Positions 1 to 64,000 of a DNA stretch of 64,000 nt are shown here, piece by piece. Position 1 is the first letter of the stretch. Each line of letters starts with the position of its first letter. Made by a program: the position numbers and the translations under genes. This stretch comes from Eledone cirrhosa (Eukaryota). The stretch is taken from the NCBI GenBank assembly GCA_964016885.1, contig OZ024763.1, forward strand, positions 9,300,001 through 9,364,000, read 5' to 3'. A model generated the notes under the pieces. It ran no database searches. It had not been told where the DNA came from and was given only the letters and a program-made list of their open reading frames with translations.

Positions 1-435
1 GAATTTCATTAGAAATGCAATCATAAAATGGTTACAATGAATAATAATTGAAAAAAAAAAAAAGAGAAAATTTACATTTTTCAGATGATGTCTTGTGGTG
101 TTTTCATTTTAACATCCTATCTGGAATATTCCATCTGCTTGTCTATCTGTCTCCTGTCAGTCTCTCTGTCCATCCACTTGTCTGTATATATGTCTCCACT
201 TAGTCTCCATTTGTTTGTTTGTCCTGTGTCTGTTGACTAAATGTAATAACACCCCCACACAACACAACAACATATACACAAACACAAATACATCAATACA
301 CAAACACACACCAAACAAGCTGGATATATTAGTAATTTAAGGCTTGTCAAAGTAGCAAAAACGATTAAAAATTGACAAATCATACAAGTATGTGTGTGTG
401 TGCATGTGTTTATGTTTTAAATATTTGTATATATA

Positions 436-1105
436 CTAGCGACCGACATCCCAGCCTTCATCTCGGTTTGTACTGAGATGATATTGTCATCTGTGGTAAT
501 GCCCATTTTCCTTAAAATAAGGAATGTTAAAAGGTATCTAAATATTGCATAATATACATTTTAAAAACTTATTTAGAATATCTAAATACAGAAAGTAATA
601 ATGAAAACAATAGAAAAATGTATTCTACAAAAATTGTAAAACATTTACAGATCTTCAGTGTTTACAATGCTTTTAACATTTTCCTTTGGGGCATATATGA
701 AAAGTTTGTGGGGTCTTCCTACTCTGGAATAGCCTACATATAATTGATGAACTGAGAAACAGCCTTCTTCTAGATGGAGACCAACAATCTGCAGTGTTTG
801 ACCTTGGGACTTGTTGATGGTCATTGCGTACACAACACTTAATGAGAATTGCAATCATTTGAAACGAAAGAGGAGATACGTTGGTATTAGCGGTATTCTA
901 GGTGTAAATATGAGGTCTCCCTTACAACATTCAGTGAGGATTTTTTGGCTTCAATAATGTGAGGCTGTAGTTCAGTCACAACCATACGTGACGCATTGCA
1001 CAATCTTGGCTGATCCAAGTTTGTGAGAAGAAATGGTGAATGTGCCTTTCTTTTCAAGGTTATTGGGATTATGAATAGCTACATCCATGTCGACAACTTT
1101 GTCAA
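436..1105 (-). mobile_element. Helitron 3' fragment (PIF1-type helicase C-terminus plus CTAG end)
   Basis: ORF 645..854 reads YAMTINKSQGQTL...HQLYVGYSRVG (late Pif1 helicase motifs); upstream frames are broken; minus-strand end ...gtcggtcgCTAG|T at 436-439. Confidence 0.85.
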
Positions 1106-1146
1106 TAGAATATGTGTGTGTGTGTAGATATGTATATATATATATA

Positions 1147-1481
1147 TCATCATTTCATTTTACGTCCGCTTTTTCCCTGCTTGCAAGGGTGGGACAGGAA
1201 CTGATGCTGGCTTGATTTCTACAGCTAGATGCCCTTCCTAACACCAACCTCATTTACAGTGAGTGCTGGGTGCTTTTTTTCCGTGGCACCTACACGACCA
1301 CTTTGTAGTGGAATGATAGGGACCCCAGTCCCTATCATCTCATTTCTACAGCTGAGTAAACTGGAGCAATGTGAAATAAAGTGTCTTGCTCAAGGAAACA
1401 ACACATTACCCAGTCTGAGAATTGAACTCACAACCTTTTGATTGCAAGGCCAATGCTCTAACCACTAAGCCATGTGCCTCC
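1147..1481 (-). mobile_element. tRNA-derived SINE (octopus OK-like) with RTE-derived 3' tail
   Basis: Minus-strand head has A box tggcttagtgg and B box gagttcaatt; tail ends cggacgtaaaatgaaatgatga; second copy at 58227-58514; flanked by (TA)n. Confidence 0.85.
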
Positions 1482-1492
1482 ATTATATATAT

Positions 1493-1711
1493 ATCATCAT
1501 CATCATTTTACGTCCGCTTTTCCTTGCTTGCAAGGGTGGGACGGGTCTTATTCAGCACAGCATCTCTCCACTCGTCACGGTCCTTCGTCATCTCCACCGT
1601 GAGCTTCAATGATCTGAGGTATGTTCTCACCACCTTCGCCCATGTTTTTCGTGGTCTACCTCTACCACGTCTTCCTTCAACTGGCATTTCCTGGCACTTC
1701 TTCACCCATAC
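1493..1711 (-). mobile_element. RTE LINE extreme 3' fragment
   Basis: ORF 1508..1705 VEGRRGRGRPRKTW...DRDEWR is the typical RTE C-terminus; (TGA)n tail. Confidence 0.85.
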
Positions 1712-1819
1712 TTAGGCAGCGAGTTCGCGGTAATTCCTATGTAGGTTATACTTGGAGTAATAATAGTGAAAGAATGAAGAGTAACGTGGTTGGCTGTACA
1801 ACAAGGGGCTTTATTTCAG

Positions 1820-1930
1820 GTATTAACAATTGTTTCATTGATCAGATGAGTCTAGAAGCCGCTAATCGCTCGAAGTTGCGTCACTCGATCTCCATTACAT
1901 TATTTACCTCTGATCAAATCCTCAGAATAC
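1820..1930 (-). ncRNA. Type I minimal hammerhead ribozyme in the 3' pseudo-LTR (GUU site)
   Basis: Minus strand: gtatt-CTGAGGA-tttgatcaga...tctgatcaat-GAAA-caatt-GTT-aatac; stem I gtatt/aatac, stem II ttgatcaga/tctgatcaa, palindromic stem III acaattgt. Confidence 0.7.
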
Positions 1931-2489
1931 AAAAATAATTAATACAAGGCAAAATATATATAGAGAAATAGCGTATAATCCAAACAATAACATGAATAAT
2001 AAAATATAAATGATAAATAGGTAGAGAAGTTGTAAAAAGTAAAAGATAAGAAAAAAGATACAGTAAAAAAGGAAAAATAATAGAAATATAAAGAAATAAG
2101 GATAAGTGAGAGCATATAAGTACAGAATATGATAGTGGTGGTGGTGAGTAAGTGTCCATATAAGGATTCTGTGGTGGGTTTAGTGCTAACATGGAAAGTC
2201 ATATTCGAAACATATATAGATACCTGTAGAGAGTCTGAGGTAGTGACAGATAAAAGAAAAAGCAATAAATTAGAGATTAATTGGGAGATACTAGTATGAG
2301 ACCCAAGGGCTAAGGATGGATGGTGAAGGGATGTTTGACAAATGTGTGTGGTAAATGTTTTGCTGATTGTCTTGTCTTAATGGGGTTGATGCAGTTTCAG
2401 GGAGAGAGGGTGAAAGAGATGTTAAGAGATTTATGATCTAGTGACCAGTTGGCCGTTTGACAGCTAATAGCGGTGTGATGGTGTATTTT

Positions 2490-4959
2490 CCATACTTAAA
2501 ATCCAGGTGGTTCAGTTCTAATTTTGGGATTGCTGGCTCGAATCACAGTGGTTTGAAATTTGTGAACTTGGTAGCTATTTTATGCCTACAGAAAATTGAT
2601 CTTTCTATTTTGCTGTTAAGCAGCATCTTATCGTACCTTAAAATATGGAATAGCTCCATATTACAAAGTCTGCAGAGGGACATCCCATTGTTGTAGGCTC
2701 TTGTTTCTGATAATTTTGACCAGCTAGTCCCATATTCCTGGTTTGTGTTTTTAAACTACCAGATATTATTGGCGAGCTTTGTAGAGTTCTCCAGTCTACG
2801 GTTCTTCATGGAGCGTCTGTGAATGTACCATCTTTTTCTGAACTCCCCAGCCGTGGAACCTATGTAGTGCCAAGTAAAGTTGCCTGAATTTACAGTTTAC
2901 AGGTACACCATACTTGAATCCAGGCATCTATTTTGTAGTGGGCACTTATCCGGTAGGTGGCAGTTACAGTTGGAAGCTTTTCTGTGTGCAGGTTCTCCGT
3001 TACGGTTTTGTATGTTGTTGTGGGTGGGTTGAGATTTAGGCCTATTAGTGTTTTGTTGTGATGCGCCCTGGTGTGTTTGTGGTTGCGATGTTATGTGTTT
3101 GTGGTTGCGATGTTATGTGTTTGTGGTTGCGATGTTATGTGTTTGCGTTTTGTATTTGGTGCTATGGTGTATGATGGTAGGTTATTTTCTTTAGAGATAT
3201 TTTTGTGGTTGATTTTATGTATGTGTGATTCTATGTTGGCTGCAGTAGAGTAAGATAGTTTGATAGTTCTTCTATTAAAGATTCTATGGTATTTGTGTAG
3301 TTTAGGCAAGTGTTTGTCGATTAGCTTAAAGAATGTAGGAGGTAGTTTGGCTTGTATAGAGGAGTTGAATATTGGATTGAACCATAAGTATTTTCTATCT
3401 CTGGATCTTCTATAGTTCTTAAGGGTCCTTATATTAGTGTTCGGTTCAGTTATTTTTGGTGCTCATTGTCAAATTCTATACTTAGTCCTATGTCTGTTAT
3501 TTCTATAGGTGTGGGTAGTGTAGTTGTCGTTAGGTTTGTTGCTGCTGTCTCTATCTGGTATGTATTCCAGCCCCTCTTTATGTCCTGCCTTATGTAAAGC
3601 TATGTTATAATAGTTTGCGTGTTCATTAAAAATTTCTAGGTTCGAAGATAGGCGGGATATTCTGATGGATATACTATGTGCTATGGAGTTAATTATGGAT
3701 CGGGGGGTGATTTGAGTTATAACTAATGTAGGCTAGATTCTCGTTATTTTTATGGAAGGGCTCTACTAATCCTGTGTTTAGGTTGAGTGTTACATCTAAG
3801 AAGTTTACTTTTTTTAGAGTTAAGTTCGAAAGATGTTTTTTTGTAATGTTTCCTTGTTTTGATTATTTAAGTTTTTGGCTAAAAGGAGTGTGTCGTCTCT
3901 ATAAATTCCTCCCTGGAGGTTATTGAATTCCTTATGTAAGTTGTGCGCTATATATATTCCCACCTAGAACGTTACCTGTGCTGAGTCATTAGATCCCATT
4001 GTGATATCGAAGTTATTCTGTCTGTTTTTTCGTTCCCAGTAACTATTTTCGAATCTTATGATAGTTCTCCTAGCAGCTAGTATTATTTTAATTTCATCCG
4101 AGGTAAGGTCCAAATTTTTCTGGGCAAAGGTTAGCGCTTTATCTAGGGTGACTGGGGATATGGATGAGTAGTAGTCATTAATGTCGAACTGTACGAAGTT
4201 GGATGTTTCTCTACTGTCTATTTTGCTGAACCAGTCTATTGCTTCGTTAGTGTTACCCTATAGCTTAATTACTAGTTTGTCCTTGATTTGTGCGATTACT
4301 CTATCTAGTGTATACTTGCTAATTCTACCAATATCCGACTTCGATGGGCATATTAATTTAATTGCGGGGTCTGTTTCAAAATTATTTTGTGATCCTTTAG
4401 GTTAAATGTGGTGTTACAAGGGGTTAGAGGCTCGGTTCTATCAGATATTTTCAGTTTTTTTACTATGCTAAGTCCTTCCTTATTAATGCTAGTGAGTGCA
4501 GATGCTGTTGTTTTTTTTTTGTATTTTTTGTGCAGTTCACGGCGTATAAAATTATTGTATGTATTAAGGCTCATGGTGTACACGTTTGATGTTTTGTCCG
4601 CTTTTACTATAATACCATTGGTGTTGTGTAGTTATTTTAGTAGTGCATTGATGTCGTTTTGCAGTTTGCTGTGATGTGTCCGTTCTTTGAATTTAGTTTC
4701 ACTTATCATTTTTATGAGGTCGAGTTCGAAGGGGTTTATTCGGTGAATTTTTGTGGGATTTGAATCCGTATTTTTCCTTAGTAAATTCCTCCGTGTTATT
4801 AGCGCGTCCTTTATCATAATGATATGCCTTCCATCGGATTCGACGGATGAAATCATTAGTACGCTGTATCATGCCGAGTTTGTAGTCCTTGTTTGTAGGT
4901 ATAGGTATGTTTTTCAATGACATGCCTATGTGGTGCTTTTCCATGTTAGTGCCATGCAT
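2490..4959 (-). pseudogene. Penelope RT plus GIY-YIG endonuclease ORF, frameshifted
   Basis: Fragments 4699..4959, 4632..4856, 4353..4583 and 3091..3309 plus hand-translated YRDD and VY/YIG motifs; multiple stops and frameshifts. Confidence 0.85.
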
Positions 4960-5213
4960 TAAGGTTGTTGCTCAACCTAGTGGGAGCTGGGAATATGGAG
5001 TAACAAGTTATCATTATAGGTAATCCAGTTAGAGGTTGTGAGTACTCTGCGTTGTGGATAGTTTTAATGTACGGTTTTATTTAACTCAACAAGATGTATC
5101 CATAGTTAGGCAGCGAGTTTGCGGTAATTCCTATGTAGGTTATACTTAGAGTAATAATAGTGAAAGAATGAAGAGTAACATGGTTGGCTGTACAACAAGG
5201 GGATTTATTTCAG

Positions 5214-5324
5214 GTATTGACAATTGTTTCATTGATCAGGTGAGTCTAGAGGCCGCTAATCGCTTGAAGTTGCATCACTCGATCTCCATTACATTATTTA
5301 CCTCTGATCAAATCCTCAGAATAC
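5214..5324 (-). ncRNA. Type I minimal hammerhead ribozyme in the 5' pseudo-LTR (canonical GUC site)
   Basis: Minus strand: gtatt-CTGAGGA-tttgatcag...ctgatcaat-GAAA-caatt-GTC-aatac. Confidence 0.75.
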
Positions 5325-5625
5325 AAAAATAATTCATAAAAGGCAAAATATATATAGAGAAATAACGTGTAATCAAAACAATAACATCAATAAAAAATAT
5401 ATATATGATAAATAGGTAGAGAAGTTGTAAAAAGTAAAAGATAAGAAAAAAGATACAGTAAAAAAGGAAAATAATAAAAATATAAAGAAATAAGGATAAG
5501 TGAGAGCATATAAGTACAGAATATGATAGTGGTGGTGGTGAGTAAGTGTTCATATAAGGATTCTGTGGTGGGTTTAGTGCTAACATGGAAAGTCATATTC
5601 GAAACATATATAGATACGTGTAGAG

Positions 5626-6286
5626 CACAGGTTCTCAACCCATTTAGGCCAAACGCCCCCTTTTGTCCCTCGAAATCACGAAACGCCCCCCCCCCCCCTA
5701 TTTTTTCACTTTTTCAATATACTACTGATTTTTATATCAGTAGATTACTAAAAAATTTGATTAACAATATTCCAAAGGTGTGCATTATCTGATTATGTGT
5801 TGTATGTGGTCTTAGATGTGTGTTCTACTCGCTTCTGTTTTTTTCTTTTCTTTTTTTATTTGTAATATTATTTATACAATAGGGAATAAAATAGATCTAC
5901 ATAGTGTTAACTCGTTACGGTTGAGTCAATAATTTCAGACATGAAATACATTGTATTGGTGAAGGAAAGATAAGATTCTAACTGGCTGCACTCAAAGTGT
6001 CTTTGACCCAGTTGACTGTGGGTTTTTCCATTTTTAGTATCTCAATTACCGGTTAACGTCTCAATTACCAGACACGCCTGCACACCTGCTCACAGCTACG
6101 GTCAGACTATAGTTATGCTATCTGCAAGCTCATTCAAACCGCAGCTGTGAGCAGGTGTGCAGGCATGTCCGGTAATTGAGACGTTAACAGGTAATTGAGA
6201 TCCTAAAAATGGAAAAACCCAGCACCCCCCTAACTCCTTCCCCCAGCTCCAACCCCCCCCCCCCCCCCCCCCGTTGAGAACCTTTG
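5626..6286. mobile_element. Non-autonomous hAT (Charlie-like) element inserted in the Penelope 5' pseudo-LTR
   Basis: 8-bp TSD gtgtagag at 5618-5625 and 6287-6294; TIRs cacaggttctcaac / gttgagaacctttg; empty site visible near 2225. Confidence 0.9.
6020..6220. repeat. About 83-bp-arm imperfect inverted repeat inside the hAT element (possible nested MITE)
   Basis: gggtttttccatttttag...cacagctacggt mirrored by accgcagctgtg...ctaaaaatggaaaaaccc. Confidence 0.85.
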
Positions 6287-6884
6287 GTGTAGAGAGTCTG
6301 AGGTAGTGACAGATAAAAGAAAAAGTAATAAATTAATGATTAATTGGGAGATACTAGTATGAGACCCAAGGGCTAAGGATGGATGGTGAAGGGATGTTTG
6401 ACAAATGTGTGTGGTAAATGTTATGCTGATTGTCTTGTCTTAATGAGGTTGATGCGGTTTCAGGGAAAGAGGGTGAAAGAGATGCTAAGAGATTTATGAT
6501 CTAGTGACCAGTTGGCCGTTTGATAGCTAATAGTGGTGTGATGGTGTTTATTCCATATTTTAAGGTACGATAAGATATTGCTTAACAGCAAAAGATCAAT
6601 TTTCTGTAGGCATAAAATAGCTACCAGATTCACAAATTTCAAACCACCGTGATTCGAGCCAGCAAACCCAAAATTAAAACTGAACCACCTGGATGTTAAC
6701 GTATTACACCCGGACAGTGTACAATTGCGTTCAAGACGGATTCAATGATAGATATGTAAACAGGTTGGCAAATTGTGAGGTAGGTAAACAGGTAGATAGA
6801 TAGGTTGGAAGACAGACAGATACAGAGGTTGGTAGGTAGGTAGATGGACAGACAGTCATAGATATGTAGATAGAGGAGGGGAAT

Positions 6885-7290
6885 TGTTGCGGAACTACTA
6901 CATACCTTGCAACAACAATGTTTCACGTGATTTGGTTAAACAAATCAATCGTATCAGATCGCGTATGAATACATTGTTGCCTCCTCCTTATAAAACCCGG
7001 TTCACCAGAGATAACTCTCCTGGCCAGCAAGAGAAGACGTACTACGGAGTAGCTCCTACATATTCTTCGTATTTTCCTGTGAAGAGGAACTAAATATTTA
7101 TCAATGAGACATATTCAACGTTTCCTGTTCTATTCTAGACAGTATTTGCCTAGCTTCAACCTATTGGCCAGTAATTGCTTTCATTTCTTATATCTTCCTA
7201 TGTATATAAATTCGGCCTTCTAACAATAAATATATGTTTATATCGAATTGAGTGTTAAAAATATAATTATCTCTACATGGATGTCAGAAG
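6885..7290 (+). mobile_element. Orphan LTR (TG...CA) followed by a PBS-like sequence
   Basis: Starts tgttgcgg, has TATA-like tataaaa near 6988 and aataaa near 7225, ends ctaca at 7277; next is tggatgtcagaag, close to the tRNA-Leu-type PBS TGGTGTCAGAAG. Confidence 0.6.
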
Positions 7291-7640
7291 GACATTGCCT
7301 CGTGGACCCATGTTTTTGTCAGAAATGACGCAGTAAGAAGTCCTTCAACTCCACCTTACTCCGGACCCTATCATGTGCTAGCACGTACAGACAAACATTT
7401 CACCATTGACTTTAATAGACATAGAGACACAGTCTCTATTGACAGACTGAAGCAGGCCTACACAGATGCTCTCACTATAGAGCCTCACACTCCTCCCTCC
7501 TACACTGTGTCAATACAAACACCACCACAAGCACCACAATTTCAAACACACACTCCTTCAGAAGGACCACACTAAACAAGGTCTATAAATGTTTCAACCT
7601 GTAATTATTAATAGGCATTTAACTCTTTTCATTGTAAAAT
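7290..7640 (+). repeat. About 350-bp direct repeat of 11493-11845 (Gypsy integrase tail plus 3' noncoding)
   Basis: Near-identical by eye (about four substitutions and one 2-bp indel); ORF 7375..7575 equals the C-terminus of ORF 11368..11778. Confidence 0.95.
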
Positions 7641-10600
7641 GGTGACCCCAACAACGAACAATATTTCTTCGCACATGGAATTCTCAGTCAATATGGCCGC
7701 CTACTTTGGGTTTCTTCATTAGTCTTTTCGTGCGTTTTCATGACACAAAACTATTTTCCAAAATGGCGTCGCCCATTCTTGTTTACCTATTCCCGCGCAT
7801 TCGTTTTGGTTTGTGTGTTTCAGACTTACAACCTTGAGTGACCAAACAGTGGCCTAATCGCGCACGGATAGATTATTGACATTATTGCACACGAGGAGTT
7901 ATTTAGCTGATTGTTTAACAGTCAAATAAAAAAAAAACGTTCTTCTTCTTTTCTTTCTGCCAAGGAAAGCAACCCTTACAATATCATTTTTATTAACGAT
8001 GGGAAGCAACTCTCGGCAGCATCCGAATTTGGCTCGCAGGAATCGAATCTTATTTTCAGGCCAATAATATATCTTCGGATACTTGACAGCTCCGTCTTTT
8101 ACTCAGTGCCATTCCCGTTTCCTTAACGCCAGCCGTTAAGGATTTAATCACTGACCTGTTGCCTGAAGCAGCTTACAATAGCGTTAAGGAAATTCTTCAG
8201 TGTACTTCTAGTCCAGCTGAAATAAAGTTCCATACTTTGGTAAACGATGAGCATCTTGGCGATCATCGGCCTACACAGCTCTTGCATAGAATGAGAGAGC
8301 TTGCAGAAGATTCACCAGCAGACAGCGTAATGATAAAGCAGTTGTTTTTCTCAAGGCTGCCACCTAATGTATAGGCCATTTTGGCACTGATGATGGTGAC
8401 CAGTTTGGCAGATCAACTAGCTTTGTCCGCCGATAAGATCGTAGACTATACCGGCAACTCTACCACTTCTACTCCGACGCAACTCACGGCAAATTCTTCT
8501 TCACCTTCGCCAATCGTATCGGTATCTACAAATGCTACATCACCCACTGAGGCAACGCTTAAGGCCATTCAAGAATTAACAAAAGAGGTGCAACTCCTAT
8601 GCTTCTCCAGGTCACAATCTCCCCGGCAATGGTTGCAAAATTGCTCTCACTCATCACATTGTCATTCTCAACCTTCGCCATTGCAATTATGCTGGTATCA
8701 TAGGCGTTTTTGAGCTGCGGCTGATAAGTGTATCCAGCTTTGTTCTTTTGTCAAACAGGGAAAAAAATTGCCGGAGAATTAAGCACGACACCTTCTCCAC
8801 AGTCTTACATGAACAGTCGCACGCTGTCTTATTGACACGGGTGCGTCATGCAGCATTTGGCCATTGAAGCTTTTGAAAGAGAAACTTCCTCTCTCACAGA
8901 TATCGTTACAAGCCGTCAACCATTCTGCTATTCCTACGTATGGATAAATCACTTGCTCTTTGGACCTGGATTTACATAGGGATTTTCACCATAACGGATT
9001 TGCCACATCCTATATTGGGTGCAGATTTTTTGCATCAAAATCCCATGGTTGATATGCGGACACGTTTATTGGAAACGACTACGAATCTTTCTGCACCTGG
9101 ACGTACACCAGTAATCCAGTCCATCACTCCAGTCTTCTTCATCGCTGCTTTGGATGACCCTTATCATGCGCTTTTACGTTCCTTTCCGCAATTAACTAAT
9201 CTGAACTTTGTGGTAGATACCCCTACTCACTCTACCAAGCATTATATTGAGACTAAGAGTGCTCCAGTTTATTCACACCCACGTCGTCTCTCTCCAGAAA
9301 ATTTGAAAGCAGCTAAGGCAGAGTTTAATCATATGCTGCAGTTGGGTATCGTTCGCGCTTCTTCCAGTCCGTGGGCCTCACCTTTACATATGGTTCTGAA
9401 ACGTTCGGGAGACCGGCGTCCCATTGGAGATTTTTGTAGATTGAATTCAATCACTGTGCCTGACCGTTATCCGATTCCTAACATCCAGGATTTTGCTTCT
9501 CTTCATGGATGTACCATTTTTTCCAAATTAGACTTGATTAAAGCTTACCAGTGAATCCTGTGGACATTCCTAAAACTGCTGTCACTACACCTTTCAGTGC
9601 ATACAAGTTTTTAACAATACCTTTCGGATTATGCAATGCTGCCAGTACCTTCCAGCGATTTATGGACTAAATCATCTGTGATTTAGACTTCATATACTGT
9701 TACATTGACGATATTCTCATGGCAAGTGCTTCACCGGAGAACCATATCTCACACCTCCACCAACTGTTTGAACAATTTAGGCAGTACCAAGTTCGTATTA
9801 ACCCTGCGAAGTGTGTTTTCGGCGCTGCCTCACTCGTCTTTTTGGGCCACGTGATTAACTCTGAAGGAATATCCCCACTTCCTGAGAAAGTGAAGGCTCT
9901 TCAGGAACTCCCGCCGCCTACTTCCTTGCAACAGCTGCAGCAGTTCCTGGGCCTCCTAAATTATTATCGCCGGTTTATTTCGCATTGCGCAGAACTCTTA
10001 GCTCCACTGTCTAATCTCTTACATAACAGAAAGAGGAAAAATGAACCTATCGCTTTGGGTCCCATACAGCTTGAGGCATTCTCCAAAGCTAAACAGAATT
10101 TAGCAAACGTATCTCTGCTTGCACACACCATGTCTGGTGCCCAGTTTTCACTGATTGTGGATGCATCAATCACAGCGGTAGGTGCAGTATTGCAACAGCA
10201 TTACCAACAATAGCTTCAACCACTTGCATTCTTTTCAAAGCAGCTAAATCCCGCCAAAGCACTTTCGGCTGCGAACTGTTAGCCATTTTCCTGGCTGTCA
10301 AACACTTTCGGCATTCACTGGAAGGCCAACAATTTACGATCTATACTGACCATCGTCTGCTTACGTTCACACTTTGTTCCAAGCTGGAGAAACACTCGCC
10401 TCGGGAAATCCGTCATTTGGACTTCTTTCCCAGTTTACGAACGACATTCGTCATATCCTTGGTGAAGAAAATACAGCGGTGGATTCCTTATCTCGCCTAC
10501 CCATCAATTCATTGTCAGCACCTGTGAATATTGACTTGCATCTTATGGCTGCAGAACAGCCCACCCTAGAGTCGTTGGATCTCTCTTCACTGGAATTAGA

Positions 10601-11845
10601 AACCTGCAAATTAAAATACCTGCCTGTACCCTTCGGACTCTCAGATTCTCTGTGATACTGTGACAGATTCACCTCACCCTCTGGTCCCAGAGGCTCATCG
10701 TCGAATAGTTTTCGACTCCCTACACAGTTTGGCACACCCTGGAATTTCAACCACAGTGAAACTCATTTCGGCTAGATTCTTCTGGCCAAATATGAGACGT
10801 GATATCACTGCTTGGTCACGTTCTGTTTGTCTTGTCAGAAGTTGAAGGTGCATAAGCATATTCGCGCACCCCTTGGCACATTTAGCACACCTGACGCAAG
10901 CTTTTGCCACATACATATCGATCTCGTGGGACCTTGGCCCATCAGTCATGGATATTCATAATCCTGACCTGTATTGATCGTTTCACCCGATGGCCATTCC
11001 TCTTAATGACATAACTGCCAAATCTGTAGCACGAGCCCTGGTTTCAGGATGGATATCGCGCTACGGAGTTCCTACCACTACTTCTACAGACTGTGGTAGG
11101 CAGTTCGAATCTCAACTTTTCACGGATCTATCAAATATCATCGGCGCTCAACGTATTCGTACTACCAGTTACCATCCTACATCTAATGGAATGGTGGAGC
11201 GTTTTCATTGCCAGTTGAAGGTCGCATTATGTGCCTATCTGGATACTCTACATTGGAGTGACTACCTCCCCATAGTACTACTTGGCATCCGCACTTCAGT
11301 TAAGGAGGACCTTAGATTCTCTCCAGCCGAGCTTTTGTATAGCACTCCTTTGTCTTTGCCTGGGTAGATGCTTGCCCCAGTTGATCTTTCTACTCAGGAT
11401 CCCATACTCTATGTGAACTGTTTGCGTTCGTATTTTCAAGCCCTGCCTCCTATGAACACTCAGCAACAAGCCGTTAAATTTTCGGTCCCGACGGACATTG
11501 CCTCGTGGACCCATGTTTTTGTCAGAAATGACGCAGTAAGAAGTCCTTCAACTCCACCTTACTCCGGACCCTATCATGTGCTAGCACGTACAGACAAACA
11601 TTTCACCATTGACTTTAATGGACATAGAGACACAGTCTCTATTGACAGACTGAAGCAGGCCTACACAGATGCTCTCACTATAGAGCCTCACACTCCTCCC
11701 TCCTACACTGTGTCAATACAAACACCACCGCAAGCACCACAAGTTCAAACACACACTCCTTCAGAAGGACCACACTAAACAAGGTCTATAAATGTTTCAA
11801 CCTGTAATTATTAATAGGCATTTAACTCTCTTTTCATTATAAAAT
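7640..11845 (+). mobile_element. Ty3/Gypsy internal region (PBS, gag, protease, RT, RNase H, integrase), decayed, no cognate LTRs
   Basis: PBS tggtgacccc (tRNA-Trp type) at 7640; gag LGDHRPTQLL...KQLFFSRLP and CWYH; protease LIDTGAS near 8830; RT SSPWASPLHMV...DRYPIP...YIDDIL; RNase H VDAS; integrase HSLAHPG, TDCGRQFES, SNGMVERFH and GPY. Confidence 0.95.
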
Positions 11846-13742
11846 AAAGAGAAGACGGGAAAAAAATTACAAGACAACATCGATAAAGTGAAAGACAAAG
11901 TAAACTATGCCATAAGCTGGAGAGATCGAAAAGTGGATTATCAAATGAACCAAGGAAACTGTTTCCATTGGTGATACTATCTGCCGGTACACACACACAG
12001 ATAGTAGAGGAATTTGAAATCAGACTTCGCCACTTTGAACTCAAGACAAAATTAGACAACGTCAATCCACAGTCCCTGGACTGGTAATGATGATATTTTA
12101 TCGAGCACCCCCAAAATAATTAAAAGTAAAGCACGAGCAAGTCTTGAACTCGGAACGTGTGAGCCGGAATAAATACCGAAACATTTAAATCCGATGCTTT
12201 AACGACTTTGCCAATTCGCAGCCAACATAGAGGAAGTCATACTTAAAAAAATGGAATGAAAGACATACATTCGAGAAATTCAGACACAAAACACACACGC
12301 ACACATACATCAGGGGCGGTGGGTCAATTTAGTTGTAGTGATTAGTTTAGCTGTCATTATCAAATATTAACCAAGATATAAAAAACTTCGATATAACATG
12401 TACATAAATTGTAGCGCTTATGTGTAAGGAGAGAGACTAATGAAGGATGTATGATTTGTTGCTCTCTTATGTTCTTGAATATCTTCAAGTAAACAGATAC
12501 AGACAAGACACAAAACGTGAGGGTCGGACGCCATGCTTTGACGCATTGAGTTACTGCCCTTGCCATTCTGAGTTCAAATCCCACCGAGGTTAACTTTGCC
12601 TTTCATCCTTACGGGGTTGATAAAATAAAAGTACCAGTAATATACTGGATAATTGCTGGCCTTGTGCCAAAAGTAGAAACAATTATTATTATTATTGTCT
12701 AAAGTGGAAACAATTATCATTGTTATTATCAGTATTGCTATTATTACTTGGCCAATAGACCGCCGAGGTTAGCTTACAGAGTCTAATAAATAAAGCACCA
12801 GTTAATGCCCTGGGTTCGATTTAATTGACTTCCTCCCCACCCGCAGTAAAAAAAAAAATTGCTGGCCTTGTGCTTAAATCAGAAACAATTATTATTATTA
12901 TTATTTATTACTTACCGTCTAGAAATCATTTTTTTTTTTCCTTTTTTATAATGATTTGATCACTGTCGGTTGATTTCTTAAATTAATAATGATGATAATT
13001 TTCATAATATTGATTAAAAATATCCGGCTTGGAGATATGATATAAATCAGATATTTAGAGGTAATTCACGCCTTAAATTATTATTGCGTTCATAAGGCAG
13101 TGCGTTATATATTCATATTACGTATGTATCTATATATATATATATATATAATGTGTATGTGAGCTTTCTGTATGTAAATTTACACAACAATATATGTACG
13201 TATGTCTAAATGTCCACAGTATTTGTATGTGTGCGCGCGTGTATAAATCTACATAATATATATGTGTATATAAATTTACACTGTACGTGTTTGTATTTGT
13301 TTATGTATGTATATACATTTACACAGTATGTGTGCGTGTAAACGAGACGAAATGCAACAGACCCCCCAACTCACTAATAACTGAGAACTGCTGCTGCTGT
13401 TGTTGGAATCATCAGGAAGCGGAAGTTGACGAGGGTAGTACACATACATAAATAAATAAATACACGCAGACTTGAAAACACACATATGAATATAAGTACA
13501 TATACATCGTGGTTTAGCGAGAGAAAGCTGGCACATTTTACAGAAGACAACAAAGCACGTGGCAAGACGTTTTTTACTCGCTTTTTACTCTCTATCTGTC
13601 TGTCTGTCTCCCTATTTGAGTTGCAATGGGTGCGTGTGACATCTTCACAGATGTACAAAGCAACTCCGCCCCGAGTTCTGTCAGTACGAAATACACCATA
13701 CTTTGATATGTGTATTTCTGTATCTGCCATGCAAGTTATCAT
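11845..13742 (+). repeat. Segmental duplication A, copy 1 (also about 6780-6884 and 15436-15860); paralog at about 32700-39440
   Basis: 11845-12350 matches 32821-33520; 12400-13742 matches 37503-39021; 15436-15860 matches 39021-39440; same order and strand. Confidence 0.9.
12520..12695 (+). mobile_element. OR-like tRNA-derived SINE (abundant family)
   Basis: gagttcaaatccc..gaggttaactttgcctttcatcc..ggggt.gataaaataaagtaccag..ggccttgtgccaaaagtagaaacaatt(att)n; other copies near 26200, 27770(-), 33283, 40376, 41222(-), 46432, 48240(-), 49058, 53260(-), 59838(-), 61650(-) and 62035. Confidence 0.85.
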
Positions 13743-13929
13743 GTGCGTTTCAGTTAATGGTCTATCATTGACCGATGGCTGAGATCGGATCTAGCTGTCG
13801 AAACTGCCGGAGTTCAGCCGTCGGTGTTCTGAATTTTTTTCATATTACCCACTCTACTACACCAAGTACTGTGGTGGGTTTTTTTACCACACCCTCTCTA
13901 ATATATATGTAACGAATAATCCAGTTGTA

Positions 13930-14812
13930 ACGGATAAGTGAATCCTTCCCGGCCGCTACAAGCCTCATGACACCTGGCGTGACACACTTGCCTTGAGAGA
14001 AGATGCCCTCAGAAACAGGCACATGAAGATTGCAGAACGCCTTTCTGAACAGACCAAGCGATTGCCACCCCTTGTCATTGGAGATCTCGTGCGAATACAA
14101 AATTAAACAGGCCCTCAACCGTTAAAATGGGACAAAACAGGCTGTGTGATTGAAGTACGTCAGTTTGATCAGTATGTCATAAGCGTCGATGGATCAGGCA
14201 GAGTGGCTCTTCGAAACCGGAAATTTCTAAGAAAGTGCACCCCTGTTCATCCACCGAGGGCACAGATCACCTTATCAGACGACTTACCCCATCGATCCCA
14301 ACAAAGACAACAAGGTATGTCTTTCTCGCTCCGCCAACCATTTATTCTGGAGCCCCTGCTCGCAAAGGACACCACCAAAGCTCCTGAAAACCCTACAGAT
14401 CTACAAATGACACCATCACCCAACCTGACAACGCTTGACATCCAGCCACCAGAGTTACATCCCCTAGCCTACATTCAAAACAAATAGCACAACACCTACC
14501 CAGCACCCTGCCTAACACCCTCCCTGACCATCACACAGGAACTAACACTAAGACGCTCCAAAAAGGAGCCCACCTGGCTCAGTGATTATGTGCACGTGAT
14601 TGGGCAGAATAATCCCCGGGGGCCTGAGAGTAGTCTACCCAGTGATCGCCCTTCTCCTTTCGGTTTGTGTTATTGTTTCTATTGACGTTAATTGTTCCCA
14701 CCTGGCTAGGATGGCACTGTCTTCAAAACATTCAGTTTATTCTCATATCTGACTCTAGTCTTAAATCCTTGCTATATACCTCAGCGAATATACCAATGAC
14801 TTGGAGGGGGAT
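13930..14812 (+). mobile_element. 3' fragment of a second Gypsy family (integrase C-terminus to PPT)
   Basis: WDKTGCVIEVRQFDQYVISVDGSGRVALRNRKFLR; purine tract ttggaggggga near 14801-14811. Confidence 0.75.
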
Positions 14813-15438
14813 AGAGGATTATATATCATTGTGTGACGATATGCAAAACATGTTATAGCGTTCTGATACTATTTATTCCTAATAGTGCTTTTCATCTGTT
14901 TCAGATATCCATCATTTATTGATACAAATAAAGTGGATGTATTATGAAAAGAGTTTGTGCTCATTTACAAGTATCACAGAATACGATTATAATATAATTT
15001 GTATTGTATCTGAAAGATACAATGTGACAGACAGAAATGGTGCATGTAAAAATGCAAACAGTGTGAACTTACTATGTGTGCGTGTGTGCGTATTAGTATA
15101 CTTTCTTGTTTTAGCAGTAGTAGTAATCAATCAGCCAGGCGGGAAAGGCGTGTGAGAAAATAGTCGACAGACGTTTTTCGTGAAAGGAGATTTGACAGCG
15201 TAGGTGAAATACCTCCGTTCTTGTCTGTGGTATCACTTTTTCTGCCGGGTGTAAACAACCCTTGTATTTATAAGGGTTGAAGTTAGAAGGGTAGATATAT
15301 CATCTGACCTTTTCTGCCAGGCATAAACAACCTCTGACCTGTGGTTGGTCTGCCGGGCGTAAACAACTAACCACGGCTTGTCCCAGAGGCGGGAAAGCTC
15401 AGATTCGGTTTCGAATCTTCGCCGCCCTTATATATATA

Positions 15439-16236
15439 CTAGACCACCCGTACCCGTTGGGTCACGTTCACTTAAAAGTAATTTTTAAATAATTAAAATA
15501 TACACAGATATGTACATAATGTAAAATGAAATTGGAAGGTCTCACTTAAGAATATTTTAAAAATATGCCTAAACATATTGTCTGCGTAAAGAAAGCTAAA
15601 ATATAAATACTTATTGTACCAACAACTTGTAGTTTCGAAATCACATTCTCTTAAAAATATTTCTAAATAATTAAAATATTCTGTTTAAGAAAAGCAAAAA
15701 TATAAACATTTACTGTTAAAACAACTCGTATTTTTCAGGCATATTCACTTAAAAATGTCTTCTTTTTTTTTTAATAATTAAAATATCGTCTGTTTAAAGA
15801 AAGCTGAAATATAGATACTTAAAGTACAAACAACTTGTATTTTTGAAATCATATTCACTGACAAATCACTGAAAAAAAGTGTTTGAATGTATTTTTTAAA
15901 TCCTATTCACTTAAAAATATTTTTTGAATGGAAATATTGTCTATGTCCGATTTACGCCAAACTTGTTTTATTCCGTTTGTATTCCCATTTCAGGGTTATT
16001 TTACCTTCGGAGTATTTTCCCATTATGCACCGTTTGGGCTATTTATGAAGGTTTGCAGGGTTATCTGCACCGTTTTGGCAATTTAAGATGGTACCCGGAA
16101 AAACCCCATATCTCGGGAACCCGTGCTTCGATTTACGCGAAAATTATTTGATTCCATTTGTATTCCCATTTCAGGGGCAACTTCCTTTCAAAGTATTTGT
16201 CCGTTAGCAAGCAATCAGAGTTTTAGTAATATATAA
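15439..16236 (-). mobile_element. Non-autonomous Helitron-like element with internal AT-rich tandem repeats
   Basis: Minus end gtgacccaacgggtacgggtggtCTAG|T; repeated ttcacttaaaaatattt...aattaaaatat units; paralog at 39024-39440. Confidence 0.6.
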
Positions 16237-16289
16237 ATAATCAGAATAAATGGAGGAGAAGGCAATACATTTAAAAACCAAATTTACAC

Positions 16290-17850
16290 ACACGGATGTT
16301 CTTTTCCTTGCACGGCAACTACAGAAGTACCTAGCTAACAGTAAACCCCTCTACTTAGCTTTTGTTGACTTGAAGAAAGCCTTTGACAGAGTCCCCTGCT
16401 CCATTATCTGGTGGGCCCTTAGAAAACTTGGAGTAGATGAATGGCTTGTGAGAGTTATACAAGCCATGTATAGAGAAACAGTCAGGTTAGAATTAACAAT
16501 GAATATAGTGAATAATTTAGTGTAAAAGTAGGAGTTCATAAAGGCACCGTCCTTCGCGCCCTCCTGTTTATTATTGTCCTACAAGCTATAACAGAAGAGT
16601 TTAAGACCGGCTGTCCATGGGAACTTCTATATGCTGGTGATCTAACTCTCATAGATGAATCTATGGCTGAACTAGAGAAGAAATTCCAAACATGGAAGCA
16701 TGGCTTAGAATCAAAAGGCCTTAAAATAAACTTGTCTAAGACTAAAGTTCTAGTATGTAGAAAGGAGAATAGGGTAGAGGTACCCTCTGGGAAATGGCCA
16801 TGCTCAGTGGGTAGGAAAGGAGTAGGTAGAAATTCCATTCTATGCCCTAAATGCAAAAGATGTAGTGGGATCACAGGTAAGCTAAGAATGTAGATTTTAT
16901 ATGTGGTAGATTCTCAGGTGCAATAAGTAGCAAGTGCCCACAGGATACTAGCTCCTTCTACTGCCCAGACGGCTCTATAGAAATAGTGGACACTTTCTGT
17001 TACCTGGGTGACAAAATCAGCAGTGGTGGAAGTTGCTCTGAAAGTACAGTAGCCAGAGTTAGAATGGGATGGAAAAAGTTCAGAGAGCTTATACCGCTGT
17101 TGGCCATAGAATGTTTCTCCCTAAAAATGAAAGGCAGATTGTATGATGCTTGTATATGAACAGCAATGTTACATGGCAGAGGACCTGCGCAGATTGGAAA
17201 GGAATGAAGGATGCATGCTCCATTGGATATGTGATAGTAATATACACAAATGGCAAAACATAAACAAAGTGAGAAATTAGGAATAAGAGGGTTCAGATGC
17301 TGTTAACTTGAGAAGACTACGTTGGTATGGTCATGTGATGCGCATGAAAAATGACAGCTGTATAAAGAAGTACAGGGTGATCAAAATTGATGGTAGTTAC
17401 GGAGTAGGTAGACCCACAAAAACCTCAGACATGATAAAATCCGACCTTGCACACTTACACCTCTCTATTACAATGTCACTGGATCAAGATCTTTGGCGCC
17501 ACGCAATAATACAGAATTCCCACCTTCCCTACGTACAAAGTTAAACTACAGTCAGTAGGCACCTCTTAACCAAATATACACCCTAACCCACTACCCCTAC
17601 TTCCTCTCCCACCAACACCACCCTTTCTCTGTAAAGTTATGTTGGTACCACAACATCCAGTCCAAACTAAAGAGGTCATGTAGGTGTCACAACAAAAAAA
17701 CACCCAGTCCACACTGTAAAGTGGTCGTGTAGGAGACACGGTAAAAAGGCTCCCAGTCCACACTATGTGGTTGGTGTTAGAAAGGGCATCCAGCCATAGA
17801 AAACCTGCCAGATACAGTCCTATATGCCTCAAGTGGAACAAGTACCTAGT
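16290..17850 (+). mobile_element. RTE LINE, 5'-truncated, decayed
   Basis: LYLAFVDLKKAFDRVP, GKWPCSV, RRLRWYGHVMRM; the 3' UTR is homologous to the copy at 21302-21700. Confidence 0.9.
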
Positions 17851-17979
17851 GTAATAACATTTTTTATTGATAATTTTCTTATTACATTTATCAGTCTTCT
17901 CGGTCATATTATATAAACTTAACCAAGTAATTTAAATTTACTTGAAATTTTTTCTCTTATTCAGCTGGTGTTTGATGTA

Positions 17980-19340
17980 CCCAACGTTTCCTTTCTTCTG
18001 CATGTGTATACAATTACCAGGCGTGTGTCGGAATCCCTGCACTGGTGGCACTGTCTGCCATGCCTATCCACCTCGACTCCGCACCTTCGTGGCCGAAGCG
18101 CTAGAGATGAGAGTTGTCCAAGTGCTTGACTTTGGCGGCCCGCCATGCTGGACCGAACTGTTCAGTTTTGCGACCTTTGTACTCAGGATCCCATTGGCAG
18201 GTAACCTGAGGGTGGGAGAGAGTGCAGGCAATACCATTTCTTTCTGCAACCAATCGCCTGTGAGCCTCTCATCCCTCTTGTTCTGTCCACCAGTGTTGTC
18301 ACAGCGCCTGCAGTCCACTTCCGACAGCACGAAACGTCTCCAGTTAACTACAGAGAGGCTGAATTCCACTACACCGTACTTAGCATCCATCCCGTCCTGT
18401 CTGAGGCTCGACTAATGCCCAAAGATGCCTCATGCATTTTCGGTTCTCTAATTTTCTCAAAAACCATAAGAGATTGCCCTGAGACCAAGCATACAGACTT
18501 GTCCCGAGTAAGACGATCTTCCACTTGAGGAACTGCTTCACCCTCCCCTCCTACACATTGCGCGGTCACTTTGTCACCCCCACACAAATCTCAGTGAACT
18601 CGACGCCACCATGCTGTGCATAACTCATCAGCAATATCAGCACCGGCTGGCAACAAGTGAAGCTCCCGGCAAGGTTCGGAGTCCTCGCCCTCCAATCCGC
18701 TTCGGATCTGGCTCTACTGGCCTACGAGTCGCGTTCTTGTCAGCAAAGCGGCTGAATCTAATGTCGCCCCAGAGCTCTAGCCGACTGGACAGGCTAAGGC
18801 CTCTCTGTTTTCCAGTATAGAAATGTGCAACGTATCTGGGACGACTCAAATGCAAGTCTTCCTTCAGGCAAATCGAGTTTAGCTTGGACCAACACCGCCT
18901 CGCTTGCCTCTGCTGCACTTCACAGCCAAACAACGGTGCCCTCCTTGATGATAAGTGCACTTACAACAGAGTGCCTAACACGTGTTTGAGCCTCATAAAT
19001 GCTATTGTGGGGTGGTCGTTAACAAGAAGGCCTGCACTGTCTTGCCACCAAAGCCCAGACTGATTTCTCTGACATACCGCTCTCAATGACATATTGAGAA
19101 GGAGCTTGAATGCATCACAACTGGAGACTGCAGGCCTGAAGCACATAGATGGCAAGCACCTCAATGGATTTACCCTATTCGAATGAGGTAGATCGCTCAT
19201 CTGGGCCGCCACATGTTGCAACATGTTCTCCACTTCCAACCTAGTTGCTTCGGCCACAAACCCCAGTACTGCTGCCTGCAATGCAGAGGAAAAGATGACC
19301 AGGGCTTTTGCGATCGCTTCCTCTTCAAAATCTGCCGTAC
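17980..19340 (+). mobile_element. Highly decayed CRE-clade non-LTR fragment
   Basis: Hand translation: PIRFG..GLR, HKCYCG...HTALNDILRRSL...DGKHLNGFTL...GRSLIW...AACNAEEK, paralleling the zinc-knuckle/RLE region at 36800-37150. Confidence 0.6.
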
Positions 19341-19829
19341 TTCGACCACATATTTATCAAAAGAAAAAATTACAAGTATTATTGTATATGTATATAAATA
19401 AAAGTCGAATGTCGTCAGTTCACCAATGGAAGTGGGGTGGTAAACAATCTACGAAAATCAGAGAGCATTGCAACATTTGGAAAGGAGAGAGAGAGAGGGT
19501 GTGTATGTGTGTGTAAAAGGGAGGAAGGCGGATGGTGAAAAAGCTATGGCAAAAACAGCCAACAGACTTCCAACCTTTTCCATGCTCTGCGTAAGTATGT
19601 ATGTGTTTGTGTGAATGTATTTGTGTAAGTGTATGTCTGTATGTGTGATGGCAAAAAAAGAGACAGCTACTTCTCTCACTCACTCACTCTGTCTTATGAA
19701 AAATTACTTCATAATTGCAAAACAAACTAACGTGAATTTATACTTCTAAATTTGACAAAGCGAGCCGTTGCGTTTGCTTATGTGTGAAGATATTCATTTT
19801 TCATTTAATACCAATTTCAATTTTCAAAA

Positions 19830-22800
19830 CAGATGCCAAGAAGAAAAATCTTCTCACTCTCCACAAGCTCTTCAGACGTTGCTAACGAAGCAAGAAGAGA
19901 GGGGAGGACATGCAAAAGAACAGTATTCTACAGTGCAGCAAAGGCAAGTACAGGTAGCCTGAGCAAGGGCACTAGAGTCCCTTGCACAACGACAGCAAAG
20001 ACATTAAAATGACCGAAATACAAACCTGCAATGGCCAAGAATCGAAAGAGGAAAGAAAAAAATGTTTAAAGGATGCAAGACAAAGACAAGCTGCCAGAGT
20101 TGACAACGAGACAATAGTTCAGCGAGAGATTAGACAAAGAAAAAATCAGGAGCAAACAGTTGCTGCAGAACTTCACCAATCTTCAGAAGAGAGATGCAAG
20201 TGTCTTGATCAAGATAGGCTGAATACGTTTGACAAAAGTGTAGCACCTTTCATTGGGACTTGGAAAAGATCAGCTTTCAGCTATGATCCAAAGCACGATT
20301 ATTCTACAGAGAAATTGATTGGAATTGGTGCAATGTCAAAGAGTGCAGTTTTTGTAAAGGAAAGAGAAACCCTCACTATGTGTTTGCGGAGGAGGAACGG
20401 TTGTTCTACCAACGTTTGGTACACCCCCAGATACTTTGAAGGCATTGATTTGGGGAAACACATCAAGGAGCATGCACTTCTTGAAAAACATTAGAAGGGA
20501 ACTTCAAGCCAACCATTAACATTCAAGGTCAAGTATACCATCGTATTGGATCTTGGTTGCCAACTGAAGGCAAAAATCTAGTTTTTGCAGTTACATTTTG
20601 TGGCAAGGAACAGGCTTTGCAAGGGTCATTGAACCATCAAAAAGCTGAAAGAAGAGTTAATCTTTGATATGTAAGATATGTTGCATGCAAACAATAGCTA
20701 CATCAGAAAATTTTAATATCCATTGGAATATGCGCCACCCACTGAGTACAAGATAGTCATTGATACAGACAAAAAGCCTGTTGGTGAACAATGTCCCTGC
20801 TGCAAATGAAGTAGCAGCAATTATTACTAGGTAGGAGGGATATTGTTATTCAAGGAAAAGGAAATAAGTTGTAGCAGATAAATACAACCCACCAATCATA
20901 TGATGCACTCCAGTATCCATTCATCTGTGTATTTGGCTAAGATCACTTTGGTATCAAACAAACATATTAAAACAACAGCAAACTGCATGGAATTCTATGT
21001 TTATCTGTTCATGTTAAGAGAACAAGACTTCAATATTCTTCATCATTCACGTAAGCTCTTCCAGCAATTTGCAGTTGATATGTATGCAAAAATTAAAGGA
21101 GAAAGGCTTCTTTACATTAGAACACAGCAGAAAGATCTCCATGCATCAGACTACATTCACCTGAGAGATTCAATCAGTAATGAAGGAGGACTGGCTGCTG
21201 ATAACATTGGACAGCTTTGTGTCATCCTTCCATCAAGCTTCACAGGAAGTACCCAAGATGCACTTACATGTCAGATGCTATGGTCATCTAGACCTCTTCA
21301 TTCATCATCATCATTGTTTAACGTCCATCTTCCATGGATTTGGACGGGAAGTTTCCCACTTGAGGCAAGATTTGTTGTCCTGCTCGTATAGGACTGTCTG
21401 GCGGGTTTTCTACGGCTGGATGCCCTTCCTAACACCAACCACGTTTACAGTGTGGACTGGGAGGTTTTTACCGTGTTACCTACACGGCCACATTACAGCG
21501 TGGACTGTGTTTTTTTGTCGTGACACCTACACAACCTCATTTGTTTCGGACTGGATGTTGTGGTACCAACATAACTTCACATTTAAGGGGGTGGAGTGGA
21601 TGGGGTGGGGGTAGTGGGACCGGGTGGGGTGGGAGGTGTATTTTGTTAGAGGTGCCTACTGAGTGTAGGTTTCGCTTTGTACTTAGCCAAGGCGGGTCTT
21701 CTGTATGACTGTGTAGCGCCAAAGATCTCGGTCCAGTGACATTGTCTTGGAGAGGTGTGAGGTCAGAATTTATCAAGTCGTCCCAGGTTTTTCTGGGTCT
21801 GCCTACTCCGTGGCTACCGTCTATTTTTATTGCCCTGCACTTTTTTATACAGCTGTCGTCTTTCATGCACATCACGTGACCGTACCAACGTAGTCTTCCC
21901 TCGAGTAAACATCTGATCCCTCTTATTTCTCCTTTAGTTCGTTTATGCTTTGCCGTTCACGTATATTACTATTACACATCCAGCGGAGCATGCAAGCTTC
22001 GTTCCTCTCCAGTCTGCGTATATCCTCTGCACACAATGCCCAGGTCTCACTGCCATGTAACATTGCTGTTCGTATGCAGGCATCATACAGCCTGCCTTTC
22101 ATTTTTAGAGAGAACCCTTTAGCGGCCAATAGTGGTATAAGCTCTCTGAACTTTTTCCATCCCGTTCTGACTCTAGCTACTGTACTTTCAGAGCACCCTC
22201 CCCCACTGCTGATTTGGTCACCCAGGTAACGGAAGGTGTCCACTATTTCTATAGTACCATCTGTGCAATGGAATGAGCTAGTATTCTGTGGGCACTTGCT
22301 GCTACTTATTGCACCAGAGCACCGGCCACATATAAAATCTATATTCTTAGTTAGCTTACCTGTGATCCCACTACATCTTTTATGCACCCATACTTTGCAT
22401 TTGGGACATAAAATGGAGTTTCTGCCTACTCCTTTCCTACACACTGAGCATGGCCATTTCCCAGATGGGACCGGTGCCCTATTTTCCTTCCTACAAACTA
22501 GAACTTTAGTCTTAGACAAGTTAACTTTAAGGCCTTTTGATTCTAGGCCATGCTTCCATGTTTGGAATTTCTTCTCTAGTTCAGCCATTGATTCAGCTAT
22601 GAGCGTTAGATCATCTGCATATAGGAGTTCCAATGGGCAGCCGGTCTTGAACTCCTCTGTTATAGCCTGAAGGGCAATAATAAATAGTAGGGGGCTAAGA
22701 ACGGAGCCCTGATGAACACCAACTTTTACGCTAAACTCTTCACTATATTCGTTGTTAATTCTAACCTTGCTGACTGTTTCTTTATACATGGCTTGTATAG

Positions 22801-25770
22801 CTCTCACAAGCCATTCATCAACACCTAGTTTTCTAAGCACCCACCAGATAATGGAGCGGGGGACTCTGTCAAAGGCTTTCTCCAAGTCAACAAAAGCTAA
22901 GTATAAGGGTTTACTTTTAGCTAGGTACTTCTCTTGTAGTTGTCGTACAATGAAAAGAGCGTCTGTGGTACTTTTACCTGACACAAACCCGAACTGCATT
23001 TCATCTAGATCAATTCGTTCTCTGATTAGTTGCGCTATTACTTTTTCTGTGACCTTCATGACCTGGTCGATTAATTTAATGCCTCTATAGTTACCCCTAT
23101 CAAGAGCATCTCCTTTACCCTTGTAGCAGTTAATGATGATGCTGCTACGCCAGTCCTTCGGAACGGCCCCATTCTGTATGACTTGGTTTACTATCCGGGT
23201 GACCATAGTGTGTCCCACCGTTCCAGATGCTTTCAGCATTTCAGCAACTATTTCCGAAGGCCTGGCCGCCTTACCCGTCTTCATATCTTTGATTGCCTTA
23301 CTTATTATACTACCTTCAACTCGCACTGCTGGTCCCTCTATTGGATCGATGTGGGGGAGACTGTCTTTCTCCCATTTATTCTCCTCATTTAGTAGCCTTT
23401 CGTAGTGACACTTCCAAGCTACCTTCTTATCAGCGTCACATATAACCCACATTGACATGAAATAAAGAGTGAACTTTATTATCATCAAGAACCCAAAGAT
23501 CGCCATGATATTATTGCTAGGGTATTCAGACAGATTTCCTAAAAGTCTTTCAACCAGTCTAATGTGACATGTACACAATTACGTGGCAAAAACGAGGATT
23601 GCTACATGCCGACATTTTGATTTGGCTACATAATATCCTTTTTCTGCATGAAATTGTCAAGTCACAAATGATTCATGAAGCCTGTGGTTTAATTAATCCA
23701 TCCTCCCCATGCATAAGGGATAAAAAATGTACCGAGAACTAGGCCTGTCCCCCTATACAATAAATCAAAATGAAGATGGTTACTCCATTTACAGAAGAAA
23801 GCCTGGGCAGGGTGGATTCACTTCGAAAAGAGAAATGGGCAAGAATTCATCATTGACAATACTGTCATCTTCTTGCAAAAACTTTCAAAGCCCATATCAA
23901 TGTTGATTTCTGCAACTCTATTAAATCTATTAAGTATGTTTGCAAATATGAATACAAAGGTTTATATGCTGCAGAATGTCAGTCAGCAGATAAACAAAAA
24001 TGACAAAGTTGTACAGTATGACAGGAAGATACATCAGTAGCAATGAGGCTTTTTGGTGCATCTTCAATTTTGCCATTCATGAGAGGCACCCAGCTATCAT
24101 TCAACTGATTATTTTGTATGAAGTACATGTTTCCAAATCATTCCAAGATTTGAGGGGAGTAAATGTATGAAACATATAGGGTAGCATGCTATCAAAAAGG
24201 TTTGTTAGAAAATGATCATTGGGACCTTGCATTGACTGAAGCACCAGTGTCATATTCTCCAAGGAAACTCTGTAACATTTTTGCCATTATGCAAACCCAG
24301 GTATCAATATTCAGTTCTGTGAAGAAATTTTCAATCAACCATTGATTGAAATTGAGGATTAATTTTGGTCATGGGAGGCAAGAATTGCAAGAATCTGGTT
24401 CCGGACTGCCAAAATCAAAGTGATTTAACTGCGAGAGAGACAAATTATGACATCACAAAGTTGGTTGCATTTGTGAATGAATATGAACTTAAATGTCTTC
24501 CAGAACAACGCTGGGCATATGAAATCATTTCTTCAGTCAAGAGGAATTTTCATTCTTGATGCTCCAGGTGGCAGAGGTAACGTATTTGTAACCATATTAC
24601 TTCCCGCCAAGGTAAGGCAGCAAAAAAGAATTGCACTTGCTGTAGCATCATCTGGCAATTGTTGCCACCTTTCTCCCAGGAGGACAAACAGCTCATTCTG
24701 CTTTTAAATTACTGCTAAACCTGGTCACAAACGACAGTCCAATTTGTAACAGAAGCAAATGCTCAGGTTTAGCAGAAGTGTTGCGCCAATGCTACCTGTT
24801 CATTTGAGATGAATGCACCATGTCACATAGAAGAGCAATGGAAGCTCTTGATAAGACCTTACAGGACATAAAAGCCAATAATACATTTATGGGAGGAGTT
24901 ACAATAGTTTTATCAGAAGACTTCAGACAGAAATTATCAGTTATTCCGAGAAGAACAAGAGTTGATGAAATAAAAACAGCTATGGAATAAAGTAAAGAAT
25001 TTCTGCTTCAATACTAACATGAGAGCTTCATTACATTGGGACCACTGTAGAGAATAGGTCTCAACCCGGCACCTTCAATTAGGAAATGGGGCAGTACTGA
25101 TGGTTATATCAACTTGGCTCATATTGCTATCATGGTGGATTCACCAGCTGAATTGAAGAACAGGGTATTTCCAGACTTAAGTAATCATTATAATTCACAC
25201 AAATGGTTGTGTGAAAGGGCAATTCTTGCTAAAAAAAAAAAATGAGACAGTAGCAAGGATTAACCATGAGCTAATGAATTCCAACAGTAATTAAGGAGTA
25301 CAAATCAGTTGATTTAGTCTTTGATGAAAATCAAGCTGTCCAACAGAGTTTCGTAATTCTCTTTAGCCACCTAGAATTTTTCTGGAAGTTTGGAGTCCCA
25401 AAAATGCTTCTAAGAAATTTAGATCCTCCTAAATTATGCAATGGTACAAGGTTGATTGTGAAGACATTATGACCTAATGTCATTGAAGCTACCATCATCA
25501 CTGGGTGTACCTGTGAGGAAGATATTTCCATTACAAGAATTCCAATCAAACCAACGGACATGCCAGTTGAAATACAATTCCCAGTGCAACTTTGCTTTGC
25601 AATGTCGATGAATAAAGCTGGCGGTCAGACTTTGAAATCTATTGGCTTACACTTAAATTAGCCTTTCTTTTCGTTTGTAGCTCCAGGGTGGGTAGTTTAC
25701 AAGACTTATTTGTCTATGCTCCGAACCAGAAAACAAACAATGTTGTTTACCCAGAAGCTCTTAAGTAATT
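19830..25770 (+). mobile_element. Decayed autonomous-type Helitron (Rep/helicase), split by an RTE insertion
   Basis: KLFQQFAVDMYAKI..ERL, ILPSSFTGS; resumes after 23436 with DRHDIIARVF; later FILDAPGG.G (Walker A region), LCNGTRL and FAMSMNK..GQTL. Confidence 0.9.
21302..23436 (-). mobile_element. RTE LINE, 5'-truncated, with an open RT domain
   Basis: ORF 21923..23578 has NYRGIKL, QFGF, FVDLEKAFD, GVHQGSVLSP, LLYADDL and a Cys-rich CSVC..CPKC..HKRC..CGRC finger; (TGA)n tail at 21302; the first ~47 aa of the ORF are antisense Helitron sequence. Confidence 0.95.
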
Positions 25771-25869
25771 TCCTTCAACACATGTGAATTTATCTCCCCT
25801 CATAACAGAGATTAATTTTGTATTTTCATTTTTTATTAATTTCTGTATTATGAATTCAGAATTGATTTC

Positions 25870-26190
25870 ATCATGTACCTCAGGCGTACTTGGACCCCAT
25901 ACTGCTGAGCTCCTCCGCAAAAAAAAAAAATTGGAGCGTTGGCGGCCCGTTTGAGGAGGGAGCCCTGCAAGGTTGGGTGGCTGTTGCAGCGGGTGTCACT
26001 GGCCATCCTCCATGAGAATACTTTTGCCGTCTTGTCCTCGGAGCCCAAAGCCCAATCACCCTCCCCTCTGTGGCACCAGAGCTCTTGCCATCCCCTTCTC
26101 ATTCTTCCTTTCTTTTTTCTCTATATTTCCCTATTCTTTTTTCCTTTTGTTTTCTCCCTTTCTTTTTGTCATTACCATCATTGCTAGTTA
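25870..26190 (+). mobile_element. CRE-like LINE 3'-end fragment
   Basis: WLLQRVSLAILHENTFAVL resembles WLFQRISLAITRGNSASVL at 37290-37350. Confidence 0.55.
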
Positions 26191-26879
26191 TTATTATTAT
26201 TACGGGGTCGATAAAATAAAGTACCAGTAATGCACGTGGTAATTGCTGGCCTTGTGCCAAAAAGTAGAAACAATTATTATTACTGTAAATAATGTTTAAA
26301 AAGTTTTTATCATAAATAAAGTTTGTATATAAATGGAATTTAGAATAAATTTCTATGTTTCGCTTTCTTCTAATATATAAGGAACACTTTCATTTCTGGG
26401 TGCGTCTTTTAGAAGGCCTGTGGTTGGCCCTTTATCGATTTGTCTGTGTGCCTGTCTGTTGTACATGGCGCAAAGAGCTATGTTGTGGTAACCTGTCTTG
26501 CTAGAAATGACAGCGAACAGACACATACAGATTGAGTTGTAACTATTTATGTACTACTCTTTCTGTATCTATGTCTTCCTATCAATCTATCAACATTGTG
26601 GTCACTGGTTTCGCTAGAAATGACAGTGAAATAAAACACTAGCTTCTAGAACATACACCCATTGATTCGTATCTATCTCTGTATTTTTGTCTCTAAGTAT
26701 TCCTATTTATCTATCACCAACTACATAAAGCATTCTCCAAAAGAGATGAACTGGATTTGTCTAGTATATAATAAAATACAAAATTGGAAGGATTTTTTTT
26801 TTATTGACATTTAGATTTTCTTATTTCATTAATGCTATCTATACTTTCACATGTATATATGTGTGTGTGTGTATATCTA

Positions 26880-29800
26880 TCTATATATATATATAAATGC
26901 AAGTTTACGATTCTGTGTGTCCGCCAAAAACTAGCAAACTACCGGACCAAACTCCTCAAAATTATATGTACATATTCACTATACACTCGGACAGGTAACG
27001 GTCAAAAAAGTTTTACTTTGCAAAGCAAGGAATTCATTTAAATTCAATTTATCTATTTTCTAATGAATATCAAAAGAGATCATCCATTTTGGTTTTTCAT
27101 GTTCTCCAGTCTGTAGATAAGAGAGTGAGGAATGGGAAAGAGAGAGAGTGGGAGATGGGAGAGAGAGTAAGGGAATGAGAGAGAAAGAGAGAGTGAGTGG
27201 ATGGGAGAGAGAGAGAGTAAGGGGATGTGAGAGAGAAAGAGAGAGAGGGAAAGCAGCAAGTGTTAACTTTTATTTATTTATTATTTTTACACACTTTTTA
27301 ACTTTCCCGCTTCCTTAACGTTATTTATCTTTTCTTTATTTTTTGTTCTCTATTCTGTAGAGAGAGGGGGGGGGGGGGAATCAGCCAACGTTCATTAACT
27401 TTTATTTATTATTTTTACACACTTCTTAACTCTGCCAATGTTATTTATCTTTTATTTATATTTTGTTCGCTATTCTGTAGAGGATGAGAGAGAGAAAAGA
27501 TGGGAGAGAAAAACAAAAGTAAAGAGGCAGGAGAGAGGGAGGGTGATTGGAAGGATTCTTTACCTAACGTGTGTCCGCGTTTATATATAAGAATAAAAAA
27601 TGATAATTTCAGAATGCAATCTGAAATCCCAATATTTTCTACATATTTCTAAAATTAATTACACCTAATATACATTGACATAAAGAGATCATTTAAAACA
27701 ACTTTACTGAGTGAACAATACATTCTATAGTTATTTCTATTTCGGGAAGAGTGTGGTGTGTAATAATTGTTTCTACTTTTGGCACAAGGCCAGCAATTAT
27801 TCCAGTGCATTACTGGTACTTTATTTTACCGTGTGGTGTGTAATAATATCACTTCAAATGCCTAGAAAACGTTCCAGATCATTATATGGAAGGTCATCTT
27901 CAGAGGCTAAGAGAAAGAAAACACAGCGATCTGAAGAAAGTGAAGAAGTTCGGCATGCCTGTCTAGCTGCTAACAGAGCCCAAACAGCTTTAGCACGAGC
28001 ACACCGTTTGGATGAAAGGGAACAAAGGACTGCTGCTACACGAGAACAAATTAAGGAACAGCAGCAAATCAGACAAAATGCTAATCAAGCACATCGTTCT
28101 ACTGCCCGAGCAGGAGAACAAGCCACAAGTAAAATGAACTGGCTGATGGGTGCTTTTTCTTATGACCCCCAAAAGGACTACTGCAGTAATCCACAAATCA
28201 ACATTGGGAAAATGAACAAATGCTGCCAGTATTGTGGTGCCAAGATGTGAGCAGCAGAAACACCAAGTCTATGCTGCTCAAAAGGCAAAGTGAGCCTTAA
28301 AACAATACAAGAACCTCCTGAATTTCTGAAGAATCTGCTCCTTCAGCATACACCAGAAGCACGACACTTCAATAAATACATCATAAAATATAATTCTGCC
28401 TTTCAAATGACATCTTTTGGGGCTGACAGGAATGTGATTGACTTTAGATTCTGTACAACTTATAAAATTCAGGGACAGTGTTACCACTTAATGGGTGGCC
28501 TTCTGCCACTTTCACAGGAGCCTCACAAATTTTTGCAGGTTTACTTCATGGGTGGAAATGAAACACAGGCACAACAAAGATGTCCATGGTGGATTGCAGT
28601 TCTACATAGTCATAAAGTTAGAAGAAATGCTTCAACAACATCACATGTATGTCAGTGTATTCAAATATGCACTGGAGCATATGAACAACACCAGAGATCG
28701 TAAAATCATCATTAGGGCAGACAAACGTCCAGCTTCAGAACATGAACGCAGATTCAATGCACCTGTCACTGATGAAGTTGCAATCATAATGGTTGATGAA
28801 CAGCATGAACGACATGACATTGTTTTGCAAAAACAAAGTGGACATTTGAAGCGAATTTGTGAAACTCATAGAGCCTATGATTCACTCCAATATCCGCTCA
28901 TCTTTTGGAATGGTCAAGATGGATATCATTTTCAGCTACAGCAGATCAGCCCAGGAACGGGACAAGAAACTGACCGATCAATCAGCTGCAAAGAATTCTA
29001 TGATTATCGTTCCATGGTACGTGATCACTTCAACCAAGTTCTGTGATTTAAAGAAGTAACCAGCCAGTTCATGGTGGACATGTATGCCAAAATTGAAACA
29101 GAAAGATTGGGTTTTCTGCGAAGGAATCAAACTAAGTTGAGGGCAGATAACTACATCCACCTTAGAGATGTCATCAATTCTGATGTTGATGCAAGAAATT
29201 TTGGCCAGCCAATCATACTACCATCAAGCTTCACAGGAGGACCACGTTACATGCATGAACGTATGCAAGATGCAATGGCCTATGTCAGATCTCTTCATTA
29301 CATTTACATGCAATTCAAACTGGTCAGAAATATCAAATGAATTATTTCAAAATCAAAAAACCAACGGAACGACATGACCTCATTGCTCGGGTTTTACATG
29401 AAAAGCAAAAAAAAAACTCATCTGGCTCCTAAAAGAAGGAAGAATCTTTGGTGAGCTTAGTGCTTGGATGACCACTATTGAGTGGCAGAAGAGAGGTCTT
29501 CCTCACTCTCGCACACTAATCTGGAGCAAGGAGAAGATAAGACCAGATGATGTTGATAAGATCATTTCAGCAGAGTTGTCTGATAAAGGTGGTGATCCAG
29601 AGCTTTTTGAAACCATCAAGTCCAAACTCAGAGGCTGGATTGACGACTCCATGGTCCATGTGGAGTCATCAATCCAGCCTCTCCCTGCATGAAAGATCAA
29701 AAATGCAGCATACATTATCCTAGAGCTTTTATTCGGGAAACTCGGACTGACAATAATGGATACCCCCTTTATTGTAGACCAGAACATGGAGGCAATACTG

Positions 29801-31541
29801 CAAGCCTAACAGTTCGAGGAGAGGAGCTGACCATAAACAATCAGTTGGTCGTCCCACACAACAAATTGTTGTGTAAACTTTAAAAAGCTCATATCAATGT
29901 TGAGTATTGCAGCTCTGTCAAGGCAATCCTATATGTCACAAAATATATCAACAAGGGCAGTGACATGGCTACCGTTATTACTGACAAAGAACTCAATGAT
30001 GGTGGGCTGGATGAGGTCAAACGGTATCAAACAGGTCGACACATCTCCAGCAATGAAGCTATTTGGTGAATCTTTGGATTTGATATCCATCAACGCCACC
30101 CAACAGTGATCAACCTCGCAGTCCATCTGGAAAATGGACAGAGTGTGTACTTCACTGAGATCACTGCTCATCAGTTGGCACAAGCATCACATGACACTAC
30201 ACTAACTGCTTTCTTTAAACTCTGCCAGAATGATGAATTTGCTCGATCCCTCCTATACGCTGAAGTCCCAACATACTACACGTGGACCAATTGCAAGACC
30301 TGGAATCGAAGAAAGCAGGGTCATGAAGTCAAGTGATGCTATTGGGCGTGTTTACAATGTCCATCCCAACAACAGAGAATGTTTTTATTTACGGCTACTT
30401 CTGCATACTGTTCGAGGACCAACGTCATTTGAGGATCTTAGGTGCTTCAGAGGAAAGGAGTGCGGAACATACCAAGAAGCATGTAAGAGGCATGGACACT
30501 GGAAGAAGTGCCTAGAAGAAGCAGCAATCACTCAAGTAGCCAGTCAAATAAGACAATTATTTGCTATTATGCTCACAGCATGTGGAATTGAGGAAGCTCA
30601 TCTACTCTGGCAGGAGTACAAAAACAATATGTCGGATGACTATCTACACCTAGCCCGAAGACATCATGGCAATATGTATATGGAATATACCCCCAGGATT
30701 TACAATCAAGCTCTCTGTGATCTGTCCCATTGAGTTCAGGCAATGAATAGCACATTAGCTAACTGCGGGATGCCAGAGCAAGATGAAATAATGGAGGTAG
30801 CACAAGACATTTTTCAGGAGACAAACTACGATATTCAAGCATTGCATAAGTTTGTGGATTGATGGAAGACCAGAAATATGCCTACCACAACATCATCAAA
30901 AACATTCAAAATGACAGGGGAGGACTTTTCTTCATCGATGCTCCTGCTGGCACAGGCAAGACATTCCTCATAAACCTCCTGCTTGCAAAAGTTCGCCAAA
31001 AGCAACATATTGCCCTTGGTGTGGCTTCAAGTGGCATTGAAGCAACACTTCTGGATGGAGGAAGAACTGCATCCTATCTCTGGCCCCACTTTCAGCTGCT
31101 GAGCCTTACAACCAACATGCGAGTGCACTTAACTGGTGACAAAGGTGGTTTTTAAAATAGTCTTTACATGTTTGAATTTCAGAGGTTCAGATTGAGCAAA
31201 AAAAAAAAAAAAAAACAGAAAGAAAGAAAAGGATAAATAAAAAAAATCCAAATGTACTTTTTTGGTCATGCCCTTTTCACTGACAACATACCTAATGATT
31301 CATCTATGAGTAAAGCATTATATATGCTGACTGTAATAGGGAGCAGTATTAAAAAAAAATCACCACTGGAAAAAACTAATATTTTTATCTAGATGATTTA
31401 CTTTGACCAAACGGCAATAAATATTCTGCTATAATTCCTACTTTGGTTAAAATTCAGCAATCATATTTGAATGGTCAAATATTTTGGTATGTGTGACAAA
31501 TATATTGTAACTATCACAAAATACCCGGGTATCACAGCTAG
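26880..31541 (+). mobile_element. Helitron with both termini; Rep region decayed, most of the helicase deleted
   Basis: 5' A|TCTATATAT; YNSAFQMTSFG, RFNAP..DEVA, ILPSSFTGGPRYM, IEWQKRGLPH, FIDAPAGTGKT; 3' palindrome atacccgggtat then CTAG|T at 31538-31541. Confidence 0.92.
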
Positions 31542-32262
31542 TATAATATAAAAGAAAGCTGTTTATTGGTTGGTTGAATCACACAAAAACTACACATTTC
31601 TAAAGAGAGAGAAAGATAAGCCGTTATACAGAGAGATACAATTAAAGTGTTGGTTATTTAACACATGGTGTTAATGAGGCTGTTTGCTTCCAAACAAACC
31701 AAATATTAATAATATATTATTATTGTTATTCACTCATGAATACATATAGGTCTCCACCATGTTATGAGTGAACACAAATTTTGTTTATATATATATATAT
31801 ATATACTTTGTTTTTTAATTTGTTTTGCCATATTTCTTATCTGAAAATGTGTGTTAAACAGATATTGTTATACTTTGGGAGGGTCATGCTGCCAATAAAA
31901 ACACTTGCACCTGTTGGTTTTTCACTTCAATTTATTATAAATTTCCGGTTGGTTGGTTTGATAACCAAATGGTTGTTTATATATTGTAAAAGCTCTTTCG
32001 TCACACATTCGGTGACAACATCAGTGAATGAGTTTTTATTTTGTGTCTCTCCTTTGTTCTATCCTACACCATCTTGTTTTTGTGTTGTGTGCTTGGTTTG
32101 TGCATGTGTTTATTTACTTGTCATTAGTTGGTTTTTGGTTCCATGTGTGTGTCTGATTTGTTTTCTTAGTTTAGTTTTTGTGTGTTTATCTTTATTTTGT
32201 CCTTAGTTACTAGTTGTGATGTCAATAAACCCCCAACCCAATGTTACAGTAGTGGTATAGAC

Positions 32263-32425
32263 CAGGCATGTCAAACTGAAGCTTCTCCAAGGACTACATG
32301 GGTCACATATTTTATCTGAGGGGCACACACGACAACTAACTGCGCACATTAAAATAAAATTTACGAAGATAAAACATGGTCGCACTATAAAAACCTTTGT
32401 GAAGGCCGCATGTTTGACATGCCTG
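32263..32425. mobile_element. hAT MITE
   Basis: TIRs caggcatgtcaaac / gtttgacatgcctg; 8-bp TSD gtatagac / gtataaac. Confidence 0.9.
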
Positions 32426-32555
32426 GTATAAACAATGTTGCGGTAGTGGTAGAGTGGTGTAAGATGACACGGAGGCGTGTGGCGGTATCTAGAAAACAGT
32501 GTCTGAAAGGAAAACCAGAAAAGACAGGCAAAAAAGTTGTCAAAGAATAATAGTT

Positions 32556-32790
32556 AGGTATGTATATTGGTTGGTAGACAGAGGTAGGTAGATAGGTTGG
32601 TTGGTAGGTAGATAGATAGGTAGGTAGGTTGGTAGGTAGACAGAGGTAGATAGGTTGGTAGACAGAGGTAGGTAGGTAGGTTGGTAGACAGAGGTAGGTA
32701 GATAGGTAGGTTGGTTGGTAGGTAGGTAGACAGAGGTAGGTAGGTAGATAGGTTGGTAGACAGAGGTAGGTAGGTAGATAGACAGACAGT
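32556..32790. repeat. Compound (GGTA/GATA/GACA)n microsatellite
   Basis: Directly visible; shorter paralog at about 6780-6860. Confidence 0.95.
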
Positions 32791-33246
32791 CAGATAGATA
32801 TGTTGAGGTGGGGGGGGGGATAAAGAGAAGACGAGAAAAAAATTACAAGACAACATCGATAAAGTGAAAGACAAAGTAAACTATGCCATAAGCTGGAGAG
32901 ATTGAAAAGTGGATTATCAAATGGACCAAGGAAACTGTTTCCATTGGTGATACTATCTGCCGGTACACACACACAGATAGTAGAGGAATTTGAAATCAGA
33001 CTTCGCCACTTTGAACTCAAGACAAAATTAGACAACGTCAATCCACAGTCCCTGGACTGGTAATGGTGCTTTTTTTATCGAGCACCCCCAAAATAATTAA
33101 AAGTAAAGCACGAGCAAGTCTTGAACTCAGAATGTGTGAGCCGGAATAAATACCGAAACATTTAAATCCGATGTTTAACGATTTTGCCAATTCGCAGCCA
33201 ACATAGAGGAAGTCATATTTAAAAAATGGAATGAAAGTGTCTGAGA

Positions 33247-33282
<36 letters not shown>

Positions 33283-34029
33283 GGCGGAGAATTGGCAGTA
33301 TTGATAGCGGGTCGGACCCCATGCTTTCCAGCATAGTTACGTCCCTTTACGGTCTGAGTTCAAATCCCGTCAAGGTTAACTTTGCCTTTCATCCGTACGG
33401 GGTCGATAAATAAAGTACCAGTAATGTACTGTATAATTGCTGGCCTTGTTCCAAAAGTAGAAACAATTATATATATTTGGGAGGGGGCGGATTTGGTCAA
33501 TTTAGTTGTGATTAGTTTAGCTGGAAAGAAAATAATCCAGAAATTCAGACATGCAGGAAATAAGGAAGAATTAAAAATATCATAACCATTGTTAGGGGAA
33601 GAAACAATTTAACTTCCTTGCTTAAAAAGACAAATCAAATGACAACAACAATAATAACAAAGTACTTATTCAAAAATAAACTATCGGACCATTAAGTGGA
33701 TTGAAAAACAAGTATATTTGAAGTTTAGGAAAACAAATGTGTGTACAAATGAGGTAAACATTTTCAACTTTCCCCTTTTTTCGCATGAGTGTATGCTTTT
33801 TCCAAGACAACTTCAAAATATTCTTCAAGGAACTGGATTTTCCATTCCGTTGGATCACTTAACTCCCAGAGCCATTCAAACGGATTTTACCATTTACAAT
33901 CTACGGAGAGGAATAACAGATCTTCGGAAGAAAAAAAAAATTTTTAAGGATTGGTTGTGGCAACAACGCAGGGAACCAACCTGGAGCAATTGTATCACAC
34001 AATTATACATTCCTCCTTAACATACACTT

Positions 34030-37000
34030 ACAATTTTTCTCTTTGCATGTTCAGTGCTCTTTCTCTCCCACTGTATTTACCTGCCTCTCACATGACCACA
34101 CCCCTCTCCACACACTCATAATCTTCTACCCCCTTCTCCACTTTCTATCCCTCCCCTTGCTCACCCCTTACTTCGTCCTCGTACACAGCCCACCTATGTA
34201 TTCGTTCAGCCCGTCGGTGGCCCAATGTTTCAATCAAACTATCACTGCCGATTGCTAAAGTTGCCACCACTTTAACCTAGTCCACTCTAGGTGGCGGTGG
34301 CATGCGTTGAACAACCAAGAGACCTGCTTGGTGGAACGACTATGTGACAAACGGTCAGCCTTCGACCTCTCATTCTCCACCAACTGTGGCATGCACGAAA
34401 GGAGCAAACTTTCCCCCCTCATCGCAGATTCTGAACGAATCCAACCCGGCCAACTTCACGACCCCTACAACTGTTGGCCAAACACCCAACCTCCGCTCTA
34501 GTCCCACCGTTAGAACCACTGCTGTCTCCTTTACTGACTCACTCCCTCCACAGAATTCCAACGCTGGCCCTCTACTGCCGGCTGCTGCCAGCCCACCACC
34601 CGATTGTGCTCTCTGTGCCCGCACTAGCCGGTACTTAAAGACAATTAAATGTCACCTATGCCACGCAAGCTACCACAGATGTTGTGTGGGCATCACCAAA
34701 GCTCAAGCCGAAAGCCTTCAAGATTGGACCTGTAATCGGTGCCACTTCAGCTCCGACGTATTCCATGGGGATGCCCCACACTTTGATGACCAACTCTCTA
34801 CCAACAACTTTGCCACAGCCCTCCAAAGCTCGTTAACTGGAGCCTAAGGGAGTTCGGAATAGCTTTGCACGTGCCCTCTCTAATTTACTGAAAAACGTTT
34901 GCTCCTCCAACAATAGGTCTGACTGGCAGAAATTGTTTTTGTTTCCCCTCATCTCTCTTCACGTGCACAATGCGAACTCGGGTTCCCTCACATCCTCTCT
35001 CAAGCGGCAGTTCCAGCTGTTTGAGTCCACCCCAACCACGTCTCATCTCAGTTCGACACCAAGCTCGATGTCCACCAACAGACAACCGATAGACCTCAAG
35101 CGAGTGGTAAAATTCAGCGAATTTGATATTGAAGGGGCTGTCCGTCTCCTCTCTTCTCTGTCCTCCCTTGCTCCGTGCAACTCTGACTCTCTTGAGCGTC
35201 TGAAAGAGAAGCACCCATTGCACCCCCAGATGATCAGCTACACTGGCCCGAACCACCAGAATGCTTGAGACCAGTTTACACCACTGATATCATTTCATCC
35301 TTCCCTGCTGGGTCAGGCGCAGGAATTAACAGCCTTCGTCCTCAACAACTCAAGGATGGTAACACCTTATCGGCCTGTGACGCCGGACTCAAGCTCTTGG
35401 AGAGTCTGACTCGGTTTGTGAATCAGTTCTCTTCAGTGAACGTTCTCCCGTTCATCTGCCCACTGTTCTTCGGTGCGAAGCTATTTGGTCTCACCAAGCC
35501 CAACGGGGACCTGCGCCCCATTGCGGTTGGCTGCACTTTTCTCCGCTTCACTGCAAAGGCATGTTTACTGTTGGTCTCCGACTCACTGGCGGAGGAATTT
35601 TCCCCCATCCAGCTGGGGGTGGGTACCAGGTTGGGATGTGAGGCTGCTGTCCACGCTGCCAGAGCATTTGCCAACTTGCCCTCCTCGTCCCCCAAGATCA
35701 TCCTCAAACTTGACCTCAGGAATGCCTTCAACTCCGTCAGCCATGACATCGTCCTCAGCTCAGTAAGAGAGAGGGTCCCACAACTCTACCACTTTGCTTG
35801 GCAGGCTTATCGGGAGCCCTCCTACCTCTCTTTCTGTGACCAGATCATCACCTCTGCCTCAGGATCCAACAGGGTGACCCACTTGAGCCCGCACTGTTTG
35901 CACTGGGCATTGATGACGTCACCAAGATGGGGGCTGAGTTGGACCTCAATGACGCCTGTTTGGGGGAACTCCGGATATGGTTCTCGCCACTGCCAACAGG
36001 ATGGTGGAGGAGCATGGCCGCCGGGGTCTCCAGATCAATAGCTCCAAATGTGAGCTCTGGATCCTCAACCACCCGGCTTCTCAACACCAACAGCTGATTG
36101 ACCTGTTCGCAGAGTCCTTCCCTTCCATTGTGGTCCTTCCCCCGTCAGCTTGGTGCTCCTTAGGAGCCCCAATCACAGACCTGGCCTTTGAGTCAACCTT
36201 CCAATTGAAGATGGTTGGCCTTGAGCAGCTGCTGAGGAATATTGAGGTTATCGAACCTCATCAAGGTTTCTTCTTACTCAGGGTCAGCCCCTCTCACAGA
36301 TTTCCGTCCTGCCTCCAACGCTTCAACGACCTAATCTTCCAGAGACTCGAGTGTCTGGTCAATGTTAGACTCTCTCCGGAGTCCCGCGATCAGGCTGCGT
36401 TGCCCAAGCGATTTGGGAGTCTTGGTCTCCGTAAGTTTTCGTCCTTCTCTCTCCCCTGCTTCCACCCACGCTTGCTCCACCCTGGTGAGCAGCATCCTCT
36501 CCTCTCCAACATGGACTAGTTCCAATAGGGAGTTGGGTGAAGCTCTCCAGCAGTTGAGTGAGCTGGGCTAGTCTCTTCCTGAGAAGGTGGAGGACAGTCG
36601 AAGTCAGAGAGCTTGGGACAGCATAAGTTCGAAGGCCACCTTCGACTCCCTCTTCGTCCAGTCAGATCAGTTTACAAGGTGCCGCTTACTATCTGCCAGC
36701 GCCAAATACTCAGGTGACTTGAGTCGATGCACTACCCATGGCTAACGTTGGTGGTCTACTCAGCCTGGATGAACTTTGTGTTTCCATTTCCCTCAGGGTG
36801 GGAGCCGTCTGCATGGCTTTGAGGTGCCCATGCGGCAAACTCCTTGACACTACAGGCCTCCACGGTCTTTCTTGCCATCTGAATGCCAGCCACTTTGCGC
36901 GTCACATGGAGCTAAACCTCATTCTGAAGAGAGCTTTGGCCCGGGCGAATATCCCCTAGGTCTTGGAACCATCTAGGTTGTCCAGAAGTGATGGCAAAAA

Positions 37001-37505
37001 ACCTAACGGTCTTACCCTGTGTCGAGAGGCAGGTGCATTTTCTGGGACGTCCCTGTTAGTGATTCTTTTGCTCTTTCCCACATCCTGGATGCTGCGGTTA
37101 GGACGAGAGCCACAGCTTCTGCAGCCCAGCGGAGTAAGACCCTCAAATACTCTGCTCTGTCGGCCAGCTACATTTTTCAGCCTGCGGCTTTCGTGACGTT
37201 TGGGGAAGTCGGGCCGCTGACTGCGAGGTTCCTTTCCTCACTGGCGGCTCGCCTAATAGAGGTGACTGGCGAATCTCGCGAGGGTGCTTGGCTGTTTCAG
37301 CGCATCAGCCTTGCCATTACCCGAGGCAACTCTGCCAGTGTGCTGGCTTGCCTCAAAAATCATTAGAGAGGTTGCCCAGTACTCGCGACGTTGCTGTCTT
37401 TTGCCCTGGTGTTGGCTCCGTTATTCACCCCTTCTTTTACATTTCCTTTAATATTGTAGCATTGAAGGAATATATCTTTCATTATATCATCCTTTGTAGT
37501 GTTAC
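34030..37505 (+). mobile_element. CRE-clade non-LTR retrotransposon (PHD-like finger, RT, zinc knuckle, restriction-like endonuclease), decayed, 3' end lost
   Basis: CALC..KCHLCHASYHRCC..WTCNRC; KPNGDLRPIAVG, QLGVG..GCEAAVH, KLDLRNAFNSV; CPCG..HGLSC, RH, DGKKPNGLT, WDV, FQRISLAITRGN; the 5' boundary is approximate. Confidence 0.88.
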
Positions 37506-37526
37506 ATAAATTGTAGCGCATATGTG

Positions 37527-37862
37527 GGTAATTTACTATTTTACGTTCGTAAACTAAACGATTCCCGAATGTCAATATAAACTTTATTAAAATTAATACA
37601 AATTACTGATAACAATTGAAAATGCTGCAAAAGTATTATCAGCAGGAACAGTATTTCGTCAAATAAATTCATGCAAATAGCTTGGGAAGAGGGCGTCTCA
37701 AGTAGCAAGTCGACGGATTTTACGTTTTGCCCCATCCACATATTTTCAACCAAACCGGTAATTTTACTTTTGCAGCATTTTCAATTGTTATCAGTAATTT
37801 GTATTAATTTTAATTGACATTCGGGAATCGTTTAGTTTATGAACGTAAAATAGTAAATTACC
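37527..37862. mobile_element. Merlin-type MITE
   Basis: Long TIRs ggtaatttactattttacgttc... / ...gaacgtaaaatagtaaattacc; 8-bp TSD catatgtg / gatatgtg; absent in the paralog near 12420. Confidence 0.8.
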
Positions 37863-39859
37863 GATATGTGTAAGCAGAGAGACGAATGAAGGATGTATGA
37901 TTTGTTGCTCTCTTATGTCCCTGAATATCTTCAAGTCAACACAGACAAGCCACAAAACGTACGCAGATAAAAAGAAGAATTCATTATTATTATTATTGTC
38001 TAAAGTAGAAACAATTATGATTGTTATTGTCAGTATATTGCTATTATTACTTGGCCAATATACCGCCGAGGTTAGCTTACAGAGTCTAATAAATAAAGCA
38101 CCAGTTAATGCCCTGGGGGGGGGGGGGGGTCGATTTAATTGACTTCCTCCCCACCCGCAGTAAAAAAAAATTGCTGGCCTTGTGCCTAAATCAGAAAATT
38201 ATTATTATTATTATTATTATTATTATTTATTACTTACCGTCTAGAAATCATTTTTTTTTTTAATGGTTGTGATTTCACTTTTTTTTTTTTTTTCCTTTTT
38301 TATAATGATTCGATCACTGTCGGTTGATTTCTTAAATTAATAATGATGATAATTTTCATATTGATTAAAAATATCCGGCTTGGAGATATATTATAAATCA
38401 GATATTTAGAGGTAATTCACGCCTTAAATTATTATTGCGTTCATAAGGCAGTGCGTTATATATTCATATTACGTATGAATGTATGTATGTGTGTGTATAT
38501 ATCTGTTTGTATTTATTTATGTATGTAAATATACACAGCATGTGTGTATATGTATTTACATACACACACACAGTACGTGTGTATGTATGTAAATTTCACA
38601 ATATGTATACACACGACGTGTGTATATATGCTTATGTATGTACATTTACACAGTATGTTGCAAAGGAGACGAAATGCAACAGACCCCCAAATAACTGAGA
38701 ACTGCTGTTGGAATCATCAGGAAGCGGAAGTTGACGAGAGAGAGTATGAGGGACATAAATACACGAATTAACATCAATGCGCACAGACACATGAATATAA
38801 GTACATATACATCCACGCAGTTGGCACATTTTCCAGAAAATTACGAGACGTTTACTTTGTAAGACAACCGGGTTTGTTCTCCCTATCTGAGTTTCAATGT
38901 GTCAACGGTACAATGGGTGTTTGTGACATCTTCACGGATGTACAAACACCTCCACCATCAGTTCTGCCAGTACGAAATACACCATATGTGTATTTCCCTA
39001 TCTGCTATGCAAGTTTTCATATACTAGACTACCCGCTGGGTCACGTGCACTTAAAAATAATTTTTAAATAATTAAAATAAACACAGACATGTTTATAATT
39101 TTAAATGAAAATGGAAAGTCTCACTTAATATTTTTTAAATATGCCAAAACATAAAATAATTTTTAAGAAAATTAAAATATTGTCTATGTAAAGAAAGCTA
39201 AAATATAAATATTTATTGTACCAACAACTTGTAGTTTCGAAATCACATTCACTTAAAAATATTTCTAAATAATTAAAATATTCTGTTTAACAAAAGCAAA
39301 AATATAGACATTTACTGTAAAAACTCATCCAGTCATATTCACTTAAAAATGTCTTTTTTTTTCTTTAATAATTAAAATATCGTCTGAAAGATACTTAAAG
39401 TACAAACAACTTGTATTTTTGAAATCATATTCACTGACATAAATATATATATATATATTAATCTTTTCTTAGCCATTTCTCTCTCTCCTATATACTGCAT
39501 GGTGTGAAAGAATTACATTTTACCTACTTTTTAATCCCAAGGAAAAGTATAAAAAGACTGGGATTCTTCTTTTATTGAAACATATTCTTAGTTCTTTATA
39601 TTTTAGTTAATATTTTATCGAACAAATTAGTTGCAATATGTATATAAATATACATTTATATGTATCATATGTATACACAATTACATAAGCTATTTTTACT
39701 AGGAACCTTGGATTTTTCTATAAGGTATTATTAAAAAATTATATTTTTAGTTCCTTTAGTAATGTATATATGTATGTTTTAAACTATTTCTACTTTAAGA
39801 AATATAAGAAATAAAATGTTATTTTATTACTCTTCTTTTCTATAGATGATAGCTTTTTA

Positions 39860-40258
39860 ACTAGAAATAGCCAACAATCTCCAACCAAACCCTACGGTTT
39901 ACCTTGCTAGTCAACTTATAAGGTAGGAGATGCTAGTGTGAAGGAGATTTGGCTGCTATTTCTACAAAAGAGAGTAGGTATGGTTTGTCTAGCTCTCACA
40001 GGCTGTGGTTTCTATCAGACTAGGCTAAAGTAGAGACATTTGGCTACAGTTTCAAGCAGTTTTAGCTAGAAATAGCCAACAGTCCTCAACAAATCTCCAA
40101 CCAAACCCTACGGTTTACCTTGCTAGTTAACTTATAAGGTAGGAGATTTGGCTGCTATTTCTACAAAAGAGGGTAGGTATGATTTGTCTAGCTCTCGCGG
40201 GCTTTGGCTAAAGTAGAGACATTTGGCTACGGTTTCAAGCAGTTTCAGCTAGAAATGA
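39860..40258. repeat. Tandem duplication of a ~200-bp unit containing a small inverted repeat
   Basis: ctagaaatagccaac...ggagatttggctgctatttcta...tttcaagcagttt occurs twice. Confidence 0.85.
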
Positions 40259-40280
40259 CCACATATCTTAAATATATATA

Positions 40281-42833
40281 CAGTCGAGTCCGCTTAAGAG
40301 TATACCCTCGGGAATGGAAAATAGTATACTCTTAACCGGACTATACTCTTATCCGGAGTAAGTAAAAATATTCCATAGCGGTGGATTGGCAGTATTGGTA
40401 GAGGGTCGGACGCCATGCTTTGCAGCACAGTTACGTCCCTTTATTGTCTGAGTTCAAATCCCGCTAAGGTTAACTTTGCCTTTCATCCTTACGGAGTCAA
40501 TAAAATAAAGTACCAGTAATACACTAGGATAATTGCTGGCCTTGTGCCAAAAGTAGAAACAATTATTATTTTGAGTCTTTCAATGATTAAAAATCGCTCT
40601 ATTATCGTTTAAAATGCATTTATAAGTTTAAAAAAATTCAACAAAAATTGTTGCAAATTAAGCAATATTTCAACATATTGGTATGCAATTTTTATTTCTT
40701 AAAAATAGTCCAAAATGCTTCTTTGCACTCGATTGCTCGCAATGTTTTTTTCAATCAAAACCTCAATCTCAGACAGAGTATAATTTTCAAACGATTGCAT
40801 CATATAGGACCGTACAGTCAACAAAGCATTTATTCCTTCTTTTCCAGAGATCTAAAATATTGATAAATGATTAAAGTTATGTTAGGTACCTATGGACATT
40901 CATATTATAAATATAAAAATAATACATACTAACGTTTCTAGTTAATTCGGTTTCAATATAATCTACTTCTTCCTTCTCTTCTATTATCATGCGCTCGTTT
41001 TGAACTTCCAAACATATTTCAGCATCAGTTAAATCACCATAGCACGGCTCGCTGACATCACAATCGATGAATTCGGGTTCCAATTGAGGAATATTGGCAT
41101 CATCACTTTCAATTAATAGTACATCGATGAACTGGACTTCGATTTCATTGTGAAAACCCGCTTTTTTAAAGCAATTGACAATCGTCGTGGGTTTGATAAT
41201 TGTTTCCACTTTAGACAATAATAATTGTTTCTACTTTAGGCACAAGGCCAGCAATTACCCAGTACATTACTGGTACTTTATTTTATCGACCCCGTAAGGA
41301 TGAAAGGCAAAGTTAACCTCGGCGGGATTTGAACTCAGATCATAAAGGGAGGTAACTCTATGCTTCAAAGCATGGTGTCCGACTCTCTACCGATACTGCC
41401 GATCCACCGCCTGCAAAAATAATTTCCAGCCAAATGTTTTTCGTCATCCGAGCTTTTGAATTACTGTAATATGGTAGAGATGCTTTTTTATTCAGCATAC
41501 AACGAGGTCGTTGAAATTTTCCGATGACAAACGCGTTTTTCAGTTCCATCAGAATTGACTGCTCAGAGAATGGTGAGTCTGTCTTTTGCGGTTTTACTAC
41601 CCGTTGGATTTGTTCCAGAGACAGCTAGTGTACCAGATGGAAGTGCTTTAAAAAAAAGACCAGATTCATCGAAATTATACACATCCTTTGGTGAATAGCC
41701 GTCAATTTCCTTGGTATAAACTATTTCTATTCAATGTTTGGCACTTAATTGATCAGCGACAGCTCTTTCACCATGCACTTTCATGAATTTTATATTTTCA
41801 CGCTTTTTAAGTCTCTCTAACCAACCATGAGATGGTTCGAAATCGGGAATTCCCAAAGTAGGTGCAAATATTTTTGCCTTTTCAAGCATCATAGGGCCCG
41901 GAACATTTTGACCTCTCATTTGGTGAAACCATTTTATGAGTGCATCTTCCAATCCTTGGTGATCAACTGATCTTCTACGTTTTGCATCCAAATTCACATT
42001 TGATAGAGCTAATTTTCGATATTTTTTTTTAATTCTGGAGATGGCTGCTTGACTGCAATTCAATTTATTTGACAATTCATTTTGTGACTTGGCGGATTTC
42101 AATTCATCCAAAATAGCAATTTTTTGAGTAATAGATAAAGCAGAGCGTTTCAAAGACATTTTATGTTACTTTACCGTATTCAGTGACGTGGTTAGTGGGT
42201 CTGGTCACTACTTCTGATCGGATCCGAGAATAGCCCTTAAAAGGATTGTTATCGCATATGGTCTGATCGGATCTGAGGATAGCCCTTAAAAGGACTGTCA
42301 CATACAGTAAGGATGAACAGACGAAGGAAGAAGTTGAACGGACGAGCAAGGCGAGAGATGCAGTTTTCGGTCAACTATTTTCATACATGAAGCGAAGATA
42401 CCAAAATACAAGGCGTGTGTGAGTGACAAGTCTGTTAGAGGAGAGGAACAACGATACGCGAGCTGACCCTGCCAAAGGTCGACTGTGTTTGGAACCACTT
42501 TATTTGTACAAAAATAATCGTTTGATGTTTAGCCGCTGCGTAGGCGTTTTATTTTGGTGGCTTAAGGGTTGTTTGTTTCATGGTAGCTAAGCAGATAGAT
42601 TGTTATTTATTTCACAGATGTTATTTCCGGTGGCTGTACATACTCTTATTCGGACTAAATTATATAGTAAATATATAAACGGGAATTGATTATGCTATAC
42701 TCTTATGCGAACTATACTCTTAAGCGGACCCATGCACAGTACAAAACATAGTACATAAATTCAGGAATTGATTATGCTATACTCATAAGCGGACTATACT
42801 CTTATCCGATATACTCTTAAGTGGACTCGACTG
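40281..42833 (-). mobile_element. Tigger/pogo-family DNA transposon
   Basis: TIRs cagtcgagtccgcttaagagtata / tatactcttaagtggactcgactg, TA TSD, multiple subterminal tatactctta..cgga repeats; two SINEs inside. Confidence 0.92.
40877..42159 (-). pseudogene. Tigger-type transposase (psq and CENP-B HTH, partial DDE)
   Basis: LEDALIKWFHQMR...SHGWLERLKKR, YNFDESGLFF, IGKFQRPRC, IVNCFKKAGF; stops and a SINE at 41222-41412. Confidence 0.88.
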
Positions 42834-43415
42834 TATTAACCTTTTCTTAGCCATTTTTTTTCTCATGGTATGAAAGAATTACATTTTACGTAAAAAGTTT
42901 TAAAAAATGGGATTCTTCAATTTTTATAAGGTACTCTTATGTTTGAACAGTTTTATTGAAATATATTTTTATATATTTATTATTTTAGTAAATATTTTAT
43001 CGAAAGTACGTGTAACATGTCCCATGAATACAACTGATAACTTGAATAAGGAAAATATTTCTCAATTTTCCCAAATTATTTGCAGTATATAAATACTTTG
43101 ATATGTGTTAAATATAAAGTATTTATATGTATGCATTATTTGAAACAACATAATTTTAGTTCCCTAGTTACGTATATTTTAGTAAATATTTTATCGAACA
43201 TAAGAGTCACATGAATACAATTTTTATTATTTCACGAAGCTTTCTCGTGCAACTGATAACTTGAATAAGAAAAATATTTCTCCATGTTCCCAATTATTTG
43301 CAGCATATAAAAAATATAGGAGAGCTATTGTTTCTAGGCTGTGGTTTAGGCGATTTGGTTGTTGATGCCGAGGTCCGAATCCACATATATGCAACACTAA
43401 ATAGTATCTTTAATA

Positions 43416-45500
43416 TCATCATCATCATCATTAAGCATGGATAGCAAGGTGTCAAGATGTTTCTTGAAGACATCCACATCTACACCATGCAGATCTCTCA
43501 GATCCCTTGGCAGCTTGTTGTAGAGTTGAGGGCCCTTGAACCCCATGCTATTCCAATATTTGCTCCATATTCTAGATGAGGCACCACACAATGACGTCAT
43601 GTTCGATGGTTGGTCCAGCTTCCAATGCCAAAGTTTGGTGCTAGTCCCTCCAGGATTTTCCACATGTAGATCACTACGTATCTCTCCCGTCTTCGTTCCA
43701 AGGAGTAGAGGTTCAGTTCTTTTAGCCTCTCCCAGTAGCTTATCTCCTTCATCGTCGCAATCCTCTTGGTGTAGCTTCGCTGGATTGCCTCAAGCTCCGT
43801 GGTTAGTTTGACACTATGGGGTGACCACAACTGGGAACAATAGTCCAGGTGGCTTAGGACAAGTGTCCTCCATAGTGTCAGCATAGTGTCTCGGTCTCTT
43901 GTCCGGAAAGGACCTCAAGATCCAGCCAGCGAGTCGTCTGCACATTGTCGCTACTTTCATGATATGTGAGGAAAAAGATGCATCACCACTCATGTCTATA
44001 CCCAGGTCTTGTATCGATTTCGACACGGGGATATTGGTCCCTCCTGGTCCTGCGTAACTGTGTTGTAATGTATTTGCAGGTTTGTATTGTAGGGCTTGGA
44101 ATTTGCTAGCATTAAACTGCATGTTGTTTTCTTCCGCCCATTTGTATATGGCATCCAGATCTTGTAAAAGGGCAGTGTCAGCCGGGTTTTTGATTGCTTG
44201 TGCTACCTTAGTGTCATCAGCATAGCTAGTGAGGGATATTGTCGTATGTACTACAGAGGGCATATCTGATAAAGCCACCAAAAACAGTAGTGGTCCCAGG
44301 ACTGTCCCTTAGGGCACCCCACTTGTTATGTTTCCTTTGAGAGGGCCCCGTTTGCTGCGACTGTCTGGCTTCTGTCCTTTAAGAAGTCATGCAGCCACTC
44401 ACCTACTTTTCCAGTTATGCCGAGTCTGTGTAGTTTGTGACATATCATTCCGTGGTCGACTTTGTCAAAGGCCTTTGCAAAGTCAAGATATATCACGTCC
44501 ACATGTGAGCTGTCTAGCATTTGTTTCAGTACCCAGTCGTAATGATGTAGCAGCTGTGTAAGGCAGCTTCTTCCTGGGCGAAAGCCATGCTGCATGCTAG
44601 TCAGGCAGTCATTTTCCTCGAGGAAAGTGATCAGTTTCTTTCTGATGATTCGCTCCATGACCTTACTGATATGTGACGTCAGGGAGACTGGCCTATAGTT
44701 TTTGGCCTCCACTCTGCTACCTCCTTTATGGATAGGGCATATTGTGCCTTCTTTCAGCTCTCTCGGTAGTATACCGCTAGCCAAGGAGCTACTGAAGAGC
44801 GTCCTCAGTGGAGTTGCTAAGGCCCGCTTACATGTTTTTAAGAGGACTGCTGGAAATCCATCAGGTCCAGCAGCTGAGTCCGTTCTAATTTCATCTATGG
44901 CGTATACCACATTCTCCTCCGATATGTCTATGTGGTTCATGGTTGCCATTTCTTCATGGAGTGTTGTGGCCTCAAAGAACTCCTCTGGCTTTGTTATTTG
45001 CATGTGCCTCAGTGGACATGTGAACACACTTTTGTACTTTTCATTCAGTATTTCACATATCTCTTGGGGATTCTCGGTTAATGAACCGTCTGTATGGAAG
45101 AGTGGCCCAATCTTGCGGTGTACTGGGGCAGTTTCTTTTGCAAATTTAAAGAAGGCCTTAAGGTTTGTTTTAGTATTTTCTATGGCCCTGCTTTCTTTCT
45201 TTGCCCTCTCATTTTCATGGGAAAGTTTCAGTGCAATCTCGGTGTCAAGTAGTGCATGTTTCAAATAGGATTCCTTCTTGTTTTTGTTTTCTTGTTGTGC
45301 ATTCAACTGGTTTGAGAGCTTGGTTCTTCATCTCATAAGGATTTTCCTATCTCTGGGAATAAGATTTTTGTGTCTGTTGGCCTTTTTCTCCGGGACAAAC
45401 TTTTGGCATATAGTGTGTATCGTTGTCATGAAGTGTTGGTGTCTTGTGTGGCGGTGTTTTTGCTCCGTATCTGCTTCCAGATTTCTCTCTTGATCTGTTT
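43416..45500 (-). mobile_element. CR1-group LINE, 5'-truncated
   Basis: AAGPDG, NYRPVSLTSHISKVMER, QHGFRPGRSCLTQLL, YLDFAKAFDKVDHG, SYADDTK, LDYCSQLWSP, LYSLERRRER; (TGA)n tail. Confidence 0.92.
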
Positions 45501-46912
45501 CTAGTTAGCCTTATATATATATATTTTAGTTAATATTTTATCGAACATTAGTTGCAATAAGCATTTATAAGGTACATATGTACCGTAATACATACAATTT
45601 TTATTATTTCATGAAGCTTTCTCGATAACTTGAATAAGGAAATTATTTAATTAATTATTAATGTTTTCTTAGCCATTTTTCTTTTTCTCTTCTAAGGAAC
45701 AGTTTTATTGAAAAATAATTTTCGTAAATGTTTTATAAAGAGTCACATGGATACAATTTTTATTATTTCACGAAGCTTTCCCGTGCAACTAATAAATTGA
45801 AGAGGAAAATATAATTTAGTTACATATATTTTAGTAAATATTTTATCGATTATTGATAAATATCACATAAATACAATTTTTATTAATTCACAAAGCTTTC
45901 TCGTGCAACTGGTAACTTGAATAAGGGAAATATTTTTCAATTTTCCCCAAATTGATGTTTAATATATACTAAGAGGAGAACTATTCTTTCAACAGGCTGC
46001 GTTTTAGTTTATTACATATGTACCTTTAATATTTTAGGTAATGTTTTATCGAACAAATTAGTTGTAGTATGAATGCATATTTTTCATTAAATTTTTAGTT
46101 CCCTAGCTTTAATCGATAAAAGTTCCCTAACTTTTATCGAAGTGCCGCATGAATAATTAATTAATTCTTATTTAGCCATTTATTTTTTTTTCTTCATGGT
46201 ATGAAAGAATTGCATTTATCTTCTATTTTCACAAAGTAATCGAAACAGTTTCATTGAAAAATAATTTTAGAAATTTCCCAAATTAGTTATAGTATATAAA
46301 AATATACTAATATATATTACTCTTTTTTTCATGGTATATGTCTTTTATTTTTTCAGTTTGAACAGCTTTATATTATTATACATTATTGGATTATTAAAAA
46401 ATTATATTTGTAGTGTATTATATGTACATTAAGGGCGGTGAATTGGCAGTATCGGTCGAGGGTCAGACGTCATGCTTTGACGTATAGAGTTACGGCCCTT
46501 GCCATTCTGATCCCGCCGAGGTTAACTTTGCCTTTCATCCTTATGGGGTCGATAAAATAAAGTACCAGTAATCTACTGGTTATTTGCTGGCCTTGTGCCA
46601 AAAGTAGAAACAATTATATGTACATTAAATTATGTTCTATAAATTAAATACTTTCTTTTATATTCCAGGTATCATAGTTTGCCGTAACTATTTCAGAATA
46701 CGAAGACATTGTATAGTACCGAATAATTTAATACAAAAAGTTTTAATGAGTAAATAAATATTTTAAGAAAAAGTAAATAGTAAAGGGAGGCAACTCTCGA
46801 ATGATAGTTTCAGAGTTGTCTCTCCATTCAAAATATAAAAAAATAAATCGATTTGTTAAAAAGGTTTTGTACAAGTAAATAAAAAGGTAAAGGGAGGTAA
46901 CTCTTTAAACAG

Positions 46913-47885
46913 TGGTGTGGTGTATGTAGTGTGGGATAAGGTATGTGGTGTAGTGTGATGTGGGATAAGGTATGTAGTTTAGTGTGGTGTGGTGTGGGAT
47001 AAGGTATGTGGTGTAGTGTGATATGGGATAAGGTATGTAGTGTATTCTAGTGTGGGATAAGGTGTGTGGTGTAGTGTGATATGGGATAAGGTATGTAGTT
47101 TAGTGTGGTGTAGGATAAGGTATGTGGTGTAGTGTAGTGTGGTGTGGTGTGGGATAAGGTATGTGGTGTAGTGTGGTGTGGGATAAGGTATGTGGTGTAG
47201 TGTGATGTGGGATAAGGTATGTGGTGTAGTGTGGTGTGGGATAAGGTATGTGGTGTAGTGTGGTGTGGGATAAGGTATGTGGTGTAGTGTGATGTGGGAT
47301 AAGGTATGTAGTGTATTCTAGTGTGGGATAAGGTGTGTGGTGTAGTGTGATATGGGATAAGGTATGTAGTTTAGTGTGGTGTAGGATAAGGTATGTGGTG
47401 TAGTGTAGTGTGGGATAAGGTATGTAGTGTAGTGTGGTGTGGGATAAGGTGTGTGGGATAAGGTATGTCGTGTAGTGTGATGTGGGATAAGGTATGTAGT
47501 GTATTCTAGTGTGGGATAAGGTGTGTGGTGTAGTGTAGTGTGGGATAAGGTATGTGATGTAGTGTCGTGTGGGATAAGGTATGTGGTGTAGTGTGGGATA
47601 AGGTATGTGGTGTAGTGTAGTGTGGGATAAGGTATGTGGTGTAGTGTAGTGTGGGATAAGGTATGTGGTGTAGTGTAGTGTGGGATAAGGTGTGTGGTGT
47701 AGTGTGGGATAAGGTATGTGGTGTCGTGTAGTGTGGGATAAGGTATGTGGTGTGGTGTGGGATAAGGTATGTGGTGTAGTGTGGGATAAGGTATGTGGTG
47801 TAGTGTGGTGTGGGATAAGGTATGTGGTGTAGTGTAGTGTGGTATGTGGTGTGGGATAAGGTATGTAGTGTAGTGTGGTATGGGA
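46913..47885. repeat. Minisatellite: core gtgtgggataaggtat plus a variable number of gtRgt pentamers
   Basis: About 30 units of mostly 26-36 bp; the H/T/P/Y ORFs over it are by-products. Confidence 0.97.
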
Positions 47886-47919
47886 TTCCACCCCCTACGA
47901 CCATCTCAGGAAGAAGTGG

Positions 47920-49575
47920 ATGAAGAAAAAGAGAAGAAACTTGTAAAATAATTTCAGATGTAAGTTATTTTACAAAAGTCAATTTAAACATGAAAATATC
48001 ATCCAACAAATATTAAAGTTGTAAAATTGTTTTTATTTACAAAAATGTGGATATTTTGTCACAAATATAAATATAAACCAGTTAGGAAAGAACACATCAA
48101 TCTTTTGTTTTGTTGTGAACTGATGGAGTCATCTTGGTGCCACTGTAGACATTTTAAGCTGGGTGGAGCCCTTCCCTCTCCAGGCGTGAACAGTTGATTT
48201 CTTTCAGAGAAGGAGAGAGGAAGAACAGACTCCAATTTGAAGGGAAGGGGTTGTCGATTAAATCAATCCCAGTACATTACTGGTACTTTATTTTAACAAC
48301 CTACATAATGATGAAAGGCAACACTAACATCAGCAGGATTTCAATTGAGAACATAAAGGGCTGTAACTATACGACGCAAAGCCTGTTGTATGACGCTCTA
48401 CTAATTCTGCCGATCCACCACCCTCAGCAATAAAATAAGTTTGTCTCAGTAAGAAATCTTAATGACAAATAATATGAAGTAAAACTTTCTGCAGGGTATA
48501 TTTGTCTATATCTATGTACTATCTACGGCCAATTTTACACTTGCAAAGATTCAGCATGCTTTCTCCAATTGTCCCAGTCGAGCATGACATTTCTCAGTTG
48601 ATCGATGTTGGCATCTCAATGAATGAGACGGCCTGTCTTCCCATGCTTCTTTGTCCGACCATCGGTTTCCAGAGCCCTAGTTGTGATGCTATATTTTTTG
48701 GATGACAGATGCAATGCCCAGCCAGCTTCATTCGTCTGCAGGCAACTTTTTTTTTAGGCTGGTGGTAGTGATCTGTATGGTTCCTTATTTGTCAGCTTCT
48801 GTTTCCAAGAATTGTCGAGAGCCATTCTCAACATCCTCGTGCAACATCCATCAAGTCTCTTACATAGCTCTTTGTCAATAGTCAACGTTTCACTGCCATA
48901 AAGCAGGACAGACTCAACAGTTGCTAGGAAGAGGTGCTCCTTCATTTTGCGGTTCAGGTCGGACTTCCACACCTTTGTGGATTACAATACAAAACCTCTG
49001 AGAATGATTTCTAGCATATTTCACCATAATAAATGTTCATCAATATATATTATTATGAGAGCAGTGAATTGGCAATATCGGTAGAGGGTCGGACGCCATG
49101 CTTTCTAGCATAGTTACATCCCTTTACGGTCCGAGTTCAAATGCCATCGAAGTTAACTTTGCTTTTCATCCTTACGAGGTGGATAAAATAAAGTACCAGT
49201 AATGTACTGGCCTTGTGCCTAAAGTAGAAACAATTATTATACTGAATCCCTATGGGATCAATAAAATAAAGTACCAGTAATGCACTGGGATAATTGTTGG
49301 CCTTGTGCCAAAAGTAGAAACAATTATACTGAATCCTTAATGGATCAATAAAATAAAGTACCAGTAATGTACTGGTTAATTGCTGGCCTTGTGCCAAAAG
49401 TAGAAGCAATTATTATTATTATTAATTAGATCAGGTGGATTGGCCAGAACAATTCTACTCTCCTCTTTCAGGTGTCATGATCTTCCATGGCATTCTTGAG
49501 ATCAATAACCTCCAGCAGGACATCCTGAGATAGCAGATCTATGCAGGTACTCCTGTCATCCCCCTAGGGTCTTAC
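47920..49575 (+). repeat. Segmental duplication B, copy 1; paralog at 61240-62295
   Basis: Colinear blocks: tgaagaaaaa..gaaacttgtaaaata, atcatccaacaaatattaaag..., cttaatgacaaataatatgaag, tttgtggattacaatacaaaacc, ttagatcag.tggattggcca... Confidence 0.9.
48505..48974 (-). mobile_element. RTE/RTEX 3' fragment inserted in duplication B copy 1
   Basis: TVESVLLYGSET...LDGCCTRMLRMAL; flanked by tttgt on both sides; empty site near 61942. Confidence 0.85.
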
Positions 49576-50042
49576 TATGTTTAGGTATCCACAACAGTAG
49601 CCAGCTCATCAGGTCATCCTTTCTTCACTAGCAGTGACCAGCATATCTTGTTCTCCACTCTCTGGTTATTGTGGTAATCTTCAATATATGGCAATTTACT
49701 TCTTCCATTTATTGGTGAAGTATATATATATATATATCATCATCACCATCAACAATCTATACAAACAAAAATGACCAAATGGACTAAGAACAAGGAGAGA
49801 GAAAAGTTAATTCTAGAACAATCTATACAAACAAAATGACTAAATGGACAAAGAACAAGGAGAGAACTTGTAAAAATGTTAGGTTACAGATCAACCCCAG
49901 TCTGACAGGAAAGTTAGAAAAATTCTGCTTCAACTACACAAGTGAAGTGTATTTTATATTTGAGGTGAGAAGAAGGGAGCGGGCAATGTTTTGGAGATAA
50001 AGGCATACTTTTCAAACGTGTGAGATAGTATATATAATGTAT

Positions 50043-50073
<31 letters not shown>

Positions 50074-50175
50074 TTGTTATACTTGGGGAGGGTCATATTG
50101 TTGTAATATGACCAGCATATCTTGTTCTCCACTCCCTTGTTTCGACACACGATTTCATATCAAAAACCTTGCAAA

Positions 50176-50209
<34 letters not shown>

Positions 50210-50350
50210 TTAAAGGTTAAACAAGGTTCAATGATTAAATCAAAGAATGAGTTTTACAATAGATTGGAAGCACTCAACAGTTTTGGTTTTCCAGAGTTCT
50301 TAGTATTATTTCAAAATATTAACAAAAATAGACATTCGTGTGATCAAGTA

Positions 50351-50417
50351 TATTTTATTATACATATTTCAGAGGTTCTGAGCTATCTTCAACAGTACGT
50401 CCTCATCAGATAAAATA
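50351..50417 (-). ncRNA. Type I minimal hammerhead-like ribozyme (left arm, sense to the ZNF gene)
   Basis: Exact mirror copy of 50499-50565. Confidence 0.62.
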
Positions 50418-50498
50418 AGATGATGCATGACATACCCTGACATAGTAGATGACTGAATCTTAACCATCTACTATGTCAGGGTATGTCATGCATCATCT

Positions 50499-50565
50499 TA
50501 TTTTATCTGATGAGGACGTACTGTTGAAGATAGCTCAGAACCTCTGAAATATGTATAATAAAATA
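50499..50565 (+). ncRNA. Type I minimal hammerhead-like ribozyme (right arm)
   Basis: tattttat-CTGATGA-gga...tct-GAAA-tatgt-ATA-ataaaata; 8-bp stem I, weak stem II, near-palindromic stem III atatgtat. Confidence 0.62.
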
Positions 50566-50606
50566 TACTTGATCACACGAATGTCTATTTTTGTTAATAT
50601 TTTGAA

Positions 50607-50642
<36 letters not shown>

Positions 50643-51000
50643 TATATATATACATATATATATATATCATTTATTTTGTTTTGACCTGTTTAGCTTGATT
50701 TGGATTTTGGCTTGGGTGGTTAATGCCTTCTTGACCACCTTTTCAGTTTTGTATGGCTTCTTAACACATTGTTTAGCTCTGGTTTTTAACTATTGAGCAC
50801 TTTGCCAGTATCATTTCTGATTTTTGCGTTTCGCTTCGCCTTTCCTGCCCACCGAAATGCGATTATTGCTGAATCTTTATTTGTATATATATGCTGAGAT
50901 GTATAAGAGAAGGATTTCTCACTTTTCACATTTTATATTCTTCCTTCCAGAGTGTGCCTGTATATTTGTGTTTCATATTTCCCAGTGATGGGGTTTATCA

Positions 51001-51756
51001 CTAGTGTTGACTACGTTTGTGAACAACCAGTGTAGAATTCTGAGTGAAAGATTTCCCACATATTTCACAATGGTAGGGTTTTTCACCACTGTGTGTTCTT
51101 TTGTGAACTACAAGACCAGAATTATTAGAGAACGGTATTCCACATAGTTCACAGGAATAAGGTTTTTCTCCAGTGTGTGTCCTTGTGTGAACTATCAGTG
51201 TAGAATTCTGAGTGAAATTTTTCCCACATATCTCGCAATGGAATGGTTTTTCTCCAGTATGTGTCCGCGTGTGCATGACAAGATTTGAATTAGCAGGGAA
51301 AGATTTCCCACAAATTTCGCAGTGGAAGGGTTTTTCTCCAGTGTGACTCCGTATGTGGATGACAAGATTAGAATTAGTGGGGAAAGATTTCCCACATATT
51401 TCACAGTCAAACGGTTTTTCTCCAGTGTGTGTTGAATTGTGTGTTTTTAAACTATAGTTACTGACGAAACATTTCCCACATATTTCACAGTGGTAGGGTT
51501 TTTCTCCAGTGTGACTTCGTATGTGAACGACAAGCTTAGAATTAGTGGGGAAAGATTTATAACATATTTCACAGTGGTAGGGCTTTTCTCCAGTGTGACT
51601 TCGAATGTGGATGACAAGTTTAGAATTAGCAGTGAAAGATTTCCCACATATTTCACATAGATAGGGTTTTTCTCCACTGTGTATATCTTTGTGTGAGGAC
51701 AGTTCATATTTTGAAGAGAAAGTTTTCCTGCAAATCTCACAGCTATATTCAGACAT
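51001..51756 (-). CDS. C2H2 zinc-finger protein, 9 tandem fingers, no effector domain
   Basis: Uninterrupted 251-aa ORF with nine CxxC-x12-H-x3/4-H units joined by TGEKP/SGEKP linkers; AATAAA on the minus strand at 50876-50881. Confidence 0.93.
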   Translation of the reverse strand: MSEYSCEICRKTFSSKYELSSHKDIHSGEKPYLCEICGKSFTANSKLVIHIRSHTGEKPYHCEICYKSFPTNSKLVVHIRSHTGEKPYHCEICGKCFVSNYSLKTHNSTHTGEKPFDCEICGKSFPTNSNLVIHIRSHTGEKPFHCEICGKSFPANSNLVMHTRTHTGEKPFHCEICGKNFTQNSTLIVHTRTHTGEKPYSCELCGIPFSNNSGLVVHKRTHSGEKPYHCEICGKSFTQNSTLVVHKRSQH

Positions 51757-51984
51757 ATTTCTAGCTAGTAATCTTTACACAAAGGATTCTCACCACTTCT
51801 CATACATTAATGTAGATATGGTTAATAGATGCTATGTAGTCTAAGTAATTACAGTGTCCATAAAAGGCTGTAGAACTCGGCTTTCTTCTACAAGGTTGTA
51901 ATGTAGCATTCAGTTGGCACAAGTAAGAAGACATAAGACGGCGTAAGACTGATGTTGGATGAAGAAAATTCAAGTGCAAATATA

Positions 51985-52365
51985 GTGACTGGCGAATCTC
52001 GCGAGTGCTTGGCTGTTTCAGCGCATCAGCCTCGCCATCACCCGAAGCAACTCTGCCAGTGTGCTGGCTTGCCTCAAAAATCATTAGAGAGGTTGCCCAG
52101 TACTCGCGACATTGCTGTCTTTTGTTCTGGTGTTGGCTCCGTTATTCACCCCTTCTTTTACATTTTCTTTACATTTGAAGGAATATATCTTTCATTATAT
52201 CATCCTTTGTAGTGTTACCGAGGCATATGTAATGCTATTCTACTGTAAATTTATTCTGAAAGAATTGCAAACGATTTGTAATGTTGTTTGTGCAACTATG
52301 GAGTATTAATTGTATTATGTGTTTATATTTTCATTCTGGAAGAATTGTAAACAATAAAAATAGTA
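51985..52365 (+). mobile_element. 5'-truncated CRE copy with intact 3' end and 13-bp TSD
   Basis: 51985-52218 is nearly identical to 37262-37505; TSD aagtgcaaatata at 51972-51984 and 52366-52378. Confidence 0.92.
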
Positions 52366-52927
52366 AAGTGCAAATATATATATTATATATAGAGAGTGTG
52401 TAGAAATATGTGTGTACGTGTTGTAATAAGTCAAGATATTTCACTACAGATAGAAAATTTCACAATATGTGTTGTGATGGAAAATGAAATAATACATACT
52501 TTAGTTTTGAAGGCCAAATATAAAGTCAAGAAAAGTTAGGAAAAACTAAATGTTCACTGATTTCTGATTAAAAAAAACAACAGCAATCACATCACGATGT
52601 TGGGGGTAGTTTGTGATGAAATATTTAATAATACAGATGATAAAACAACAACTATAAGGTAAATAAGTCACCCTATCTTATTTACAAATATTAACGTTCA
52701 CCTTCATATGAAATAATTACCATAAAAGATAAAATTAGATTAGGTTTAAGTTGTAACGATGTGATGATAGGTTCCACTGTCTAAATGATACCGGTGACAT
52801 GATTTAAAGTCCCCTACATAATTTAATACATTCAGAAACTCCTTCAGTTATATCAATTTACACCTTCAAACAAGATATTAGTTCTTTATTCAGATTTGTA
52901 TAAATTGTGGTTAGAAAAAGCTAACTC

Positions 52928-53120
52928 ACTTACCGCTAAATCCCTCTGCTGGTTTCTCCTCTTCCACGTGTGTCCAACTCCTTAACACCGGGAGCTGCCA
53001 AAACTCGCGTCCACACCATTGCTGGTCACCACTAGAGTGAGACCCATCTGGTCGAGCATCCTTCCGGCCAAGCACCCTTCCGGTCGAGCACTCCCCCGCT
53101 TCCGGCCACCGCACACCACA
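52928..53120 (-). promoter_or_regulatory. Candidate noncoding first exon of the ZNF gene with splice donor
   Basis: GC/CpG-rich patch in AT-rich DNA ending on the minus strand in ttagcg|GTAAGT (52933-52928); possible acceptor ttttctatctgtag near 52444. Confidence 0.4.
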
Positions 53121-53859
53121 CCATACCCACATAAATAACATTACTAACTTTACAAAGTTGTTTATATTAAAACAAAACACATTATTAAAGGTAATAAAAT
53201 AGAAAGAATAAACTGGAAATGAAACGAAGAAAAAGGAAAACGAATCAAGCAACGAAAATAATTGTTTCTACTTTTGGCACAAGGCCAGCAAATACCTAGT
53301 ACATTACTGGTACTTTATGTTATCGACCCCGTAAGGAGGAAAAGCAAAGTTAACTTCGAAAATAATGGGAGAGAGGAGGGACAGATACTATACCCCAGTC
53401 TGAGCCCCACCCCACAGACAAAATGGTAAAGGAGTTACCACGGAAAATAGCTAGAGAAACCTACTGCAACACCCACTCCTACCTCACGGGGATCCTTTCT
53501 CAAGTGGGCTACAGTCTGCAATTTTGGGAAGGAAATCAACATTGTGGAGACAAAGAGAAAGTGGCTAGTCAGGCCAAGTAGTTAACTATCTTCCCCTTCT
53601 CTGTATTGCAGGTAGTGCAGCCAGGGTTTGTGGTCGTAGTGAAAAGACTGGAGGCATAGAATAATCCAACTAATGCTGCTGCTCGTCTTTTTCAGCTATG
53701 GAGATTAGAGACAAGTAGAATGACATGTCCTGCTTAAGGACACAATTTTGGGGAGGAAATCAGCAGTGTGTTGACAAAGAGAAAGGGGTTGGTCAGACCC
53801 CGGTATTTAACTATCTTCCTCTTCTCTACATTGCAGACAGTGAAGCCTGGGTTTGTGGC

Positions 53860-54620
53860 CTACCTACTCCTTTCCTGCATACAAAGGTTGTATGCAGGAA
53901 TGGAGTAGCTAGAATCTTGCCCCCAAAACAAACTATGGGTACACAATAGATGTAGTGGGAAATCAGGCAGGCAAGCAAAATTCACAGATTTCATAAGTTA
54001 ACGCTGCTCAGGGGCAGTAAGCAAAAACCCTCAGGAAGCAAGCTCCTTCAATTGTACGGAGGACCCCATAGAAATAGTTGACAGCTTCTGATATCTGGGT
54101 AACCAAATAAGAAGCAGAGGTGGTTGCGCAGAAAGAACAGTTGCCAGAGTAAGTACGTGATGGAAAAAGTTCAGGGAGTTACTGCTGTTGCTAGTTTCAA
54201 AAAGCAAGCTGTACAATGCCTGTGTGCACTCAGCAATATTACATGGAAGTGAAACATGGGCTCTAGTGCCGAGAATCTACGGAGATTGGAAAGAAACAAA
54301 GCCTACATGATCAGATGGATGTGTAACAGTAGTGTGTGTGAATGGCAAAGAGTAAATGAATTGAGAGCGAAACTGGGTATAAGAATGATCAAATGTTGTG
54401 TGCAGGAGAGAAGACTACAGTGGCATGGACATGTGATGCACACGGACAATGATTGATGGGTGATGACAGCTGCATAAAAAGGTGCAGAGCACTAGAGGTT
54501 GTAGGAAGCCCTAAAAAGAGGAGGTCTCAGGGAGATGTGGAATGAAACGATAAAGGCTGAACCTCCCAATGGAGTTGAAACAGGACTTTGGTCTCTGGCG
54601 CTACAATGTACGACGAAAGA
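53860..54620 (+). mobile_element. Decayed RTE 3' fragment
   Basis: LRRLERNKAYMIRWMCN...ERRLQWHGHVM. Confidence 0.85.
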
Positions 54621-54740
54621 CCTATGTTGACAACTGAATCCCGGGCCTTGCTCATACCAATGCCATCCAGCTCCACACTGTAAACATGGTTGATGGCAGG
54701 ACAACCCATTAATGTGGCAACTATATCAGTAAGGGATCGC

Positions 54741-55450
54741 GTGGCCAACTGGCCCTACCTCCCGCATAGTGGGATCTCCCAAATTATGGATCCGATGTAG
54801 GAGGGATATGGCGTGGCCAATTGGCCAGATCCTCCTCATAACTCCACCAAGAGCCCACTGTGAGCAAGGCTTGGTGTGGCTAACTGGCCAGATATCTCCT
54901 ATAATGTGACCACCCAGATCCCAAAATAAAGTTACAGCCCTGATATTCACATGGTACAGTATGACTCTCAGGCGAGACAGCTCCTATTGAGACCACTCGG
55001 TGGGTCCATTATGAGTAAAGCTTAGCACAGCCAACTGGCCCAACCATCCACATCCCAAATTATGGTTCTGATGTGAGCAGGGTACAGCATGGCCAACTTG
55101 GTCAGACCCTCCTCATAATGGCGCCACCCAGGGTTCTATTATGATTAAGGCTTGGTGCAGCCAACTGGCCAGACCCCTTATAATGGGTTCACCCTGATCT
55201 CAAATCACTGCAACAGTTCCACTATGTGTAAGGTATGGCACGGCCAACTGGCCAGACTTTCCTCATAGTGGGACCACCCAGCTCTCAAACTATAGTTCCA
55301 CTGTGAGCAGGTTACAGTGCGGTCAACTGGCCTGCCCTTCCTCATAACAGTACAATCCAGTTCCTCACTGTAAATGTGGTTGTGGCTCCCAAACTATGGT
55401 TCTGCAGTGAGCACGATACGGCACATCCAACTCGCCTGTCCCCTCTCATA
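54741..55450. repeat. Degenerate tandem array, about 9 units of 60-100 bp, core GGCCAAYTGGCC
   Basis: Core recurs near 54743, 54815, 54878, 55029, 55091, 55159, 55241, 55321 and 55425, usually followed by cctcata and preceded by tgtgagca-like words. Confidence 0.85.
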
Positions 55451-55812
55451 ACAGTACCATCCAGTTCCTCGCTGTAAATGTGGTTGGTGTTAAGAAGAAC
55501 ATCCAGCTGTAAAATTCCTGGCCAAATTTATAGTTCCATCTGAGCAAGGTATGGTGCGGACAATTTGACGGGAATTGACTCATGATGTGAACGACCCATT
55601 TAACCCATGCAAGCATGATAAAACGGTCGTTAGACTGTGATAATGATGATGATGAAGATATATATACATAATTTGGAGAATCCGTTGAGATAAGTTCAAG
55701 TTTATTATTATTATTCGTATCTCCAAATTTTTCGGTTCCCATGAGATTTGTACATTATATATATATATATATATATATGTAGGTATGTGACATGTATAGA
55801 TGTATGTATATA

Positions 55813-57033
55813 CAGGGTGGGGCATAATTCCTGTTACAAAGTTTTAAATCAATTTTAAAAATACATTATGTTGCTAATATAACTGATATATTTGTATCAA
55901 ATCCATGCACTACAACCATGAAAATGGCCTGACCCCACCCGAGATATTTAAACTGGGGAAAACTCTTAAGATCAATAGAATGTTGATCAAAAGGACAATC
56001 GATCGATTTAAGGAAACTTCATCGACCAAAGACAGACCTCGATCCGGACGCCCTCGCACCTCAAGAACACCAAAACTCGTTAAAAGTTTGAGGGAAAAAA
56101 TAAGGTGTAATCCAAGAAGGTCCATGAGAAAAATGGCAGAAGAAGCAGAAACATCGCCAAGAACTATGCGGAGGATATGTCGAGATGATTTGGGGATGTC
56201 ACCCTATAAGTTCCAAAAGAGGCAGCTTCTTTCTGCAGCCACAATTGAAAAGAGGCTCTCCAGAAGTAAACTATTATTGAACCGTATCAAGGATGGCAGG
56301 CTGCAAAACATCCTGTTTACAGATGAGTAGTTATTCACTGTGCAGCAGTCTCACAATCATCAAAATGATGGAGTACTTGCAAAAAGTCTCAAATCAATTC
56401 CTTCAAGTGTAGGAAAAGTGTTCAAAACACAGAAACCAGCATCAGTGATGGTTTGGGCAGCCATTTCTGAAAGAGGGAAGTCTCCTCTGATTTTTGTGCC
56501 TCAAGGAGTTAAAATTAACAAAGAACTTTACATAAAGGATATTTGGGAAGGAGCATTGATGTCATGGTGCACATCTGTTTATGACGATGACATTTGTACT
56601 CTCCAACAAGATGGAGCGACGAGCCACACTGCTCGTGTAACACAACGGTGGTGTAGAGATCATTGTCCTGCATGGATCAGTAAGGAAGAGTGGCCTCCCA
56701 CATCACCAGATCTCAACCCTCTCGATTTTGTTTTTATGGTCAATTCTTGAGAGTGAAGCCTGCTCTACTCCTAGCCAAAATATTGAAACTCTCAAATCAA
56801 AACTGAATAAAGTATGGGAGAAAATACCCATGGAAACTGTTCGTGCAGCCATCAAAGACTTTCCTAGAAGACTTCGAGCGGTAGTGAGAGCTAGATGAAA
56901 GCATTTTGAAGAAATGTTTGTGCAGTTGTTTAATAGTATATTACTTACTATTTGTTGAAGTCAGATCTTGAAATAAATGTTTTTTTCAAGAACTATTTGC
57001 CTTTTATTTTGTAAGTTTTTATGCCTCACGCTG
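55813..57033 (+). mobile_element. Tc1/mariner DD37D (maT-like) transposon, full length, inactivated
   Basis: Imperfect TIRs cagggtggggcata / tatgcctcacgctg with TA flanks; RSGRPR, ILFTDE, VMVWAAI, QQDGA..H, WPPTSPDLNPLD with 37 residues between the 2nd and 3rd Asp; stop at 56328-56330 and a later frameshift. Confidence 0.9.
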
Positions 57034-57293
57034 TATATGTGGGAGATATATATATGTATAGTATATATAGGATGTATATGATATATGTGTGGGATATATG
57101 TGTGGTATATGTATAGGATATATATAGTGTGTATATAATATGTTTGGTACATGTGTAAAAAATATATATATATATGGTGTGTGTATAGGATATATATATA
57201 TATGTATGTAGAAAATATATATGTGTGTATAAGTGGTGTGTATATATATGTATGTGTATGAAATATATCTATATGTATGTATAGGATATATAT

Positions 57294-58205
57294 CTGGCTT
57301 GATTTCTACAGATGGATGCCCTTCCTAACACCAACCTCATTTACAGTGGGTGCTGGGTGCTTTTTTTCCATGGCACCTACACATCCACTTTGCAGTGTGG
57401 GGGCATATTGTCTATATGCTTCAGCTTCGGTTTGTACCTGTGGGAAGCCGGGTCCTCTGTATTACTGCATGACGCCAGAGGTCCCGGTCCTGTGTCATTG
57501 CCTTTGAGAGGTGCAATTGGGTAAGGTCGGTTTTTATCACCTCATCCCAGGTCTTCTTGGGTCTCCCCACTCCGCGGCTTCCATTGACTTCTAGTGCTCT
57601 GCACCTTTTTATGCAGCTGTCATCCTTCATATGCATCACATGGCCATACCAATGCAACCTCTCCTGCACACAGCATTTGATTCCTCTTATGCTCAGTCTC
57701 TCTCTTAATTCGTTTATCCATCGGAGAAAGCAAGTTTTGTTTCTTTCTAATCTGTGCAAGCCTTCCACCTTCAACGCCCAGGTCTCACTACCATGTAACA
57801 TTGCTGTTCGTATACACGCATCATAGTCTGCTTTTCATTTTGAGGGAAAAGCCTTTTGCAGCTAGCAGTGGCAGTAGCTCCCTGAATTTCTTCCATCCTG
57901 TTCTTATTCTGGTTACTGTACTTTCTGAACACCACCTCCGTTGCTAATTTGGTCACCTAGATAGCAAAAGCTTTCTACTGTTTCTACAGAGCCCTCCCAG
58001 AGTTAGTCTCCTGTAGCCATTTGCTGCTTGCGGTCCCAGTGCAGCTGCTGCATGTAAAGCCTACATTCTTAACTAAGCTGAGATCCCACTACACTTCGTG
58101 TACCCATTGTTTGCATTTGGGGCAGAGGATGGGGCTCTGTTTTCTCGTATACTTATGAGGACCTTAGTCTTTGAGACCCTTTCTTTCTAGTCCCTGCTTC
58201 CATGT
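57294..58205 (-). mobile_element. RTE 3' fragment, decayed, same family as 62330-64000
   Basis: MLHGSETWALKVE...GVGRPKKTWDEVIK...DRDLWR; the 3' UTR matches the SINE tail. Confidence 0.9.
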
Positions 58206-58226
58206 TATAATGTTATCAAATATATA

Positions 58227-58514
58227 TCATCATTTCATTTAACGTCCACTTTTTCCCTGCTTGCAAGGGTGGGACGGGAACTGATGCTGGCTTGATTTCT
58301 ACAGCTGGATGCCCTTCCTAACACCAACCTCATTTACAGTGAGTGCTGGGTGCTTTTTTGCCGTGGCACCTCCACGACCACTTTGTGTGTAAACTGGAGC
58401 AATGTGAAATAAAGTGTCTTGCTCAAGGAAACAACACATCACCCGGTCTGAGAATTGAACTCACAACCTTTCGATTGCAAGGCCAATGCTCTAACCACTA
58501 AGCCATGTGCCTCC
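58227..58514 (-). mobile_element. OK-like SINE, second copy with an internal deletion
   Basis: Aligns to 1147-1481 but lacks about 50 bp of the middle. Confidence 0.88.
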
Positions 58515-59331
58515 ATAATATATATATATATTATATATATACACAATATATAATATTGGGAAAGGTCAATACAGTTTGGCACCAGTCACATCACAACTAA
58601 TATATACATTATATATGTATACTACATATACATTATATATACACAACATATACACTATATTAACGCAACATATACACTATATACACACAACATATACATT
58701 GCATATACACTGTGTATATATTTACTATAAATGTGGTCCAAAGTAAAGTCTGAAACAGCTTGGCGTCATCTGCTTTCTCTGCTATCTAGGGCTGGACAGG
58801 TCTTCACAGACCAGGGTGGAGTGGGGATCCATATCTTGATTACATATGGTCCCACATTCTACTGAGTAACACCAGCAGAAGGGATGTTGTCATGTCATTT
58901 ACACAGCAGAAGGGTCCTCCTAACACTTTTTAGCAAGCTTTCTATAGCTGGGTGCCCTTCCTATAACCAACACTTGGGCGGTTGTCATGCCCGGAACAGA
59001 GCTGAAGTGTCAATAAAAACCTGTTTGGCAGGCTTTCTTTAGCTGGGTGCCCTTCTTATCACCAACAACTTTACAGCAGGTACTGAGCACTTTTATATAG
59101 ATCTCAACACTACAGAGGTTGTCATGCCCTTGATAGAAAAGTAGGGTCCTCCTAACACTTTTTTTTTTTGCAAGCGGTCAATAGCTGGAAGCCGTTCCTA
59201 TAACCAACCACATTAAAGCATGTAGTGGGTGCGTTTATCTTGTACATCACCAACACTAGAGAAGTTGTCATGTCTTTGACACTACTTCTCAACATACATG
59301 TATACTCTGTACATACTATGTATAAACTATA

Positions 59332-60726
59332 TCTAGATATCTAAAACAGAGAATGTCTGTCCGTCTGTCTGACTCCCTAAAACTCGAGAACCACCCAACT
59401 GATTGTTTTCAATGTAATACTTATGGTCCTGTGAGTGTTTTGAGCAAAAACTATTTAGATTGCTAAATCCCATAATGCCCTAGGGACCGCATTAGGGGAT
59501 TTAGCGATCTCTCTCTATAATTCTTAGTCTTTCTCTTTTTAGATAGATACATAGATATAACGTCGCGCCCTTATAATATCTGTCTGTATGTCTGCATTAC
59601 GACATTTTGACGCTACGTGTGTGTGTGTGTGTGTATACATAGAGTATGTGTGTATATATATATATAGTGTGTAACGTTTTTCGAAAATATTTACTTCTGC
59701 GTTCACAGATTGATCTTTTTAGTTTCAGAAGATCCCGTTAAGGGTGAAAGCAGCTATTCTTTGCTTAAACTTTAATCCGTTATTTTAATATATATATATA
59801 TAATTATATATTCATGTACAGAGATTTTTGCATACATAATAATTGTTTCTACTTTTGGCACAAGGCCAGCAATTACCCAATGCATTACTGGTACTTTATT
59901 CTATCGACCCCGGAAGGATGAAAGGCAAAGTTAACTAATAAAATATAAACAAAAGTATTTATTTCGCGATAAAGTATTGATTTTCTTTGCACGGAAAAAA
60001 AAACGAATTTTTTTTATAAGCACAAAATGTAGACACCATCCCGAGGCTGAGGTATTTCGTACAATGTCCGCCAAATGGTTGAAATCTTCAAACGAAAGAG
60101 AAACTCACGAACATTATAAAAACAGACTTGGAAATAAAGGGACAAGTAAACATTGTGACATTCAGCAGAATATAAGACGGGAAACAGAAAGGTTAAGACA
60201 ACAAGAAACGATTGCGACTTTCTGAAAGTGTACAGAACCTGAGATTGGAAACAGTTTTTCTTCTTACCTTAATCTTTCTATCGTAATAAACAGAGGTTAA
60301 ATATGAAAATCACGAAGAGGCAATGAGTAGCATGGATATTACACTTGGCATGTGTTGCTTAGGAAGAAAGGTCAGACTTTCACTGAGAGGTCCCTCCAGC
60401 TTTTATCCATACATTGTTTACAGACTGTACTAACGAAGCTAAACATTTCAGAAGCAATGTTATGCGGTATATTGCTGCGTTTCAGATGACAACCTTTGGA
60501 GCTGAAAAAGATCATACTAACTATGGTTATTTCCCATTTAAAATCCAAGGTCAATGCTACCATTTAATCAGTAATCAGCCTAATAAGGAAGTTTTATGAT
60601 TGTTTTGTTTGTCTCTCTCTCACACACACACATTACGGTCCCACCTCATACTGTAAACCAGACAACACATCCAATAGTCGTTTTCTCTCAACTGTTCTCC
60701 TGGATAAAGCCGTGTACCTCAGCTAG
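59332..60726 (+). mobile_element. Internally deleted Helitron
   Basis: 5' A|TCTAGATATCTAAAACAGAGAATGTCTG; RYIAAFQMTTFG...FKIQGQCYHLI; CTAG|T at 60723-60726. Confidence 0.65.
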
Positions 60727-61239
60727 TATATATATATATTCAGTACACACATTATGCTGTCCAAAGGAAAGTCAAAGGCCGATACAGCTTGGCACAAGTA
60801 TTTTCGCAACTTATTTTTTTTTCCAGCTGATTGGAAGGACACATGTTGCCCAGCCAAGGGATTGAATTTACAATACTATGATAGTGAGCCCAACACACTA
60901 ACCAATAATTTATTACCCTTTTCTTGTTGACTTCAAGAGTCCTTGTGAAATAAAAAGGTAATATTTCACCATTGAGATGATCACAAGGCCAATCTATCAA
61001 ATAAAATTTACTATCCAGTCACTAAAATGTTTGGTGTGTTTGTGTGTGTAATGTGATAGAGTGTGGCGTGTGTGTATAGTGTGGTGTATCTGTATAAAAA
61101 AGGAGAAATTTTCTTTAGATGAGTGTGTTTAGTGTATAGAGAAAGTTTTAACTTAACATTTAATCATAAAATTTACACAGATAGGACCTCCTAGGAGAGG
61201 TGTGTCAGGACTCTACCCACTACGTCCCTCTCATGAATA

Positions 61240-62295
61240 AGTGAAGAAAAAGAAGAAACTTGTAAAATATTTATATAAATAAAAATAAAAAAAAACACCA
61301 ATTTAAACTGTCATGAAAATATCATCCAACAAATATTAAAGTTATAAAATTGTTTTTATTTACAAAAATGTGGATATTTTGTCACAAATATAAATATAAA
61401 CCAGTTAGTGAAGAACGCATCAATCTTTTGTTTTGTTTTGAACTGGTGGAGCCCTTCTCTCTTCAGGTTTGAACAGTTGATTTCTTCCAGAGGAGGAAAG
61501 AGGAAGTGAGAAAGAAATATAGAGAGGAGGAACAGACCCCAGTACTGGACTGGTATTTTTTTTATCAACCTTGAATGGATGAAAGGCAAAGCAGAGCGGA
61601 GAACCAATATGGCAGAAAGCATTCCCTCCATTGTTTTATAGATGTTAAATAATTGTTTCTATTTTTGACTCAAGACCATCAATTTGAAGGTAAGGAGAAA
61701 GTCAATTAAATCAACTCCAGTACATTACTGGTACTTTATTATTGACCACGTAAGAAAGGTAAAGTTGACCTTGGCAGGATTTTAATTCAGCATGTAAAGG
61801 GCTCTAACTACGTGACACAAAGCATGCTGTCTGAAACTCTATTGATTCTGACAATCCACCACCCTCAGCAATAAAATGAGATAGCGTCTCTATAAGAAAC
61901 CTTAATGACAAATAATATGAAGCAGAACTTTCCAGGGTGTATTTGTGGATTACAATACAAAACCTCTGAGAATGATTTCTAACATATTTCACCATAATAA
62001 ATATTCATCAATATATATATATTATTATTATTATTAAATCCCGTTGAAGTTAACTTTGCCTTTCATTCTTACGGGGTCGATAAAATAAAGTACCAGTAAT
62101 GTACTGGGTAATTTGCTGGCCTTGTGCCAAAAGTAGAAACAATTATTATTTATTAGATCAGATGGATTGGCCAAAACAATTCTACTGTTCTCTTTCAGAT
62201 GTCACGATCTTCCATGGCATTCTTGAGATCATTAATCTCCAGTTGGACATCCCGAGACAGCTGATCTATTGTAGGTCATTCTGCTAGGGTCTTAC
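61240..62295 (+). repeat. Segmental duplication B, copy 2
   Basis: Colinear with 47920-49575 but without the RTE insertion. Confidence 0.9.
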
Positions 62296-62329
62296 CCCGT
62301 GTGTATGTATATATATATATATATATATA

Positions 62330-64000
62330 TAGAGGGGCCAGCAGTACAAGTCAGCAGCAGCGTAGTAAGTAAAGCAATCAAAGATATGAAGATGGGGAAG
62401 GCAACCGGTCCATCGGGTATAGCTGCCGAGATGCTGAAGGCATCTGGGTCTGTAGGGCACACTATAACCACACGTATTGTTAACCAGGTAATACTAGGTG
62501 TCATACCGAAAGATTGGTGCAGTAGCATCATTGTCAACTGCTACAAAGGTAAAGGTGATGCACTAGATAGAGGAAACTATAGAGGTATGAAGCTGATGGA
62601 CCAGGTCATGAAAGTAACAGAAAGAATTATAGCACAGTTGATTAGGGACCGGGTGAAACTAGATGAGATACAATTTGGGTTTGTACCAGGAAGAGGCACC
62701 ACTGATGCCCTCTTCCTTGTGAGGCAGTTACAGGAAAAGTACCGAGCTAAAAGTAAGCCACTCTACCTGACATTCGTCCATCTCGAGAAAGCCTTTGACA
62801 GAGTCCCACGTGCTGTAATCTGGTGGGCTCTTAGAAAACTAGGAGTAGATGAATGGCTTGTGAAAGCTGTACAAGCCATGTATAGGGGAGCAGTCAGCAA
62901 AGTTAGGATTAGCAATGAGTATAGCGAGGAATTTCGCGTACAGGTTGGTGTCCACCAGGGCTCTGTTCTTAGCCCTTTCCTGTTCATCATAGTCCTGTAG
63001 GCAATAACAGAGGAGCTTAAGACCGGATGCCCATGGGAACTCCTATATGCAGATGACCTCGCACTTATAGCTGAATCTATGGTAGAGCTAGAGAAGAAAT
63101 TCCAAACTTGGAAGCAGGGACTAGAAAGAAAGGGTTTCAAAGTCAACATGACAAAGACTAAGATCCTTGTAAGTAGACGAGAAAACAGAACCCAGATCCC
63201 CCTCAGGGAAATGGCCTTGCTCAGTATGTAGGAACTCCATTCTCTGCCCCAAATGCAAACAATGGGTACACAAGAGATGTAGCGGGATCTCAGGAAGCTT
63301 AATTAAGAATGTAGGCTTCACATGTAGCAGCTGTGCTGGGACAGCAAGCAGCAAACAGCCACAGGAAACAAGTACCACCAATCTCTGGGAGGGCTCTGTA
63401 GAAACAGTAGACAGCTTCTGCTACCTAGGTGACCGAATTAGCAGCGGAGGTGGGTGTTCAGAAAGTACAATATCTAGGGTAAGAACGGGATGGAAGAAGT
63501 TTAGGGAACTACTACCACTGCTAGCTGCAAAAGGCTTCTCCCTCAGAATGAAAGGCAGACTGTATGATGCGTGTATCCGAACAGCGATGTTACATGGTAG
63601 TGAGACCTGGGCGCTGAAGGTGGAAGACTTGCGTAGATTAGAAAGAAACGAAGCCTGCATGCTCCGATGGATGTGTAATAGTAATATACGCGAACGGCAA
63701 AGCATAAATGAATTGAGAGAGAGACTGAGCATAAGAGGAATCAAATGCTGTGTGCAGGAGAGGCGGTTGCGTTGGTATGGCCATGTGATGCATATGAAGG
63801 ATGACAGCTGCATAAAAAGGTGCAGAGCACTAGAAGTCAATGGAAACCGCGGAGTGGGGAGACCCAAGAAGACCTGGGATGAGGTGATAAAAGCCGACCT
63901 TACCCAATTACACCTCTCAAAGGCGATGACGCACGACCGTGACCTCTGGCGTCACGCAGTAATACAGAGTACCCGACCTCCCATGGGTACAAGCTGAAGC
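62330..64000 (+). mobile_element. RTE LINE, 5'-truncated, inserted in (TA)n, runs off the window
   Basis: ORFs 62299..63000 and 63548..63997 carry RT motifs (YADD near 63050); an in-frame stop and frameshifts lie between them. Confidence 0.95.

Follow-up and report, generated by a model that had tools for sequence, protein, structure and literature searches.

Several features of the locus described here are already in print for Penelope-like elements, namely inverted pseudo-LTRs (pLTRs), tails and hammerhead pairs on opposite strands. An inverted copy with a one-sided tail is known from these elements (PMC8557442, PMC3846280), and the manner in which such inverted copies and tails arise is given as unresolved in PMC8557442. 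Hammerhead pairs on opposite strands, 100-700 bp apart, are found in Schistosoma, and a palindromic helix III is typical of dimeric hammerheads of low activity (PMC4209133). In vitro, the Poseidon_Ac reverse transcriptase (RT) uses two adjacent internal start sites and both target strands are cut and extended, with a predicted dimer and a protein-assisted hammerhead also being described (PMC11167929). In the available text of that paper, the two start sites are not used to derive head-to-head copies.

The window analysed here, a stretch of 64,000 nucleotides of Eledone cirrhosa contig OZ024763.1 (assembly GCA_964016885.1, positions 9,300,001 to 9,364,000), contains a hairpin close to a C2H2 zinc-finger (ZNF) gene. 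This hairpin is best read, with a probability of approximately 0.8, as a Hydra-type Penelope-like retrotransposon inserted head-to-head, in minimal form, in a TA repeat, likely primed at two sites and joined as cDNA.

The hairpin and its hammerhead motifs

An earlier sequence-only reading had described a 142-bp inverted repeat without mismatches around a 13-nt loop, and both were recovered, the arms at 50310-50451 and 50465-50606 and the loop at 50452-50464. The arms reach 148 bp if one mismatch is allowed, and no second perfect inverted repeat of such length occurs in the window, the other exact-seed inverted pairs being short or interrupted. The insertion is unequal, with the minus-strand arm running 92 nt beyond the palindrome to 50212, and the loop consists of element sequence. 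Element positions are counted from the first arm base as position 1 (50451 on the minus strand, 50465 on the plus strand). The features are:

50190..50209, no strand: (TA)n target tract flanking the tail, adjoining a (CA)n run
50212..50451, minus: long arm, a 5'-truncated pLTR (element positions 1-240) with 94-97% identity to 39 other copies
50212..50303, minus: 92-nt tail (positions 149-240), present in the long arm only by arm comparison
50272..50297, minus: small stem ACTC...GAGT within the tail, directly after the short end (by eye and by folding of copies L070/L071)
50351..50417, minus: type I hammerhead motif in ZNF sense, predicted cut after 50359, at the start of AATAAA 50359-50354
50449..50451, no strand: 3-nt junction microhomology CAT/ATG, common to both arms (junction comparison)
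50449..50612, plus: short arm, an inverted 5'-truncated pLTR (positions -16 to 148) with no tail (arm comparison)
50452..50464, plus: 13-nt loop (positions -13 to -1), part of the short arm (junction comparison)
50499..50565, plus: second hammerhead motif, predicted cut after 50557
50611..50668, no strand: (TA)n target tract flanking the short arm, from the sequence
50661..50892, no strand: unrelated interspersed repeat of ~230 nt between ZNF and hairpin, holding both minus-strand AATAAA
51001..51774, minus: C2H2 zinc-finger ORF of 257 aa from stop to stop with eight fingers (strict pattern), a neighbour outside the insertion

No target-site duplication is discernible inside the (TA)n, and 50211-50204 also fits the element's own continuation, giving microhomology at the long end. 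The locus copy departs from the column majority at five of 240 sites, four of them outside the stem and the fifth at position 75, where the difference is present in both arms. Three rare substitutions (50309, 50303 and 50299; positions 143-153) occur within 11 nt at the palindrome base of the long arm, and this cluster beside 142 identical base pairs could be a sign that the arms were homogenised later. The best account of arm perfection at the locus is the youth of the insertion.

The type I hammerhead layout claimed for each arm was found on both strands, and the arm contains the CUGANGA / GAAA / NUH core with three helices. The CTGATGA box is located at 50507 on the plus and 50409 on the minus strand and GAAA at 50546, with a stem I of 8 nt, a helix II region of 32 nt and a helix III of ATATGTAT. 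The AUA site places the predicted cut after 50557 (plus) and, by mirror arithmetic, after 50359 (minus). These two motifs were the only matches of a loose hammerhead scan in the window. A search against Rfam, which had been suggested as a check on the motif, returned no hammerhead match up to E=10 between 45000 and 56000; what it did return was below threshold and of the chance kind, to miRNAs, snoRNAs and the like. A miRNA precursor reading of the hairpin was rejected.

The suboptimal stem II noted earlier is also evident, a rare T-to-A change (A at 50539, mirror 50377) breaking a pair. This A, at position 75, makes up about 68 of a depth of 137,130 in sequencing run X2 and is the cause of the weaker helix II of the locus copy (-2.9 versus -7.6 kcal/mol). 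The monomer hammerhead fold of this copy is predicted at +0.8 against an MFE of -8.1, with a probability of 4e-8 (ViennaRNA). Judged from these folds, dimer formation or protein help would be needed for self-cleavage, and the locus copy is likely a poor ribozyme even if unmasked.

Across 21 hand-picked copies from several subfamilies, 92.9% of cells pair, compared to 36-55% in slid controls. Helices I and III are fixed by the search pattern; in helix II six of the nine pairs change on both sides. Double-change cells in helix II number 26 against 11.4 in shuffled data, a value reached by none of 500 shuffles, but the number of pairs changed on both sides is not above the shuffles (162/500) and the pair types are likewise not above them. 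Pair 10.1-11.1, which is G-U in the locus copy, is A-U in 11, G-U in seven, G-C in two and otherwise composed in one of the 21 copies, and helix III is palindromic, its centre being U-A or U-G. In position four of helix II (columns 19 and 48 of alignment A1) a C-C mismatch recurs across subfamilies, and the neighbouring pairs covary. The 3' strand of stem I is made up of an AATAAA (50359-50354, minus; 50557-50562, plus), a hexamer that was part of the search pattern. The predicted cut falls at its first base, and hammerhead cleavage would destroy that poly(A) signal.

Parent element, repeat family and formation of the arms

A Penelope pLTR had been proposed as the origin of the arm, and longer copies agree with this in joining the arm terminus to an ORF with RT and GIY-YIG-type motifs. 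These copies show the arm to be the terminal repeat of a predicted ~4.6-kb RT and GIY-YIG-type endonuclease-bearing (EN+) Penelope-like element. Upstream of the arm they carry ~2.2 kb of AT-rich sequence, preceded by the EN C-terminus, and in ORF-bearing copies the tail sequence runs on into the 5' UTR and ORF. The copies L070 and L071/L072 have the order pLTR, short 5' UTR, ORF, 3' UTR and pLTR with a period of 4634 nt, and in L071/L072 an inverted truncated copy lies directly upstream. The EN/linker motifs CNCRNRSNC, YIG, CNLC and CLH or YLH are present in the longer copies, together with DKT (VKSDKT) and YRDD in the RT. By an eye count, 28 of 39 matches have RWR, a conservative variant of RWK, as their N-terminal motif. 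Pfam returned no family for the EN piece and a single one, at a non-significant E=0.97, for the RT piece. All 30 position-ordered arms are inserted in TA-rich tracts, in line with the (TA)n insertion of the Hydra clade. The length of ~4.6 kb exceeds the tendency of this clade (<3 kb), which is not a diagnostic motif. When the motifs are set against the published description, the element fits the Hydra clade.

The element had also been taken for a second family relative to the Penelope at 1.7-6.7 kb of the window, and this distinction holds, with no nucleotide match between the two and identities of 42-70% in four stretches of the RT and of 34-43% in two of the EN/linker. The latter region (1716-6700, minus) is a broken second Hydra-type Penelope with the motifs ADKT and CNCHLPDKC. 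Its terminal repeat is duplicated at about 1716 and 5106, and its terminus gave no match in a CTGANGA scan. Elsewhere in the genome, locus L046 (oriented positions 86-2084 and 4218-6570) contains a different kind of Penelope-type RT-EN frame, open over 666 aa, as well as a second Penelope-like element, both lying next to a copy of the hairpin-forming family.

When the 240-nt long arm was compared to the 3.0-Gb genome, 1053 first-look candidates were obtained, and all 40 of those scored match at 94-100%. An exact 27-mer of the arm has 1851 matches genome-wide, and a looser hammerhead pattern has 15,584, against none for the control. The locus, presented earlier as singular, is one among 683 tight head-to-head fold-backs (exact pattern, two cores 50-140 nt apart). 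Eleven head-to-head pairs less than 200 nt apart occur among the first 100 matches of the looser pattern, and a rough extrapolation gives ~1,700 such pairs for all subfamilies together. A sample was formed by the first 50 fold-backs on contig C1 in position order. Their selection by a 50-140 nt spacer bounds the 5' ends, and that by exact 15-mers favours young copies. Perfect arms of at least 142 bp occur in four of these 50 hairpins and in four of 20 other tight hairpins in a similarity-ranked set, and subfamily variants are mostly common to both arms of a given locus. A single hairpin insertion has been copied six times with its flanks (L010, L011, L015, L021, L022 and L030, on contigs C18, C28 and C1124), C18 also carrying many ZNF paralogues. 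The two arms mutate separately in these six duplicates, in which no variant was common to both arms of one duplicate only, and gene conversion between arms is neither shown nor needed for the family hairpins.

Two element positions recur as arm ends. Among 30 position-ordered arms from 27 loci, 21 end at 146-155 and nine at 240, a TA-rich tract following in all cases, and the element itself runs on with TA-like bases at both end positions, 148 and 240, beside which the target could anneal. Behind the short end there is an ACTC...GAGT stem, with a GCTC...GAGC twin behind the long end in ORF-bearing copies (by eye and folding), and these two small stems are putative RT start signals. If an arm is called tailed when it aligns to positions 161-240 with a score above 50, a tailed and a tail-less arm are combined in 47 of the 50 fold-backs, both arms are tail-less in three and both tailed in none; by eye, nine of nine hairpins of other subfamilies likewise pair a tailed with a tail-less arm. 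The 47 one-tailed pairs and the absence of doubly tailed ones favour two-site priming from opposite target strands.

The proposed enzyme would prime at two fixed internal RNA sites from the two strands of a cut target, one strand at 148 and the other at 240, with two RNAs, or two passes over one source, serving as template. Many cDNAs would extend as far as the 5' end of an RNA begun at a TATA/initiator site, which lies ~22 nt ahead of position 1, and joining of the two cDNA ends would yield head-to-head arms, their identity reflecting one source element and a young insertion. The hammerhead may serve the element, through dimer or protein-assisted processing, and would be a weakened passenger at the locus. 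The 5' ends of 13 of the 30 arms fall between -28 and +12 and those of seven at -22 to -19, none of these position-ordered arms beginning between -29 and -92. Position -22 is the A of TCACT, with TATAAA 31 nt upstream. None of eight ORF-bearing copies begins at -22, five pLTRs reaching -87 to -1100, and the initiator would thus account for no more than one among several 5' ends of the RNA.

In a more detailed form, which is advanced tentatively and at somewhat less than even odds, a dimeric enzyme cuts both (TA)n strands in a twin priming reaction, a small bulged hairpin flags each site, and the cDNAs extend to the capped pLTR start and join. If true, twin priming would explain both the tail and the inverted, head-to-head arrangement as products of a single step. 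The genome would then be seeded with some 700-1,700 perfect hairpins, each with ribozymes, and these would supply ADAR and RNAi upon host read-through, of which read-through by the ZNF gene might be one case.

The inversion could instead have arisen through self-priming (snap-back) of one strand, endonuclease resolution fixing the unequal ends afterwards. The published reading of palindromic or head-to-head Penelope junctions is that an antisense template primes itself (PMC3846280). At the locus the long arm starts from 1 and the short arm from -16 with 3 nt in common, and this CAT/ATG pairing closes the 13-nt loop as a snap-back would, the arms also sharing source variants. The further-upstream arm, which owns the loop, was compared in the 19 family-A hairpins scorable for the junction (21 belong to family A among the 50). 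It is tailed in five, in agreement with snap-back, but is tail-less in 14 and at the locus itself, where copy-back cannot give the 92-nt tail, and both ends sit at TA-like element sequence, as expected of priming sites. Since snap-back along a tail-less cDNA cannot make a tail, two cDNAs primed from opposite strands are the simpler reading and snap-back is considered unlikely. A literature search on Penelope inversion, tails and twin priming, covering few subscription papers, returned only a review on human elements.

The junctions vary from locus to locus, with seven of the 19 showing overlap, five blunt and seven with extra bases, and overlap is not a general rule in family A. Locus L016 has the 3-nt junction of the locus copy with the arms swapped (long from -16, short from 1), which suggests either that this junction recurs or that loops flip, and recombinational flipping could obscure the original loop ownership.

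A MITE or fold-back DNA transposon was rejected on the basis of the unequal arms, the variable junctions and the arm being a retroelement terminus. Non-LTR retrozymes form head-to-tail tandem units with a hammerhead in each (bioRxiv 10.64898/2026.07.22.740005), and such an array was likewise rejected, the locus having a head-to-head pair only and no head-to-tail tandem units.

The zinc-finger neighbour and the integrity of the hairpin

The position assigned to the hairpin, 395 bp from the ZNF stop codon, was verified as the distance to 50606, and the AATAAA reported at 50881-50876 (minus) is present between the stop codon and the hairpin. A further AATAAA occurs at 50675-50670 (minus), 58 nt ahead of the insertion. 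From this geometry the sequence-only reading had suggested a possible conditional switch, or a source of endo-siRNA, in the 3' UTR of the ZNF gene, its ribozyme being masked until ADAR, a helicase or Dicer acts. The geometry is as described and the masking is reproduced in the predicted read-through RNA, where the sense hammerhead lies entirely in duplex, at a mean unpaired probability of 0.001. The switch itself fares poorly, given the two AATAAA ahead of the hairpin, the rare mismatch that weakens stem II and the disfavoured monomer fold. Recurrence of the arm near other ZNF genes, which had been put forward as a check, was not found, no arm sequence being present within 1.5 kb downstream of any of the best-scoring 29 ZNF paralogues. 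Homology among the paralogues ends sharply 115-120 nt past the stop codon at a microsatellite, well short of the hairpin, and between that point and the hairpin lies the unrelated repeat, an arrangement that counts against a 3' UTR switch. Chance suffices for the association, as ~0.2 cases are expected from 989 ZNF candidates in the genome, 1 kb each and 683 fold-backs per 3 Gb, and this figure rises further with ZNF ends abutting the TA target. The A-to-G mismatches anticipated on the arms are lacking, with no editing footprint in the locus copy in the minus-strand (ZNF) sense and no A-to-G skew among the arm mismatches of the 50 hairpins (A>G 7, G>A 13, T>C 13, C>T 16), a test in which the search pattern excludes hyper-edited copies. 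A co-opted role is thus highly improbable, and the hairpin probably does not act as a control switch of the ZNF gene. Under the two-site priming reading, read-through RNA would be plain dsRNA and a possible substrate of ADAR or Dicer with no selected ZNF role; dsRNA from read-through at the locus is plausible and nothing points to selection.

In the best-scoring 30 ZNF copies, which are distributed over more than 10 contigs, the shared post-stop stretch is followed by (TA)n, (TG)n or (ATC)n (50882-51774; L182-L210), and several contain early stops or frameshifts. These copies may represent a retro-mobilised unit, or an old microsatellite that draws insertions. A literature search on octopus C2H2 zinc finger retrotransposition and microsatellites, in which few subscription papers were covered, gave no match. 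A close ZNF relative (537-aa frame, 17 fingers) is located 13 kb away, just past the window end (64324-64578 equivalent; L080, L182), and is without a hairpin.

That the hairpin is an assembly or amplification chimera derived from a fold-back read can be dismissed for practical purposes: its 142 bp lack any mismatch and the palindrome is known from the assembly only, but the flanks are unlike on the two sides, the ends are the two fixed ends of the family, the loop is made of element sequence and the same design recurs at hundreds of loci with varied junctions and mostly diverged arms. Contigs of four sequencing runs at the locus were mostly other repeat copies and none spans the hairpin, and run X1, from a different organism (share 0.04), had no cover over the hairpin and is uninformative.

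Comparison with known systems

The locus is ordinary for the genome, and the weight lies in the family-level pattern, which bears on the origin of inverted copies and one-sided tails in Penelope-like elements. The hairpins, numbering in the hundreds, may also supply dsRNA to editing enzymes, and in repeat annotation they could be taken for MITEs. In the twin priming of L1 elements, two primers from opposite target strands lead to inversion with short junction homology, as in the mechanism proposed for the present family. The two cDNAs of L1 twin priming cover different parts of one RNA, whereas those proposed here would cover the same 148 nt.

There is a close resemblance to published EN+ Penelope-like insertions, with which the family shares the head-to-head inverted pLTR, the tail on one arm and partial tandems (PMC8557442, PMC3846280), as well as the TATA and TCACT initiator in the pLTR (PMC3846280). 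In the available text of these papers the tail is 30-40 nt, compared to 92 nt here, and the present arms differ in being cut down to about 160-240 nt. The pairing of tailed with tail-less arms is given a count in the present family (47/50), unlike in the published insertions. With the Hydra clade, and with Hydra-1_Obim in particular, the element has in common the DKT, the CxCX5C linker and the CxxC and CxH around the EN end, along with (TA)n targeting and a hammerhead in the pLTR, and by eye its RT motifs follow the Hydra-1_Obim order (PMC8557442). It differs in having RWR rather than RWK and a length of about 4.6 kb with a 2.2-kb 3' UTR, compared to less than 3 kb for the clade, and its hammerhead sequence is unlike that of Hydra-1_Obim, which indicates a different family (PMC8557442).

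The hammerheads share with those of other metazoan Penelope-like elements the type I core, a helix III that is palindromic for dimer use and a long helix II (PMC4209133). The G-C at 10.1-11.1 that is conserved in the latter is G-U in the present copy, and the recurrent helix II C-C mismatch and the lack of an extra nucleotide between 9 and 10.1 also set the present family apart from the metazoan hammerheads as described there (PMC4209133). Poseidon_Ac similarly has two internal start sites bounding a tail, an AT-rich target and extension of both strands, but belongs to another clade, and the start sites of the present family, unlike those described for Poseidon_Ac, resemble the (TA)n target (PMC11167929). 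The near-strict one-tailed pairing, the two TA-like start sites and the peak of 5' ends at the initiator provide sharp predictions for the Poseidon_Ac in vitro system.
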